From Alphaproteobacteria bacterium GM202ARS2 (GTDB lineage Bacteria; Pseudomonadota; Alphaproteobacteria; GM7ARS4): a stretch of DNA of 64,000 nt. The DNA is taken from positions 59,239 to 123,238 of the forward strand of contig JACONH010000002.1 in assembly GCA_014323835.1 (NCBI GenBank), written 5' to 3'. Position 1 is the first letter of the stretch. Each line of letters opens with the position of its first letter. The notes below the pieces were generated by a model. It saw only the letters and a program-made list of their open reading frames with translations. It searched no databases and was not told the DNA's origin. The position numbers and the translations under genes were made by a program. Of the stretch, positions 1 through 64,000 are shown piece after piece.

Positions 1-113
<113 letters not shown>

Positions 114-123
114 CTAGGGTGTG

Positions 124-693
124 TTAAGATGACGTAAGAGCAAGAGGGGCTACGTCAGCCTCGTGCTTTCTTTTTTGCAAAGCCTGTTCCTCGTAGTCGA
201 GGGCAAAGATACCAGCGCGGCACACATCGATGTCACGTTGCCCGCTGCCTTGGTTCCGTAAGCTTTTGATAAAAGAGTCTATGCGTTCAGGCTCGTCCGT
301 CATTGTGAAAATCATGACGTCTCCTTTTTTGTCCGCCAGCTGGGCACCAAAAGAAGAGGCATGGTCGCATAGTTCCTTTTGTTTGTCGAGAGGACAAATA
401 ACTTTTGCCAACACCGAATCTCGAGCAATAAACGGCATATGGTGCACTAAGTCAACGACATGGTGGACGGGCACCAGTCGCCCCAACAGAGCCATAATTT
501 GGTCGATGATGGTCTGTGCGCCTTTTGTCGTAATCGTAATCCTCGAGAGATGGCGTTTGCCGTCCACTTCGCTGACAGTCAGGCTTTCGATGTTGTAGCC
601 GCGCCCCGAGAACAAGCCGATGACTCGTGCCAGCACACCGGGCTCATTGTCCACGAGAATCGTAAGGATATGGATTTTTTCGTTGTCATACAT
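124..693 (-). CDS. ilvH: acetolactate synthase small (regulatory) subunit
   Basis: The N-terminal ACT domain HILTILVDNEPGVLARVIGLFSGRGYNIESLTV is characteristic of IlvH/IlvN. It lies 5 bp downstream of the large subunit. Confidence 0.9.
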   Translation of the reverse strand: MYDNEKIHILTILVDNEPGVLARVIGLFSGRGYNIESLTVSEVDGKRHLSRITITTKGAQTIIDQIMALLGRLVPVHHVVDLVHHMPFIARDSVLAKVICPLDKQKELCDHASSFGAQLADKKGDVMIFTMTDEPERIDSFIKSLRNQGSGQRDIDVCRAGIFALDYEEQALQKRKHEADVAPLALTSS

Positions 694-698
694 GTGAC

Positions 699-2528
699 TT
701 AAACGAGAACCATCCCTTCCTCGCTGGTGCTGTTTGCGGTGTCGCTGTCTTCGTTGCCCAACAGAATTTCGTTGTGGGCTGCCCCTGAGGGGATCATCGG
801 GAAACAGTTTTCTAAGGGGTCGACTCGAATATCGGCAATGACGGGTCCTGCCGTCTTAAGCATGGTATCGATGACGGACTCGAGCTCTTGCGGTTTTTCT
901 GCCCGCAAGCCACAAGCACCGAAGGCTTCCGCCAGAGCAACAAAGTCAGGCAAGGATGCACTATAGGATTCCGACAAGCGATTTTCATAGATGAGTTCCT
1001 GCCACTGCCGCACCATGCCCATATATTGATTGTTGAGGATAAACACCTTGACGGGTAGGCGATACTGCATGGCTGTGGATAGTTCTTGAATGTTCATCAG
1101 AATCGATGCTTCGCCGGCAATATCGATGACGGTGGCTTTGGGATGAGCGATTTGCGTGCCGATGGCGGCGGGCAAACCATAGCCCATGGTGCCAAGCCCG
1201 CCTGAGGTCATCCAGCGATTGGGCTTTTTGAACGTCATGAATTGGGCTGCCCACATCTGGTGTTGCCCGACTTCTGTGGTGATAAAGACATTATCTCGCC
1301 CTTTTGTGCGGGCATCGAGCTGCTGGAGGGCATACTGCGGCTTAATGGTGCTGGTGCTGTTTTTATAGTGCAAACACTTTTTGGCGCGCCAAGCGTCAAT
1401 CTGCTGCCACCACGCCTTGATGTCGGGCTTGGCGATGCGCTTCTCCTGCCACACCTGATTGAGAGCCCGCAACGCCTCGCCCGCATCGGCAACAATGGCA
1501 AGATCAACAAGCACACTCTTGTTGATGGAGGACGGGTCAATATCAATATGAATCTTGGTCGAGTGAGGCGAAAAATCCTTAATCCGCCCGGTAATCCTAT
1601 CGTCAAAGCGCGCGCCTATCGCCACCATAACATCGCACTGGTGCATCGCCATATTCGCCTCAAGAGTGCCGTGCATGCCGAGCATACCAAGGGACTGCTT
1701 ATGATTTGTCGGAAAAGCACCCAACGCCATGAGGGTTTGCGTCACGGGAAACCCGCACTTTGTCGCCAGTTTTTGCAGCTGTGCGGCACTGTCGCCGCCG
1801 GCGTTAATCACGCCGCCGCCTACGTATAAAATAGGCTTCTTTGCCTGTGCCAGAATATCAATCGCCTGATGAATCTTTTTGCTTTCAGGACGAGTCGTGG
1901 GGCGATAACGAAAACGCACCGCACCCGTATCCCGCCGCAGAGGCGTATACGCTGCCGTATGAATTTGCACGTCCTTAGGAATGTCCACCAACACGGGCCC
2001 CGGGCGACCGTGTGTGGCAACATGAAAGGCTTCCCGTAAGGTGTCGGCTAACTGGCGGACATCCTTGACGAGATAGTTATGCTTGGTACACGGACGAGTA
2101 ATCCCCACAGTGTCGGCTTCTTGGAAGGCATCGTTGCCTATCATGTGCGTGGGGACTTGTCCGCTGATGCACACCAGCGGAATCGAATCCATAAAGGCAT
2201 CGGCAAGACCCGTGACCGTGTTGGTGGCACCGGGCCCCGAGGTGACCAGCACGCAGCCGACTTTTCCGCACGAGCGAGCATAGCCTTCGGCAGCATGCAC
2301 CGCCCCCTGCTCGTGACGCACGAGAATATGACGCATGGTTTTGCTCGGACGCTGAAAAAACTCGTCATAAAGAGGCAAAACCGCCCCGCCAGGATAGCCA
2401 AAAATAACCTCAATGTTCTGTTCAGCCAAAACCTCGAGAACAATCTGAGCCCCGCTGAGGGTGCGCGCACCTGTCGCACCAGAAGAGGCACTGCGAGAAC
2501 GATTGCGAGAACGATGAGTTATTGCCAT
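699..2528 (-). CDS. ilvB: acetolactate synthase large (catalytic) subunit, ThDP-dependent
   Basis: 609 aa. It has the IFGYPGGAVLPLYD N-terminal ThDP-enzyme motif and the GLGTMGYGLPAAIG ThDP-binding motif, and is followed by ilvH. Confidence 0.95.
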   Translation of the reverse strand: MAITHRSRNRSRSASSGATGARTLSGAQIVLEVLAEQNIEVIFGYPGGAVLPLYDEFFQRPSKTMRHILVRHEQGAVHAAEGYARSCGKVGCVLVTSGPGATNTVTGLADAFMDSIPLVCISGQVPTHMIGNDAFQEADTVGITRPCTKHNYLVKDVRQLADTLREAFHVATHGRPGPVLVDIPKDVQIHTAAYTPLRRDTGAVRFRYRPTTRPESKKIHQAIDILAQAKKPILYVGGGVINAGGDSAAQLQKLATKCGFPVTQTLMALGAFPTNHKQSLGMLGMHGTLEANMAMHQCDVMVAIGARFDDRITGRIKDFSPHSTKIHIDIDPSSINKSVLVDLAIVADAGEALRALNQVWQEKRIAKPDIKAWWQQIDAWRAKKCLHYKNSTSTIKPQYALQQLDARTKGRDNVFITTEVGQHQMWAAQFMTFKKPNRWMTSGGLGTMGYGLPAAIGTQIAHPKATVIDIAGEASILMNIQELSTAMQYRLPVKVFILNNQYMGMVRQWQELIYENRLSESYSASLPDFVALAEAFGACGLRAEKPQELESVIDTMLKTAGPVIADIRVDPLENCFPMIPSGAAHNEILLGNEDSDTANSTSEEGMVLV

Positions 2529-2567
2529 TGTATATGCTCGTGAGGGGTTGGAGGTGGGGGGGTGCGG

Positions 2568-3704
2568 TTACTGTAGCAAATTTTGCCGATAAATGCTTAC
2601 ACTTTTTTGTTGTCCGCACCTGTTCATGTGCCTTATTGCGTTGGGTAACCATAAGGCAATTTGGGCGAGATTGGCATAGTCGGGCACACAGCGTAGCACG
2701 ATATGGGCGCGAGGGCCCTGGGTTTTCTGCCACGTATATTGCCGTTTGGCATAGTGACGGGTGTCCCGCTGGATTGTTTTCAAGGCATCGGGTAGTCCAC
2801 ATTCGCCTTTGATAACCGCAAGAAGAGACTGCACGCCGATGGCTTTCATGGCGGGCACGTTGGGCGAGATGTTCCTACGATGAAGTCCCTCGACTTCTTG
2901 CAAGGCACCCCGCGCTAGCATCCGCGTGACTCGTTGGTCGCAGCGTCTGTAAATTTGCGAGCGCGGCGGTTCCATCGCCACAACAAGCATCGATGAGGGG
3001 GTGTTGAGATGACGGGGGCGAGGAGGGCGAGGAGGGCGAGGAGGGCGAGGGGCGCGGGCGAGCCACCACGAAAGCGGTTTACCGCTAGAGAGAAAGACTT
3101 CCCACGCCCGCGCAAGTCTTTGGCGGTCTTTCGGGTGAATGGCTTCAGCACTATAGGGGTCAACGGCTTTTAGGGTTTCGTGCAGGGACGAGGCGGGCAT
3201 GCGTGTCGCTAAAGCACGGACGTTGTCGCGCACTTCAGGGGCAATCGCGGGTAAGGGCGTCAAGCCTTCCAGTAACGAGCGGATATACAAGCCTGTGCCG
3301 CCAACAATAATGGGTATTTTCTTGTTTTTGTGGGCATGGCGTATTTCCTTGTGTGCGAGCCTTTGCCAGAGGTCTGCCGAGCACGGTGTGGCGGCATCCA
3401 TACAGCCATAGAGTCGGTGAGGGGCGCGCAGGCGTTCTTTCTGGGGGGCATCGCTCAAGGCGGGAATGTCTCGATACAGCTGCATGGCATCGGCGTTGAT
3501 GATGACGCCGTCCACCATTTGAGCCAGCAAAAGAGCCAGCATCGACTTGCCACTGGCAGTAGGCCCAACAATGATGATGCCTGAGCCAAAAAAACGACAG
3601 GGATAACCCCGAAGCCGCGCCCGTCCGCGACAGGCAGGATAAACAGACGGCAGAAAAGGGGATAACGGCAGGGAGGGCAGAGGGGGCAGGGAGGGCAGGG
3701 GCAA
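2568..3704 (-). CDS. miaA: tRNA dimethylallyltransferase; the start is uncertain
   Basis: It has the P-loop GPTASGKS and MiaA-like downstream sequence (IPIIVGGTGLY). The track start at 3704 is a TTG. No ATG/GTG/TTG lies in frame between it and the P-loop, so the gene carries either a ~40-aa Pro/Leu-rich extension or a non-canonical start. Confidence 0.8.
   Translation of the reverse strand: MPLPSLPPLPSLPLSPFLPSVYPACRGRARLRGYPCRFFGSGIIIVGPTASGKSMLALLLAQMVDGVIINADAMQLYRDIPALSDAPQKERLRAPHRLYGCMDAATPCSADLWQRLAHKEIRHAHKNKKIPIIVGGTGLYIRSLLEGLTPLPAIAPEVRDNVRALATRMPASSLHETLKAVDPYSAEAIHPKDRQRLARAWEVFLSSGKPLSWWLARAPRPPRPPRPPRPRHLNTPSSMLVVAMEPPRSQIYRRCDQRVTRMLARGALQEVEGLHRRNISPNVPAMKAIGVQSLLAVIKGECGLPDALKTIQRDTRHYAKRQYTWQKTQGPRAHIVLRCVPDYANLAQIALWLPNAIRHMNRCGQQKSVSIYRQNLLQ
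3016..3051. repeat. in-frame 9-bp tandem repeat (GGGCGAGGA, about 4 copies) inside miaA, encoding (PRP)n
   Basis: Read directly: gggcgagga gggcgagga gggcgagga gggcgagg. On the coding strand this gives PRPPRPPRPPRPR. Confidence 0.9.
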
Positions 3705-3708
3705 CCGC

Positions 3709-5202
3709 TCAATTGAGCTTCAAGGCAAGGTAGCGGTTGTTGCTACCGAAGCGGACAAGAAACAGGATGACTTTTTTATCTTGTTTGATGATGCGGTCGA
3801 TGTGCTTTTCGATATCTTTCGGTCCCCGCACCGTGTTTTGTCCGACTCCGACAATAACGTTGCCAAGATTCAAGCCCGCCTTCGCAGCGGGGCTTTGTCG
3901 TTTGATGTTGACAATGACAGCGCCATTGACGTCAGCGGCGATACGATACCTTTGCCGTAACTCTTGTGACAGAGGGGCAACCTCGATACCAACCGAATCG
4001 AGGACAATGTTTTCGTCATCATCTCGGTTGCTTTGGGGCAGCCGTCTTTTGCGTAAGTTGGCTTTTTCGTGTTTCTCGAGGTTGCCGACTTCGACGGTGA
4101 TGGCTTTTCTTGCGGCATCGCGCCAGATAATGACGTCCACTTCCGTATTGACTTTTGTTTCGGCGACGACTCGTTGCAGTTTTCTGGGCCCATCGATGGC
4201 TTGTTCGTTGAACTCGAGGATGATATCGCCAGCACGTATGCCTGCTCTTTCGGCAGGTTGTCCTTTTTCGACTTCGCTGATGAGGGTGCCGGTCACGTCA
4301 CCGAGTCGTAGGCTTTCGGCAATTTCTGGTGTGACGGATTGTATGCGCACGCCGAGCCAGCCCCTTTCGATATGCCCGAGTCTTTTCAGCTGGTCGACGA
4401 CGTTTTGTGCCAGTTTTGAGGGAACAGCAAAGCCGATGCCGACGCTGCCGCCGCTGGGATGAGGGCTATAAATGGCGGTATTGATGCCGACAACTTCGCC
4501 ATCGAGATTAAACAGGGGCCCCCCCGAGTTGCCGCTGTTAATGGGGGCGTCCGTCTGCAGAAAGTCATCGTAAGGGCCGGCGTTGATGTCGCGGGCGCGG
4601 GCTGAAATAATCCCTGCGGTTACTGTGCCGCCCAAGCCAAAGGGGTTGCCGATAGCCAGAACCCAATCGCCGACTCGGGTCTTGTCGGAGTCGCCGAAGG
4701 AGACGGCAGGCCACTTCTCGTCCGAGTCAATCTTAAGCAGAGCAATGTCGGTTTTTTCGTCTCTGCCGACCACTTCTGCTTCGAATTCGCTGTTGTCCTG
4801 CATGATGACTTTGATTTCTGTTGCGTTGGCAATGACGTGGTGATTGGTGACCACGTAGCCTTCGGGGTCGATGATGAAGCCTGAGCCCAGAGAATGAGCT
4901 TTAGGCTTGGGTGTTTCGCCGCCGAAGTTTCTGTTGAATTCTCGGAAGAAATCTTCGAAGGGCGAGCCCGGCGGCAGATTGAACATGAAAGGCGGAAAAC
5001 GCTCAGGCCCTCGGCGTGGCTCTTGCGTTGTTGAAATGTTGACCACAGAAGGCAACAGCTTCTCGGATAAGTCGGCAAAGCCCTCCTCGATGGACACACG
5101 TGCCTGTGCCACAGAGACAGAAGCAAAAAAACCTAAAGCCACCACGACAGTGGTGAGAAGAGCCCCTATCGTTCTCATGTGTGTTGGTGTATTTTTTATC
5201 AT
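3709..5202 (-). CDS. degP: periplasmic serine endoprotease, DegP/HtrA family (trypsin domain plus two PDZ-like regions)
   Basis: It has a signal peptide (ALGFFASVSVAQA), a catalytic-region GNSGGPLFN motif and HVVTNHHV. It lies downstream of hflKC, as is common in alphaproteobacteria. Confidence 0.9.
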   Translation of the reverse strand: MIKNTPTHMRTIGALLTTVVVALGFFASVSVAQARVSIEEGFADLSEKLLPSVVNISTTQEPRRGPERFPPFMFNLPPGSPFEDFFREFNRNFGGETPKPKAHSLGSGFIIDPEGYVVTNHHVIANATEIKVIMQDNSEFEAEVVGRDEKTDIALLKIDSDEKWPAVSFGDSDKTRVGDWVLAIGNPFGLGGTVTAGIISARARDINAGPYDDFLQTDAPINSGNSGGPLFNLDGEVVGINTAIYSPHPSGGSVGIGFAVPSKLAQNVVDQLKRLGHIERGWLGVRIQSVTPEIAESLRLGDVTGTLISEVEKGQPAERAGIRAGDIILEFNEQAIDGPRKLQRVVAETKVNTEVDVIIWRDAARKAITVEVGNLEKHEKANLRKRRLPQSNRDDDENIVLDSVGIEVAPLSQELRQRYRIAADVNGAVIVNIKRQSPAAKAGLNLGNVIVGVGQNTVRGPKDIEKHIDRIIKQDKKVILFLVRFGSNNRYLALKLN

Positions 5203-6080
5203 TTTCTTTGTCCTCTTGAGGGTTGTTTGATAGCAAAGTGCTTAAAGAACTGGCTGTCTGGCGACAAGACCATGGTTGTGGAGTCGCCTTGCAGAGCGCG
5301 TTCGTAGGCTTGCATGCTTCTGTAGAAGCTGAAGAACTCGGTGTCTTTGTTGAAGGCTTGCACGTAGAGTCGTATAGCGGTGCCGTCGCCGATGCCTCGT
5401 AGTTTTTCGGCATCTCGGCGTGCTTCGGCAAGAATGACGGTGCGTTCGCGCTCAGCCTTCGAGCGTATGCGTTGTGCGGCTTCTTCGCCTTGTGCTCGGA
5501 ATTCTTTGGCTTCTCGTAGCCGTTCACTTTTCATCCGCTCGAAGATGGCTTGGCTGTTGGCGGCGGGCAAATCAGCGCGGCGGATACGCACATCGATGAT
5601 ATCGATGCCAAAAGCACGCACTTCGCTGGCGACTCGTTCTTGAATCGATGCCATCGCAGACGCACGCTGCGAAGAAAGAAGATCCTCCATGTTTAAGCCA
5701 CCGACAACGTTACGCAAAGCAGACGAGACCGTCGAACTCAGACGCCGACGCACGTTGCCTTCGTCACGGACGGTGCGGCGGAACTCAAGGGGATCCGTGA
5801 TGCGATAACGCATATACGTATCGAGCACGAGACGCTTTTTGTCTTTGGCAATGACCTCCTCGTCAGGATGGTCATAGCCGATGACGCGCTTTTCGTAGTA
5901 GGCAACGTTTTGAATGAAAGGCAGCTTTTTATGTAAGCCAGCATCGTAGATAACCTCTTTCGGTTCGCCGAACTGCAGAATGATGGCTTGCTCGGATTCT
6001 TGCACGGTGAAGAAAATGTTCAACGCGGTGAAACCGGCCGCGCCAAACAGGATAAGAAGAAAAACAAGAAAACGGTTCAT
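5199..6080 (-). CDS. hflC: protease modulator HflC (SPFH/band-7 domain)
   Basis: It has an N-terminal membrane anchor and an SPFH-domain sequence. It overlaps hflK by 4 bp. Confidence 0.9.
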   Translation of the reverse strand: MNRFLVFLLILFGAAGFTALNIFFTVQESEQAIILQFGEPKEVIYDAGLHKKLPFIQNVAYYEKRVIGYDHPDEEVIAKDKKRLVLDTYMRYRITDPLEFRRTVRDEGNVRRRLSSTVSSALRNVVGGLNMEDLLSSQRASAMASIQERVASEVRAFGIDIIDVRIRRADLPAANSQAIFERMKSERLREAKEFRAQGEEAAQRIRSKAERERTVILAEARRDAEKLRGIGDGTAIRLYVQAFNKDTEFFSFYRSMQAYERALQGDSTTMVLSPDSQFFKHFAIKQPSRGQRK

Positions 6081-7189
6081 GGCTCCTCCTTACGTAGCGA
6101 GCGTTCTAAAGCATTGAGGGGCAAATAGGGCAGAACGCCATTTTTTTCATCGTCAATAATGACTTTATTGACGGTGGAAAAAACATTTTCGAGAGTCTCG
6201 AGATAAATACGCTCGCGGGTAACGGTTTTGCCCAGCTGGTATGAGTCGAGAACCGACAAGAAGCGTGCGCTGTCGCCTTCTGCTCGGGCGATGACTTCAT
6301 TTTTGTAGGCTTCGGCTTCCTGCATGATTTTCTCGGCAAGCCCGCGTGCTTTCGGGATGATGTCGTTGCGATACGCTTCAGCGACGTTACGTAGACGTTC
6401 TTGGTCGGCTTTCGCCCGTTGGACGTCTCGGTAGGCTTCGATGACCTGTTCGGGCGGGTCCACCTTCTTGAGTTGCACTTGGGTGATTTCAACGCCAGAT
6501 TGATAGTTGTCGAGCAGATTCTGTGCCAGCTCAAGAGTCTGACTTTCGACCACGTCACGTCCTTCAGTGAGGATGAACTCGATATCATTTTGGCCGATGA
6601 CTTCACGCATGCTACTTTCTGCTGCGGCTTTGATGGTCTGATCAGGGTCACGTATCTTAAAGAGATAATAGCGGGCATCCTTGATTCGCCAGAAAACAGT
6701 GAAGTTGATATCGACAATGTTTTCGTCTCCTGTCAGCATCAGGCTTTCCTCGGGGACTTGTCGGCTGGGTCGATTTTTGGTGTCTTCGCCGCGGTAGCCA
6801 ATTTCGAGACGGCTAATTTTGGTGACTTTTGGTTTGTAGACGTTTTCGATGGGGATAGGAAAGTGGACGTGCAAGCCGGGATAGGTTGTGCGGACGTATT
6901 TGCCGAATCGGACGACAATGCCTTGTTCGTCGGTATCGATGTAATAGATTCCGCTTGCTAGCCACAGAAAGAGCGCGCCGAAGATAATCAAAGCGTAAGG
7001 GGGTCGTCCCTGCGAGGAAGCGAACCACTTGTCGAAGAGGTCGAAGGGGGAGCCGCCGCCGCCCCCGCCGCCATTATGGGCGCGCCCTTTGCTCTGGCGA
7101 GAGCCATTGCGCCCATTACGCCCGGGGCGTTCTTGTCTGGGTTCGTTGTTTCGATGATCCTGAGGGTCGCCCCACGGGTTATCTGTCAT
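6077..7189 (-). CDS. hflK: protease modulator HflK (SPFH/band-7 domain)
   Basis: It has a Gly-rich N-terminus (GGGGGGGSPFDLF), a TM segment and an SPFH domain. It is translationally coupled to hflC. Confidence 0.9.
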   Translation of the reverse strand: MTDNPWGDPQDHRNNEPRQERPGRNGRNGSRQSKGRAHNGGGGGGGSPFDLFDKWFASSQGRPPYALIIFGALFLWLASGIYYIDTDEQGIVVRFGKYVRTTYPGLHVHFPIPIENVYKPKVTKISRLEIGYRGEDTKNRPSRQVPEESLMLTGDENIVDINFTVFWRIKDARYYLFKIRDPDQTIKAAAESSMREVIGQNDIEFILTEGRDVVESQTLELAQNLLDNYQSGVEITQVQLKKVDPPEQVIEAYRDVQRAKADQERLRNVAEAYRNDIIPKARGLAEKIMQEAEAYKNEVIARAEGDSARFLSVLDSYQLGKTVTRERIYLETLENVFSTVNKVIIDDEKNGVLPYLPLNALERSLRKEEP

Positions 7190-7273
7190 GGTATCATTCG
7201 GTTGAGGACTCGTTGCACAGATTCTCGCATGGGCTTAAGATAGGGCAGTGCTACCGAGAAGGCAAGTTTTGTT

Positions 7274-8377
7274 ATGACACAAAAAAATAAAAAAGCGCAA
7301 AAACTCCAGCAAGACATCGAAAGGCAACTGGCAACCATGAAGGGGACGGACGGACACCCTCTGTTGACCGACAGAGACGAAGGGCGCGTCGACGTCTCGT
7401 GGTCGCCAAACCGCCCGCGAGTCATTATCGATATCGGCACACACGCACCCGTAGCCTATCAGCCCCTTGTGGCTCAACTGAAAAAAGAAGGAATCGATGT
7501 GGTGTTGACCTCAGCACGCCCGCCACCCCAACAAGTGCCACAACCGAAAGGGTCGCCCCCGCCCGAGCGTCCCAAACAAACCTTTGATAAGATTAAGTTA
7601 CCGAATGTGCGCTATCGTCTGGCGGTCACGTGTGCCAAGGGGGGTGTGGGCAAGTCCACAACCGCGGTGAATGTGGCTCTTGCCTTTGCTGCTCGTGGCT
7701 TGAAGGTGGCTTTATTGGATGCGGATATTTATGGGCCGTCTTTGCCTTTGATGATGGGGCTTTCTGGTTCGTTACGCAAAAGCCCGCGCGGTAAAATCGA
7801 ACCGATGTATCGCTATGGCGTTGCCTGTATGTCTATTGGCTTGATGTTGCCACAGCGTGAGGACGCGCTCATTTGGCGGGGCCCCATGGTGATGGGCGCG
7901 CTACAGCAGATGCTCCGTGATGTGGATTGGGGCGAGCGCGATATTCTGGTCATCGATATGCCGCCGGGCACAGGGGACGCACAACTCACACTAGCACAAC
8001 GCTTGGATGTAAGCGGCGCCGTCATCGTCTCGACACCGCAGGATGTTGCCCTCTTGGATGCCCGTAAGGGCTTTTACATGCTCAAGCGCACGGGTATTGC
8101 GGTTCTGGGCATGGTCAATAACATGAGCCTATTCGTCTGTCCCCATTGTGGCAAAGAAACAGAAATTTTCGGGAGCGATGGCACACACCAGCAAGCAAAA
8201 GAACTGGGCATTGCCGTGCTGGCAGATATGCCGTTAAGCCTTACCCTTCGGCAGTCTGGCGATAGTGGCACGCCGCTTGTGGTGTCGCATCCCGACAGCA
8301 GTGAGGCACAGACCTATAGCCGTATGGCAGATAAACTGCTTACAGCGCTGGAGGCACAGGAGAAGCAGAAAGCCTGA
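7274..8377 (+). CDS. apbC: Mrp/ApbC/NBP35-family iron-sulfur cluster carrier ATPase
   Basis: It has the deviant Walker A CAKGGVGKSTTAVNVA and the CPHCG cluster-ligand motif. Confidence 0.9.
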   Translation: MTQKNKKAQKLQQDIERQLATMKGTDGHPLLTDRDEGRVDVSWSPNRPRVIIDIGTHAPVAYQPLVAQLKKEGIDVVLTSARPPPQQVPQPKGSPPPERPKQTFDKIKLPNVRYRLAVTCAKGGVGKSTTAVNVALAFAARGLKVALLDADIYGPSLPLMMGLSGSLRKSPRGKIEPMYRYGVACMSIGLMLPQREDALIWRGPMVMGALQQMLRDVDWGERDILVIDMPPGTGDAQLTLAQRLDVSGAVIVSTPQDVALLDARKGFYMLKRTGIAVLGMVNNMSLFVCPHCGKETEIFGSDGTHQQAKELGIAVLADMPLSLTLRQSGDSGTPLVVSHPDSSEAQTYSRMADKLLTALEAQEKQKA

Positions 8378-8380
8378 GCT

Positions 8381-8833
8381 TTAAGAGCCTTTTTTCAGCA
8401 AACTGGTGAGCATCCAGTGGGTTTTTTCGTGGAAGTCGGCGCGCCGTGTGGCAAGATCAGCAGAGACAATATCGCCTTCTTTTTCGGCTTGCTTGAAGAC
8501 GAGGGAACAGGATTCGTGGGCGATATGGTGATGGTCGTCCGCCAGCTGGCGAATCATCGTGGTTGCATCGGGATTTTTTTCGGGCAGACGTAGCGCGCTC
8601 TGTGCTTTCAGCGTGTCGTAAGAGACAGGGACGTAATGCCCCATGGCACGTAGACGCTCGGCAATTTCATCGTTGGCATCGATGAGGGCGCGGTAGTGTT
8701 TCTCGAACAAAGCATGGAGCGTATCAAAGTGCTCCCCCTCAACATTCCAGTGAAACGTAAGACTCTTGAGATACAACGTCATGCTGTCCGCAAGCAAAGC
8801 CCGCAAAGCATCAGGTAAGGTGGGTGTATTCAT
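8381..8833 (-). CDS. dps: Dps-family DNA starvation/stationary-phase protection protein (ferritin-like)
   Basis: LYLKSLTFHWNVEGEHFDTLHALFEKHY is the Dps ferroxidase-region signature. I placed the start at the internal ATG (MNTPTLPD...) at 8833. The track ORF extends to 8950, but that extension has no family support. Confidence 0.85.
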   Translation of the reverse strand: MNTPTLPDALRALLADSMTLYLKSLTFHWNVEGEHFDTLHALFEKHYRALIDANDEIAERLRAMGHYVPVSYDTLKAQSALRLPEKNPDATTMIRQLADDHHHIAHESCSLVFKQAEKEGDIVSADLATRRADFHEKTHWMLTSLLKKGS

Positions 8834-8870
8834 GGCAACGGGACCTCGCAGGTTTTTTCTCCAGTAAGAC

Positions 8871-8899
8871 TTGCTTTTTCCCCCATTTGCCATTATAAT
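8871..8899 (+). promoter_or_regulatory. candidate sigma70-type promoter for fdxA-carD (TTGCTT-17 nt-TATAAT)
   Basis: TTGCTT at 8871-8876, an exact 17-nt spacer, and TATAAT at 8894-8899, about 180 nt upstream of the fdxA ATG. This is a pattern match only. Confidence 0.3.
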
Positions 8900-8985
8900 A
8901 TTAACAATACGGGGCACGCAGAACATAAGCGCGGGGCAGAAAAAAATCAAGGGCTCTTAACAGATTTAGGTGGGCTGTTACGTTA

Positions 8986-9081
8986 AAGGATGGGGGGGCA
9001 ATAGGGGGGAGGCAACGAAGAGAGGCAACGAAGAGAGACAATGAGGGAGGCAATGAAGACGATGAGGGAGACGAGAAAAAT
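8986..9081 (+). repeat. purine-rich repeat leader upstream of fdxA (GAGGCAACGAAGA x2 plus degenerate copies)
   Basis: Read directly: ggatgggggggcaataggggggaggcaacgaagagaggcaacgaagagagacaatgagggaggcaatgaagacgatgagggagacgag. It has very few pyrimidines and several SD-like GGAGG/GAGGG motifs. Confidence 0.7.
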
Positions 9082-9417
9082 ATGACGTATGTTGTAACGG
9101 ATGCATGTGTGCGGTGTAAGTATATGGACTGCGTTGAGGTTTGTCCTGTGGATTGCTTTTATGAGGGCGAGAACATGCTTGTGATTCATCCTGACGAGTG
9201 CATTGATTGTGGCGTTTGCGAACCCGAGTGTCCGGTGGATGCGATTAAGCCGGATAATGAGGCGGGCGCGGAAGAGTGGATTGATATGAATCGCACTTAT
9301 GCGGAAAAGTGGCCCAACATTACCCGTATCGGCGATGTGCCTGCCGATGCCGACAAGTGGCGCGACGTCAAAGGCAAATTCGAAAAAGAATTTAGCCCCA
9401 AACCAGCAAAAAGGTAA
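9082..9417 (+). CDS. fdxA: 7Fe ferredoxin (3Fe-4S plus 4Fe-4S)
   Basis: [29 protein letters not shown]...[12 protein letters not shown] is the canonical FdxA cysteine pattern. Confidence 0.92.
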
Positions 9418-9429
9418 CAAGGAGGGACA

Positions 9430-9930
9430 ATGGCAAAAAACACGCAGCTATCTTACGATGTAGGCGACACTGTTGTTTATCCCGCCCACGGGGTTGGACG
9501 TGTCATCGGCAAAGAAAAAACCACCTTCGATGGCGAAGCCCTCGAGTTTTATGTCATCAATTTCGAAGGCGAACGCATGGAACTACGTGTGCCGGTTGAA
9601 CGTGCGGATTCTTCAGGTTTGCGTAAGCTCAGCTCACGAGAACGGATGAAGAAAGCCGTTACGATTCTACAGGGAACGCCGAAATCGAAGAAAGCGATGT
9701 GGAGCAGGCGGGCACAAGAATACGAATCCAAAATTAACTCGGGTGATCCGGTGTCTATTGCCGAAGTCTTGCGAGACCTACGCAGAGACGAAGGAAGCGA
9801 ACCTTCTTACTCGGAGAAACAGATCTATCAGACCGCCTTCGAAAGATTCGTGCGGGAATATGCCGAAGTCGAAGCGCTGGAGCCGGACAAAGCCGTCTGC
9901 AAAATCGAAGAAATCATCAACGCCGCCTGA
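9430..9930 (+). CDS. carD: CarD-family RNA polymerase-binding transcriptional regulator
   Basis: It has the N-terminal Tudor-like motif GDTVVYPAHGVGRVIG. fdxA-carD adjacency is typical of alphaproteobacteria. Confidence 0.9.
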   Translation: MAKNTQLSYDVGDTVVYPAHGVGRVIGKEKTTFDGEALEFYVINFEGERMELRVPVERADSSGLRKLSSRERMKKAVTILQGTPKSKKAMWSRRAQEYESKINSGDPVSIAEVLRDLRRDEGSEPSYSEKQIYQTAFERFVREYAEVEALEPDKAVCKIEEIINAA

Positions 9931-9942
9931 GCAGAAAAAAAA

Positions 9943-10159
9943 TGTTTCACGTGAAACAATGGTCATAAAAAAAATAAATTGTTTCTCGTGAAACAATTTT
10001 TATAACAATTGTTTAACATGAAACGATTCGCGCAAAAAAATGTTTCGCGCGAAACAATTCGCGCAAAAAAAAGATGTTTCACGTGAAACAATTGCCGTAA
10101 AAAAATAGAATGTTTCTCGTGAAACAATTCGGGCAAAAAAAGATGTTTCCCGTGAAACA
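9943..10159. repeat. tandem array of seven parS-type 16-bp palindromes (candidate ParB-binding centromere)
   Basis: Copies lie at 9943, 9980, 10010, 10041, 10075, 10111 and 10144. Two are exactly TGTTTCACGTGAAACA. The others differ by 1-3 nt, mostly at the central positions. Each copy is preceded by an A6-9 tract, with a period of 30-37 bp. Confidence 0.75.
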
Positions 10160-10214
10160 ATTTCTATGCGGGCGGAGGGGGTGTTGCGGGGGTGTTAGGA
10201 TAGGTGTATAAGTG

Positions 10215-10287
10215 TGCCGCAGGAGGGAATTGAACCCCCGACCTATGCATTACGAATGCACCGCTCTACCAACTGAGCTACTGCGGC
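10215..10287 (-). tRNA. tRNA-Thr (anticodon CGU)
   Basis: The reverse complement folds as a cloverleaf: GCCGCAG/CTGCGGC acceptor stem, GCTC-AGTTGGTA-GAGC D-arm, anticodon loop TTCGTAA, and T-loop GGTTCAATTCC. CCA is not encoded. Confidence 0.9.
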
Positions 10288-10357
10288 TTGGGCGTGTTTT
10301 CTTTTTAGCAGTATTTGTGTGTGTGGGTATATTCTTTTTATGGGAGTTGATGGAGCG

Positions 10358-11725
10358 ATGGCGGAGAGTGTTCGGGGTGGTGGTATTGTTGATAGTGAGC
10401 GGGGCGTGTGTGTTGTGGGCATGGGTTATGTGGGTTTGACTCTGGCGGTTGCTTTGGGGGAGTGTGGCTTTGACGTTTGGGGCGTTGAGCGTGACGAGGG
10501 TTTGTTGTCGTCTTTGCTTTCTGGCGAGCCTCATTTTTACGAGAAGGGTTTTGCGGTGCGGATGCGTCGTGCTTTGCAGCAGGAGACGTTGCATTTTGTT
10601 TCTTCGGTGAAGGAGGTGGGTGCGTCTCGTGAGGGCGTATCGGTTTTTATTCTTACGGTGGGGACTCCGTTGGATGCTGAGGGTGTGCCGCGTATGGATA
10701 TGATTGAGCGTGTTGCTGCTGAGGTGTGCGAGCATCTTGTTGATGGTGGTCTTGTGATTTTGCGGTCGACGGTGCAGGTGGGCACGACGAGGCGGGTTGT
10801 TTTGCCGCGTTTGGAGGCGACGGGCAAGGCGTTTATGTTGGCGTATTGTCCCGAGCGGACGGTGGAGGGGCATGCGATGGCAGAGTTGGTATCGTTGCCG
10901 CAGGTGGTTGGTGGTTTGGATTCGTCATCGGCGTGGCGGGCGGCGTTGTTCTTTCAGCACATGACGCCGACGACGGTGCGGGTTTCCAGCCTTGAGGCGG
11001 CGGAGACGATTAAGCTTCTTGACAATAGTTTTCGGGATGTGTCTTTTGCTGTGGGCAATGAGGTGGCTTTGTTGTGTGATGCTTTGGGGCTTGATGGCAG
11101 AGAAGTCATTCAGGCGGCGAATACGGGTTATGTGCGCACGCAGATTCCTCAGCCGGGCTTTGTGGGTGGTCCTTGTTTGCATAAGGATCCGCATATTTTA
11201 GAGGAGTCGTTGCGGGCGAGCGGGCATGTTCCGCAGTTGATTAAGTATGGGCGTATGTTGAATGAGTCGTTGCCTCGTTATGTTTGTGAGCGTGTGGCGA
11301 CGGCGGCGTCTTTGGGCGATGGGCGCGGGCATAAGATCGCGGTGATGGGCATGGCTTTTAAGGGTAGGCCTGAAACCAGTGATGTGCGTGCGTCGCCGAG
11401 CATCGATGTGCTGGAATTTTTGCGTCAGGCGCACCCGCATGCCCAGTTATGTGCGCATGACTTCATTGTTGCTGATAGTGTCATCGAGGCGATGGGTGTT
11501 CAGGCTGTGTCGGTTGAGGAGGGCTTTCGGGATGCCTCTGCTGTGATTATTGCAACGAACAACGAGCGTTATCAGTGGCTTGAAGTCGATGCGTTGGCAG
11601 CGACTATGGGGCAAGCGCGGGTTATTTTTGATGTTTGGTCGGTGTTGCCGTCTGCCGAGCAGACTCAGCAGGCGCGGGGGTATACGTTGTTGCGGTTGGG
11701 TGCGGGCGGAGGGCTGGTCTCATGA
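10358..11725 (+). CDS. nucleotide-sugar dehydrogenase (UDP-glucose/GDP-mannose dehydrogenase family)
   Basis: It has the N-terminal Rossmann motif VCVVGMGYVGLTLAVAL and the catalytic-Cys motif GFVGGPCLHKDP. I placed the start at the in-frame ATG (MAES...) at 10358; the track start at 10319 is also possible. Confidence 0.85.
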   Translation: MAESVRGGGIVDSERGVCVVGMGYVGLTLAVALGECGFDVWGVERDEGLLSSLLSGEPHFYEKGFAVRMRRALQQETLHFVSSVKEVGASREGVSVFILTVGTPLDAEGVPRMDMIERVAAEVCEHLVDGGLVILRSTVQVGTTRRVVLPRLEATGKAFMLAYCPERTVEGHAMAELVSLPQVVGGLDSSSAWRAALFFQHMTPTTVRVSSLEAAETIKLLDNSFRDVSFAVGNEVALLCDALGLDGREVIQAANTGYVRTQIPQPGFVGGPCLHKDPHILEESLRASGHVPQLIKYGRMLNESLPRYVCERVATAASLGDGRGHKIAVMGMAFKGRPETSDVRASPSIDVLEFLRQAHPHAQLCAHDFIVADSVIEAMGVQAVSVEEGFRDASAVIIATNNERYQWLEVDALAATMGQARVIFDVWSVLPSAEQTQQARGYTLLRLGAGGGLVS

Positions 11726-12708
11726 AGAGCGGGCGTGTTTTAATTACGGGGGGCAGCGGCTTTCTGGGCAGTGCTTTGGTGAAGAAAATGCTGGTTGAGG
11801 GGTGGCATGTGCGTGTCCTCGATGATAACTCGCGCGGGGCAGCGCGGCGTCTGGTGGATGTGGCGGCGGACATCGAATTCATCGAAGGCGATGTGTGTGA
11901 TTATGACAGCGTCCATCGGGCGTGTCGGGGTGTCGATGTGATTGCTCATTTGGCGTATATTAACGGCACGGCGTTTTTTTACAGCAAGCCGGGGCGTGTG
12001 CTTGAGGTGGGTATGAAGGGGGCGTTACATACCCTTGATGCGGCGCGAGCCCATGGCATTGAGCGTTATTGGCTGATGAGTTCCTCTGAGGTTTATCAGC
12101 ACCCAAAGCAGGTGCCGACTGACGAGGGTGCGCCTTTGGTGGTGCCTGATGTTATGAATCCGCGTTATAGTTATGGGGGTGGTAAGATTGCTAGTGAGTT
12201 GTTGGCGATTCATTATGACAAAGGTTTGTCGCAGGTTGTTATTGTGCGTCCGCATAATGTTTATGGTGCGGATATGGGCTTTGAGCATGTTGTGCCGCAG
12301 ATGATTATGCGGGCAGCAAGGGTGGCTGAGGCGACCCCTGAGGGGGAGACCCTCAAGTTTCCCATACGTGGCGATGGCAGGCACAAGCGTGCTTTTGTTT
12401 ATATTGATGATTTTGTCGAGGGCTGTTACTTGGCTTTCAGCAAGGGTCAGGGGCGGTCTTTGTATCATGTGGGGACGGGCGATGAAATCACGGTGGCGGC
12501 TTTGGCGGATAAAGTGTTGGGTCTTTTTGGTCGCAAGGGTGTTGTTGTGCCGTCGGCGGCACCGCAAGGGGAGACGCCGCGCCGTTGCCCCGATATTACC
12601 AAGGTGGTGGCTCTTGGTTATAAGCCACAGGTGAGTCTCGATGACGGCTTGGCTCGCACGCACGCGTGGTACATGGACAATCAAAACTTGTGGCTCCCGA
12701 AGACATAG
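11722..12708 (+). CDS. NAD-dependent epimerase/dehydratase (extended SDR), translationally coupled to the dehydrogenase
   Basis: It has the TGGSGFLGSAL Rossmann motif and a YGGGK (YxxxK) catalytic motif. The ATG at 11722 overlaps the upstream stop (ATGA). Confidence 0.85.
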   Translation: MKSGRVLITGGSGFLGSALVKKMLVEGWHVRVLDDNSRGAARRLVDVAADIEFIEGDVCDYDSVHRACRGVDVIAHLAYINGTAFFYSKPGRVLEVGMKGALHTLDAARAHGIERYWLMSSSEVYQHPKQVPTDEGAPLVVPDVMNPRYSYGGGKIASELLAIHYDKGLSQVVIVRPHNVYGADMGFEHVVPQMIMRAARVAEATPEGETLKFPIRGDGRHKRAFVYIDDFVEGCYLAFSKGQGRSLYHVGTGDEITVAALADKVLGLFGRKGVVVPSAAPQGETPRRCPDITKVVALGYKPQVSLDDGLARTHAWYMDNQNLWLPKT

Positions 12709-12737
12709 CTTGAGGGCTTGAGGCGATAGAGTCTGGC

Positions 12738-13496
12738 TTAGGGTTGTTTTTTATGTCCCCAGACAATCAATTTTTCTAAATTTCTTACATAATCCTTCTT
12801 CGGAAGAGAAAGGACAGCGTAGTCGTCTCGGGGTGCTTCTTGGCGCAAGAGGGAAATCGTTCTTTCGTGGTCATTCGTGGTGATGTAGCCTGCGGTCGCC
12901 TTGTTGAGGACTTTTTGGATATACATTTTTATCAGCGAGTCGGGCAGCTCGGAAAGGGCGTAGTTGCTGATAACAAGGTCATAGGTTTGTTGTCCATCGC
13001 ACTGATTCAGGGTCGAGAGTCGATAAGAAGAACGCAAGAGGTGGTGTTCGAGGTAGCGTGTCGTGAGTTGCAGAACGGGCTGGAGGTCAAACAGGTGATA
13101 GGCGCGCATAGCATGGACGCGGTCGAGAACGAGGAACTGCCCGCCAAAGCCGACCCCAATTTCGGCAACAGTTGTATCATCGAGGCGACCGAACAGCTGC
13201 TCAATATAGGCAGCAATAGCCACATAGCGTATCGTGATGCAACTGATAGCGCCCGTCTGTGAAAACTCGTGCAATCGGGGTTTGCCGATAAGGTCATTGA
13301 CTTTGAATGTGTCGATGTCTTTGAGATAGTCGGGCTGGTTTTTCTCTAGCCATTGTATGTAGGAGGCACTTTCTTCTTTACTAATTCCTTCGTAGATTTG
13401 TAAGAAGGTTGGCTGTGACCTGAATTGTTGGAAATAGCTGGAGTCTTGCAGGGCGCGCAAGACGTTTTTGATATAGGGGTTGTACTGTTCCGACAA
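12738..13496 (-). CDS. class I SAM-dependent methyltransferase (putative sugar or small-molecule O-methyltransferase)
   Basis: It has motif I VAEIGVGFGGQFLVL and a motif DLVISNYALSEL. It is visibly more AT-rich than the flanking genes. The substrate is unknown. Confidence 0.6.
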   Translation of the reverse strand: MSEQYNPYIKNVLRALQDSSYFQQFRSQPTFLQIYEGISKEESASYIQWLEKNQPDYLKDIDTFKVNDLIGKPRLHEFSQTGAISCITIRYVAIAAYIEQLFGRLDDTTVAEIGVGFGGQFLVLDRVHAMRAYHLFDLQPVLQLTTRYLEHHLLRSSYRLSTLNQCDGQQTYDLVISNYALSELPDSLIKMYIQKVLNKATAGYITTNDHERTISLLRQEAPRDDYAVLSLPKKDYVRNLEKLIVWGHKKQP

Positions 13497-13608
13497 GCTT
13501 TCGTTATCAGGAAGACTGATAGGGATGGGCTGAATTTTTTGCAGTTTTTTTTCTTTCTGTGCTCGAGTCTTTTACGGTTGAGGGCTTTTATGGTTTGTAT
13601 GAATGTTT

Positions 13609-15012
13609 TCATTGGCTGAATTTTTTGATGATGGTTTGTGCGCACTCTCGTCCTTCTCGGATAGCCCAGACGACGAGGGATTGTCCTCGTCTTGTGTCGC
13701 CACAGGCGAAGACGTTGGTTTGTGAGGTGGTGTAGTCGTTGTCGTTGGCGAGGATGTTGCCTTTGGCATCGAGTTTGACGCGGCTTTCTTTTATCAGTTG
13801 GTCGTGGCGGGTATGGAGGAATCCCATTGCCAGCAACACGAGGTCGGCGGGCAAGGTGCGGGTGCGGTTGGTGGGCTCGGGCTTGCCGTTTTGCCAACGC
13901 ACTTCTTGGATGGTGAGGGCGGTGATGCGGTTGTCTTCGGTGACAAAGCCGTTGGTTGCCACCGACCAGAGTCGCTCAGCGCCTTCTTGGTGCGAGGTGG
14001 AGGTGCGCAACTTATGGGGCCAATAGGGCCACGTGCTGTTCTTGTCTTCTTTTTCGGGCGGTTTGCCGAGAATCTCCAGTTGCGTGATGGAACGTGCTTT
14101 TTGGCGATTGGCGGTGCCGATACAGTCGGAGCCGGTATCGCCGCCGCCGATGACGATGACGTGTTTATCTTTGGCGGTGATGGGTGTGTCGCTGTGCTGT
14201 TCGTTGCGGATGGTGCGGTTTTGTTGCGTCAAATAGTCCATGGCAAAGTGGATGCCGTCGGCGTTGCGGCCTACGAGGGGCAAATCTCGTGGCATTTCCG
14301 CACCGCAGGCGAGCACAATCGCATCGTGGTCGGCTCGTAGGGCAGACCACGTCATGCTGGTGCCGATGTGACAATTCAAGTGGAAGACGACCCCTTCGGC
14401 TTGCATTTGGTCGATGCGTCGATCAATGAGGTGTTTTTCCATTTTGAAGTCGGGAATGCCGTAGCGGAGCAAGCCGCCGGCTGAGGCACTCTTTTCGAAG
14501 ACATGCACATGGAAGCCGCTGCGTGCCAGCTGTTGCGCGCAGGCTAAGCCCGCAGGCCCTGAACCGATAATAGCGATGCGTTCTTGTCGTTGTTGCTGGG
14601 GTTTTTGTGGCGTAATCCAGCCTTGTTGCCAGCCGTGGTCGATGATGGCACACTCGATATCTTTGATGGAGACGGGCTCGTCAATGAGATTGAGGGTACA
14701 CGACGCTTCGCAGGGGGCGGGGCAGACTCGCCCGGTGAATTCGGGAAAGTTGTTGGTGGCATGTAGACTCGCCAATGCGGTGTGCCAGTCGTCTCGGTAA
14801 ATCAGGTCGTTGAATTCGGGAATGATGTTGTTGACCGGGCATCCCTCGTGACAGTAGGGGATACCGCAGTCCATGCAGCGCGCGGCTTGCTGTTGGAGCG
14901 ATGCCGAATCGAGAGGAAGCCGAAATTCCGCAAACGACTGTCGTCTTTCTGCGACGGGGCGTGTGCCGTGCGTTTGTTTCTCGTAATCTAGGAAGCCGGT
15001 GATTTTGCCCAT
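13609..15012 (-). CDS. gltD: glutamate synthase (NADPH) small subunit
   Basis: It has the MGKITGFLDYEK N-terminus, Cys clusters (CMDCGIPYC, CPAPCE) and the IAIIGSGPAGLA FAD/NAD motif. Confidence 0.95.
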   Translation of the reverse strand: MGKITGFLDYEKQTHGTRPVAERRQSFAEFRLPLDSASLQQQAARCMDCGIPYCHEGCPVNNIIPEFNDLIYRDDWHTALASLHATNNFPEFTGRVCPAPCEASCTLNLIDEPVSIKDIECAIIDHGWQQGWITPQKPQQQRQERIAIIGSGPAGLACAQQLARSGFHVHVFEKSASAGGLLRYGIPDFKMEKHLIDRRIDQMQAEGVVFHLNCHIGTSMTWSALRADHDAIVLACGAEMPRDLPLVGRNADGIHFAMDYLTQQNRTIRNEQHSDTPITAKDKHVIVIGGGDTGSDCIGTANRQKARSITQLEILGKPPEKEDKNSTWPYWPHKLRTSTSHQEGAERLWSVATNGFVTEDNRITALTIQEVRWQNGKPEPTNRTRTLPADLVLLAMGFLHTRHDQLIKESRVKLDAKGNILANDNDYTTSQTNVFACGDTRRGQSLVVWAIREGRECAQTIIKKFSQ

Positions 15013-18000
15013 GGCTGTTGCGGTTGCGTGAGAGTTGAGTCTTGCAGGGCGCGCCGCAAATCACGGGGCACCACTTTGACGAATTGGGTGCATATTTTTT
15101 CCCATTGGTCAAGGAGTGATTTGCCGTGCCCGCTTGCGGTATAACGCTCGTGCATCTGCACCAGCGTATGCAGACGCCAGATATCATCTTGTAGCAGATG
15201 GGCACTGAGCTCTTGCGGGCTGATGACGTGGTTCGAGGGCGTTAAGGCGCGGGTGCTTTTTTGCCATTGGCTATAAGGTTCGATGTCCACCATGTCTTGG
15301 TTGCATCGTTTGTGGATGGCGTTGTCGGGGTCGAAGACGTAGGCGATACCGCCGCTCATGCCGGCGGCAAAGTTTTGTCCGTAGTCGCCCAGCACGACAA
15401 CGATACCGCCGGTCATGTATTCGCAGCCGTGGTCGCCGACCCCTTCGACGGTGGCGATAGCCCCCGAGTTGCGCACAGCGAATCGCTCGCCGGCAATGCC
15501 AGCGATGGTGCAGATGCCGTTAATCGCCCCGTAAAGGACAGTGTTGCCGACAATGACGTTGTGATGCGATGGGCGTGTGCTGGTGCGGGGCGGGAACACC
15601 GCCAATCTGCCGCCGCTTAAGCCTTTGCCGAGATAGTCGTTGCCTTCGCCTTCTAAATTGAGCGTGACTCCCGCGGCGAGAAACGCCCCGCAGCTCTGCC
15701 CAGCACAGCCCGCGGCATCGATGACGATGCTGTCGTCAGGCAAGCCGGCGTTGCCGTAGCGTTGGGCGACTTCGCCTGAGAGCATGGTTGCCAGCGAGCG
15801 GTCGGTATTGCCGACATCGATACGCAGACGTGTCTTTTCTTTGCCGCGGCTCTCGAGGGTCGCATGGCTTTCTTTTATGAGGGTGCGGTCGATGATGGTA
15901 TCAATGGGGTGGTGCTGCTGACGATTATGATAGGGGCGGTCGTCATGGCTGCTTGTCGCCCGTGTCAACAGGGGACGCAGGTTCAGCTTGGCACAGCGAT
16001 GCGCGAGCGGATGGTTAGGCATGGCTTTGACTGCCAGCTTATCGTTGCGTCCAATCAGCTCTTGCAGGGTGGCACAACCCAGTTGGCTGAGCCAGCCGCG
16101 CACCTCTTCGGCTAGAAAGAAGAAGTAGTTGATGACGTGTTCGGGTGTGCCGTGGAATCGTTTTCTGAGGACGGGGTTTTGTGTTGCGATACCGACGGGG
16201 CAGGTGTTGAGATGGCATTTGCGCATCATCAGGCAACCGCTGGCAATCAGGGGCGCGGTGGCAAAGCCAAATTCATCGGCGCCGAGCAAGGCAGCGATAA
16301 TCACATCGAGACCACTACGCAGACCGCCATCCACCTGTAGGACGATACGTTCCCGCAGTCGGTTCATAACGAGAGTCTGTTGTGTCTCCGCCAAGCCAAT
16401 CTCCCACGGCAGACCCGTGTGCTTGATACTGGTTAGAGGCGATGCCCCAGTGCCGCCTTCGTAGCCAGCAATGGTGATATGATCAGCACGGGCTTTGGCA
16501 ACGCCCGCCGCAACAATGCCAACACCAACAAGAGACGCCAACTTGACGCTGATACGGGCACGGGGATTGACGTTCTTCAAATCAAAGATGAGCTGCGCGA
16601 TATCCTCGATGGAATAAATGTCGTGGTGCGGCGGCGGCGAGATTAAACCCACCCCGGGGGTCGAACAACGAATTTTGGCGATGGTGCTGTCCACTTTGTG
16701 GCCGGGCAGTTGTCCGCCTTCGCCGGGCTTTGCTCCTTGGCAGATTTTAATTTGGATATCATCGGCATTGGCAAGATAGCTGGCATGGACGCCGAATCGC
16801 CCGCTTGCCACTTGTTTGATGCTCGAGCGTGCCGAGTCGCCGTTGGCTTGCGGGGCAAAACGTGCTTCGTCTTCGCCGCCTTCGCCGGTGTTCGATTTGC
16901 CCTCGATGCGATTCATCGCAACCGCAAGGTTGCTGTGGGCTTCATGAGAAATCGCCCCGAAGGACATCGCCCCCGTGGCAAAACGCTTGACGAGCTCGCT
17001 GGCAGGCTCAACTTTATCAAGGGGTAGGGGCTTTGTCAGGGGCTTTGTCTGTATCGGCTCTAACATGTTGCGAATCGTCAACAGATGTGGCAATGGCTCG
17101 TTGATACTCTGGGCGAACTCAAGGTAGGCTTCTGGCAGGTTGTTGCGCACCGCATGCTGCAAGCGCGCGATCGAGTGGCTCGTCCATGCGTGCGCATCGC
17201 CCCCCACGCGCACCGCATACGACCCCCCCACATCAAGCCCCATAAGCGCAGACGACACACCCTTGCCGTTGTGCCCCGCGGCACCATTCCCCTTGCCATT
17301 ATTCCCCTCGGCACCATTCCACGTGCGTTGATGGCGGGCTTTGAGGTCGTCTTCGATATCCTCTAGGGTCAAGCCGTCTAGGGGTGCTGCGGTGCCTTTG
17401 AAGTAGCGGTCAATCAGGCTATCGGCAAGCCCAAGGGAGTCAAAAATCTGCGCGCCGCAGTAGGATTGGAATGTCGAGATACCCATCTTAGACATGATTT
17501 TCAGCAAGGCTTTATCGCAGGCTTGCAGGTAGTTGTCTTGCGCGCGTGCGTCACTCAAGTCGTCTTGCTGGTGGCTTAACTGGCAGACAGTCTCGAGGGC
17601 AAGCCACGGATGAATGGCATCGGCGCCATAGCCCGCCAGCACCGCAAAGTGGTGTGGCTCGCGCACGTCACCGCTTTCGGCAATCAGTGACACGCCCATG
17701 CGGGTGGATTGCTCGATGAGATGGTGGTGAATGGCAGAAACCGCCAGTAAGCTGGGTATGGGCGTGCGAAGTGAATCCGCTTGCTTGTCACTGATAATCA
17801 GCACAAGCGAGTCGTGCCGACGGCTGGCTTCATAGGCGCGGGTCTGGAGGGCATCGAGGGCATGGGCTAAGGACTGCCCCGCACTGTCGTAGGTGCTATC
17901 GAGGGTAACACAACGAGGATACGACAGCGACCCAGACCCATGGGAAGTCTTGTTGTCTTGCGATAGGGCGTGCCTGAGGGCATTGATGGCGGGGACGCCG

Positions 18001-19766
18001 AGGCAGGGGCTATCGGCAACAAGGTAAGGTCTGTCGTGGCTGTCTGCCGACTGAAACAAAGGCAGGCGCGCACCAAGATGAGTCCGAAGCGACATAACCA
18101 GATGTTCTCGCAACGGATCGATGGCGGGGTTGGTGACTTGGGCGAAACGCTGCTTGAAGGCAGAAAAAAGCGACAAAGGATGGGCAGATAAAGCCGATGG
18201 CGGCGAATCAACACCCATAGAGCCAATGGGCTCCGCACCTGTGCGCATCATCGGCTCGAGATAAAACGTGATGTCCTCACGGGTGTAGCCAAAATGACGA
18301 TGACGATTGAGCAAATCCGCACCCGTAAGATTTGTCGGGGGGGGTGGGGACGTATCCTTTTTGCCGTGCGATGTTAGGGTGTTAAGCGGTATCGCATGGC
18401 GGTGGAGGGCTTGTTGCCAGTCGTGTTGGCGACTCAGTTGGTCTTTTATCAGGCTATCATCGATGAGTTGTTTTTTGTCTAGGTCGATGAGGAGCATTTT
18501 GCCGGGTTGCAGCCGCCATTTCTGGCGGATAGCCTCGTCGGGGATGTTGGCGATGACGCCGGCTTCTGAGGCGAGAATGACGTGGTCGTCTTTTGTGATG
18601 ATATAGCGGGCGGGACGCAAGCCGTTGCGGTCGAGGATAGCCCCGATGTGTTTGCCATCGGTGAAGGCAACGGCAGCGGGCCCGTCCCATGGCTCCATTT
18701 TGGCAGCGTGGTAGGCATAAAAGGCTTTTTTGTCGGCAGGCATGTGACGGGCGTTTTGCCACGCCTCAGGGATAAGAGTCATCATGGCGTGCGGCAACGA
18801 GTAGCCCCCATGCACCATAAATTCGAGGGCTTCATCGAGGGCTGCCGAGTCCGACAAACCTTCGGTGATAATCGGTTGAATGTCGGGGCTGCTTTCTTTT
18901 TGCCACAGGCTTCCTTCTAACTGATGCTCCCGGGCGCGCATCCAATTGACGTTGCCACGTAGCGTATTAATCTCGCCATTGTGACAGAGAAAACGGAACG
19001 GCTGAGCCAACGACCAAGACGGAAACGTGTTGGTGGAAAAACGCTGATGCACAAGGGCGATACTGGACGTAAACAAATCATCGCACAGGTCAGGGAAAAA
19101 ATGCGGTAAGTCGTCCGCCATAACCATGCCTTTATAGACGAGGGTGCGACAGGAACTAGAAGCAATATAAAACAACGGGTCGTGTCCGTTCAGTTGATGC
19201 TCGCATTTTTTGCGGATGACATAGAGGAGTCGCTCGAAGTCGTCGGCGCTCGGGTGAGTCTGGCTGTTCTTTTTGATAAAAGCTTGTAAGCAAGCGGGTG
19301 CGTCTTTTTTGAGGGATTCCCCCAGCACTTTGTGGTCGGTAGGCACCACGCGCCACGTCAGGATGTGTTGCCCGCAGTCTCGCACTGCTTTCTCGACAGC
19401 GGTGCGTAACGCCCGTTGCTTGTTCTTATGGCAGAAAGCCATGATGATGCCGTAGTCGCCCGCCTTGAGCGGTTGCTCCAGCTGGCTTGCGAAAAAGGCA
19501 TGGGGAATACGGGTCAAAAGCCCCACGCCATCGCTGGCTTTCGGGTCTGCTCCCACCGCACCCCGATGAGTCACAGAGCACAGAATACTCAAGCCGTCTT
19601 CGACAATACGGCGGGAGGCTTCATTCTTGATATGAGCAATGAAACCAATACCGCACGAGTCTTTCTCGTAAGACGGGTCATAGAGTCCTTGTTTTTTTGC
19701 TCGGTATGTCATAAGCTTCTCTTGGGGCTGGGGCTGGGGGCTTCGGTTGATGGAAAGGGCGGACAT
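14988..19766 (-). CDS. gltB: glutamate synthase (NADPH) large subunit
   Basis: 1592 aa. It has the Ntn amidotransferase Cys (KDSCGIGF), an FMN/3Fe-4S region and a GXGXG C-terminal domain. The start may instead be the internal Met at 19712. It overlaps the gltD start by 25 bp. Confidence 0.95.
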   Translation of the reverse strand: MSALSINRSPQPQPQEKLMTYRAKKQGLYDPSYEKDSCGIGFIAHIKNEASRRIVEDGLSILCSVTHRGAVGADPKASDGVGLLTRIPHAFFASQLEQPLKAGDYGIIMAFCHKNKQRALRTAVEKAVRDCGQHILTWRVVPTDHKVLGESLKKDAPACLQAFIKKNSQTHPSADDFERLLYVIRKKCEHQLNGHDPLFYIASSSCRTLVYKGMVMADDLPHFFPDLCDDLFTSSIALVHQRFSTNTFPSWSLAQPFRFLCHNGEINTLRGNVNWMRAREHQLEGSLWQKESSPDIQPIITEGLSDSAALDEALEFMVHGGYSLPHAMMTLIPEAWQNARHMPADKKAFYAYHAAKMEPWDGPAAVAFTDGKHIGAILDRNGLRPARYIITKDDHVILASEAGVIANIPDEAIRQKWRLQPGKMLLIDLDKKQLIDDSLIKDQLSRQHDWQQALHRHAIPLNTLTSHGKKDTSPPPPTNLTGADLLNRHRHFGYTREDITFYLEPMMRTGAEPIGSMGVDSPPSALSAHPLSLFSAFKQRFAQVTNPAIDPLREHLVMSLRTHLGARLPLFQSADSHDRPYLVADSPCLGVPAINALRHALSQDNKTSHGSGSLSYPRCVTLDSTYDSAGQSLAHALDALQTRAYEASRRHDSLVLIISDKQADSLRTPIPSLLAVSAIHHHLIEQSTRMGVSLIAESGDVREPHHFAVLAGYGADAIHPWLALETVCQLSHQQDDLSDARAQDNYLQACDKALLKIMSKMGISTFQSYCGAQIFDSLGLADSLIDRYFKGTAAPLDGLTLEDIEDDLKARHQRTWNGAEGNNGKGNGAAGHNGKGVSSALMGLDVGGSYAVRVGGDAHAWTSHSIARLQHAVRNNLPEAYLEFAQSINEPLPHLLTIRNMLEPIQTKPLTKPLPLDKVEPASELVKRFATGAMSFGAISHEAHSNLAVAMNRIEGKSNTGEGGEDEARFAPQANGDSARSSIKQVASGRFGVHASYLANADDIQIKICQGAKPGEGGQLPGHKVDSTIAKIRCSTPGVGLISPPPHHDIYSIEDIAQLIFDLKNVNPRARISVKLASLVGVGIVAAGVAKARADHITIAGYEGGTGASPLTSIKHTGLPWEIGLAETQQTLVMNRLRERIVLQVDGGLRSGLDVIIAALLGADEFGFATAPLIASGCLMMRKCHLNTCPVGIATQNPVLRKRFHGTPEHVINYFFFLAEEVRGWLSQLGCATLQELIGRNDKLAVKAMPNHPLAHRCAKLNLRPLLTRATSSHDDRPYHNRQQHHPIDTIIDRTLIKESHATLESRGKEKTRLRIDVGNTDRSLATMLSGEVAQRYGNAGLPDDSIVIDAAGCAGQSCGAFLAAGVTLNLEGEGNDYLGKGLSGGRLAVFPPRTSTRPSHHNVIVGNTVLYGAINGICTIAGIAGERFAVRNSGAIATVEGVGDHGCEYMTGGIVVVLGDYGQNFAAGMSGGIAYVFDPDNAIHKRCNQDMVDIEPYSQWQKSTRALTPSNHVISPQELSAHLLQDDIWRLHTLVQMHERYTASGHGKSLLDQWEKICTQFVKVVPRDLRRALQDSTLTQPQQPWAKSPAS

Positions 19767-19812
19767 TGTAAAATGTGTAACCCATATAATGCAACTCTTT
19801 TAGCAATGTAAC

Positions 19813-20826
19813 GTGTTTATGGCGAGTATGCGGGCAAAGGTTGTCGAAGGACAAGAAGCAAACAGCGACCTGTTGGCTTTGATGCGTTCTGTCGTGCAGA
19901 CAGAAAGCCAAGCCCTCGCTACGCTGGCGGACTCCCTCGACGAGTCGTTGGTCGCCGCCCTGTCCTTGCTCCAAGGCTGTCGCGGACGAATCATCGTAAC
20001 CGCTATCGGCAAAAGCGGCCACATTGCCCGCAAGCTGGCAGCCACGTTGTCCTCTACCGGCACGCCCGCCTATTTCGTCCATGCCGCCGAAGCAGGCCAC
20101 GGCGACCTCGGCATGATCTGCGGCGACGATGTCGTCATGGCTCTGTCCAACTCGGGAAAGAGTAGCGAACTCATGGCGATGGTCGCCTACGTCCGCCGCC
20201 ACGACATTCCCTTGCTGGCTATTTGCGGGGCAGGTGCTGCAAAAACCCTCTTTTGCCAAAGTGCTACGTGCGCCGTTGTGTTACCCTCAGTCGCCGAAGC
20301 CTGTCCCTTGAATTTAGCCCCAACAACCTCCACAACCATGATGTTGGCTCTGGGCGACGCTTTGGCTCTTGCCCTCCTACAATGGCGAGATTTCTCCGCA
20401 GAAGACTTTCGGCGATTCCATCCCGGCGGCGGCTTAGGCGCACGCCTACAAACAGTCGAACAACTCATGCACAGCGGACAAGCCATCCCTATCGTCACCG
20501 CCAACACCATCATGCAAGAAGCCCTCCTCGTCATGACAAGCAAACACTTCGGCTGCCTCGGCGTCATCAACAACAAAGGCGACCTCATCGGCATCATCAC
20601 CGACGGCGACCTGCGCCGCCACATGGCAACAGGAGTCCTCGACAAAACCGCCGAAACCATCATGACAAAAAACCCGCAAACCATCGATGCCCAAGCCCTC
20701 GCCGTTTCAGCCCTACGCCTGATGAATCGCTCGAAAATAACCAGCCTCTTCGTCGTGCAAGGCAAACAACGCAAACCATGCGGTATACTCCACATTCACG
20801 ACTGCCTGCGCGCCGGTATCAGCTAA
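19813..20826 (+). CDS. kpsF: arabinose-5-phosphate isomerase, KpsF/GutQ family (SIS plus tandem CBS)
   Basis: It has the SIS motif GRIIVTAIGKSGHIARK and a C-terminal CBS pair. The track start is a GTG; ATGs at 19819 and 19828 are alternatives. Confidence 0.9.
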   Translation: MFMASMRAKVVEGQEANSDLLALMRSVVQTESQALATLADSLDESLVAALSLLQGCRGRIIVTAIGKSGHIARKLAATLSSTGTPAYFVHAAEAGHGDLGMICGDDVVMALSNSGKSSELMAMVAYVRRHDIPLLAICGAGAAKTLFCQSATCAVVLPSVAEACPLNLAPTTSTTMMLALGDALALALLQWRDFSAEDFRRFHPGGGLGARLQTVEQLMHSGQAIPIVTANTIMQEALLVMTSKHFGCLGVINNKGDLIGIITDGDLRRHMATGVLDKTAETIMTKNPQTIDAQALAVSALRLMNRSKITSLFVVQGKQRKPCGILHIHDCLRAGIS

Positions 20827-20853
20827 CCACCCCCCCCTGACTTCTCTGGCCAC

Positions 20854-21489
20854 ATGACACAGCACAACATCGCCTACAACTCGCAACGGGACAACTACGA
20901 CTTCGACGGACAAATCCCCGGCAACGTCCAGTGCTTCTCAACCTGCATGTGGATGTTACTCTCGGCATTTGCCAAAAGTATCAAAGCTAACGATGATAAC
21001 GGTCTCCTAGACTACGTAGACGACGTGGAATCCAGCGTTGGCGACAGCGGCACCGCCGAAGACGTGATGCGCCAAGACCAAGCCATTGCTGATGCCGTTG
21101 CCTCAGGTATCGACTCGATGTTCTTCTGGCAGATTCACCAAAAAGCCTTTCGCCCTTTTCTTATCAAACACGGTGTCTCCAACGTAGACTGTGTTTTTTC
21201 CACTCAAGAAAGAACATTTGCTCAGCTGGACGACATTTTAGCCTCTAGCCCGGTTGTGCTTGGCACACGTAAACTTGGCGGAATCAAAGGCGGCCACGTT
21301 ATCTTGCTGTTAGGTAAGCACCCAGAGAAAAACGGCTATTGGGTTCACGATCCTTTCGGTGACGCTCGCACCCGTTATCGCAACACCAACGGCGCGCACG
21401 TGTTTTACTCCAAAAAACGCCTTCTTATGCACGCCACAGATGACGGCAAGACAGCTAAAAGATGTATCTACGGGGTTAAACTGTGGTGA
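20854..21489 (+). CDS. papain-fold cysteine peptidase-like protein (C39-like / Peptidase_C39_2-type), no signal peptide
   Basis: It has a YNSQRDN...QCFSTCMWML N-terminal motif (SQRDN followed by a candidate nucleophile Cys), then GGHVILLLG and VHDPFGD as candidate His/Asp. The assignment rests on motif resemblance only. Confidence 0.5.
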   Translation: MTQHNIAYNSQRDNYDFDGQIPGNVQCFSTCMWMLLSAFAKSIKANDDNGLLDYVDDVESSVGDSGTAEDVMRQDQAIADAVASGIDSMFFWQIHQKAFRPFLIKHGVSNVDCVFSTQERTFAQLDDILASSPVVLGTRKLGGIKGGHVILLLGKHPEKNGYWVHDPFGDARTRYRNTNGAHVFYSKKRLLMHATDDGKTAKRCIYGVKLW

Positions 21490-21500
21490 CACCTCCTACC

Positions 21501-22784
21501 CTAGTCGCTCTCTTTGTCATTAGCGGGAGTCTCTAGGGGTTTCATGTGTAGCTTGATAACTTTTTTCGGTGTTGCCACCAGCACCGTGAATTCGAAGCCA
21601 TAAAAGCGAAAACGCTGGTGACGCTTGGGCACAGTGCGGGTTTCATTCATTATCAAGCCCGCTATTGTCGCGGCATGCTCGTCAGGGAGCTGCCAACTCA
21701 GCGCGCGGTTAATGTCGCGGATGGCGATGTGTCCTTCCACGACGATACTGCCGTCTTTTCGTTTGCTGATACCCGGCGAGGGATGATCGAATTCGTCTCG
21801 AATATCGCCGACAATTTCTTCCAGAACATCTTCCAGCGTGACGATGCCGCGCAGTGTGCCGTATTCGTCTACCACCATAGCCATGTGTTCTTTTTTGACT
21901 TGGAAGGCACGTAGCTGGTGCAACAGGGACGTGCTTTCCGGGATGAACCACGGCGGCGATAGGTCTTTCAGCAACTGGGCTTTATCTTTGCGGGCGCGGT
22001 AGTCATTCTTGAGAATGTTTTTGACGTGCAAGATACCGATGATGTTGTCGCTTCTGCCTTTGGTGATAGGAATACGCATGTGCGGACACTGCACTGCTTT
22101 GTCAATCAGCGTCCGGATATCGAGATTCTCATCGAGGGTAAAGACATCTTGCCGATGCACCATGATATCTTCCACCGGCACATCATCGAGGTCGAGAATG
22201 TTTTTCAGCATATCGCTTTCATCGATGGTCTCTTGACTTTGGGCGTGCAGGTCGATAGCCCCCAGCAGTTCTTCTTCGTCTTTTTCGGTTTGCTGGGTGG
22301 TGCTCTTCGGCGTGAAGGGATAGAGCATAACCAGCACCATGACATAAGCCAGACGAGCAAAAGGTGACAAAAGAATCACCATCGTGTTCAGCACCGGGGC
22401 AACAAACAACGCCAGCTGATTAGGATTACGCAGCGCGTATGTTTTCGGCAACGTCTCGGCAAAAACAACAATCAGTGCCGACATAACTACAGTGGCAAGA
22501 AACACGCCGGTTTCTTCGCCATACAGCGTAATAAACAGACTAGCAGCAAGGGCAGAGGCGAGGGTGTTGACGACATTGTTCGCCAAGAGCAACGTGCTGA
22601 TGACTCGTTCTCGGTCTTGGCGTAACTTTTCCACCAGTTGCGCTCGTTTTTTGCCTTGCTTCGCCCAGCGATGCAGCCGCGAGCGCGAGGCACCCGTCAT
22701 AGCCGTTTCCGTCCCAGACAAAAAGCCCGATATCAGCAACAAAACCACAATGGCAATGATAACGACATTCATCGAGGGGCTCAT
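21501..22784 (-). CDS. CNNM/HlyC/CorC-family transporter (DUF21 plus CBS pair plus CorC_HlyC)
   Basis: It has N-terminal TM helices (FLSGTETAMT motif), a CBS pair and a C-terminal CorC domain. The start at the ATG at 22784 overlaps the aroB stop (ATGA); the track ORF extends to 22820. Confidence 0.85.
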   Translation of the reverse strand: MSPSMNVVIIAIVVLLLISGFLSGTETAMTGASRSRLHRWAKQGKKRAQLVEKLRQDRERVISTLLLANNVVNTLASALAASLFITLYGEETGVFLATVVMSALIVVFAETLPKTYALRNPNQLALFVAPVLNTMVILLSPFARLAYVMVLVMLYPFTPKSTTQQTEKDEEELLGAIDLHAQSQETIDESDMLKNILDLDDVPVEDIMVHRQDVFTLDENLDIRTLIDKAVQCPHMRIPITKGRSDNIIGILHVKNILKNDYRARKDKAQLLKDLSPPWFIPESTSLLHQLRAFQVKKEHMAMVVDEYGTLRGIVTLEDVLEEIVGDIRDEFDHPSPGISKRKDGSIVVEGHIAIRDINRALSWQLPDEHAATIAGLIMNETRTVPKRHQRFRFYGFEFTVLVATPKKVIKLHMKPLETPANDKESD

Positions 22785-23935
22785 GACAGACTCCCGTTGC
22801 TGGCAAGAAACCGCGTCCACACAGCACGTAACGCTTCAGGCGGGCAGTTCTTGTAAATAAACGCATCGCCTATGGCGCGCAGGGCAATGACGTTAAAGTG
22901 GGCACCGACATTTTTTTTATCTCGTGCCATTGTCGCCATAAGGTCGTCAACCCGCAAAGCAGACGTATCGATGGCAACAGGAGGCAACAGGTCAAGAGAC
23001 GCAAGATGGTCGGTTAGAGTCTTTTCCAGCTGGGGGTCTTGCGCGATGCCTAACTGCCGTGACAGACGCGCCGCCAAGACGATACCGATGATGACGGCTT
23101 CCCCATGCAACAAGGTATCGCTGTAGCCGTAGGCGGACTCGAGGGCGTGGGCAAAGCTATGCCCCAAATTCAGCAAGGCACGCACACCGTGTTCGGTTTC
23201 ATCTTGCAGGACGATGTCGGCTTTCTTGCGGGCACAGTGGGCGACCGCATAGCGAGTCGCATCCGAATTCGGCTCGTTAAGGAGACTCTTGCCGTTATGC
23301 TGAAGCCACTGGAAAAAAGGCGGGTCGTTGATACAGGCATATTTCAGCACCTCACCATAGCCGGCTATCATCTGGCGGCGCGGCAGAGACGCCAGTGTTG
23401 CACTATCGGCAATGACCAGATGGGGCTGATAGAACGTGCCAATCAGGTTTTTGCCACTGGCAGCGTTGATGGCGGTTTTACCGCCAATGGCACTATCTAC
23501 GTGTGCCAGCAAGGTTGTCGGCACATGCACCAGAGGCAAGCCCCGCAACAAAATACTGGCGGCAAATCCGCCCAAGTCGCCGATGACGCCGCCCCCGACC
23601 GCTATCACCAGCGTCTTGCGGTCGATGCCCGCCGATAAGGCGCGGGTGCATAATGCTTCTAGGGCAGAAAAAGATTTGCTCCCTTCGCCCGCAGGCACAA
23701 CGTGCTTGATAACGTTATAGGCTCGCAACGCCGTATCGATGCGCGCGCCGTAATGGGTCTCGACCGCGGAATCATAGAGCAACAGAACCTTGCGTTCGGG
23801 TGTCAGCACCCCCGCGCCGTGCGTCTCTATAAGCACAGGTAACCTATCGAGAAAGCCACTGCCCACCAGAATCCCACAGCGGTGCTTATCCTTAAAGTCG
23901 AGCCAGATCGGTTGCGGGGCAGAGCTATCAGGCAT
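22781..23935 (-). CDS. aroB: 3-dehydroquinate synthase
   Basis: It has the GGGVIGDLGGFAA NAD-binding motif and metal-ligand His residues (LNLGHSFAHALE). It overlaps aroK. Confidence 0.92.
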   Translation of the reverse strand: MPDSSAPQPIWLDFKDKHRCGILVGSGFLDRLPVLIETHGAGVLTPERKVLLLYDSAVETHYGARIDTALRAYNVIKHVVPAGEGSKSFSALEALCTRALSAGIDRKTLVIAVGGGVIGDLGGFAASILLRGLPLVHVPTTLLAHVDSAIGGKTAINAASGKNLIGTFYQPHLVIADSATLASLPRRQMIAGYGEVLKYACINDPPFFQWLQHNGKSLLNEPNSDATRYAVAHCARKKADIVLQDETEHGVRALLNLGHSFAHALESAYGYSDTLLHGEAVIIGIVLAARLSRQLGIAQDPQLEKTLTDHLASLDLLPPVAIDTSALRVDDLMATMARDKKNVGAHFNVIALRAIGDAFIYKNCPPEALRAVWTRFLASNGSLS

Positions 23936-24443
23936 ATGTTTCAGCCGTGTGGATGATGGTATCGATGATACGTTGGCTTGTCATTGTCCCGACATCGATG
24001 CGGTGGTGGGCTTTCTGGTAGGTGCCTTGGCGGGCATGATAGAGAGTCTCTAGATCATCGTGCAAGGGACGTTCTGCTTTGCTTTTTGCCAGTCGCGTCT
24101 GAAGAACCGTCAGCGGCACATCCAACCACACAGTATACGTGTCTTGTAACAGGCGGTCCCGCACCTGCCCAGTCATAAACGCCCCACCGCCAACGGCAAG
24201 GACGTAGGGGGGCTGTTCGTCCGCAAGAAGGGCAAGGATAACCCGCGCTTCGATGGTGCGAAAATGCCCTTCGCCCTGTTCGTCAAAGAGTTGCGCGATG
24301 GTCTTGTGGGTCTCCTCGCAGATACGCTCATCGCTATCGATGAAGGGACACCCCCAGCGGTCTGCCAATCGTTTACCAATGGTGGTCTTACCTGCTCCCA
24401 TCATGCCAACCAGCACAAAAGGCTTACACGGGTGCAACGTCAT
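23928..24443 (-). CDS. aroK: shikimate kinase
   Basis: It has the Walker A motif GMMGAGKTTIGKRLA and forms an aroK-aroB operon. Confidence 0.92.
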   Translation of the reverse strand: MTLHPCKPFVLVGMMGAGKTTIGKRLADRWGCPFIDSDERICEETHKTIAQLFDEQGEGHFRTIEARVILALLADEQPPYVLAVGGGAFMTGQVRDRLLQDTYTVWLDVPLTVLQTRLAKSKAERPLHDDLETLYHARQGTYQKAHHRIDVGTMTSQRIIDTIIHTAETYA

Positions 24444-25906
24444 GAGGGGATGACAGGTATCTTACGGGTCAAAAAGGAAGGCAGATGCCCCGTCGATGCC
24501 GTAGCGGTCGCGTCCGTGCTATCGCTTTTGCCTCTTGCCTGTTGAGCCCCACGTTGCGATACGGGTTGCCCCTGTTGTGATGTCCGTCCCTCCCGTTGCT
24601 GTCGCCCGTCATACTTGCCTTTTCCTCGTCTTCTCGCGCTGCCTTTTCCTGCTCCCCCTTCTCTTGTCAGCTGTGCCGTCTGTTTACGTTGAGCGGGAGC
24701 GGGAGCGCGGGAGGCGGGTCGGGCGGGTTGTCCCTCAGCGGTTTCATCGGCGTAACGTTGAAACTGGGCGCGAGACAAACTTAAAGGTGACGAAAGCAAC
24801 TGAAACTCGAGGGTATTGATAACCAGCAACTTTTCAATCGCTGTCAGCAACGTGTTTTCTTGCGGTGTAGCGAGGGTAATCGACCGCCCGCGCTCACCGG
24901 CTCTGCCGGTGCGTCCCGAGCGATGAATGTAGTCTTCCGCCGCAAAAGGCACATCGTAGTTAATGACGTGCGAGAGATTCTGCACATCGATACCACGAGC
25001 CATAACATTACTGGCAACGAGAATCTTAATCTGTCCCTGCCTGAAGCGTGCCAGAATATCGTAGCGTTTGTTTTGGTCGATATCGCCATGAATGGCGGTC
25101 GCACCGGTATTCTGCTTTTGCAGCTGGGAGACAAGGGCATCGATATCTTTTTTTCTGTTGCAGAAAATAATCGCGCTGTGAATGTTCTCTTGTTGAATCG
25201 TGGTGAGCAACGTGGACAGCTTATCCCGCGGCTGCACCAGAGAAAGAACGTGTTCAACGTTGGCGGTCGCACTGGACGGCGGGGCTGCCGACAGCTCTTT
25301 GGGCTCGTGCAGAAACGATGTCGCGAGCCGACGAATGTCTTGTGGCATGGTTGCCGAGAACAAAAGGGTCTGGCGTTGCTTGGGTAACATCTGCAGAATT
25401 TTCTCGATATCCTTAAGAAAGCCCATATCCATCATCATATCGGCTTCATCGATGACGCATATGGTGATGCCAATCATCAGGACGTGCCCTCGTTCTGCCA
25501 TATCCATGAGTCGCCCTGGCGTGGCAATCAGCAGGTGATTGGGTTTTTTCAGCTGCTTTTCTTGTGCCGCCATCAGCGTGCCACCCGTCAGTTGAGCGTA
25601 TGAAACCGCGTGCTTGTGGGCTTGTTTGTCCACGTCACTGGCGATTTGCTGGGCAAGCTCGCGAGTGGGGGTCAGAATCAAGGCTTTCGGCATACGCACT
25701 TTCGCGCTCTGCTCGTGGAGAATATCGATAATCGGCAACGTAAACGATGCTGTTTTGCCTGTGCCGGTTTGCGCACAAGCAATGACATCGCGCCCCATCA
25801 GCACTTGCGGAATCACCAGCCGTTGTATCGGCGTCGGTTTGTGATAGGATAACGAAGACAGAGTCGATAGAAGTGTCTCGCTGAGACCGAGGTGGCGGAA
25901 ACTCAT
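24440..25906 (-). CDS. rhlE: DEAD-box ATP-dependent RNA helicase (RhlE-like) with a basic Arg/Gly/Gln-rich C-terminal tail
   Basis: It has a Q-motif (PTPIQ), AQTGTGKT, DEAD, SAT and HRSGRTGRAG motifs. Confidence 0.9.
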   Translation of the reverse strand: MSFRHLGLSETLLSTLSSLSYHKPTPIQRLVIPQVLMGRDVIACAQTGTGKTASFTLPIIDILHEQSAKVRMPKALILTPTRELAQQIASDVDKQAHKHAVSYAQLTGGTLMAAQEKQLKKPNHLLIATPGRLMDMAERGHVLMIGITICVIDEADMMMDMGFLKDIEKILQMLPKQRQTLLFSATMPQDIRRLATSFLHEPKELSAAPPSSATANVEHVLSLVQPRDKLSTLLTTIQQENIHSAIIFCNRKKDIDALVSQLQKQNTGATAIHGDIDQNKRYDILARFRQGQIKILVASNVMARGIDVQNLSHVINYDVPFAAEDYIHRSGRTGRAGERGRSITLATPQENTLLTAIEKLLVINTLEFQLLSSPLSLSRAQFQRYADETAEGQPARPASRAPAPAQRKQTAQLTREGGAGKGSARRRGKGKYDGRQQREGRTSQQGQPVSQRGAQQARGKSDSTDATATASTGHLPSFLTRKIPVIPS

Positions 25907-26095
25907 GAAAAATAGGTTACGGGCAAAAACGGATATGTAATGAGAAAAACGCTCATGGTATCTATATAGGAGCTCAAAGGCGGTTAGGCAAGGATTATGT
26001 GCAACAAAAAAGGCGAGTTATTGTGTCCGCAAGGAGTCTCGGCATTGGGCGCGCCGTGGCACCGACGCTGGTGCGATGAAAACACCGAGCGCACC

Positions 26096-27841
26096 ATGAT
26101 GCAACGCTATGACCTATCGACGCTGGCTGCTCGAGTCCTCACCGGGCGCGCCGTCGATGGCACGCTGGCAAACGATACGGATGACGATAGCCTTGACCGA
26201 CTCGATGGCGCGGGGCTCGATAGCACCAGCGAAACAACGGGTGTTCCCTTCATGGCACAAGCTGCTGAACGTATCGCCAGCGCCATAAAAAAGGGCAAAC
26301 GTATCGGTATCATAACCGATTATGATGTGGACGGGGCTTCGGCAGCTGCTGTTCTGTGCCACTATTTGCGCGACGTAGCCGATATGCAGCTGGACACACA
26401 TATATATGTGTACGTCCCCGACCGATTGAAAGAAGGATTTGGGCCTAATGAGAACGCTTTAGCCCAGTTGTCTGCTGATGGTGTCGAGGTGCTGTTTGTC
26501 CTCGATTGTGGCAGTAATGCTTATGCGTTGTTGGGGGGGCTGGATGATAAGACTGTGGTGATTATCGACCACCACCAGCTGTGGCGGCGGGATTGGGGGC
26601 AAGGAGGGGAACAGGAACAGGGCTGTTGGCTTGTCAATCCGCATAATAGGGACATAACCGAAGACAAGCCTTTCATCGATGCTTGTGCCGCGGTGTTGGT
26701 GTTTTTGTTTGTTTTGGCGGTCAATCGCTGTTTGCGGGCAGAGGGCGGCGGCATCGATGAGGCGCGCCTACGGCTTTATAGTGGCTTCGTGGCGTTGGCG
26801 GTCGTCTGTGATATGGTGCCGATGCGGGCTTATAATCATCGGTTAGCGAGGGAGGGCTTGCGGGTGTTGAACAGTCAGGAGGCACAGGATTGTTACAGCG
26901 GCGTGCGGGCTTTGTGGCGGTTGTGTCAGCGGGGCGGCGCACTGGACGAAGACGGCATTGCCTTTGCCTTGGGTCCTCGCTTGAATGCCGGCAGTCGAAT
27001 GGGGCAATCCCGCTATGCTTTTGAGGTGATGATGGGGGGACAAGACGCACAGGCAAAAGCCGAGAGTCTCGATACGCTCAATCAGCACCGCCGCCGTGTG
27101 CAAGAGGAAGCAACCCAACGACTCAAAGACGACCCCGCCGCGGTCGTCTGGGATGACAAAGGGGCTGTCGGCTGTATCGGGTTGGTGGCAGCTGCTCGTG
27201 CTCGTATGACGCACAAGCCGTCTTTTGTTTTTGCGCCGCGCTCCGATGGCTTGTGGGTGGGTTCGGCGCGTCATAGCGGACAGAATGGCTGTGATATCGG
27301 GGCATGGGTGCATGAGGCGACCGAACAGGGCGTGCTTAAGGGTGGCGGTGGACATGCTGCTGCCGCCGGCATGCAAGCACAGGATATCGACCAGCTGCGA
27401 GACTTTCGTCAATTTATCGACAAGAAAATGCAGGACGTGACGTTCGCCCCTGCCCCTGTATTGGTGGATGGGGTTCTTGGCTTGCCTTTGGAGACCAACA
27501 AGCCTGCGCTCAACTTTGCGTTGTGGCAAGACCTTCAGCGTCTACGTCCGTGGGGTCGGGCTTATGGGCAACCGCACTTTATGCTGTGTGGCGTTGTTCT
27601 GGAATACATTCGTTTTATGGGCGAGGGCAAACACTTGAGCTGTCGTCTGCGCGCCCACAACGGCAGAGGCGGCACAGTGGAAGGCACTGTCTTCGACTGC
27701 CATGCCACACCCTTGGGGGCTTTTTTGGAGGCAAAACGAGGTGCCATCATCGACGTGGTCGGCGTGGTTGCTTGTGATTCCTATGGTGGCTACAACCGCT
27801 TGCGGTTGCAGATAGAGGATGCTCGCCCGGTTACCCTCTAG
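26096..27841 (+). CDS. recJ: single-stranded-DNA-specific exonuclease RecJ
   Basis: It has DHH-family motifs (ITDYDVDGASAAA, IIDHH) and a DHHA1 GGGHAAAAG motif. I placed the start at the MMQRYDL Met; the track ORF begins at 25997. Confidence 0.9.
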   Translation: MMQRYDLSTLAARVLTGRAVDGTLANDTDDDSLDRLDGAGLDSTSETTGVPFMAQAAERIASAIKKGKRIGIITDYDVDGASAAAVLCHYLRDVADMQLDTHIYVYVPDRLKEGFGPNENALAQLSADGVEVLFVLDCGSNAYALLGGLDDKTVVIIDHHQLWRRDWGQGGEQEQGCWLVNPHNRDITEDKPFIDACAAVLVFLFVLAVNRCLRAEGGGIDEARLRLYSGFVALAVVCDMVPMRAYNHRLAREGLRVLNSQEAQDCYSGVRALWRLCQRGGALDEDGIAFALGPRLNAGSRMGQSRYAFEVMMGGQDAQAKAESLDTLNQHRRRVQEEATQRLKDDPAAVVWDDKGAVGCIGLVAAARARMTHKPSFVFAPRSDGLWVGSARHSGQNGCDIGAWVHEATEQGVLKGGGGHAAAAGMQAQDIDQLRDFRQFIDKKMQDVTFAPAPVLVDGVLGLPLETNKPALNFALWQDLQRLRPWGRAYGQPHFMLCGVVLEYIRFMGEGKHLSCRLRAHNGRGGTVEGTVFDCHATPLGAFLEAKRGAIIDVVGVVACDSYGGYNRLRLQIEDARPVTL

Positions 27842-30423
27842 AACATGGCTTTGAGACGAACAAAAACACTTAAAGGCGCGCCAGGCCCCACAAAGCGGTT
27901 ATCCTCTTCGTAGCCGTCAATGCCCTCGATGGGCACTTCGGGTTCGGCAACGATACCGAAGGTTTGATACTCGATATCGAGAAGGTTGCGGATATCGAGA
28001 GTCAACAGCACCGACTTGCTAATAGCGTAGCGTGCTTTCATGTTGAGGATGCCGTGTCCCTTGATAGCGGGCAGCTCGTTGGCTTCATCGCCACGTAGGT
28101 ATTGCGATGAGGCGATTTGTGACTCCATGCCGACCGCGAACTTTGGCGAAAAATTCACCATAAAGCCCGCCTTGATGCTGTTGCGGGGGATAGAGGGCAG
28201 ATAGTCGTTTTTGCTTGCGGCACATGTGCGGGCGTCATCGTCCATTTCTGCGTCCCCGTCATCATCATCATCGCCGCCACAGGGGCTCGTGAAGGAGGTG
28301 CGGAATTGAGCACGGATGTGCGAGTAGTGGGCGTAGTAGTCCACCGCACCGAAGCGTCCTTGTATGCCGATTTCGCCGCCGATACGCCGTGTTCTACCGA
28401 CATTGTCGAAGTAACCGGTGCCGATAATATCAGCAGCCACAAAGATAATATCGTTGCGGTTGGTGCTATGATAGGCGTTGGCATACCACGACCACGGATT
28501 TTTGCCGCGGTAGCTGCCGCGCATGCCGACTTCGAAGGTGCGGTTTTCGACTTGCTCGAGGGGCGGGTCAGCCAAAAAAGCATTAGGCAGACGACACGGC
28601 GCATCAGGATCCGCACACGTCAACTCCGCCGCCGTCGGTGCACGATTCGATTCCGCATAACGCCCATACAACGACAACAACGGGTCATAACGCCATAGGA
28701 TAGACGCACCGGGATTGAAACGGCTAAAACTATGGTCGCCATTAAGAGCCGTGCCACGCTTATCCTTCAGCTCCACGTCCGCCATATTGAAACGGCCATT
28801 GAGGTTGGCAATCAAATCCTCGCGGATGTGATAGTTGCTGGTAAAGAAAGCACCAAAATGCGACTGCGTCGCTTCCAGCTGGGTGGGGACATCTTCGTCT
28901 TCGGCTTCATATTCGTCTTCCTCCTCTTCTTCGGCTTCTTGTCCTGCCGTGACAACGTTAAAGTTGAGGGAATCAACGCCACGAGTGCTGGTCAGTCGCC
29001 CTAAAGTCGTGCCACTGATATAGTCCACTGTGCCGCGGTCAAAGCTGATACCGCCAATCACCGAGAAATCACGTCCGCCGAATCGGTCTTCGTAGGTGGC
29101 TTGCGCGGAAAAACCAATGTCATCACTTTCGGTTGTGCTGGTGTTGAGCGCGCCGATGACGAACTCGGTGTCATCGATAATCTGCTCGATGGTTGCCGTA
29201 TCGGTGTCCACCTCATCGTCGCCGCTTTCGAATTCATCGACTCCGAGTCTGTCTTCGAGGGCTTCTCGTAAGGAGTCTAAGTCTGTGCCGACCTCGAAGA
29301 CGTTGTTGTTGCCGTCTCTGAGTCGGCTATCCAGCATGACTTGGTTGCCGTTTTCATCGTTGAGGGGGTTATCGTCTTCATCTTCGGCAGCTTCTAGGCA
29401 CTCTTCTTCTTCCTCAGCAGAGAGATAGTAGTTACCGCCATCTTCACATATACCTGCCTCGTATTCATCGCCGTTGAGGGTGTCCCGTTGTCTTTGTCGG
29501 TAGTGGGCGTTGACTTGAAAGGACAGTTTGTTGTTTGCTTGATAGTTGGCTTGGCTCGAGAACATGATCATATCGTTTTCGGTTCGGTCGGGGTGCGTGT
29601 AGACGGCACTCCGCCCCAGCCCCATGAGCAACGATTCGGGCGCGGGCCCATTGCCGACAAGCTCGCTGCGGTTCCAGCTGAGGTTACCGCTCCACTGTAA
29701 CCTGTCTGTTCTGTGGGTCAGGTCTACGTAGCCTTGAGTTACTTCTGTGGGCGAGAAGTCGCGCCAGCCATCTTCTTGGAAGTAGGTGCCGCCGGCATAG
29801 ACGCCCCATTTTTTGTCGGAGCTGATACGGGCGTATTCGGCAACGTTGTGCGTTTGTCCGAAGGAGCCACCGCCAGCACTGAAAGAATAGGTATGCGGAT
29901 AGTTAAAGGCATTTTTCATCGTCATAACAAGGGCACCGCCGAGGGCATTTAAGCCAAACACCGCATCGCCACCGGGCAGAACTTGAAGACTATGGACGGC
30001 AAACTCAGGGATATTGTCCCACTGGATAACATCGCCAAATATTTCATTGATGCGGGTGCCATTCTGGTAAAAGGCTAAACCCTGTGGACTGCCTAGTAGG
30101 GGCGATGCGGTGAATCCTCGTAGCTGGACGTCTTTCTGGTAGGGGTTGTTCTGCACATCGTTAATCGTCAGACTGCTGATACGGGCATGAATGGTATCCA
30201 CGAGATTGTTACCGCTATCGCTGTCGGCAGGGATAACATGCACCGACCGAGCCGTTTCCTCGAGGGGCAAGCCACTGCCCGCCACAGGGGTCGGGGCTAT
30301 AACGTAAATATCGGGTAAGGGTGCTGCGTCTTCTGCTTGCGCGCGAACAGGGATAACAGAAAAAGCACACAGGAGTAACAGTATACGTGACACAGGTATA
30401 AAGTGCGGTAGGAATGACGGCAT
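27838..30423 (-). CDS. TonB-dependent outer-membrane receptor with polyacidic loop insertions
   Basis: It has a signal peptide (AFSVIPVRAQA), a plug domain, beta-barrel repeats and a terminal ...RLKAMF aromatic residue. Three Asp/Glu-rich insertions are present. The substrate is not inferable. Confidence 0.85.
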   Translation of the reverse strand: MPSFLPHFIPVSRILLLLCAFSVIPVRAQAEDAAPLPDIYVIAPTPVAGSGLPLEETARSVHVIPADSDSGNNLVDTIHARISSLTINDVQNNPYQKDVQLRGFTASPLLGSPQGLAFYQNGTRINEIFGDVIQWDNIPEFAVHSLQVLPGGDAVFGLNALGGALVMTMKNAFNYPHTYSFSAGGGSFGQTHNVAEYARISSDKKWGVYAGGTYFQEDGWRDFSPTEVTQGYVDLTHRTDRLQWSGNLSWNRSELVGNGPAPESLLMGLGRSAVYTHPDRTENDMIMFSSQANYQANNKLSFQVNAHYRQRQRDTLNGDEYEAGICEDGGNYYLSAEEEEECLEAAEDEDDNPLNDENGNQVMLDSRLRDGNNNVFEVGTDLDSLREALEDRLGVDEFESGDDEVDTDTATIEQIIDDTEFVIGALNTSTTESDDIGFSAQATYEDRFGGRDFSVIGGISFDRGTVDYISGTTLGRLTSTRGVDSLNFNVVTAGQEAEEEEEDEYEAEDEDVPTQLEATQSHFGAFFTSNYHIREDLIANLNGRFNMADVELKDKRGTALNGDHSFSRFNPGASILWRYDPLLSLYGRYAESNRAPTAAELTCADPDAPCRLPNAFLADPPLEQVENRTFEVGMRGSYRGKNPWSWYANAYHSTNRNDIIFVAADIIGTGYFDNVGRTRRIGGEIGIQGRFGAVDYYAHYSHIRAQFRTSFTSPCGGDDDDDGDAEMDDDARTCAASKNDYLPSIPRNSIKAGFMVNFSPKFAVGMESQIASSQYLRGDEANELPAIKGHGILNMKARYAISKSVLLTLDIRNLLDIEYQTFGIVAEPEVPIEGIDGYEEDNRFVGPGAPLSVFVRLKAMF

Positions 30424-30508
30424 TGTATGCGGTGTTAGGTGTGGTTTTAGGCGTTGCCGCCCTTGACGTTGGGGGTAATGTAGCTTACTGCTTTTTTGTA
30501 TTCAAGTC

Positions 30509-30568
30509 TTTTTTGTTTTTTATTGACAAAAAAACTTGCATATTGCTTTTTTTTGTGCTTTGCTGATT
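30509..30568 (+). promoter_or_regulatory. conserved upstream element, copy 1 (contains TTGACA at 30524-30529), upstream of porin 1
   Basis: About 60 bp, roughly 85% identical by eye to 32574-32634. The shared core is ttattgacaaaaaaacttgcat..ttg......tttgtgctttgctg. Confidence 0.55.
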
Positions 30569-30607
30569 GTATGTTTATTCCTGTCGTGCACGTGTGGCAA
30601 CGAGGCT

Positions 30608-30686
30608 GGGGAACAACGAGGTTGGGGGACAACGGGTTGAGGGGCAATGGGGTAGGGACAGCAGGTTGAGGGGTGGTTGTGAAGGG
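30608..30686 (+). repeat. G-tract array in the porin-1 leader (8 runs of G3-G5 with a period of about 10-16 nt)
   Basis: Read directly: ctggggaacaacgaggttgggggacaacgggttgaggggcaatggggtagggacagcaggttgaggggtggttgtgaaggg. Confidence 0.8.
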
Positions 30687-30760
30687 TCGGCATAGACAGG
30701 AAGTTTCAGGCGCGTGCCGTTGGCATGACAGGATTTATCGTATCATGAGGAGATGAGACA

Positions 30761-32515
30761 ATGAACGTAACAATGAAGGGTTATTTTTTCAAAGGTATCT
30801 ATGGGGCAATGGCGTGGATTGTGGCATGCTTTGCTGTAACGAGTGATGCTCGTGCCGATGTTCAAGTTTTAGGTAAGGATGGCTGGCAGGTCACGGTCGG
30901 CGGTTCGGTCAATGCTTTCGGTGTGTATTCGACTCGGGGTGTCATCGAGGATGCCAACGTTGCCGATAGAACCTACCCGGGCTATTCGGGCAGCGACGGC
31001 GATACGTTCCGTGTGCAAAATGGTCTGTTGCCAGCGGTGTTTGGCTTCAATGTCAATGCCCCTGAAACATCCGATGGCTTGCAGATGTATGCCCGCTTGG
31101 GTTTGTATCCGCACATTCACAACTACAATCGTGAAAAGAATAAACTCGAACAAAACAACCAAGACAACCAAAACAACATCGGGAGCACCCTCGATTTGCG
31201 TGAGGTGTTCTTTGGTGTCCGCACCCCCGAACATGGCGACTTCGTTGTCGGTAAGACTTTGGGCATTTTCTTGGGCAAGAACATTTTGACCGATATGACT
31301 CTGTTCGGCGTTGGTGCCACAGGAGAAACCAATAAGCTGGAGGGAAGCACCTCGTTGGGACGTATCGGTTATGGTTATGTCTATCCAAACTTTAATGTGG
31401 CGTTCCGCTATAACAGTGCGGACTTCCGCAACACGCGCTTTTCTGTCGGTGTCTATGACCCGTCGGTGGTGCGTGGCTACTCGGATCCTCGCGATGCTGG
31501 TAGCACTGAGAAGAACATCAGACGGACTGAAGCAAACAACACATCCGAGCCGCGCTTGGAAATGGAAATCAGCAACGACATGGAAGTCGGCGATGTCGCC
31601 GTCAACAGCTGGATTAACGGCATGTATCAACGCACCGGTTGGCAAGGATCCCATTGCCGCAATAACGTTGTCGATGAACGAATCATTGGTCGAGAAGGCG
31701 GGACGACAGATGCGCCCGATGATATGGACACAAGATTTATTAGGTCAGCGCGTCGAGTGCTCCTCAGTGCTATCGAAAACGACGTAACCGATTTCGATGG
31801 GGCAACGGCTATTCTGGCACAGACATCAGGACGAACAGTGGATCAGGCAAAAAACCGCTATAATTTAAAACGCTATAATTTAGGACTTAAAAACTCTGAA
31901 GACCCTGAAGACTTGTTGACTGAAAATGCCAGAAACCTCGACACAGCGAAGTTGCGTCGTCTCTTGCGTAATGACTTGACAGAGTATGACCCCAGCGATG
32001 ATGTGACCGAGGGGAACACCGAGGGGAACGTTTCTTATATTGAATCCCTCGCGCAAAACTCGGGATGCAACTCAAACCCCATCTCTTGGGGTGTCGGTGT
32101 CGGCATGCAAGCCCGCTATGGTGGGCTAACAATCACCGGGAGTGGCTATTGGGGACGAGGACTCGGCACATTGCTTATGCTCGATACGGATGCTTTGGAT
32201 TACTACGGCAATCCTATCAAACATTATGGCTACATCGCACAAGTCACCTATGACTTCGGTCAGGGCACCGGTGCAGGTATCAGCTTCGGGGCGACATTCG
32301 CATCGCCCGGCGGCAGCTTCGACATCGGCTTCATGCACGATGTCATCAACACTTCGCAGGTGCGCAAACGCCAACTGTTCGACTTGATGCTGTGGCACAA
32401 CGTCAACGACAACGTGCGACTGGTCGCAGAATATGGCAACGCCCAAGTCGAGTGGTTCGACAGAGCCTCTGCCGATAACAATCTGTTCTCGTTCGGTGGA
32501 TTCTACTTCTTCTAA
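30761..32515 (+). CDS. outer-membrane porin, paralog 1 (with a large loop insertion)
   Basis: It has a signal peptide (ACFAVTSDARA), alternating beta-strand pattern and a C-terminal FSFGGFYFF. It shares long blocks with the next ORF (FRVQNGLLPAVFGFN, RLGLYPH.HNYNREKNKL, IGSTLDLREVFF, GKNILTDMTLFGVG). A GAGGAG SD lies upstream. Confidence 0.75.
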   Translation: MNVTMKGYFFKGIYGAMAWIVACFAVTSDARADVQVLGKDGWQVTVGGSVNAFGVYSTRGVIEDANVADRTYPGYSGSDGDTFRVQNGLLPAVFGFNVNAPETSDGLQMYARLGLYPHIHNYNREKNKLEQNNQDNQNNIGSTLDLREVFFGVRTPEHGDFVVGKTLGIFLGKNILTDMTLFGVGATGETNKLEGSTSLGRIGYGYVYPNFNVAFRYNSADFRNTRFSVGVYDPSVVRGYSDPRDAGSTEKNIRRTEANNTSEPRLEMEISNDMEVGDVAVNSWINGMYQRTGWQGSHCRNNVVDERIIGREGGTTDAPDDMDTRFIRSARRVLLSAIENDVTDFDGATAILAQTSGRTVDQAKNRYNLKRYNLGLKNSEDPEDLLTENARNLDTAKLRRLLRNDLTEYDPSDDVTEGNTEGNVSYIESLAQNSGCNSNPISWGVGVGMQARYGGLTITGSGYWGRGLGTLLMLDTDALDYYGNPIKHYGYIAQVTYDFGQGTGAGISFGATFASPGGSFDIGFMHDVINTSQVRKRQLFDLMLWHNVNDNVRLVAEYGNAQVEWFDRASADNNLFSFGGFYFF

Positions 32516-32537
32516 GGTATCATCGCCTGTATAAAGA

Positions 32538-32569
32538 CCCCCGCCCATGTGTTGGGCGGGGGTTTTTTT
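32538..32569 (+). terminator. rho-independent terminator after porin 1
   Basis: cccccgccc-atgtgtt-gggcggggg followed by ttttttt. Confidence 0.85.
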
Positions 32570-32573
32570 ATGT

Positions 32574-32634
32574 TCTTTTTGTGTTTTATTGACAAAAAAA
32601 CTTGCATCTTGCGTCTATTTGTGCTTTGCTGTGT
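32574..32634 (+). promoter_or_regulatory. conserved upstream element, copy 2 (TTGACA at 32589-32594), upstream of porin 2
   Basis: It duplicates the element at 30509-30568. It lies immediately after the porin-1 terminator and is followed by an 8-bp inverted repeat (acctttga-ttttt-tcaaaggt, about 32637-32662). Confidence 0.55.
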
Positions 32635-32940
32635 GGTGACCTTTGATTTTTTTCAAAGGTTGCCCTAACGGGTGCGTCATTTTTGGGGGGCGTGGTGGTT
32701 ATAGATGAGCAAGGCAATACGTCTTGACATTCTGTTTCTTTTGCGTGATGATGCACTTTAGGGAGTAGGGGGCAGGACGCTTCGATTTGAGAAGAGACGC
32801 TTAAACGAGGTTAAACGTGGCATCTAATGTCCCATCTTTTTGGGGGTGGAGCAACAAAGAGGGAAAAGGGCAGAGAAAGGGCATAAAAGGGTGAGATAGG
32901 ATAGAGGATGCTTTGGTTTGTTAGCACTTTGGAGGATGAA

Positions 32941-34296
32941 ATGAGATCCGTTTTGAAAAATAAGACTTTGATGTCGATGGTTACTTTGTTTGCTGGTATC
33001 TGGCTGTCGTTACCGACGCCGGTGCGGGCAGAAGTCGTTTTGATGGGCAACGATGGATGGGAAGTATCCATTGATGGCTCAGTCAATACGTTTGCTGTTT
33101 TCTCTGCACGAGACAGCATTGAAGATGCCACTGTTGATGCCGACGAGTATTTCGGTGGAGCCGCTGGCTCTGGCGCGGCGAAAGCCAACGATAACACCTT
33201 CCGTGTGATGAATGGTTTGTTGCCGGCAGTCTTCGGTTTCAACATTAAGGCACCGACGATTAATAATCTGAATATGTTTTCTCGCTTGGGCTTGTATCCG
33301 CATGTTCATAACTACAATCGTGAAAAGAATAAGCTGGGACAAAACAACATTGGGAGCACCCTCGATTTGCGTGAGGTGTTCTTTAGTGTTACGCATGACA
33401 AGTATGGGTCGATGCTGTTCGGTAAAACGTTGAGCTTGTTCTTGGGTAAGAACATTTTGACGGATATGACGTTGTTTGGTGTCGGTGGGGTCAGTCATGG
33501 CGTGTTTGATGGGGCTGGTGATGGCAACACCCTTGCGGGAAGCACGACTCTTGGGCGCATCGGTTTTGGCTATGTTTATCCGAACTTCAATGCGTCTATT
33601 CGTTATACGACTCCCACGTTTAATAATGCGCAGTTGTCTGTGGGTATCTATGACCCGTCGCGTATTGGCGGGAGTGATGATGCTAATAGATTCACCGAGA
33701 CTCCTGAGCCGCGTCTCGAGGCTGAGTTGTCCCATACGCATACGTTCCGTAGCATTGGCTTGTCGGTGGATTCGTGGGGGAATGCCATGTATCAGAATGC
33801 TGAAAATGGCGATGGTGGTGACCGTGGCTCTGCGCAAGCATGGGGACTCGGCGGTGGCTTCCAAGTCAAGTGGGAAGGTTTGGCTCTGACCGGTAGTGGC
33901 TATTGGGGTAAGGGACTCGGTTCTATCTTGATGTTGGATACCGATTCTCTCGACCACGAGGGCAATACTCGCCGTAACTATGGTTATATCGCACAAGCCA
34001 CGTATGACTTGCCGGACACCATCCTTAAGGATGTCGGCGTTGGTGCTAGCTTGGGTGCTTCCTATAACTCTGCCACGGGTGCAGAAAGAGCACGAGGACA
34101 CCTTCCACAAGGTGATGACATAGTCAGGAATGCGACGTTGGTACGCCACAATCGTTTGATTGACTTCATGGCGTGGCATAACTTCAACCCCAATCTGCGT
34201 CTGGTCGGCGAATTCGGCGTCCAGAACGTACGCTGGAGAGATGGTGCTAATGTAGACAGCTACATCTTCTCTATGGGTGGTTTCTTCTTCTTCTAA
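32941..34296 (+). CDS. outer-membrane porin, paralog 2
   Basis: I placed the start at the ATG at 32941, preceded by GGAGGA. It has a signal peptide (...LPTPVRA/EV) and the C-terminal FSMGGFFFF. It is a paralog of 30761-32515. Confidence 0.75.
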   Translation: MRSVLKNKTLMSMVTLFAGIWLSLPTPVRAEVVLMGNDGWEVSIDGSVNTFAVFSARDSIEDATVDADEYFGGAAGSGAAKANDNTFRVMNGLLPAVFGFNIKAPTINNLNMFSRLGLYPHVHNYNREKNKLGQNNIGSTLDLREVFFSVTHDKYGSMLFGKTLSLFLGKNILTDMTLFGVGGVSHGVFDGAGDGNTLAGSTTLGRIGFGYVYPNFNASIRYTTPTFNNAQLSVGIYDPSRIGGSDDANRFTETPEPRLEAELSHTHTFRSIGLSVDSWGNAMYQNAENGDGGDRGSAQAWGLGGGFQVKWEGLALTGSGYWGKGLGSILMLDTDSLDHEGNTRRNYGYIAQATYDLPDTILKDVGVGASLGASYNSATGAERARGHLPQGDDIVRNATLVRHNRLIDFMAWHNFNPNLRLVGEFGVQNVRWRDGANVDSYIFSMGGFFFF

Positions 34297-34375
34297 TCCT
34301 TTTTTTCCCTTTCTGGTTATTCTTTTTTGGATGAGCCAGCCCTCTTTTGGATTAGAGAAAAGTGTCTAACAACAG

Positions 34376-34413
34376 CCCGCCTGCTCCCTCAGGGAGCGGG
34401 CGGGTTGCTTTTT
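34376..34413 (+). terminator. rho-independent terminator after porin 2
   Basis: cccgcctgctccc-tca-gggagcgggcggg (one mismatch) followed by ttgcttttt. Confidence 0.75.
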
Positions 34414-34507
34414 CGAGACGTAGGGTTTGCATAGCAAAGCATAGCGTATTATAATACAACGGGTGGGGCGTGATGAGGGTGTGATTGTGGTGAGGAGCAA
34501 ACAGGCA

Positions 34508-35494
34508 ATGCAACGAGCGAGCAAAAGATTTTTTGGGCTTATAGCGATGGCATTTTTTGCTGTCCTACCTGGTGTTGTCGAGGCAGGCGGGGGACGTTAT
34601 GGCGACCCGGGTGGTGTGCGGGAGGTTTTGTGGCATCGGGATGATTTTTTTGTCCGTATCGAAAGGCAAGACCGTTTGCGTAATGGCGATGTGCCGCCGC
34701 GCAATGATCATCCGTATCGTCAGATTACGGCGGAGGGGGTTGTTGCGGCGTTATCGAATATTTTGATTCAGGAGAATCCTTCAGATCCGCCTCAGCTGTT
34801 CTTTTCTCAGCGTGCTCTCGATGTTTTGGCGACGTATATTCCTGAGGGCTTGGAGAGAGCCAAGCCTAACGAGGACGTTACGTTTGCGGTCAAGTCGTGG
34901 CATGAGAAGGCTTTGACGTTTGCGACTCCTTTGGTGTTGACTGGGCGTGTTTTTGTTCGTGATGGGGCGTTGAATGTTATTTTGGGCGAGATGCGTCCGC
35001 CTAACAAGGTGTCGCAATCTTTTGCTGAGTTATCGGCGTTGAATAAGGATCCTCGTTTGCATCCTTATATTCCGGGTTTGCGTGGTTATCGTGTTCGTAA
35101 TCGGTATGTGTTGTCGGCGGTGGGGGATGGTATTTATCATGCGCCGAATCGTCCGCAGGACTGGTTGATTTTTACGCCGGGCAGTTATTCGGCATTTAGT
35201 CGTCCGTTGCAGGCGATAACGGAGGAAATTCGTGGCAAAACAGTGGAGGATTTGGAGCAACGCAAGGCGCGCCGTTTGAAGCCTCGTAAGGCGGAGACAC
35301 AGTCGGCAGATGAGTTGCGCCGTTTGCGTGACGAGCTGTCTCGTCTTAAGAAGCGGGTTGACGGTGAGACGTCGGAGCGTCGCTCGGCGGCGTTGGAGGC
35401 GCGTTTGCAGGCTCTCGAGCGTATGCGGGAGCGGGGGCTTATCAGTGAAGAAGAATTCGAGCGTAAACGCAAAGAAGTCTTAAAGGACATGTAG
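34508..35494 (+). CDS. secreted hypothetical protein with a C-terminal coiled-coil and SHOCT-like tail
   Basis: The ATG at 34508 follows GAGGAG. It has a signal peptide (FFGLIAMAFFAVLPGVVEA). The C-terminus LERMRERGLISEEEFERKRKEVL matches the SHOCT short C-terminal domain pattern. I do not recognise the core. Confidence 0.55.
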   Translation: MQRASKRFFGLIAMAFFAVLPGVVEAGGGRYGDPGGVREVLWHRDDFFVRIERQDRLRNGDVPPRNDHPYRQITAEGVVAALSNILIQENPSDPPQLFFSQRALDVLATYIPEGLERAKPNEDVTFAVKSWHEKALTFATPLVLTGRVFVRDGALNVILGEMRPPNKVSQSFAELSALNKDPRLHPYIPGLRGYRVRNRYVLSAVGDGIYHAPNRPQDWLIFTPGSYSAFSRPLQAITEEIRGKTVEDLEQRKARRLKPRKAETQSADELRRLRDELSRLKKRVDGETSERRSAALEARLQALERMRERGLISEEEFERKRKEVLKDM

Positions 35495-35515
35495 CCCTTG
35501 TAGTTTTGTGGGGGT

Positions 35516-35892
35516 TTGTCAGGCGACCTGTAAGCCGGGTTTTGTCGGGGATGAGCATTTATCTTAAGCTGTGCATGAGCACGTGCTTTGTTGCGTCTTA
35601 CCCGAGCATTAAGGCTTGAGACGTTGCCCCAGCGATAGGATGCGTGGCATCCTTGTGCTGATGCTCCTTTTAGACTTGCTCCGGGTGGGGTTTACCTATG
35701 CCATCTCTGTTACCAGCGATGCGGTGCGCTCTTACCGCACCTTTTCACCCTTACCGATGTTTGACCATTGGCGGTTCTTTTCTGTGGCACTTTCCCTGAA
35801 GTCGCCTTCGCCGCGCGTTACACGGCACCCTTGTCTCACGGAGCCCGGACTTTCCTCACCCAGATAGGTGCGCTCATCCAGTCGCCTGACGT
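35516..35892 (-). ncRNA. rnpB: RNase P RNA (bacterial type A)
   Basis: The reverse strand contains GAGGAAAGTCCGGGCTCC (P4), GTGCCACAGAAAA, GGTAAGGGTGAAAAGGTGCGGTAAGAGCGCACC, GGTAAACCCCACCCGGAGCAA and ACAAAACCCGGCTTAC. P1 pairs GTCAGGCGAC at both ends. The ends are good to within a few nt. Confidence 0.95.
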
Positions 35893-35998
35893 GGGTAGTG
35901 TAAGGGTTTTTCTTCTTTGATTCAATGGGGCAATGAGCGATTGATACGCTATCTTGACAGAGAGATGATGTGTGTCATAATTGGATGGAGGAGAGCGT

Positions 35999-36652
35999 AT
36001 GCTTTTGAATGTCATGCAGTCTGTTTTTTCGGATAAGGGGCGTGCATCGGTCGCCCGACATTTACTCGATTGCGGTGCGGTCACGGTGGACGTGCATAAA
36101 CCTTTTACGTGGTCATCGGGGCGTAAGAGCCCCATTTATGTCGATTGTCGCCGTCTTTTGTCTTATCCTGCTGAGCGTCGGGCGGTCATGGATGCGGCGG
36201 CGCGTATGCTGGCACCCTTCATCGATAAGCAAACGTTGCTTGCCGGCGGCGAGAGTGGTGGCATTGGTTATGCGGCGATACTGGCGGATAGATTGTCGCT
36301 ACCGATGGTTTATGTGCGCAAGAAGGTGAAGGGCTATGGCTTGAATAAAGCCATAGAGGGCGATACTCGTGATTGTCGTCATGCTGTGCTGATTGAAGAC
36401 CAGACGACCGATGGTGGCAGTAAGGGGCATTTTATCGAGGCACTACGGCAGGCGGGTTTGTCGTGTCAGCATGCTTTTGTTATTTTCAGTTATGAGACGG
36501 CATTGTTGCAGAGTCGTATGAAGCAATGGGGGGTTGCGTTACATTGTTTGTGTTCGTATCGAGATGTTATGGATGCGGCGGTGGCTTTGGGGCGGTTGAC
36601 TCGTGCAGACGTGGCGCGTGTGGATGAATTTATAGCGTCTTTAGCTGCCTAA
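35999..36652 (+). CDS. pyrE: orotate phosphoribosyltransferase
   Basis: It has FTWSSGRKSPIYVDCR and the PRPP-binding motif VLIEDQTTDGGS. The ATG at 35999 follows GGAGGAGAG; the track start at 35981 is a TTG. Confidence 0.9.
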   Translation: MLLNVMQSVFSDKGRASVARHLLDCGAVTVDVHKPFTWSSGRKSPIYVDCRRLLSYPAERRAVMDAAARMLAPFIDKQTLLAGGESGGIGYAAILADRLSLPMVYVRKKVKGYGLNKAIEGDTRDCRHAVLIEDQTTDGGSKGHFIEALRQAGLSCQHAFVIFSYETALLQSRMKQWGVALHCLCSYRDVMDAAVALGRLTRADVARVDEFIASLAA

Positions 36653-36704
36653 GAGCTTAAGTTTTTATCTATGATGTGGTAAAGGGTGAGGGCGGGTTTC
36701 TGTT

Positions 36705-36777
36705 GACCCCATCGTCTAGAGGCCTAGGACACCGCCCTTTCACGGCGGCAACGCGGGTTCGAATCCCGCTGGGGTCG
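36705..36777 (+). tRNA. tRNA-Glu (anticodon UUC)
   Basis: GACCCCATCGTCTAGAGGCCTAGGACACCGCCCTTTCACGGCGGCAACGCGGGTTCGAATCCCGCTGGGGTCG closely resembles canonical bacterial tRNA-Glu. The anticodon loop is CTTTCAC. CCA is not encoded. Confidence 0.92.
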
Positions 36778-36829
36778 CGCCACCCCGCGGAGGGGTCGCG
36801 CCCTGTGGTGTTGGTTGAGGTTGAATGAG

Positions 36830-37669
36830 ATGACGCAAAGTGATTGGGCGTATGCTTCGGGGAAGTATGCGGGTGACGAGAATTTTCCGGTTGGTTCTTT
36901 TTTATTGCGGCGCGGGCATCGTTCGGCGGTTGCGTTGTATTATCGTTTTGCTCGTTTTAGTGATGACATTGCCGACCATGGTGGTCTTGCGGCGGCGGAC
37001 AAGATAAAGAAGTTGCGTTATTTGGACGATGCTTTATGTGGGCGTCATTATCATGAGGTGGCTGAGCCGGTGCGTTTGATGATGATTGAGCGTGGTATTC
37101 CGTTGCGTCATGCTCGTGATTTGTTGGTTGCGTTTCAGTTGGATGCGACCAAGCGGCGTTATCGTGATTGGGCGGATTTGCGTCATTATTGTTTACATTC
37201 GGCGGCGCCGGTGGGTCGTTTTGTTCTCGACTTACACGGCGAGGAGTCGGCGTTATATGGTTCTTCGGATGCTTTATGTAATGCGTTGCAGGTGATTAAT
37301 CACATTCAGGATTGTGTGAAGGACTATCGGGTTTTGCATCGTATTTATATGCCGAGTGTTTGGAGTCGAAGAGCGGGTGCGGATGAGAAGGCTTTGCTGG
37401 CGGGGCGGGCGGATAGGGCGTGGCGGCAGGTGTTCGATGAGGTGCTCCAGCATGTGGAGGTGTGGCTTGATGAGGCAGCTGTATTATCCACAGCGGTGCA
37501 ATCGCGCCGTTTGTCTATGGAGGTCGCGGTGGTGTATGCGGTGGCTCGCAGGCTGGTTAAAGCTTTGCGTAGCGAGCATCCGTTGGTTAAAAATATTGCT
37601 TTGAGTCGCTGGGCGTATGCCGGTTGCTTTGTTGAAGGCGTGCTACGGGGACGCAGGAGGGTCACGTGA
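36830..37669 (+). CDS. hpnC: squalene/phytoene synthase-family enzyme, HpnC-like
   Basis: It has the ENFPVGSFLL motif typical of HpnC and Asp-rich motifs (FSDDIAD, IQDCVKD). The ATG is at 36830; the track TTG is at 36815. Confidence 0.7.
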   Translation: MTQSDWAYASGKYAGDENFPVGSFLLRRGHRSAVALYYRFARFSDDIADHGGLAAADKIKKLRYLDDALCGRHYHEVAEPVRLMMIERGIPLRHARDLLVAFQLDATKRRYRDWADLRHYCLHSAAPVGRFVLDLHGEESALYGSSDALCNALQVINHIQDCVKDYRVLHRIYMPSVWSRRAGADEKALLAGRADRAWRQVFDEVLQHVEVWLDEAAVLSTAVQSRRLSMEVAVVYAVARRLVKALRSEHPLVKNIALSRWAYAGCFVEGVLRGRRRVT

Positions 37670-38640
37670 TGGATGCCAGTGCTGTTGTGGTTTTGATTGT
37701 TGGTGCAGTGTTGTCGGCACTTTTGTTTTGGTTGAAAGGGAGCATCGATATGCTTGGAAAAAAAGAGCATGGTTTACAGGTGCAAAAGGGTCTCGAGCAG
37801 TTTGCTTTGAGTCAACAGCAGTCGTTGAAGGGAATCGAGGAACGTATGACTGTGCTACAGAATTTGGCACAAGGCACGATTAAGGATTTATCGGGCGAGG
37901 TGCGGCAATTACAGAACTTGATGGATAATTCGCAGGCGCGTGGGGCATTTGGCGAGGCAAGTCTGGAAGCCTTAGTGAAAGACCAGCTGCCTGCTGGCTA
38001 TTATCAGTTTCAGCATCGTTTTAGCACGGGGGTGCGAGTCGATTGTTTGCTTAAATTTGATGCGCCGTTGGGTCCGTTGTCTATTGACTCGAAATTTCCA
38101 TTGATAGATTATCAGGCGGTAGCCGAGTGTAAGGATTCTGGCGAGCGTCCCCAGCTCTTAAAGCAGTTTGCGGCGAGGGTGCGTGAGCAAGTGCGGGCGG
38201 TGGCGGAAAAATATATTGTTGTCGGCGAGACCAGCGACCGTGCCTTAATGTTTGTGCCGAGCGAAGCGGTCTTCGTCATGCTCTATCGCGAGTGTGTTGG
38301 GGTTGTCGATGAAGCGCAACAAAAAAGAGTCTTCATTGTATCGCCAACGACATTATGGGCGATTTTGAATACCATGCGAGCGGTGCTTAAAAATGTTCGC
38401 ATGCAGGAGCAAGCGGCTCTCGTGCAAGACAAAGTTCAGGGGCTGTTACAGGATGTGCGGCGATTGGGTGAACGCAACGCAAAATTAAAAAGGCATTTCG
38501 ACGGGGCTGTAACGGCTTTACAGGAGATGGATACCAGCGTTGCTAAGATTGATAGGCAGGGCGATGATATTGTATCGTTGGAGCTGGGCGATGACACACA
38601 GGAACACCTAACGCACCGCAAGGATGGAGGTATAGGATGA
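37669..38640 (+). CDS. rmuC: DNA recombination protein RmuC
   Basis: It has an N-terminal TM helix, a coiled-coil and the RmuC nuclease-like core (VDCLLKF...SIDSKFPL...ALMFVPSEAVF). The start overlaps the hpnC stop. Confidence 0.85.
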   Translation: MDASAVVVLIVGAVLSALLFWLKGSIDMLGKKEHGLQVQKGLEQFALSQQQSLKGIEERMTVLQNLAQGTIKDLSGEVRQLQNLMDNSQARGAFGEASLEALVKDQLPAGYYQFQHRFSTGVRVDCLLKFDAPLGPLSIDSKFPLIDYQAVAECKDSGERPQLLKQFAARVREQVRAVAEKYIVVGETSDRALMFVPSEAVFVMLYRECVGVVDEAQQKRVFIVSPTTLWAILNTMRAVLKNVRMQEQAALVQDKVQGLLQDVRRLGERNAKLKRHFDGAVTALQEMDTSVAKIDRQGDDIVSLELGDDTQEHLTHRKDGGIG

Positions 38641-39866
38641 GACAGGTTTTTTTAATTGCCGTTGTGCTGATAATAACGGCGGGGCAGGTTATGGCGGAGG
38701 TTTCAGGCTTAGAGCCGCCGGGCACAGTGATACGTATTGATGTGGACTCGTTGCCAGAGCCGTATGATGAGCCAAGTCGAGCCAACAGCGCGGAACGCAT
38801 AACATGGAAAAGGGGTATGCTTCCGCGGGTGCCGAAGGGGTTTCGAGTCAATGTGTTTGCCGAAGGATTGGAGCATCCTCGCCGTTTGTTGGTGGATGAT
38901 AGGGGTAGCGTCTATGTTGCCGAGAGTGGTGCGGACAAAATCACGTATATACGTGATAACGATGGCGATGGCGTGGGCGAAGACGTGCGGATGTGTGCCG
39001 ATGATTTTGATACGCCCTATGGCATGGCGATACAGGATGGGTTTTTTTATGTTGCGGACGTAGACCATGTTTGGCGTTTGCCCCTGCCGTTGTGTCAGGC
39101 AGAGGAGCGGGTTGCCATGACGGCAGAAGGCGCGCTCGCCAGTGGCTGGGGGCATAGCACTCGCAACATTGCTTTCAGTGAGGATGGGCAAACGCTTTAT
39201 GTTGCGGTGGGCTCTCGTGGCAACATTGGTGTCGAAGACGAACCGCGGGCAACCATACGGGCGTTTGCCTTACAAGAAAACAGTCGCGACTACTGGACGT
39301 ATGCCTCAGGTTTACGCAACCCGGTGGGCTTGGTGATGCGCGACGGCGTGCTGTGGACGACGGTCAATGAGCGAGACGGATTGGGCGACCAACTGGTGCC
39401 GGATTATTTGGCTTCTGTTAACCAAGGTGACTTTTTTGGCTGGCCCTATACGTATCTTGGTGACTTTCCGCAACCTGGTCACTATGCCGACCGTCCGCGG
39501 GACAAGACTGTCCGCGTGCCTGAGGTGTTGTTTCGGTCGCACTCGGCACCGTTAGGGTTTGCGTTTTATGACGCACAGGCTTTTCCTTCCGAGTATCGCG
39601 GCGGTGCTTTTGTTGCGTTGCATGGCTCGTGGAATGCTATTGTGCCACAGGGCTATTTGGTTGCTTACGTGCCGTTTGTTGATGGCGCACCTGAGGGGTC
39701 GTATCAGGTCTTTATGAGTGGTTTTCGAGTCGATGATGACTTCAAAGTCGGTGACTCCGCGCACGTGTTCGGCAAGCCCGCTGATGTGGCGGTTGCTGTC
39801 GATGGGAGTCTTTTGATTGCTGATGATACCGCTGGCGTTATCTGGCGCGTGCAGTGGCAACCGTAA
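38637..39866 (+). CDS. PQQ-dependent sugar (glucose/sorbosone) dehydrogenase-family beta-propeller, periplasmic
   Basis: It has a signal peptide (VVLIITAGQVMA) and motifs typical of soluble aldose/sorbosone dehydrogenases (GLRNPVGL, NERDGLGDQLVPDY, GWPY, HGSWN). Confidence 0.8.
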   Translation: MRQVFLIAVVLIITAGQVMAEVSGLEPPGTVIRIDVDSLPEPYDEPSRANSAERITWKRGMLPRVPKGFRVNVFAEGLEHPRRLLVDDRGSVYVAESGADKITYIRDNDGDGVGEDVRMCADDFDTPYGMAIQDGFFYVADVDHVWRLPLPLCQAEERVAMTAEGALASGWGHSTRNIAFSEDGQTLYVAVGSRGNIGVEDEPRATIRAFALQENSRDYWTYASGLRNPVGLVMRDGVLWTTVNERDGLGDQLVPDYLASVNQGDFFGWPYTYLGDFPQPGHYADRPRDKTVRVPEVLFRSHSAPLGFAFYDAQAFPSEYRGGAFVALHGSWNAIVPQGYLVAYVPFVDGAPEGSYQVFMSGFRVDDDFKVGDSAHVFGKPADVAVAVDGSLLIADDTAGVIWRVQWQP

Positions 39867-39873
39867 AACGTCC

Positions 39874-41199
39874 CTAGAGGAACCAAATCCACGTTACGAG
39901 GATGAAAGGCGGGAACAAGATAGGCACCGACCACAGCATATAGCCGAGAAATGAAGGCATTTTGACCTTGCGTTCTTTGGCAACGGAAAAGACCAAAAAG
40001 TTGGGCGCATTGCCGATAAGGGTCAGCGCACCCATGAAGACGGCTCCAGCAGAAATAGCCAGTAACGTTGTGGGATTGGCAAGCAAGGTCTCGGCGCCGC
40101 CGGCAGCATTAAAGAACACAAGGTAAGTCGGCGCATTATCGAGAAACGCCGACAAAATACCGGTGAGCCAGAAATACGTTGCTTCTTTTGGAAACATGGT
40201 AAACAACGGATCCATCATCGCTGTGTTCGTTTTGAGGTAAGCGATGACCGGGATAATTGTAATGAAAATGCCAAAAAACAGCTTGGCGACTTCCTGCATC
40301 GGGAACCAGTTGAAATGATTGGCGACGCGTATCTCTTTTTCTGTCCATTTGAGAGAGATAAGCGTAAGGGCAATCATGCACAAGCCGCTGACGATGCGCA
40401 CGGCATTGAATTCCACTCCGAAGAGGCTTGCCCTGCCGAGAGTCTCGATAAGGTAATCGATTCCGCTGAGCAGGACAACGAAAATGACCATAAGCAACAA
40501 AAGTAGGTTTTGTAAGCCTTGCACCTGTAGTTTTTGTGTGAGATGGGGCGGTTTGATTTTGACGGACGGGTCTTCGAGGCGATAGTAATAGCTATCGAGG
40601 AACCAGAAGGCAACAAGCAGAATAATGGAGACAAACAGCATGGGGAGGAACATGTGTTCTGTGGGCCAGAAGAAGGGGATACCGTTGAGGAAGCCAAGAA
40701 ACAGGGGTGGGTCGCCCAAGGGCGTCAGGGAGCCGCCGATGTTGGCAACCAAAAAGACAAAAAAGATAATGATGTGCGTTTTATGTTGACGGTGCTCGTT
40801 GGTGGCAATGAGGGGGCGGATAAGGAGCATGGCAGCACCGGTGGTGCCAATCCAGCTGGCAATGACCGTGCCGAACGTGAGAAAAAGCGTGTTGACCGCA
40901 GGTGTGGGCATAAAGTTGCCTTGCAGACGGATACCGCCGCTAATGGTATAAAGTGCCGTTAGGATAATCGTAAATGGTAGGTAGTCGAGAAGCAGAATAT
41001 GAAAAATTTCGTGGAAGGAGGTGGCGAAGCCAAATTGGTACGTAAAGGGAATAGCAAACAGCAGAGTCCATGCGATGGTGATTTTGCCGAAATGCTCGTG
41101 CCAGAAAGTCGCGTTGACGAGCGGAAAAATCGCAATAGATAGAAGAAGGCCTAGAAAAGGAATGCCCCAATAGAGGGAATCGATGATAAGGGGAGTCAT
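39874..41199 (-). CDS. ArsB/NhaD-superfamily permease (annotated in databases as sodium:proton antiporter-like)
   Basis: 441 aa, polytopic, about 11-12 TM segments. The family resemblance is from memory and the substrate is uncertain. Confidence 0.65.
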   Translation of the reverse strand: MTPLIIDSLYWGIPFLGLLLSIAIFPLVNATFWHEHFGKITIAWTLLFAIPFTYQFGFATSFHEIFHILLLDYLPFTIILTALYTISGGIRLQGNFMPTPAVNTLFLTFGTVIASWIGTTGAAMLLIRPLIATNEHRQHKTHIIIFFVFLVANIGGSLTPLGDPPLFLGFLNGIPFFWPTEHMFLPMLFVSIILLVAFWFLDSYYYRLEDPSVKIKPPHLTQKLQVQGLQNLLLLLMVIFVVLLSGIDYLIETLGRASLFGVEFNAVRIVSGLCMIALTLISLKWTEKEIRVANHFNWFPMQEVAKLFFGIFITIIPVIAYLKTNTAMMDPLFTMFPKEATYFWLTGILSAFLDNAPTYLVFFNAAGGAETLLANPTTLLAISAGAVFMGALTLIGNAPNFLVFSVAKERKVKMPSFLGYMLWSVPILFPPFILVTWIWFL

Positions 41200-41294
41200 A
41201 GTAAAGTCTCTTGTGTGTTGACGTTGATAGGGGTATGACGTTTGAGAACCTAACGTAAGTTTTCTAAGGTAGTTTTATAGGGATACCGTCTATC

Positions 41295-42740
41295 ATGCAA
41301 CGTTCGCGTAAAACGAAAATTATTGCGACTTTGGGGCCTGCCTCGTCGGATTATGAGGTCATACGGAAGCTGTTCGAGAAGGGCGTTGATGTTTTTCGTC
41401 TGAACTTTAGTCATGGCAGTTATGACGAGCACAAGAAGCGTTATGAGATTATTCGTGCTCTTGAGCGAGAGAAGAATCATAGCATTGGTATTATGGTTGA
41501 TTTGCAGGGCCCGAAGTTGCGTTTGGGTCGTTTTGGGTCTTCGCAGGTTTTTTTGCAGTCGGGGGAATCGTTTCGTTTTGATAGTGATGAGTCGGATGGC
41601 GATGAGACTCGTGTGTATTTTCCGCATGAGGATGTTTTGTCGGCTTGTGAGGTGGGTCAGGACATTTTATTGGATGATGGCAAGTTGCGTTTGTCGGTGC
41701 GAGACAAGGGTAAGGGGTATGTGGATACGCAGGTGTTGATTGGCGGTGCGTTATCATCGAACAAGGGTGTGAGCTTTGTTGGGTCGAGTATTTTGCGTTC
41801 GGCTTTGACGGAAAAGGATCAGGCGGATTTTGCTTTTGCTATGACGTTGGATGTGGATTGGGTCGCCTTGTCTTTTGTTCAGCGGGCGGAGGATGTGGAG
41901 CGAGTGCGGGCGATGTTGCCATCGGGGTGTTGCACCCATATTTTGACGAAAATGGAAAATCAGTTGGCTATTGACAATCTCGAGTCGATTATTGCGGTAT
42001 CGGATGCGGTCATGGTTGCCAGAGGCGACTTAGGCGTGGAGTTGCCCCCTGAGGTTGTGCCGATTCAGCAGAAGCGTATTATCCGTATGTGTCGTCGTAT
42101 GGGTTGTCCTGTTGTTGTTGCGACTCACATGTTGGATTCTATGGTGCATGCGCCGTCGCCGACTCGGGCGGAGGCATCGGATGTTGCAACCGCAGTGTAT
42201 GATGGCGCGGATGCTGTGACGTTATCGGCAGAATCGGCGGTGGGACGTTATCCTGTTGAGTCGGTTCGGATGATGGAGCGCATCATTATGTCGGTGGAAG
42301 GCGATTCGGGCTATCGCTCTGTTATGGAGAGCTGGCATCCGCCGCCGCAGCCGACAATGGCTGATGCCATTAGTTTGTCCGCGGCTCATGCTGCGACGAC
42401 GTTGCAGGCAGCTGCTGTGGTTACGTATACGGAGTCGGGCTCGACGGCGCGTCTTGCGTCGAGAGAACGCTCTGTCGTTGGTATTTTGGGTATCACAACA
42501 AAAAAGACGACGGCGCGCCAGCTGTCTATGGTTTGGGGAGTCTATTGTGTCATTGCTAAAGCCTTACGGAGCGTCAACCAGATGGTGGAAGAAGCATGTC
42601 AAGTGGCTTTGAAGGAAAAGATAGCGTCTATTGGCGATGTTGTGGTGATTACGGCGGGGATACCTTTTGGCACGGCGGGCTCGACCAACATGATGCGTAT
42701 TGCCAGATTGAAGGCTTTGGACAAAGTGAAGAGGCCCTAG
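41295..42740 (+). CDS. pyk: pyruvate kinase
   Basis: It has RKTKIIATLGPAS, NFSHG and MVARGDLGVE motifs. Confidence 0.95.
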   Translation: MQRSRKTKIIATLGPASSDYEVIRKLFEKGVDVFRLNFSHGSYDEHKKRYEIIRALEREKNHSIGIMVDLQGPKLRLGRFGSSQVFLQSGESFRFDSDESDGDETRVYFPHEDVLSACEVGQDILLDDGKLRLSVRDKGKGYVDTQVLIGGALSSNKGVSFVGSSILRSALTEKDQADFAFAMTLDVDWVALSFVQRAEDVERVRAMLPSGCCTHILTKMENQLAIDNLESIIAVSDAVMVARGDLGVELPPEVVPIQQKRIIRMCRRMGCPVVVATHMLDSMVHAPSPTRAEASDVATAVYDGADAVTLSAESAVGRYPVESVRMMERIIMSVEGDSGYRSVMESWHPPPQPTMADAISLSAAHAATTLQAAAVVTYTESGSTARLASRERSVVGILGITTKKTTARQLSMVWGVYCVIAKALRSVNQMVEEACQVALKEKIASIGDVVVITAGIPFGTAGSTNMMRIARLKALDKVKRP

Positions 42741-43510
42741 ATGAAGTTATGTTCACGCATGCTGTAGACGCCTTGCGAGCCAATAATGATGTGATCTTGT
42801 AGCGTGATATCGAACAGCTTGAGGGCAAGGTCGATGTCTTTTGTCATACGAATATCGGCAGGGGATGGTTCCGTATCGCCGCTTGGGTGGTTGTGAGCAA
42901 TAATGACGCCAAGGGCTTCTCGCAGCAAGGCTTGTAGGGTAATGGCACGAATACTTGTTGCGATGTAGGCGGGGTCGTTGATTGTGACGTCAATTTCGAA
43001 GGAGCAATAGGGGCTGTCTCGAGAGATGATGTGATTTTTGCTATCGAGAAAAAAGATTTTGAGACACTCTCGGCTTTTATAGCCGATGGTCGAGCGGAGA
43101 TAGCGCACCAATTCTTCTTGTGAGCTGATGGTGGGTTTGTTTTTGATTCCTTCCCAGACGGTTCGATGGATGAGTTCGCTCACGAGGCGGATGAGGGCGA
43201 TATAGAGGGGCGGCTCGTTGCGCTTTTTGGGCATCGGTTTGTTGCCGTAGCGTTCGATGAGCAGTTGGTTATGGTCACTTTGGAAGAGCTTATTGAAGCT
43301 TTTGTCGTGATGGTGGAACAGGTTTTTTGCCTGTAGTTTGGTGTCTTTTTGTGGGATGGCAAAGTGCAAGAGCATCTCGATGAGTTCATAATCACCGAGC
43401 ATGCTTGGGTTCTCGAGAAGTCTTTGTCGTAATCTTTCTCGGTGTCCTAAGAGGGGATTTTTGTTAGCCTTGCCGTGCTTTGAAGCGAGGCTGGGTTTTG
43501 TTGATGACAT
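42737..43510 (-). CDS. radC: RadC-family JAB-domain protein (UPF0758)
   Basis: It has the [12 protein letters not shown]-terminal motif and the JAMM-like HNHPSG motif. The first ATG that retains the conserved N-terminus is at 43510, which overlaps the rpmJ 3' end by 47 nt. Confidence 0.8.
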
Positions 43511-43589
43511 AGACTCGGCCCTTGCGGCGCACAACGCGACACGCACGATGACGCTTCTTGGCGGCTTTGAGGGAATTGCGCACTTTCAT
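43464..43589 (-). CDS. rpmJ: 50S ribosomal protein L36
   Basis: The 41-aa sequence is [41 protein letters not shown]. The track ORF (70 aa) includes an unsupported upstream extension. Confidence 0.92.
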
Positions 43590-43672
43590 AGTGGGTCTCC
43601 TTACAGGTATGCTCTTCGCAGTGTTTTTTTCAAAGGGGCACGGCTTATTGTAGCCTTTTTCTGGCAAGGGTG

Positions 43673-44464
43673 TCAAGACGTGTAGGGGGGGTAGTGGTAG
43701 TTTTTAGGCGACAACGTGAAAATTTGGCAGCCCTCCTCGGTGATGCCGATGGTGTGTTCGAATTGTGCCGATAGGGAGCGGTCTTTTGTGACGGCAGTCC
43801 AGCCGTCTTGTAGGATTTTGACGTCTTTTTTGCCGGCGTTGACCATAGGCTCGATGGTGAAGAACATGCCTGGTTTGAGGACGGTGCCATTTTTGGGTCT
43901 GCCGTAGTGTAGGATTTGTGGGGAGTCGTGGAAGACTCGTCCGATTCCGTGTCCGCAGAATTCTCGCACGACCGAGAATCTGTTTTTTTCTACGTGGCTT
44001 TGGATGGCGTAGCCGATATCGCCCAGGGTGTTGTCGGGTTTTGCTGCTTCAATGCCGAGCATCAGGGCTTGATAGGTGGTATCGATGAGGCGTTGGGCTT
44101 TGATACTGGGTTTGCCGATGACGAACATGCGTGAGCTATCGCCATGCCATCCGTTGTAAATGACGGTGATGTCGATATTGAGGATATCGCCGTTTTTGAG
44201 GACTCGTTTGCTGGGGATGCCGTGGCAGACAACGTGATTGATAGAGGTGCAAATCGATTTGGGATAGCCTTGATAGTTGAGGGGTGCGGGGATAGCCCCG
44301 TGTTGGGTGATGAATTGGTGGCATTGAGCATCGATGTCTTCGGTGGTGGCATCAGGTTGAACGAAAGGCGTGATATAGTCGAGACAAGTCGCACAGAGTC
44401 GACCTGCCTCTGCCATGTGTTGGAAGTCTTGGGGTTGGTGGATAGGGATATGAGCGGAAGGCAT
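43673..44464 (-). CDS. map: type I methionine aminopeptidase
   Basis: It has metal-ligand motifs ([34 protein letters not shown]). The start is at the ATG at 44464 (MPSAHIPIH...). The track extension would overlap sfsA. Confidence 0.9.
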
Positions 44465-44465
44465 G

Positions 44466-45227
44466 TTACAGGAGAATAGGTAGAGCGTTGCGTAGGGTAA
44501 TGCTCTGTGGCGAGAGCTGACAGTCATAAGCATAAATCTGTGTGCCGCAACGATGAGCGTGCCGCAAAGCCTCTCCATATTTTGCGTCGATGGCATCGGC
44601 GGGACAAAAGGCTTGGCAATCGCTGCGTTGCACAACGAACAGCACGGCCGTGTTGAGCCCCTGTTCTGCCATGTCAGCAAGCACGCGCATGTGACGTTGC
44701 CCGCGAGTTGTTATAGAATCAGGGAAAGACGCATAAGCTTGTGGTGTTGGTGCGCGCATGGTTACATTTTTGACTTCGAGATAGCAGGGTGGCGTATTGC
44801 CGTTGCTGAGCACAAAGTCCACACGCATGGTTTCGGTGGGGGTTTCGGTGGGGGTATCAGTGGGTTTTTTTGTGGGGGATTTAAGGGAGACTTCTCGTTT
44901 TAGGGTTGGGTAGTGGGCAAAAGGCTCTAGGGTTTGGCGGGCGAGGGCATCGGCAACGATGGCGTTGGCGTTGAGGGTATTGATGCCGACAAGGGAGTGC
45001 TGTGTTTCGGTGAGTTGCCACTGCCAAGCCAGCTTGCTTTTTGGGTTGTGCTGCCTGGACAGCCAGATGGTGCTGTTGGGTTCGGCAACGCCGAGCATCG
45101 AGCCCGGGTTGGGGCAATGTGCCGTTATTTGTTGCGGTTTCTCGTGTATGTTTATGTTAACATCTGCGAGAAAACGTTTATAACGTTGAAGCAGGTGTCC
45201 TGGTATGAGGGGGTCTCGAAATTGCAT
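44466..45227 (-). CDS. sfsA: sugar fermentation stimulation protein SfsA (nuclease-fold DNA-binding)
   Basis: It has RYKRFLADV, HCPNPGSM and FVEVKNVT-like (YLEVKNVT) motifs. Confidence 0.85.
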   Translation of the reverse strand: MQFRDPLIPGHLLQRYKRFLADVNINIHEKPQQITAHCPNPGSMLGVAEPNSTIWLSRQHNPKSKLAWQWQLTETQHSLVGINTLNANAIVADALARQTLEPFAHYPTLKREVSLKSPTKKPTDTPTETPTETMRVDFVLSNGNTPPCYLEVKNVTMRAPTPQAYASFPDSITTRGQRHMRVLADMAEQGLNTAVLFVVQRSDCQAFCPADAIDAKYGEALRHAHRCGTQIYAYDCQLSPQSITLRNALPILL

Positions 45228-45243
45228 TGTTCGTAGGGTTGTG

Positions 45244-46029
45244 ATGACAGAGCAGAATCATAAGGAAAGTCGCACGCGGGACGTGCATGCTGCTGCCCTT
45301 ATCGTTGGCAACGAGATTTTATCAGGGCGGACGCAAGATAAGAACATTTTTTTTATTGCCGAAACGTTGCATGCTCATGGCATTGTTTTGTCGGAGGTGC
45401 GCATCGTCGAAGATGACGAGGCAGCCATTACGGAGGCGGTGACGATTTTGCGTTTTCGTTATGATTATGTGTTGATGACGGGGGGCATTGGACCAACCCA
45501 CGATGATCGGACGTCTGTTGCGGTGGCGCGTGCGTTTTGTTGTCCTTTGGTCTGTGATGAGGAGGCGTTGGCGCGTTTGCGTCACCACTATGGCGAGCGT
45601 TTGAACGAATCCCGCAAAAAAATGGCTTATGTCCCGAAAGGGAGCGTATTGATTGATAATCCTATTAGTCATGCCCCGGGCTATCGTATGGGCAATGTTT
45701 TGGTTATGGCGGGTGTGCCGCTTATCATGCAGGCAATGTTGCGTGGCGTGGTCGGCAGCTTGCGGGGCGGACGAGTCATGCACTCGACATCCTTAGCCTG
45801 TGCCTGTGCCGAAGGAGACATCGCCCCTATCCTAGACGACCACCAAAAACGCCACCACGATATCGATATCGGCAGCTATCCGTGGTTCACTTCGAAGGAC
45901 TTGGGCGTTAATGTGGTGTTGCGCGGCTACGACAGCAAAGGGCTTGTGCACGTAACCCAGTCATTGCAGAAGGCTCTTACAGAACAAGGCTATGACGTCA
46001 AACAGTATAAACGTGGTGATTCAACATGA
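45244..46029 (+). CDS. CinA-like molybdopterin-binding (MoCF_biosynth) domain protein
   Basis: AALIVGNEILSGRTQDKN...TGGIGPTHDD is typical of the CinA N-terminal domain. The ATG is at 45244. Confidence 0.8.
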   Translation: MTEQNHKESRTRDVHAAALIVGNEILSGRTQDKNIFFIAETLHAHGIVLSEVRIVEDDEAAITEAVTILRFRYDYVLMTGGIGPTHDDRTSVAVARAFCCPLVCDEEALARLRHHYGERLNESRKKMAYVPKGSVLIDNPISHAPGYRMGNVLVMAGVPLIMQAMLRGVVGSLRGGRVMHSTSLACACAEGDIAPILDDHQKRHHDIDIGSYPWFTSKDLGVNVVLRGYDSKGLVHVTQSLQKALTEQGYDVKQYKRGDST

Positions 46030-47036
46030 GCGTAAAGGTTGCGATTAACGGTTTTGGGCGTATTGGACGACTGGTGTTTCGAGCATGGCTCGAGCGTCAG
46101 AAGACTCCTTTCAATATTGTTGCGATTAATGACTTGGGCGATGCACCTAGTCTTGTCCATCTTTTACGTTATGACAGCGTGCATGGTGCTGTTGCGGACG
46201 AGCTGAGTTTGTCTGGCGATACGTTGACGACTTCTCGTGGCTCTGTTCGTTTTTTGCAGCAGGGCGTTGCGAGTGATTTGCCGTGGCGCGATTGGGGCAT
46301 CGATATTGTTTTAGAGTGTAGTGGTCGTTTTACGTCTCGAGACAAGGCTTCTGCCCATCTTGCTGCGGGTGCCCGTGCCGTTTTAGTTTCGGCTCCTTGC
46401 ACGGATGCCGATTTAACTGTGGTGTATGGTATCAATCACGATACCGTGACAAAAGACCATCAGGTTGTTTCTAATGCTTCGTGTACGACCAATTGCCTTG
46501 TGCCTGTGGTTCATCTTCTCGACCAGCACTTTGGTTTTGAGCGAGGCTATATGACGACCATTCACTCGTATACGGGTGACCAGTCGCCTGTGGATACGTG
46601 GCATAAGGACTTGCGTCGGGCGCGGGCGGCGGCGTTGTCGATGATTCCGACAACGAGCGGGGCTGCTCGTGCGGTCAAATTGGTGTTGCCCCACCTCGAT
46701 GGTAAGCTGGATGGTTGTGCAGTGCGAGTGCCGACCGCAAATGTTTCTCTGGTGGATTTGACGTTTACGGCAGAAAAGTCTCTTACTTGTGAGGCGATGA
46801 ATGATGTTATGAGCCAAGCTGCACAGAGCTCCCTTAGGGGCGTTTTGGCATACAACGACTTGCCTTTGGTATCGGTGGACTTCAATCATCACGCTGCCAG
46901 TTCGATTTTTGATGCGACACAGACGCAAGTGGTAGACGGACGATTAGGGCGCGTGGTGGCGTGGTATGACAACGAGTGGGGCTTTTCTAATCGTATGCTC
47001 GATAGCGCGGGCGTTTTGGCGGGTGTCGTTACGTAA
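46026..47036 (+). CDS. gap: glyceraldehyde-3-phosphate dehydrogenase (type I)
   Basis: It has INGFGRIGR and the catalytic SNASCTTNC motif. Confidence 0.95.
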   Translation: MSVKVAINGFGRIGRLVFRAWLERQKTPFNIVAINDLGDAPSLVHLLRYDSVHGAVADELSLSGDTLTTSRGSVRFLQQGVASDLPWRDWGIDIVLECSGRFTSRDKASAHLAAGARAVLVSAPCTDADLTVVYGINHDTVTKDHQVVSNASCTTNCLVPVVHLLDQHFGFERGYMTTIHSYTGDQSPVDTWHKDLRRARAAALSMIPTTSGAARAVKLVLPHLDGKLDGCAVRVPTANVSLVDLTFTAEKSLTCEAMNDVMSQAAQSSLRGVLAYNDLPLVSVDFNHHAASSIFDATQTQVVDGRLGRVVAWYDNEWGFSNRMLDSAGVLAGVVT

Positions 47037-47049
47037 GGAGAGTGTCGGC

Positions 47050-47406
47050 ATGGACGATACGTTGCACTCAGCCCCATCGGTGATATTCCATGATAGGGAG
47101 CAGCTATGGGATTTGTGTCATAAGGCATCGCAGGGGGCATCGCAAGGCGAGGCCTTGATGGCTGTCAGTGCCCGTCATTTGCATGGGTCTTTGGGCGTGG
47201 GCTGGTTTTATGGGTTGTCGTCTCGGGTGCGTGAGCATTTTCCCGATGTGCCTTTGTTGCTGGTTCTCGATTGTGACGAGCATGTGGGGCATGCTTTGCG
47301 TGCGTTGCGTCTGGGTCTGGCGGTGCGAGTGCGCATACAGGGCGATACCGCAAGGCTGCGGGCGGTCGCAGATTGTTGGGGCGGCACCCTTATCGAGGAC
47401 AATTAA
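47050..47406 (+). CDS. hypothetical protein (118 aa), translationally coupled to thiE
   Basis: The ATG at 47050 follows AAGGAGAG. Its stop overlaps the thiE start (TAATG). I recognise no family. Confidence 0.4.
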   Translation: MDDTLHSAPSVIFHDREQLWDLCHKASQGASQGEALMAVSARHLHGSLGVGWFYGLSSRVREHFPDVPLLLVLDCDEHVGHALRALRLGLAVRVRIQGDTARLRAVADCWGGTLIEDN

Positions 47407-48077
47407 TGCGTCTGCCCGTAATGCGTCTGTATGTACTGACGCCGCCACAGTGGGACGACTGGCACCACGAACAACTGGCTATGATGTTGCGCGCGGTAAG
47501 GCGCGGCTGTATTGCTTACGTGCAATGGCGACAAAAGGACGCTAGCAACGATACACAAGGACAGGCGCGCCAGCTCAAACGCTTACGGCACCTTTGTGAC
47601 GAGTGGGGTGTGCGTCTCATCATCAATGATAGGCAGGCGGGTGTGGGCGAAGATGGTGTCCATATCGGCAAGGACGATGGTACACCCAGCATGGTGCGTC
47701 GCCGTATGGGTGCGCACGCTCTTCTGGGCGTCAGCTGCTATGGCTCGTTACGACAGGGGCTTGTGACTCAACGAAGTGGCGCCGATTATGTCGCTTTTGG
47801 CTGCCTGTTTCCAACCACAAGCAAAACTCGAGTCATGCCCGCGCGTCTGCGCCTTTTGCACCAGTGGCAACGAATTGGACGTATCCCTGTCGTTGCTATC
47901 GGTGGCATCGGCTTGCAACACCTAAGGATCCTACGCCGTTGCGGTGCCGACTATGTCGCGATGCTGTCGGCAATCTGGCACCATCCACGAGGGTGCGTCT
48001 ACGCGGTGCAGCAGTTTCAACGTATGATGCCGATGAGGACACAACCCCGCTACAAACTTACGGGACGTGCTGGATAG
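47406..48077 (+). CDS. thiE: thiamine-phosphate synthase
   Basis: It has LYVLT, VQWRQKD, LIINDR and VAIGGI motifs of the ThiE TIM barrel. Confidence 0.85.
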   Translation: MRLPVMRLYVLTPPQWDDWHHEQLAMMLRAVRRGCIAYVQWRQKDASNDTQGQARQLKRLRHLCDEWGVRLIINDRQAGVGEDGVHIGKDDGTPSMVRRRMGAHALLGVSCYGSLRQGLVTQRSGADYVAFGCLFPTTSKTRVMPARLRLLHQWQRIGRIPVVAIGGIGLQHLRILRRCGADYVAMLSAIWHHPRGCVYAVQQFQRMMPMRTQPRYKLTGRAG

Positions 48078-49047
48078 TCGGCGCACCGCTTGCCAGCATA
48101 ACCAGACGGTCGAGACCAAGAGCCATACCATAACAAGACGGCAAAGGGTGCTTTTGGAGCATTGCCAAAAAAGCCTCATTCGGTTGGGCATGATTGTCGA
48201 TGAAGGCTTGACGATTGGCATCAACGTCTTGGCATTCGAGGTAGCCGTTGGCAATTTCGACACCGCAGACAAAAAGTTCCATACGCTGACAAAAACGAGA
48301 GTCATCGCTACTGGGCTGTGCCATGAACGACAAAGGACGAGGATAATCGGTCACAAAAAGAGGAGTCTTACGCCCTAGCTCGCCATCGATATGAGCGACA
48401 AACAATCGGTCAAAGACATCCGTCCACGAGTCACCATCGCTACAGTGCACCCCTATCATGCGGGCTTGTTCTTTAATGGCGGATGTATCGCCATAAGGTG
48501 CTTGCTTGTGCAGACAGGATGCGAGGTCGATACCGCAATAGTCACGAAAAATATCCTGCATGCTTCTTTTTTTGTAGGGCTTGGCGGCACACACCGCTTC
48601 CTTGTGAGAAAAGCACGTGCGTTGGGCTTCAGCGAGGGCAAGAAGCAAAATCTGTTGGCAGTCGTCCATCATCGCTTGGGACGTGCCGTCTATGCGATAC
48701 CACTCGAGCATCATGAATTCGGATTTATGCAAGGGTGAATTGTCGCGGTTACGATAGACTCGGGCGATTTGGTAGCAGGAGCGTCCTTCTTGTGCGAGAT
48801 ATGTTTTCATGGCTATCTCGGGCGATGCGTGGAGATAGCGTGGCTGTTTGTGTCCTTCGTGACTTTCATAGTGTGTCATAAAGGGATGAATATGGTATTC
48901 GTAGGGTGGATGTTGTTGTAGATGCGGAGTCGTGATATGGACAAGCCCCTGTTCTTGCATGTAAGCATGGATTTTCAGGATAATATGCAGCTGCAGCTGG
49001 TGCAGAGCCGCATCGATGGTAGGGGGCTGTGGTGGGCGCGCATTCAT
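48058..49047 (-). CDS. epmA: EF-P lysine aminoacylase (class II LysRS paralog, EpmA/GenX/PoxA)
   Basis: It has a class II aaRS core without an anticodon-binding domain (LHASPEIAMK, FMMLEWY, LANGYLE, GMALGLDRLVML). Confidence 0.85.
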   Translation of the reverse strand: MNARPPQPPTIDAALHQLQLHIILKIHAYMQEQGLVHITTPHLQQHPPYEYHIHPFMTHYESHEGHKQPRYLHASPEIAMKTYLAQEGRSCYQIARVYRNRDNSPLHKSEFMMLEWYRIDGTSQAMMDDCQQILLLALAEAQRTCFSHKEAVCAAKPYKKRSMQDIFRDYCGIDLASCLHKQAPYGDTSAIKEQARMIGVHCSDGDSWTDVFDRLFVAHIDGELGRKTPLFVTDYPRPLSFMAQPSSDDSRFCQRMELFVCGVEIANGYLECQDVDANRQAFIDNHAQPNEAFLAMLQKHPLPSCYGMALGLDRLVMLASGAPTIQHVP

Positions 49048-49066
49048 GGCAAGAAGGATAGAGCCG

Positions 49067-50146
49067 ATGAGTAATGAAAGGCAAGAGCAAGCGTTAATCG
49101 GGTTAGATGGGTTGGTGGCGGAAGGCGTGCTGGCTAAGGAGCAAGCCCCTTCTTTGCGTGCTATCGAAGCGCGCTATGCGGTGCGGATGCCACGGGGAAT
49201 CGCTCAACGAATCAAGCAAGGCGGGGCCATCGGGGCTATGCTCGCCAAACAATACGTGCCGTCTTTAGCTGAGGGGTATCAGGACAAAGACGAAGAAGAT
49301 GACCCAACCTACGATGAAGCCTATAGCCCGGTCAAGGGAGTCGTCCATCGCTACCCGGACAGGGTGCTTCTTAAGCCCCTTGCGGTGTGCCCGGTGTATT
49401 GTCGCTTTTGTTTCAGACGAGCACGCATTGGTCCCAAAGAACCGATGCTGAGCCCGGATGACCTGCAACAGGCTTATGCCTATATACGTAGCCACAAAGA
49501 GATTTTCGACGTTATTCTTACTGGCGGTGACCCGCTGATGTTGGGCTTGCGTAGGCTGGAGGAGATTATAACGTCTCTGTCGTCCATAGAGCATATCGGT
49601 GTCATTCGAGTGCATAGCCGCGTGTTGATGGCAGAGCCAGCACGGATGACCGATGGTATGATGGCGGTTTTTTCTGCTTGTGCTAAGCCGCTCTATCTGG
49701 TGGTGCATTGCAATCATCCTGCGGAAGTGACGCAAGAGGTGCGCGTGGCTTGTCAGCGCGTGAGACGCACGGGTGTTATTGTGCTGGGTCAGAGTGTTCT
49801 TTTGAAGGGGATTAACGATGACCCGACGACTCTGGTTCAGCTCTGGCGCGGGATGGTGGCTGCGGGAATCAAGCCCTATGCTTTGCATCACTTAGATCGA
49901 GCACCAGGGACAGCACACTTTCGTGTTGGATTGAAAAGAGGCTTAGCCCTTGTGGAGCAAGCTCGGGCTGGATTATCGGGGTTGTGTGTGCCACCCTTTA
50001 TGGTGGAAATACCCCGCGGCGGCGGTAAAGTGGCTCTACAGGTCAGTAACTATCGACAGGATAAAGATGCGTGGTGGCTCCAAGACGCACAAGGAGACTG
50101 GCATGCTTACGTGGACTCATGCGGGGACTCATGTGGGGAGTCATAA
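49067..50146 (+). CDS. epmB: lysine 2,3-aminomutase-like radical SAM enzyme (EpmB/KamA family)
   Basis: It has the CPVYCRFCFRR radical-SAM cluster motif and lies divergent from epmA. The start is ambiguous: ATG at 49046 or 49067, with the track start at 49016. Confidence 0.85.
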   Translation: MSNERQEQALIGLDGLVAEGVLAKEQAPSLRAIEARYAVRMPRGIAQRIKQGGAIGAMLAKQYVPSLAEGYQDKDEEDDPTYDEAYSPVKGVVHRYPDRVLLKPLAVCPVYCRFCFRRARIGPKEPMLSPDDLQQAYAYIRSHKEIFDVILTGGDPLMLGLRRLEEIITSLSSIEHIGVIRVHSRVLMAEPARMTDGMMAVFSACAKPLYLVVHCNHPAEVTQEVRVACQRVRRTGVIVLGQSVLLKGINDDPTTLVQLWRGMVAAGIKPYALHHLDRAPGTAHFRVGLKRGLALVEQARAGLSGLCVPPFMVEIPRGGGKVALQVSNYRQDKDAWWLQDAQGDWHAYVDSCGDSCGES

Positions 50147-50155
50147 GACGTCTTG

Positions 50156-50812
50156 TTAGGGGGAGGGGAGTGTGTCGAGCTGGTGTTGCACGGCTTCGAG
50201 AATTGTCGGGTTGTTGGGGTTGCTTTGGGCGAGTTGCTGTAGGAGGGTGCGTGCCTTGGTGTTGTTGCCTTGGGCTTGGTGGTGCAGGGCGAGGAACCAT
50301 AGGGCTTGTGGATGGTGCGGATCTACACGCAACAGGCGTTGCCATAGGGGAACGGCATCTTGAGCGTGTTGGCTTTGGATGAGTTGGGCGGTATCGCTGA
50401 GCAGTTCGATAGAGTTGGGAAAATGCTCGAGGGCATCTTGCAAGGTTTTTTCGGCGCGCATGACTTCGTCTACCATCAGCCACGCCCTTGCGAGCATCTG
50501 CCAAGCGAGGGGCTCTTGCGGTGTGGTGCGCACTTTTTCTTCGGCACGAATGATAATCGCCCGCACCTGTTCGTCTGATAGAGAGGGCATATCAGCAGGT
50601 GGCGCAAACAAGGCGGTGCGCTCGTGGTGCGGGTAGGCGGGCAGATGGGGTGTGCCTAACAAGAGATACAAGACAACCGAGAGGCTCAGTGCACCCAGAC
50701 CGAGACTCCGCAAGGCAGGCTGAGGGGGCAGCTTCGCCTCATAGACGTAGAGGTAGATTGCCAGAATCAGACTGGCACAAGCAAAAAGCAAAGGTAAATA
50801 GGGTGCCGTCAT
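50156..50812 (-). CDS. ccmI: cytochrome c-type biogenesis protein CcmI/CycH (TM anchor plus TPR)
   Basis: The start ATG at 50812 overlaps the ccmH stop (ATGA). It has two N-terminal TM helices and TPR-like repeats. Its position after ccmH supports the call. Confidence 0.75.
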   Translation of the reverse strand: MTAPYLPLLFACASLILAIYLYVYEAKLPPQPALRSLGLGALSLSVVLYLLLGTPHLPAYPHHERTALFAPPADMPSLSDEQVRAIIIRAEEKVRTTPQEPLAWQMLARAWLMVDEVMRAEKTLQDALEHFPNSIELLSDTAQLIQSQHAQDAVPLWQRLLRVDPHHPQALWFLALHHQAQGNNTKARTLLQQLAQSNPNNPTILEAVQHQLDTLPSP

Positions 50813-51189
50813 CGTTGTTTCCAAAAGAAGCGGGCGATGATGAACGAGCCCACCGCGAACACGAGCATCGGCACAAGCCATAGGGCATACGTAGACGGTT
50901 GCCAGGGTGGGGTAAACACGACAAAGTCGCCATAACGGGCGCGTAGCCAAAGCAGAATGTCGTCGTCGCTGTCGCCTTGCTGGATTTTTTGGCGCACGAG
51001 CAGGCGTAAGTCTCGGGCAAGGGGGGCTTGCGATTCATCGATGCTTTCATTTTGACAGACAAGGCAACGAATGTTACGGCTTAAGCTGCGGGCACGTTCT
51101 TCTAAAACGGGGTCAGCGAGACTCTCGCCCGGTTCTAACGCGACAAGCGGGGCGGGCACAAGTAAGGCTATGATGAAAAGGAAAGGCAT
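50809..51189 (-). CDS. ccmH: cytochrome c-type biogenesis protein CcmH/CycL
   Basis: It has the RCLVCQNESI (LRCxxC) motif, a signal peptide and a C-terminal TM segment. Confidence 0.9.
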   Translation of the reverse strand: MPFLFIIALLVPAPLVALEPGESLADPVLEERARSLSRNIRCLVCQNESIDESQAPLARDLRLLVRQKIQQGDSDDDILLWLRARYGDFVVFTPPWQPSTYALWLVPMLVFAVGSFIIARFFWKQR

Positions 51190-51197
51190 GAGGGGGG

Positions 51198-51746
51198 TTA
51201 GGGTTTTTCGGCAAGGAGACCCTCAAGAAGAGGCACGAGTGATTCGGTTAACGTAACAGGGTCTATAGGGGCACGCAAGTGGTAGCGTATGCGTCCTTGT
51301 GTATCGATGAGAAAGGTTTCAGGGACGCCGCTGACACCCCATTGTAGGGCATTTCTGCCGACAGGATCGAGAGCAACAAACGTATACGGATTCGAGTGCG
51401 TATCGAGCCAACGCTGTGCGTCTTGCGGCGAATCCTTATAGGCGATACCCACGCGCAGAACCTGTGGGTAATGCTCGGCAAGGGCGGTGATATGCGGATG
51501 TTCAGCAACACAGGGCAGACACCAGGAAGCAAAGAAATTGACGACAGAGACACGTCCGTGCAGAACCTCAGGACTCAAGGTTTCAGGTTTATCGAGACGC
51601 ACGAGGTACCACTTGGGTGCGGGGGCATGGGTTGTTGCCATCGGTGACGGCACAGTGGGCTCGTCCGTGAACGCATAGGCAAAAACAAGGGCAAGAAAAA
51701 GAATGCCGTAAACAGGAAGAAGACGATAAAAAAGGGGTGGGGGCAT
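51198..51746 (-). CDS. ccmG: thiol:disulfide oxidoreductase CcmG/DsbE
   Basis: It has a thioredoxin fold with WCLPC and the GVSGVPETFLID motif. Confidence 0.9.
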   Translation of the reverse strand: MPPPLFYRLLPVYGILFLALVFAYAFTDEPTVPSPMATTHAPAPKWYLVRLDKPETLSPEVLHGRVSVVNFFASWCLPCVAEHPHITALAEHYPQVLRVGIAYKDSPQDAQRWLDTHSNPYTFVALDPVGRNALQWGVSGVPETFLIDTQGRIRYHLRAPIDPVTLTESLVPLLEGLLAEKP

Positions 51747-51753
51747 GATAACG

Positions 51754-53730
51754 TCAGACGATACGACTTTGGCGAGACGGGCGGCGTTTGATTATAAGAA
51801 TGAGGGCTGCAAAGACCATGAGCGCGCCGCTGAACCAAATCCAGATAACAAAAGGTTTGAACCATAGGCGAGTCGTCCAGACGTCATTTTGTGCAAGAGA
51901 AGATGATGATAAAGATGGGAGGGGCTCAGTCTCCTGAAGGGGCGTGTCGAAGGCGACATAGACGTCACCTCGTAGGGTCGAGTGAATGGCGGCTTCTGTT
52001 GTTGTTGTCTGTGAGGCGGGATAAAAGCGTTTTTCTGGAAAGAGCGTAAAGGCGTAGGCACCTTCTTGGGTGGTAAAGCGGAGCTGGGCGGTTTGACTGA
52101 TATAGTTTTGTTGGGTTGTTTCTCGCACATCGATGAGGGTCGCCTGCCACTCGCGTAAGGGGACACTTTCGCCTAGTCGTTGGAATTGGATTTTTTCTTC
52201 TTGTCCGAGGGAAGCACTGATAGCGGCGATGAGCATCATGGCAAACGCGCTGTGGGCGAGAGACATCGCGTGCTGCGATGCCGACAAGGTTGTTCGTTGT
52301 GCCAATAATGTGACGTAATCCACAAGGGTTATGAGGAGCAACGTTGCTGCTAGAGCAAGAACGACAACAGCCAGCGACAACGTATAGCCGTGCCACCATG
52401 CCATGCCGGCGAGGGCAAGAACAAGCACGACAAGGTTTTTTGTTAGGGCGGGAAGAAGGGTATGCCAATCGGTTTTCTGCCAACGTAACAGAGGCACGAC
52501 TGTCATCGCAATTAACATGGGTAGGACAATGATACCACCAATATGGTTAAAGAAGGGAGGCCCCACTGAGATGGTTTGGGCGTGTAGGGCTTCGATAATC
52601 AGCGGATAGATTGTGCCGAGAAAAATGCAGGTTGCGAGAGTCGTTGTCAGAAGGTTGTTGACCATGATGGCGGACTCTCGTGATAGAGGGTGGAAGGGTT
52701 GTGCGGGCGGGGCTTGTAGGAGACGCAGGGCAAACAGCATAAAGGCAGCGAGGCTATAGGTGGCAATAAGAGCCAGAATGAATAAGCCTCGGTGGGGGTC
52801 GCTGGCAAAGCTGTGGACAGAAATGAGCACCCCTGAGCGCACGAGGAATGTGCCGACCATAGAAAAGCAGAAGCAACTGAGGGCAAGAAAAAGTGTCCAA
52901 TAGGGGAAGGTGCTTTTTTTTTCGAAAACGGAAAGGGTATGGAGGAATGCCGTTGCGGTAATCCAAGGGATGAGGGAGGCATTTTCTACGGGATCCCAGA
53001 ACCAGAATCCGCCCCAGCCGAGTTCGTAATACGCCCAGGCACTGCCGAGTGTGATACCGGCGCTGAGGGCACCCCAGGACACGTAGGTTGCGGGTTTTGC
53101 CAGCTGAGCCCATTTTTTGTCGAGGGTGCCATACCATAGAGCGGCGACCGCATAGGAGAAAATAGCCGAAAAGCCGACATAACCCACATATAACAGCGGT
53201 GGGTGGGCGGCCAGAGCAATATCTTGCAACAACGGGTTGAGCTCGCTACCTTCTATGGGCACAGGGAAAAGACGACTAAAGGGATTGGACGTTAAAAGAA
53301 CGAACAGAATAAACCCGCACGTGATAGAGGCTTGTGTGACGGCTGCTCGATTGATAAGCGGTGAAAACGTTTCGTCGCTTCTTTTGTGGCGACAGATAAA
53401 AAGGTTAAACAGGCTGAGCATGAGGACCCATAACAGCATTGAGCCTTCGTGATTACCCCACACAGCGGTGAGTTTATAGAGCAAAGGTAAAGTGCTGTGT
53501 CCATGCCCGGCAACGAGGCGTATGGAAAAGTCAGCCTGCCAGAACCCATACATGACAGAAATGAACGATAGCCCCACTGCTAGAGCGGTCACATCGGCAA
53601 CCTTGCTTAAAACAGACGTGGTGGCAGGGCTAGCGAGAGCGTCTTTTCCCGCTAGGAAGGGGTAGACGACTTGCATCAGGCTACTCCCCAAAGCAACAAT
53701 AAAAGCAAAGTGTCCCAGCTCAATTATCAT
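51754..53730 (-). CDS. ccmF: cytochrome c heme lyase subunit CcmF
   Basis: It has the MIIELGHFAF N-terminus and the WGGFWFWDPVEN tryptophan-rich (WWD) motif. The start is at the ATG at 53730; the track ORF extends to 53865. Confidence 0.95.
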   Translation of the reverse strand: MIIELGHFAFIVALGSSLMQVVYPFLAGKDALASPATTSVLSKVADVTALAVGLSFISVMYGFWQADFSIRLVAGHGHSTLPLLYKLTAVWGNHEGSMLLWVLMLSLFNLFICRHKRSDETFSPLINRAAVTQASITCGFILFVLLTSNPFSRLFPVPIEGSELNPLLQDIALAAHPPLLYVGYVGFSAIFSYAVAALWYGTLDKKWAQLAKPATYVSWGALSAGITLGSAWAYYELGWGGFWFWDPVENASLIPWITATAFLHTLSVFEKKSTFPYWTLFLALSCFCFSMVGTFLVRSGVLISVHSFASDPHRGLFILALIATYSLAAFMLFALRLLQAPPAQPFHPLSRESAIMVNNLLTTTLATCIFLGTIYPLIIEALHAQTISVGPPFFNHIGGIIVLPMLIAMTVVPLLRWQKTDWHTLLPALTKNLVVLVLALAGMAWWHGYTLSLAVVVLALAATLLLITLVDYVTLLAQRTTLSASQHAMSLAHSAFAMMLIAAISASLGQEEKIQFQRLGESVPLREWQATLIDVRETTQQNYISQTAQLRFTTQEGAYAFTLFPEKRFYPASQTTTTEAAIHSTLRGDVYVAFDTPLQETEPLPSLSSSSLAQNDVWTTRLWFKPFVIWIWFSGALMVFAALILIIKRRPSRQSRIV

Positions 53731-54169
53731 AAGGGGTATCGGTGGGGGTATCGTGCTGAGCTTGCAAGGACTTGGCGACGTAGGGGGGCATGTAGGTCTC
53801 GTCATGTTTTGCGAGGATGAGACTCGCTTGAAAGGTGCCGTCGGTGCGGAAGCGTCCTTCGGCAACGACGCCTCTGCCTTCTTGAAAGAGAGCGGGAGGA
53901 ATACCCCGAAAGACGACAGGCAGGCGTGTCTTCAGATCGGTGATATAAAACGCAAGAGCCTCAGAGTCGTGGTGCTGGGTCAATGAGCCTTCTTCCACCA
54001 GCCCCCCTAAGCGCAGGGTGCGGGCAGGTAGCTGGTGCGGGTCAATGTCGGAGGGAACGTAATAGTAGACCAGCTGGTCGCCAAGAATATAAAGAGCAAG
54101 GGCAACTGCGCTACTCGCGGCGGCGAGAGCACTCAATAAAAGTGTTAGGCGAAAGGTTTTAACTTTCAT
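53720..54169 (-). CDS. ccmE: heme chaperone CcmE
   Basis: It has an N-terminal anchor, LRLGGLV and the AKHDETYMP heme-binding His motif. Confidence 0.92.
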   Translation of the reverse strand: MKVKTFRLTLLLSALAAASSAVALALYILGDQLVYYYVPSDIDPHQLPARTLRLGGLVEEGSLTQHHDSEALAFYITDLKTRLPVVFRGIPPALFQEGRGVVAEGRFRTDGTFQASLILAKHDETYMPPYVAKSLQAQHDTPTDTPYDN

Positions 54170-54321
54170 TGGTCCCGCGCCATGCGGCGGCGGAGCTTAG
54201 TGAGCTGGCGTTGGGTATGAATGAACAGGACAGACAAAATGATGAACGCACTCAGCCAAGACGGCACAATAAAGATGCCGTAGCCGTCCATATTCAGACA
54301 ATTAACGAAGTTGGTCCACAT
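54166..54321 (-). CDS. ccmD: heme exporter protein CcmD (51 aa; not in the ORF track)
   Basis: My reverse-strand translation is MWTNFVNCLNMDGYGIFIVPSWLSAFIILSVLFIHTQRQLTKLRRRMARDQ. It has a single TM segment plus a basic tail between ccmC and ccmE. The stop overlaps the ccmE start (ATGA). Confidence 0.7.
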   Translation of the reverse strand: MWTNFVNCLNMDGYGIFIVPSWLSAFIILSVLFIHTQRQLTKLRRRMARDQ

Positions 54322-54339
54322 GGTCTTGTCGCGAAGCCT

Positions 54340-55122
54340 TCAGGAGCGGTTACGGGTTTTTTGGTATAAGAGGCTTTGCCATTTTTGTTGGAGAATAGCA
54401 AGCTTCATGCGGGCGGTAATGACGATGGTCGCGTAGGAAAAAAGAGCCACCGTCATTAAGCCTAAGGGAATAAGCATGCTGATATCGATGTGGCTGCTTG
54501 GGTTAATGAACGAGATACTTTCGGGCTGATGGAGGGTATGCCACCACTCTACCGACCATTTGATAATGGGCAGGTTGAGTGCGCCGACAATGGCGAGGAT
54601 ACTTGCTGCTTGTTGTCCTCGTTCTTGTTGCTTGAAGGCTTGCGTCATGGCACTGTGGGCGAGATAAAAGAAGAAGAGCACCAGCATCGACGTCAGACGT
54701 GCATCCCATACCCAGTATGTGCCCCACGTAGGTTTGCCCCACAGACTGCCACTAATCAGGGCAATAGCCGTAAAGCACGCACCCACAGGGGATGCGGCAG
54801 TCGCAAAGTGACCCGCCATGGGTAACTTCAACGTCAACGTAATACCGCTAGCAACGGCTATCGCCCCATAAAGAGCAAGAGCCAACCACGCTGAGGGTAC
54901 GTGAATATACATGATACGCACAGTTTCGCCTTGCAAGTAGTCGGGCGGCGATAAAAAAAACGCATAGGCTAACCCCGTCGGCAGGGTTACCAGCAAAAGA
55001 ACAAGAGCAATGGGTGTGACTCGTCCGCTGACAGCGCGGAAGTACGTTGGCGTAAACCAGTGCCATAAGCTTGCTGCGGGGCTTGCGGTTTTTTTACGGG
55101 CAGGTGTGTGCGGCATCGTCAT
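54340..55122 (-). CDS. ccmC: heme exporter protein CcmC
   Basis: It has the WGTYWVWDARLTS tryptophan-rich motif and is a polytopic membrane protein. Confidence 0.92.
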   Translation of the reverse strand: MTMPHTPARKKTASPAASLWHWFTPTYFRAVSGRVTPIALVLLLVTLPTGLAYAFFLSPPDYLQGETVRIMYIHVPSAWLALALYGAIAVASGITLTLKLPMAGHFATAASPVGACFTAIALISGSLWGKPTWGTYWVWDARLTSMLVLFFFYLAHSAMTQAFKQQERGQQAASILAIVGALNLPIIKWSVEWWHTLHQPESISFINPSSHIDISMLIPLGLMTVALFSYATIVITARMKLAILQQKWQSLLYQKTRNRS

Positions 55123-55176
55123 AAACGTAGTCTAAGGTTTTTGTTTGGGTATGTCCACTTCTGGCACTTCTCGATG

Positions 55177-55872
55177 TTACTGATGCGAAATGGCGTTACG
55201 CAGAGCAAGGGTACTCGCCCACAACATGGGTATCAACGTCGCCAGCAAGAGCAGAGACAGAAGAATCAGGGCTGTTGTTGTCTCTGTATCTATGCTTGTG
55301 TTGAGGTCTGTTGGCGTATGGGTGCGTAGGGAAGCAGCGCCAAAAATCAACGTTGGCAACGATAGAGGCATGCTCATAAGATAAATCAAGCCTTTGCCAC
55401 CACGACTGCCAAGAGTCAGACAGCGGGTCAATAAACTTATCAGGGTCAGCAATAAGCTGCCGACAAGTATCGTGAGCATATTGTTTAGGATAGCATCCAT
55501 GGGCCATTGATAGACGAGCATACCGCTTGCGAGAGCAGCAAAAATCATGGGCAGACTTGCGGTGAGCCAAGCGACGGCGTATTTTGCTGTTGCGATGACT
55601 TCGAGGGGGGCTCGGGTCAGCGACCACAGGGCAAGAGAGCCGTCTTGGTAATCATCATGGAGCAATCGTTCTAGGGGGAGTTGGGCAGCCAAAAACAAGC
55701 CTATCCAGATGATAGCGGGGCTGATAGCGGCGAGGTCGAGGCTGGCGGGGTCTATGGCTAGGGGAAAAAACACCACCACCATGATAAAGAAGGACAGCGT
55801 GCTACTGAGTTGTCCGTTGCGGAGGACAACAGCCATATCGCGTCGAATCAGAGCCAAAAAAACGCACAACAT
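55177..55872 (-). CDS. ccmB: heme exporter permease CcmB
   Basis: Polytopic, with CcmB-like sequence (FPLAIDP..., GSL..L). It lies between ccmA and ccmC. Confidence 0.88.
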   Translation of the reverse strand: MLCVFLALIRRDMAVVLRNGQLSSTLSFFIMVVVFFPLAIDPASLDLAAISPAIIWIGLFLAAQLPLERLLHDDYQDGSLALWSLTRAPLEVIATAKYAVAWLTASLPMIFAALASGMLVYQWPMDAILNNMLTILVGSLLLTLISLLTRCLTLGSRGGKGLIYLMSMPLSLPTLIFGAASLRTHTPTDLNTSIDTETTTALILLSLLLLATLIPMLWASTLALRNAISHQ

Positions 55873-55876
55873 CGTT

Positions 55877-56515
55877 TCACAGCGTCACGGTCTGGTCGCA
55901 CGGCAATGCGCGCTCGGGGGCGTTCTCGTGGCGGGCAAGGATGATGATTGCTCCTTTTTTTTGTGCATTCTCGATGATGCCTTGCAGGGTTTTTTGTCCT
56001 TGTGAGTCAAGGTTGGCATAAGGTTCATCGAGAAGCCATAGGGGGGCATCCTCGTCTATAAGAAGTTTAGCGAGGCTTGTGCGCTTTTTTTGTCCTGCCG
56101 AGAGCAACGCACAGGGCACCGCTTCGAGATGGGCAACATCGAAGGCGGTTAAGGCAGAACGTATCACGTCGGGGGTAGAGGGGCACTGGCGTGCTTGTGC
56201 CCAAAACACGATGTTGTCGTAGGGCGTTAGCGCACTATTAAGAGCCAACTCGTGTCCGACATAGAGCACATGATGGGCACACGGGGCTTCTTGCGTATCG
56301 CACCAACATAGCGTGCCTGAATGGGCAGAAGAAAGCCCAGCAAGAATCTTGAGTAAGCTGCTTTTACCGCTACCATTAGAGCCGGTAATGTGTAGACAGG
56401 TGTGCCCGACACTATCGAAGCTGATATCATGGAAAAGCGTGGTGTCGCCGCGCACACAGGTGAGGTTGCGGACAGCGTATCGATGTGTGTAAAGAGGGGT
56501 TGTTTTTTTTTTCAT
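55877..56515 (-). CDS. ccmA: heme exporter ATP-binding protein CcmA
   Basis: It has an ABC Walker A (GSNGSGKSS), signature LSAGQKKR and Walker B LWLLDEP. Confidence 0.9.
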   Translation of the reverse strand: MKKKTTPLYTHRYAVRNLTCVRGDTTLFHDISFDSVGHTCLHITGSNGSGKSSLLKILAGLSSAHSGTLCWCDTQEAPCAHHVLYVGHELALNSALTPYDNIVFWAQARQCPSTPDVIRSALTAFDVAHLEAVPCALLSAGQKKRTSLAKLLIDEDAPLWLLDEPYANLDSQGQKTLQGIIENAQKKGAIIILARHENAPERALPCDQTVTL

Positions 56516-56565
56516 AATGGTTATGAATTAACAGGGAGGGGTGTTGTCATGTGTTTTAAGAGAGA

Positions 56566-56982
56566 ATGCTGATGCGTGCTTTTTGGAATCGTTTGCGTTG
56601 CCGCCTGATGGGGCATTATGTGGGTTGTGACGTTTATGGCAACCGTTATTATCGTCGTTCTGCGGGTCGTCTTGGTCTTTATCCGCACAAGAATGGTCGT
56701 GAGCGGCGTTGGGTTGTCTATGCTGGTGTCGGCGTTGCGGAGGCGAGCCGTATTGCGCCGATGTGGCATGCTTGGTTGCACCATACGGATGATACTGTGC
56801 CGAGTTCTGAGACTCGTGCGCAGGCCCCTTTCTTTTTGCGTCCCCCACGTCCCAACTGGACGGGCACAAGAAAGGCATGGTTGCCACAGGCATCTGCCCG
56901 TCTCAATCAAAAGCGTCCCGCAGGCACAGGCGATTATCAAGCATGGTTGCCGACAACAGAAAACACAAGGAGAGCGTTATGA
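56566..56982 (+). CDS. NADH:ubiquinone oxidoreductase subunit NDUFA12-family protein
   Basis: It has the GxDxxGNRYY...RRWVVY...WHAWLHHT pattern typical of bacterial NDUFA12/B17.2 homologs. Confidence 0.85.
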   Translation: MLMRAFWNRLRCRLMGHYVGCDVYGNRYYRRSAGRLGLYPHKNGRERRWVVYAGVGVAEASRIAPMWHAWLHHTDDTVPSSETRAQAPFFLRPPRPNWTGTRKAWLPQASARLNQKRPAGTGDYQAWLPTTENTRRAL

Positions 56983-57467
56983 GCGATTATGTCAAAAACA
57001 TTCTCATCGGCACCATCATGATTGTAACAGTCATGTCTCTGGTGCGCTATGGGCATGACTTCAGCGGCGAAAGCGACTTCAGCGGCTATACGCTGAGTGC
57101 ACAATTCTCCGATGCCTCAGGCTTGAAAGTGGGCGACAATGTCTATCTGGCAGGTGCCTACGTGGGTAAAGTTGTCGATAAAAGCATCAGCCCAGATGCT
57201 ATCGTAACCGTGTTGATGAGTATCATGGATACCGCTATCGCCATTCCACGGGACAGCTCATCTTCGATACAGACCGATGGCTTGTTTGGCTCGAAATTCA
57301 TCGTCATCGAACCCGGCGGCGAAGAAACCCTTTTGAGTGATGGCGGCGTCATCTTTTATACAGAAAGCTCCATTGAGTTGAGCGACCTTCTCGACCAGAT
57401 TATCGCCCAGGGCGAAAGACGCATGCGAGAAGAAAAAGAACGGGCGACACAAGCCCAATTCCAATAA
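56979..57467 (+). CDS. MlaD/MCE-domain protein, paralog 1
   Basis: It has an N-terminal TM segment and an MCE domain (GLKVGDNVYLAGAYVGKV...GLFGSKFIVIEPG). The ATG overlaps the upstream stop (ATGA). Confidence 0.75.
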   Translation: MSDYVKNILIGTIMIVTVMSLVRYGHDFSGESDFSGYTLSAQFSDASGLKVGDNVYLAGAYVGKVVDKSISPDAIVTVLMSIMDTAIAIPRDSSSSIQTDGLFGSKFIVIEPGGEETLLSDGGVIFYTESSIELSDLLDQIIAQGERRMREEKERATQAQFQ

Positions 57468-57500
57468 CCGACACCCGCGCAATACGGAGGCGCAAAATCA

Positions 57501-57959
57501 ATGAGTGGAAGAAATATCATAGAACATCTGACAGGCTTGGTGGTCGTCTTGGGCGCGTTGGCTTTCGTGCTGTACGCCGCCAGCGTCGTGCGAGTCACAG
57601 TCGAGGAGGGAGTCGAGTATAACGCGTCCTTCGGACGAGTGGGCGGATTGCGAGCAGGCTCCGACGTGCGCATGCGTGGAGTCAAAGTCGGCTCGGTCAC
57701 AAAAGTCTATCTCGATGTCAAAGATTACGAAGCACGAGTCATGTTCTCTGTCCGTAAAGACCTCAGTTTGCCGCAAGACAGCGAAGTCTACGTTGCCAGT
57801 GAAGGTTTGTCAGGCTCGAAATTTCTCAACATTGTGCGTGGTAGCGACAAAAACATTATGGCGGCGGGCGACAGCATCCTGAGGACTCATGATTTTAAGT
57901 CCATCGAGGATAAAGTCAGCCGAATCATCTTCTTGGCTGCGGGCAGTGAAGACGAGTGA
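57501..57959 (+). CDS. MlaD/MCE-domain protein, paralog 2
   Basis: It has an N-terminal TM segment and an MCE domain (GLRAGSDVRMRGVKVGSV...GLSGSKFLNI). Confidence 0.75.
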   Translation: MSGRNIIEHLTGLVVVLGALAFVLYAASVVRVTVEEGVEYNASFGRVGGLRAGSDVRMRGVKVGSVTKVYLDVKDYEARVMFSVRKDLSLPQDSEVYVASEGLSGSKFLNIVRGSDKNIMAAGDSILRTHDFKSIEDKVSRIIFLAAGSEDE

Positions 57960-57999
57960 CGCGACACAAAACAAAGGGAAGAGCAAGCACAAACAGGGC

Positions 58000-58239
58000 A
58001 TGAAAAAAACCAGCATGCCTGATACGACCGTGTGGCACACCCCACAGGGTGAACCCCTTACGTGCTATGAAAAACTCAACGTGCTCAATCAGAACATCGA
58101 TGAAGTGGCAGCCACGTTGCAAGATGTCATGGAAGAAGCCGTCCTGATAGGGTGTGATGCCGACCAGATGCGCAACGTCCTTCATAATTTAGTTAAAGGC
58201 TTGCGAGATCCGTACCAGAAAAAAACCGACAGGTCATGA
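58000..58239 (+). CDS. small hypothetical protein (79 aa)
   Basis: The internal ATG of track ORF 57889-58239 lies just after the MlaD-2 stop. Its own stop overlaps the next start (ATGA). I recognise no family. Confidence 0.35.
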   Translation: MKKTSMPDTTVWHTPQGEPLTCYEKLNVLNQNIDEVAATLQDVMEEAVLIGCDADQMRNVLHNLVKGLRDPYQKKTDRS

Positions 58240-58670
58240 CAATACCCAAAAGGATAACCAAAAGGATGAAACGTGCGCGCTTTCAGCGGGGGTTGATAGG
58301 GAGTATCCTTGTTGGCATTCTCGCTGTGGCGATGAGCGGTTTGTTTTCTGCTTATGCGGAGGATATTCGTGGCGAGTGGGTGCGGTTGCGTCTTCTCGAT
58401 AAGATAGCAGCCCTACCGCAAACCATCGATGTGCGTGTCGGTGACACCATAGAGGTGGATGCCATGCGTATTGTTGCTCGTGCTTGTTTTAAGAAGCCCC
58501 CGGAAGAGTTCCCGGAAACCAGTGTTTGGCTCGAGGTGCATGATAAGAGCAATGAGGATGCTCTGGTGTTTCGTGGCTGGATGTTTGCGAGTTCGCCGGC
58601 TTTATCCAGTCTTGCCCATCCGGTTTATGACTTGTGGGTTGTCGATTGTTTTGAACGAGCCCCTTCGTGA
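58236..58670 (+). CDS. DUF2155-domain periplasmic protein
   Basis: It has a signal/anchor, then LRLLDKIAA...VRVGDT...ARACFKKPPEE...WLEV..., the pattern I recall for DUF2155. It is often found near NDUFA12 homologs in alphaproteobacteria. Confidence 0.65.
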   Translation: MTIPKRITKRMKRARFQRGLIGSILVGILAVAMSGLFSAYAEDIRGEWVRLRLLDKIAALPQTIDVRVGDTIEVDAMRIVARACFKKPPEEFPETSVWLEVHDKSNEDALVFRGWMFASSPALSSLAHPVYDLWVVDCFERAPS

Positions 58671-58681
58671 CACGGCAGAGC

Positions 58682-59341
58682 TTAAGGAAGGGTCAGGGTG
58701 AGGGCAGGTTGCTGCGGGCGACTGTCGTCGAAGAGGCGATGAGGCCCCTTCAGGGCGGCTTGTAGAAGCAGTCGGTAGTTGTCTCGGGGAATTTCTTGTG
58801 CGCCGAATTGTTTGAGGTGTTCGCTGATGAATTGTGTGTCGAGCAGGCGGAACCTTTTTTCGATGAGGCGTTGCACGAGGTGGCACAGGGCGATTTTACT
58901 GGCGTCGGTTTTGCGAGAGAACATGCTTTCGCCAAAAAAAACGGCGCCGAGGGCGATGCCGTAGAGACCGCCAACCAGTTTGTCTTCGTGGTAGCATTCG
59001 ATGCTGTGGGCGTAGCCTTGTTTGTGCAGCTGATGGTGCAGGTGCATAATCGGACGATTAAGCCATGTATCTTTGCGGTGGGCTGTTTGTTGCGCGCAGT
59101 GGGCAACCACTTCATCGAATTGGTGGTTGTATCGTATGCGGTAGGCGGTGGCGCGCATGGTGCGCCGTAGCCTTCGAGGCGTGTGAAAGGATTGCGGAAT
59201 GATAATGCCGCGGCGGGGCGGGTCAAGCCAGAAAATCTGTTCATCGTTACGCGATTGTGCCATAGGAAAAAGACCAAGCGTGTAAGCACGCAAGGTAATT
59301 TCCGGAGTCAAAAGAACAAGACGTGAGGGATCATATTTCAT
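58682..59341 (-). CDS. aat: leucyl/phenylalanyl-tRNA--protein transferase
   Basis: It has LLRAYTLGLFPM, FWLDPPRRG and GESMFS motifs. The start is at the ATG at 59341 (MKYDPS...), overlapping the accC stop by 11 nt. Confidence 0.85.
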   Translation of the reverse strand: MKYDPSRLVLLTPEITLRAYTLGLFPMAQSRNDEQIFWLDPPRRGIIIPQSFHTPRRLRRTMRATAYRIRYNHQFDEVVAHCAQQTAHRKDTWLNRPIMHLHHQLHKQGYAHSIECYHEDKLVGGLYGIALGAVFFGESMFSRKTDASKIALCHLVQRLIEKRFRLLDTQFISEHLKQFGAQEIPRDNYRLLLQAALKGPHRLFDDSRPQQPALTLTLP

Positions 59342-60677
59342 GGTCTTTGAGGAACTGTTCGAGCCAGGCGGTGTGGTAGGTCGCATCGATGAAGTCGCTT
59401 TGCGTGATAATTTTTTGGTGCAGAGGGATGGTGCTTTTGATACCGTCGATGACGAATTCTTCTAGGGCTCTTCGTAGGCGCATGAGACATTCGTTGCGGG
59501 TTTTTCCGTGCACGATGAGTTTAGCGATGAGGCTATCATACCATGGTGGCATGGTGTAGCCGGCATAGAGCGCCGAGTCCACGCGCACATCGAGTCCGCC
59601 GGGGGCGTGATAGTCGTCGATGGTGCCGGGGCAGGGCGTAAAAGTTTGTGGGTCTTCGGCATTGATGCGACATTCTATGGCGTGTCCATAAGCGATAATG
59701 TCGTCCTGTTTTTTTTCGAAAGGCTTGCCGGCGGCGATGAGAATTTGTTCACGCACCAAATCGAGTCCTGTGGTCATTTCGGTGATGGTGTGTTCCACTT
59801 GTAGGCGTGTGTTCATCTCGATGAAGTAAAACTTGCCGTTGCTGTAGAGAAACTCGACGGTGCCGAGACTGACGTAGCCGATTTTTTCTGCGAGTTGGGC
59901 GGCAGCGGCACAGAGTTTTTCTCTTGTTTCTTGATTGAGGGCGGGTGAAGGTGTTTCTTCGATGACTTTCTGGTGGCTCCGTTGCATCGAGCAATCTCTT
60001 TCGTGTAAGTGGACGACATTGCCGTGTTTATCACACAGAATTTGCACTTCGAGGTGTCGCGTGGGGTTGAGATATTTTTCTAGATAGATGTCGGGGTTTT
60101 TGAAGAATTTTTCTGCTTCGCTACGTGCGAGGGGTATCATTTCTTTGAGGGTTTTGTCGTCATGGACGATTTTCATGCCTTTTCCGCCGCCGCCGCCGCT
60201 GGCTTTGATGATGACGGGGTAGCCTATATCTTTTGCGATTTTACGGCATTGCTGGTCATTATGGGGGAGCACCTCTGAGCCGGGGATGACGTTGAGGCCT
60301 GCTTTGATAGCGGCACTGCGGGCTTGGGCTTTGTCGCCCATGAGACGGATATGCTCGGCAGAAGGGCCAATGAACGTGATGTTGTGCTCTTCGACCATTT
60401 CGGCAAAGCGGGCATTTTCGGCAAGAAAGCCGATGCCGGGATGAATGGCATCGGCATGAGTCATAATCGCCGCCGTAAGAATAGCGGGAATGTTCAAGTA
60501 ACTGGCATGGGCTGGCGGCGGGCCAATGCACACACTTTCATCGGCAAGGCGAACGTGCATGGCATCCGAGTCGGCTTCCGAGTGCACCGCAACAGTGTGG
60601 ATGCCCATCTCGCGACAGGCACGATGAATACGCAGGGCTGTTTCTCCTCTGTTGGCAATGAGAATTTTTTCGAACAT
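59331..60677 (-). CDS. accC: acetyl-CoA carboxylase biotin carboxylase subunit
   Basis: It has MFEKILIANRGE, an ATP-grasp domain with GGGGKGM, and EMNTRLQVEH. Confidence 0.95.
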   Translation of the reverse strand: MFEKILIANRGETALRIHRACREMGIHTVAVHSEADSDAMHVRLADESVCIGPPPAHASYLNIPAILTAAIMTHADAIHPGIGFLAENARFAEMVEEHNITFIGPSAEHIRLMGDKAQARSAAIKAGLNVIPGSEVLPHNDQQCRKIAKDIGYPVIIKASGGGGGKGMKIVHDDKTLKEMIPLARSEAEKFFKNPDIYLEKYLNPTRHLEVQILCDKHGNVVHLHERDCSMQRSHQKVIEETPSPALNQETREKLCAAAAQLAEKIGYVSLGTVEFLYSNGKFYFIEMNTRLQVEHTITEMTTGLDLVREQILIAAGKPFEKKQDDIIAYGHAIECRINAEDPQTFTPCPGTIDDYHAPGGLDVRVDSALYAGYTMPPWYDSLIAKLIVHGKTRNECLMRLRRALEEFVIDGIKSTIPLHQKIITQSDFIDATYHTAWLEQFLKDHEI

Positions 60678-60685
60678 GATACAGA

Positions 60686-61141
60686 TTAAGGCGTCATAAT
60701 GACGAGCTGTTCGCCATACTCTATGGGTGCGCCGTCGGTGACAAGAATGGCTGTGATGGTGCCGCTGGCGGGGGCGCGCACGGGGTTCATGGTTTTCATG
60801 GCTTCGATAATCAGCAGGGTATCGCCTTTTTTGACGGTGTCGCCTTCGTTGATGAAGGGGGGTGCACCGGGTTCAGGGGCGCGATAGACTGTGCCAACAA
60901 GCGGGGCTTTGATGACTGTACCGTCTGGCGGGGACTCGGGTGCATCAGGGGTTTTCGCCGATGCTGGGGGCGGAAGAGACGCAACCGCTGCCGAGGAAGT
61001 AACAACGTGGGTTTTTTTGGCGACACGAATACGCAGGGATTCTGTCTCGTACTCGATTTCGGACAAATCCGTTTCCTGTAGCAACTGGGCGAGGATGCGT
61101 ACGTGCTCGCTGTTTATCGAGGCGGGTTTATCTTTAGACAT
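60686..61141 (-). CDS. accB: acetyl-CoA carboxylase biotin carboxyl carrier protein
   Basis: It has the C-terminal biotinyl domain with the EAMKTMN motif. The start is at the ATG at 61141 (MSKDKP...). Confidence 0.9.
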   Translation of the reverse strand: MSKDKPASINSEHVRILAQLLQETDLSEIEYETESLRIRVAKKTHVVTSSAAVASLPPPASAKTPDAPESPPDGTVIKAPLVGTVYRAPEPGAPPFINEGDTVKKGDTLLIIEAMKTMNPVRAPASGTITAILVTDGAPIEYGEQLVIMTP

Positions 61142-61613
61142 GGGCTTTCTCTTTAGGGGACTCGTTGAGGTGGTGGGCAACGGCATCGAGAGCAAGGAGA
61201 TAGCCTTGCGCGCCGAGGCCGCAAATCAAGCCATCGGCAGCTTCGCTGATGTAGGAATGACGCCGATAGGGTTCTCGTTTATAGATATTAGACAGATGCA
61301 CCTCAAGAATAAAGCCCGTAAACGCCCGTAGCGAATCCAGCAACGCAATCGATTGGTGCGTCAGGGCTGCCGCATTGATAATCAAGGCTTCATCGCTGCT
61401 GTTCTGGATAGCGTCAATCAGCACGCCTTCGTGATTCGATTGCTGAAACGTCATGGTCAGCCCATGAGTTTGGGCGTGCTTACGGCATAGCGTCTCGATA
61501 GTCGCCAGAGTAGTGCTCCCGTAAATCTCGGGTTCTCGCTTACCCAGTTGATTCAAGTTAGGCCCATTGAGGATAAGGACACGATGTAAGGGGCGTGAGG
61601 CGGGAGGATTCAT
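61134..61613 (-). CDS. aroQ: type II 3-dehydroquinate dehydratase
   Basis: It has LILNGPNLNQLGKREPEIYG and the HLSNIYKREPYR motif. The start is at the ATG at 61613. Confidence 0.9.
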   Translation of the reverse strand: MNPPASRPLHRVLILNGPNLNQLGKREPEIYGSTTLATIETLCRKHAQTHGLTMTFQQSNHEGVLIDAIQNSSDEALIINAAALTHQSIALLDSLRAFTGFILEVHLSNIYKREPYRRHSYISEAADGLICGLGAQGYLLALDAVAHHLNESPKEKAHV

Positions 61614-61764
61614 AAGGCACGTAAGGGTAGGGCGTATGCGGTCATGCGAGGGGTTCAAAATGTTCTTTCATTTATGGTAAAAGGGGTGTAAGAAGCCTTT
61701 TTGTCGGTGGGGGTCGGGTGTTCTATCGACCATAGCATAAAAATACTAGGATGGGTATGATGAG

Positions 61765-62913
61765 ATGAAGACGATGTCAAAGTTGGAGCGTTTTTTTGCT
61801 GGCCCTGAGCTTCCGTCTCCGTGTCTGGCTGTGGACTTGGACATTGTCGAGTCGAATTATCGTTTGTTGCGTGAGTCTTTTGCGCGCACGGCTATTTATT
61901 ATGCTGTCAAGGCTAATCCTGCTGAGGCGGTGATTAAGCGTCTTAAGGCGTTGGGGTCTTTGTTTGATGTGGCTTCTTTAAGCGAGGTAGAGCTGTGTTT
62001 GTCTTTGGGGGTTGCCCCGCAGCATATATCGTGGGGCAATCCTATCAAGAAGGAGTCGGATATCGGCGTTGCTTTTGCTCGTGGCGTTGATATGTATGCT
62101 TTCGATAGCCATGAAGAGTTAGAGAAGTTAGCCCAGTGTGCGCCGGGCAGTCGTGTCAGTTGCCGCCTTCATATTGATGAAGGCACAGACAGTGCGGTTT
62201 GTCCTTTGAGTGCCAAGTTTGGTTGTTCGCCAATAACTGCCGAGGAATTAATGGTGCGGGCGCGTGAATTGGGGCTTGTGCCGCATGGCTTGTCGTTTCA
62301 TTTGGGCTCGCAGCAGACGGACGTGGAGTCGTGGGAGCAGGCTATCGCGGTCTGTGCGGGCGTTTTTCGCCGTTTGCGAGACAAGGGCATCGATATGGAG
62401 TTGTTGAACCTCGGGGGCGGTTTTGCGGTGCGTTATTCCCACGATGTGCCGCGGGCACAGGCATACGCCGAGTGCGTGCACACATCGATGCGCCGCCATT
62501 TTGGCAATCACATGCCGACACAGTGCATTGAACCGGGACGTTCTCTTGTTGCTAGTGCGGGATGGCTCCGTAGCGAAGTGCTCCTTATCGCTGACAGACG
62601 AGATAGGGCAGGTGGACATAAATGGGTCTACTTGGATAGCGGACGCTCCAGTGGCTTGGTGGAAACGGTCAATGACCGAATCGTCTACCCTTTGTATATT
62701 CCCAACCACGAAGACAGTGCGATGGAAGACGTGATGTTAGCAGGCCCGACGTGCGATTGGTCGGACATTATCAATGACGGGGTGCTCCGCCAAGTGCCGA
62801 CAACGCTGAAAAGCGGCGACCACGTGTTCTTTACGCACACGGGCGCGTATACAACAACATGCAGCTCGGTGGGCTTTAATGGCTTCGCACCCCTTGAGTC
62901 GTTTTATATTTAG
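61765..62913 (+). CDS. type III PLP-dependent decarboxylase (ornithine/lysine decarboxylase-like, alanine-racemase fold)
   Basis: It has YAVKANP (PLP lysine), the GGGF motif and a C-terminal beta-barrel with the CDSxD-like AGPTCDWSD motif. Confidence 0.85.
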   Translation: MKTMSKLERFFAGPELPSPCLAVDLDIVESNYRLLRESFARTAIYYAVKANPAEAVIKRLKALGSLFDVASLSEVELCLSLGVAPQHISWGNPIKKESDIGVAFARGVDMYAFDSHEELEKLAQCAPGSRVSCRLHIDEGTDSAVCPLSAKFGCSPITAEELMVRARELGLVPHGLSFHLGSQQTDVESWEQAIAVCAGVFRRLRDKGIDMELLNLGGGFAVRYSHDVPRAQAYAECVHTSMRRHFGNHMPTQCIEPGRSLVASAGWLRSEVLLIADRRDRAGGHKWVYLDSGRSSGLVETVNDRIVYPLYIPNHEDSAMEDVMLAGPTCDWSDIINDGVLRQVPTTLKSGDHVFFTHTGAYTTTCSSVGFNGFAPLESFYI

Positions 62914-62969
62914 AGCAGGTTGTATCAGGGGGACAAAAAGCATAGGATAGGACAGGGAGTCATGATGCC

Positions 62970-64000
62970 ATGCTAACACAACTGACGATACGTAATTTCA
63001 AGCTTTTCGAGAAGGTGGACGTGCCTTTGGGCAACGGCTTCGTTTTTGTGGGACCGAACAACAGCGGTAAGACGACAGCATTGCAAGCTCTGGCACTGTG
63101 GCATATCGGGCTAACAAGATGGTTGGCGAGACGGAGCGGTAACGGTGGTAAAAAAAACAGGGGTGCTATTCTTAATAGGAAAGACCTCATCGACGTGCCC
63201 ATCGCTCACATGGACTTGATATGGCACGACAGAAAGGTGCGCAAGGCAACGAATCAAAACATTTTTATTGAGATTGTTGTTGAAGGTGTCAATCAAGATA
63301 AAACGTGGCAGTGTGGCTTGGAGTTTCAGTATGCCAGCAACGAAACATTTTATTGTCGTCCGTTACGCACTGACCGCGAAGGCAATCAACGCATGGACGT
63401 TCCTGATGAAGCAAAAGATGTTCGTGTGTTTTTTTTACCGCCCATGTCGGGCTTAGCGAGTGAAGAGCCTTTAATCCAACAAGGGCGTATCCATGTCTTG
63501 ATGGGACAAGGGCAGACGGCAGAGGTGTTACGCAACTTGTGTTACAATGTATCCAGCCAAGAGGATAAAAGTGACTGGCAGGCTATAACTAGACACATGA
63601 AGGCTTTGTTTGGTGTTGATATGCACGAGCCACAATACGCTGCGAGTCGGGGTGCAATTGTTCTAGAGTATACGGATGCCCATAGAAAAAAGCCTTTAGA
63701 TTTGCCTTCCTCTGGTCGTGGTATGCAACAGGTTTTATTGTTGTTTGCCTATCTTTATGGTCATCCCGTTCACGGGAGTCCTAAGAACACAGTTTTTGTG
63801 TTGGATGAACCTGATGCTCATTTGGAAACGCTCAGGCAAAACGAGACCTATAAGCTGCTCAATGAGGCTGCAGAAAGACGGGGGGATCAGATTATTGCTG
63901 CCAGTCACTCGGAAGCTTTGTTGGAAAGTTCCATACGGCGTGAGGAAGCTGTCGCGTTTCTTGGTGTTAGACCGCGCCCGCGCATCTTAGGAAAAGGACA
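62970..64000 (+). CDS. ABC/SMC-fold AAA ATPase (AAA_15/21, OLD-like N-terminal domain), 3'-truncated by the window end
   Basis: I translated this from the ATG at 62970, and it stays open to the window end (343+ codons). It has MLTQLTIRNFKLF, Walker A GPNNSGKTT, a signature-like SSGRGMQQ, Walker B VFVLDEPDAHLE and an H-loop ASHSE. It is not in the ORF track because no stop lies inside the window. Confidence 0.7.
   Translation, partial: MLTQLTIRNFKLFEKVDVPLGNGFVFVGPNNSGKTTALQALALWHIGLTRWLARRSGNGGKKNRGAILNRKDLIDVPIAHMDLIWHDRKVRKATNQNIFIEIVVEGVNQDKTWQCGLEFQYASNETFYCRPLRTDREGNQRMDVPDEAKDVRVFFLPPMSGLASEEPLIQQGRIHVLMGQGQTAEVLRNLCYNVSSQEDKSDWQAITRHMKALFGVDMHEPQYAASRGAIVLEYTDAHRKKPLDLPSSGRGMQQVLLLFAYLYGHPVHGSPKNTVFVLDEPDAHLETLRQNETYKLLNEAAERRGDQIIAASHSEALLESSIRREEAVAFLGVRPRPRILGKG

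Follow-up and report, generated by a model that had tools for sequence, protein, structure and literature searches.

A seven-copy tandem array of chromosomal parS sites, probably amplified from one ancestral copy, in an uncultured sponge-symbiont lineage

The centromere sopC of the F plasmid consists of twelve 43-bp direct repeats, each of which carries a 16-bp inverted repeat that is bound by SopB. In the alphaproteobacterium Caulobacter crescentus, the five strongest chromosomal parS sites lie within 5 kb, sites 3 and 4 share a 260-bp segment, and this tight clustering of strong sites has been proposed to compensate for limited ParB spreading (PMC5815017). Studies with synthetic arrays of 7, 13, 26 and 39 parS copies revealed that the condensation force of ParB in vitro rises with copy number, and that, in the assay used, at least 5-7 sites were needed (PMC8299390). 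Why the number and clustering of parS sites vary has been named as an open question in a review of the field (PMC7333895). When the literature was searched by phrase for tandem parS arrays that occur naturally on chromosomes, the results were confined to synthetic arrays, the plasmid systems repABC and pSM19035 and papers on other subjects.

The locus considered here was read in the MAG GM202ARS2 (1.83 Mb, 53.3% G+C), which belongs to Ca. Methylospongiales (GTDB o__GM7ARS4), a sponge-associated order with genomes of 1.6-1.9 Mb. The whole stretch of DNA that was analysed, 64 kb in length, is referred to as the window, and forms part of a 121-kb contig of JGI metagenome 3300017829; together with 10 kb upstream, 74 kb were read. 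Tandem Repeats Finder reported a single array (Table 1; period 34, 6.8 copies, score 181), and alignment of its units resolved them into an A-tract, a 16-bp parS palindrome and the trailing sequence ATT(C/G)(G/C)(C/G)GC. All seven 16-mers fall inside 217 bp, the copy number of seven being that read in a short-read metagenome assembly. The coordinates and sequences given for the palindromes in an initial annotation of this DNA were reproduced in full, as were the start-to-start spacings of 37, 30, 31, 34, 36 and 33 bp and the greater AT-richness of the array than of its surroundings (31.5% G+C, versus 53.2% for the window). Two details of the unit required amendment: the A-tract said to precede each copy is present as A7-A8 ahead of six of the seven and is absent at copy 3, and the ATT said to follow each copy follows six, copy 1 having ATG. 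The same annotation had suggested that the A-tracts are phased and that the DNA may be intrinsically bent, which was not borne out. At 10.5 bp per turn the phasing resultant was 0.23, compared with a random mean of 0.37, which gives no support to a coherent planar A-tract bend at that helical repeat; a resultant of 0.81 was obtained at 11.0 bp per turn only.

Table 1. The array, its sites and its flanking genes in the window, followed by parS clusters at other loci. Mismatches are counted against the reference consensus TGTTNCACGTGAAACA, with a cut-off of at most three; compact arrays elsewhere are given as copies x period.
Feature	Coordinates	Strand	Description
Whole tandem array	9935..10162	.	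seven ~33-bp units; Tandem Repeats Finder, unit alignment, composition
parS copy 1	9943..9958	.	TGTTTCACGTGAAACA, 0 mismatches
parS copy 2	9980..9995	.	TGTTTCTCGTGAAACA, 1 mismatch (position 7)
parS copy 3	10010..10025	.	TGTTTAACATGAAACG, 3 mismatches, degenerate, without A-tract
parS copy 4	10041..10056	.	TGTTTCGCGCGAAACA, 2 symmetric mismatches (positions 7, 10)
parS copy 5	10075..10090	.	TGTTTCACGTGAAACA, 0 mismatches
parS copy 6	10111..10126	.	TGTTTCTCGTGAAACA, 1 mismatch, variant identical to copy 2
parS copy 7	10144..10159	.	TGTTTCCCGTGAAACA, 1 mismatch; single site of L123 and both its flanks align here
carD/cdnL	9430..9930	+	CarD_TRCF_RID + CarD_C (Pfam); stop codon 4 bp ahead of first A-tract
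tRNA-Thr(CGT)	10214..10287	-	transcribed towards the array
Compact array, L031			5 x 34 bp; between rsmG and parA-parB
Compact array, L191			7 x 37 bp; between ParB-family gene and parA-parB; two-unit higher-order repeat
Compact array, L200			6 x 39 bp; beside rsmG
Compact array, L160			7 x 38 bp; between gyrA and tadA/dnaX
Compact array, Collinsella species			3 x 39 bp; compact parS array
Dense parS cluster, L087	6414-7911		1.5 kb
Dense parS cluster, L099	7008-7813		0.8 kb
Dense parS cluster, L092	5922-7979		2.1 kb

In sequence, the palindromes are chromosomal parS of the canonical type, with 0-3 mismatches to the consensus and with copies 1 and 5 as perfect matches, as initially annotated. 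Elsewhere in the 64 kb there is a single further match at the same cut-off, an isolated one with 3 mismatches at 22018. Counted as strand-hits, 15 matches were observed, compared with 1.72 +/- 1.51 (maximum 6) in 100 dinucleotide-preserving shuffles, none of which reached the observed number (0/100). The variation was correctly described as central and lies almost entirely at position 7. All seven copies agree at 11 of the 16 positions; copy 3 alone departs at positions 6, 9 and 16 and copy 4 alone at position 10, and only position 7 varies freely (A, T, A, G, A, T and C in copies 1-7). This position, which is position 6 in the numbering of Jalal et al., lies opposite a small residue of ParB and is among the two by which parS and the NBS of Noc differ (PMC7383237); tolerance of ParB for variation there is plausible. 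Pairwise identity is 88% among the cores, versus 44-89% (mean ~62%) among the spacers. This conservation of the cores beside diverged spacers, together with the orthologous site in a close relative described below, argues for selection on the 16-mer. Not all seven copies need be functional, as copy 4 has two central changes and copy 3 is degenerate and, judged by its sequence, probably weak or non-functional as parS. The palindrome of copy 2 is lengthened by its flanks to AATTGTTTC..GAAACAATT.

With a probability of roughly 0.78, the array is a genuine chromosomal centromere, at which the ParB/Spo0J CTPase clamp is loaded, and was amplified from a single ancestral parS; as such it probably marks the centromere of this uncultured sponge symbiont lineage. 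The features on which this reading builds, namely parS identity, tandem structure, a single orthologous site, chromosomal context and non-dispersal, were seen directly in the DNA.

The array lies, as proposed initially, in a chromosomal intergenic region between carD and tRNA-Thr, both of which were annotated there. The remaining annotated genes of the window are all housekeeping genes (ilvBN, miaA, htrA, mrp, fdxA, gltBD, aroBK, recJ, pyk, gap, ccmA-H, accBC and RNase P RNA), which places the locus on a chromosome and not on a mobile element. Gene order around the carD-tRNA-Thr spacer is common to the window and to two relatives, a close one on an ENA contig (L123; CarD 93% and AccC 95% identical) and a more distant one of the GM7ARS4 lineage (L124; CarD 63% identical). 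AccC is 81% identical to a protein of 'Alphaproteobacteria bacterium GM7ARS4'. These observations bear on the idea that the array is a REP/MITE-like or mobile-element repeat, or what is left of a plasmid or phage centromere that had integrated at the 3' end of tRNA-Thr. The identical gene order in both relatives, the single site already present at this position in the close relative and the lack of any integrase or mobile-element gene nearby all oppose such an origin, even though the 3' ends of tRNA genes, one of which adjoins the array, are classic sites of integration and canonical parS pairs occur on phage genomes. Furthermore, dispersal of the unit, which the initial annotation had named as grounds for abandoning a centromere, was not seen, no further copy being present in the window or the 10 kb upstream (74 kb in all). 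A mobile origin thus has next to no probability.

The orientation of the flanking genes is informative in another respect. Because carD and tRNA-Thr both point into the array, it lies downstream of both and not in a promoter, which argues against the palindromes being an operator set at which another protein, specific for GTTTC-N4-GAAAC, would control carD, tRNA-Thr or the sugar-nucleotide genes downstream. An operator would be in keeping with an intergenic site between convergent and divergent genes and with the promoter-like hexamers that overlap the array; however, the match covers the full 16-bp parS and not just a generic inverted repeat, and the same motif in compact arrays elsewhere adjoins parAB. 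We know of no regulator with exactly this motif, and an operator function is regarded as extremely improbable.

Read on the minus strand, six of the seven units (all but copy 3) consist of a hairpin and a T7-T8 run that begins 0-5 nt after it, and no other obvious terminator lies between the tRNA and the array. The main role of the array might therefore be that of a stack of intrinsic terminators that halts read-through from tRNA-Thr into carD, its likeness to parS being secondary. In the close relative, the A8 run beside parS belongs to a separate GC-rich hairpin with T8 on the tRNA strand, a further point in favour. A terminator scan did flag the copy-4 unit, but it passed only this one of the seven. 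The hairpins of units 1, 3, 5, 6 and 7 are weak, at -0.6 to -6.2 kcal/mol; the values for units 2 and 4 are -8.4 and -9.1 kcal/mol, that of unit 4 arising from a longer alternative stem, and most fold z-scores were not significant relative to shuffles. Moreover, two perfect matches to a 16-bp protein site and as many as seven copies are needless for termination. As the main explanation termination is very unlikely; it is plausibly a side-effect or a secondary use of a parS array. At the gathering score of Rfam 15 no family was found in the array, and the window yielded only tRNA-Thr, tRNA-Glu and RNase P RNA, the last being of bacterial class A (269 bits; 35515-35889, minus strand) and located just upstream of tRNA-Glu (36705-36778).

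Elsewhere in the window, three ORFs without Pfam matches (30761-32515, 32908-34296 and 35981-36652, plus strand; 584, 462 and 223 aa) adjoin the gene for a SHOCT-domain protein (34463-35494) in a stretch of ~50% G+C, which also contains 16-bp tandem repeats (30598-30673) and may be a lineage-specific island. In the upstream flank, some 5 kb before the window begins, a gene for an MT-A70-family methyltransferase, a family that is unusual in a bacterial housekeeping neighbourhood, adjoins mreB (L002, 14755-15363).

The statement in the initial annotation that the window contains no parA or parB was upheld, as no ParB-family ORF is present and the sole Pfam 'ParA' match (7274-8377, two genes upstream of the array) was rejected as a partition ATPase, belonging to the Mrp/NUBPL family of Fe-S carriers (PF10609). 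An HMM built from 105 ParB proteins of other loci was applied to the window, to its 10-kb upstream flank and to the loci of the relatives, and detected no ORF that resembles ParB. Genes for ParB, ParA and SMC were not found in the 74 kb or in ~62 kb of the close relative's contig, and none of dnaA, hemE and parAB was seen in the 74 kb. In the plus strand, GC skew from -9.9 kb to +64 kb of the window is positive or near zero without a sustained sign change, dipping in two 2-kb bins (-0.01 in the upstream DNA and about -0.1 at 20-22 kb of the window). This would place oriC outside the 74-kb span, to the left of the array and more than 20 kb from it. Strand asymmetry is very strong in this DNA, with GC skew of up to +0.35 in stretches of plus-strand genes and of about 0-0.1 in those of minus-strand genes. 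Genes for parAB are sometimes lost from reduced genomes. For the present array, ParB binding, an advantage of more copies and proximity to the origin are what we infer.

The initial annotation had called for a comparison of copy number among relatives, and this revealed seven copies here, one in the same spacer of the close relative and none in the more distant relative, in which no parS was found in the 20 kb read around the locus. Conservation of the site is thus shallow and not deep. The one parS-like site in the orthologous carD-tRNA-Thr spacer of the close relative, TGTTTCATGTGAAACA, aligns by MAFFT together with both of its flanks to copy 7 (GGCAA...GA-parS-(A)TTTCTAT), the remaining spacer being poorly conserved. 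Such a single orthologous site indicates that the seven-copy array is a lineage-specific amplification of a pre-existing parS, and the amplification, as judged from these alignments, would be recent and from a single ancestral site. The close relative has a further pair of parS sites, 32 bp apart, located 2.6 kb downstream between an epimerase gene and gltD; the equivalent spacer of the window contains no parS. These differences among the window and its two relatives show that the parS content of a small region turns over rapidly.

A 'remnant parS' beside gltD (13603-13615) was considered as the counterpart of this pair and was rejected, since in an ungapped alignment it proved to be the homologous region of the gltD stop codon; the window sequence that lies opposite the pair in the ungapped alignment is not parS-like. 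Between the epimerase gene and gltD, the window contains a 252-aa ORF without a Pfam match (12738-13496, minus strand) that lies just upstream of the spacer concerned, is absent from the close relative and may have been inserted when the pair was lost. In both relatives, a restriction-modification/defence island lies past the ornithine decarboxylase gene (L365, 1-7759; L366-L368, 1-7650), immediately past the position that corresponds to the right end of the window, and encodes N6_N4 methyltransferases, ResIII/SNF2 helicases, YagJ and AAA_15.

Two scans for such arrays show that they exist, their counts being lower bounds and not frequencies. The first searched GTDB species genomes for two parS sites 8-38 bp apart and gave at least 120 matches in many phyla; the second searched JGI/ENA metagenome contigs for three parS sites in tandem and also gave at least 120 matches. 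When sites were chained at spacings of up to 60 bp, the matches listed from the first scan included at least 17 loci with three sites, at least 4 with four and at least 1 with five; when sites within 300 bp were counted, the corresponding numbers among the matches listed were at least 24, 6 and 2 loci for three, four and five sites. Chains in the second scan comprised three sites in at least 87 loci, four in at least 19, five in at least 8, six in at least 4 and seven in at least 2, again among the matches listed (examples in Table 1). Compact canonical parS arrays are thus a recurrent natural feature. The initial description of the geometry as unusual and plasmid-style is therefore not supported, because many compact arrays of canonical parS occur in chromosomal contexts, with periods of 33-52 bp and up to 7 copies among the matches listed; the array described here is at the upper end of these sizes. 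A ParB gene lies within 3 kb of 13 of 25 genome loci and of 13 of 18 metagenome loci that have at least 3 kb on both flanks, among the matches listed, and both parB-adjacent and parB-distant arrangements are accordingly common. Two of the compact arrays, those of L031 and L191, occupy precisely the kind of neighbourhood in which a chromosomal parS would be anticipated. Within each compact array the spacers are related, which points to an origin by tandem duplication in those cases as well. Relatives of the present locus were not represented among the 120 genome loci listed from the parS-pair scan.

Denser clusters were also encountered, with 10-11 near-perfect parS sites within 0.8-2 kb in Moraniibacteriota and Parcubacteria (CPR) MAGs and in a Bacilli MAG (Table 1). 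In one of these (L099) the sites form three repeated triplets with spacings of 50 and 41 bp, indicative of higher-order duplication of whole parS clusters.

The recurrence of such arrays also bears on whether the present one is under selection. Alternatively, it could be a neutral or decaying tandem repeat, in which a former or redundant parS was expanded without selection by way of a slippage-prone A-tract, ParB being absent or the extra copies useless. The A7-A8 tracts of the unit favour slippage, copy 3 is degenerate and the copies differ at their centres, the GM7ARS4-lineage relative has no site, the genomes of the order are small (1.6-1.9 Mb), and no ParB was found in the DNA read (the window, the 10 kb upstream and the relatives' loci). 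Drift would, however, be hard put to leave 11 of 16 positions invariant and cores 88% identical among diverged spacers, or two copies that still match the consensus at 16/16 positions, and the close relative retains three sites whose arms are unchanged. Finally, arrays of this kind recur independently in many lineages beside parAB, among the matches listed, which argues against pure drift. A neutral repeat is therefore considered unlikely, and a centromere array remains the preferred reading.

The internal structure of the array offers some indication of how it grew. Spacers 3-4, 4-5 and 6-7 are 82-89% alike, and a two-unit block comprising copies 1-2 is identical to that of copies 5-6 in 63 of 79 columns, with mismatches mostly after the second palindrome. 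This likeness of block and spacers implies that the array grew in several rounds of duplication, one or more of which covered two units; the resemblance of copies 5-6 and their spacer to copies 1-2 suggests a two-unit duplication, which may have proceeded in either direction. A single ancestral parS in the carD-tRNA-Thr spacer would thus have given rise to seven units, likely through slippage during replication, or through unequal recombination, of a ~33-bp unit made up of left flank, parS and ATT.

A mechanism for the function of the centromere array can be proposed from the established ParB cycle. One ParB dimer would nucleate at each good copy (1, 2, 5, 6, 7 and perhaps 4), CTP binding, stimulated by parS, would shut the ParB clamp, and the clamp would then slide off and leave the site free again. 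Because clamp release frees each site, sites 30-37 bp apart would multiply clamp-loading flux and the local density of ParB. With five to six functional sites, the partition and SMC-loading complex would be focused on one 217-bp locus, and the array would probably strengthen or replace other centromere sites, of which the sister lineage has three. It may be speculated that occupied neighbours act as mutual roadblocks, in which case net escape would occur chiefly via the outer copies.

The array is not a new kind of system; compact canonical parS arrays recur across phyla. Its evolutionary origin, from one copy to seven in a little-studied symbiont lineage, is clear as far as the sequences tell. 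The locus provides a concrete route by which parS sites may increase in number, from 1 to 7 by tandem duplication since two close relatives parted, the sister lineage having 1 + 2 sites over 2.6 kb. It is a tentative possibility that local tandem amplification is a general and fast means of tuning ParB-loading capacity, and that the whole centromere of the chromosome consists here of one 217-bp array of seven sites remote from parAB. If so, this pair of genomes and the arrays in other phyla would represent a natural experiment on variation in parS number and clustering.

Among known systems, phi29-like phages resemble this locus in having closely spaced canonical parS sites on a replicon without a ParB of its own (0 of the 120 viral loci listed). 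They differ in that their sites are pairs and not long arrays, and in that the phage replicon parasitises a host system; phi29 exploits the host's Spo0J, with which the ParB-less viral loci are consistent. Many IMG/VR contigs of ~11 kb (L245-L364) have a canonical parS pair near each end; in one of them (L253; pairs at 252-309 and 11475-11532), genes for a protein-primed type-B DNA polymerase, a Gp16 packaging ATPase, a connector and a Phi29-type capsid identify a phi29-like podovirus. In synthetic arrays, too, several canonical parS sites are set close together; these arrays are engineered, were assayed with B. subtilis ParB in vitro and lack an evolutionary context. The F-plasmid centromere shares with the present array an organisation in tandem direct repeats, each with one 16-bp palindromic ParB-family site (PMC3177203), and here this organisation has a period of 34 and 6.8 copies. 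In contrast to the array, sopC has another motif, is bound by another ParB (SopB), is plasmid-borne, adjoins sopAB and has nearly identical repeats. The copies of the array are diverged, its motif is the universal chromosomal consensus and not one specific to a replicon, and its setting is chromosomal, being syntenic in two relatives and having no ParA or ParB gene in 74 kb, unlike a plasmid or mobile locus beside its own parA-parB.

Compact arrays in other chromosomes have the same motif, periods of the same order (33-52 bp), similar copy numbers and housekeeping contexts among the matches listed. They occur in unrelated taxa, have unrelated spacers without A-tracts and, in about half or more of the cases among the matches listed, lie within 3 kb of parB, unlike the present array. 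The chromosomal parS sites of C. crescentus have the 16-bp consensus TGTTTCACGTGAAACA in common with the array, and several of them are likewise close together. Here, however, the sites are seven true tandem direct repeats in 217 bp with spacer sequence in common, and the DNA that extends from 20 kb on the left of the array to 54 kb on its right contains no parAB. The presumed role is the same as in Caulobacter: nucleation of ParB, CTP-dependent clamp loading, and segregation that depends on ParA and SMC.
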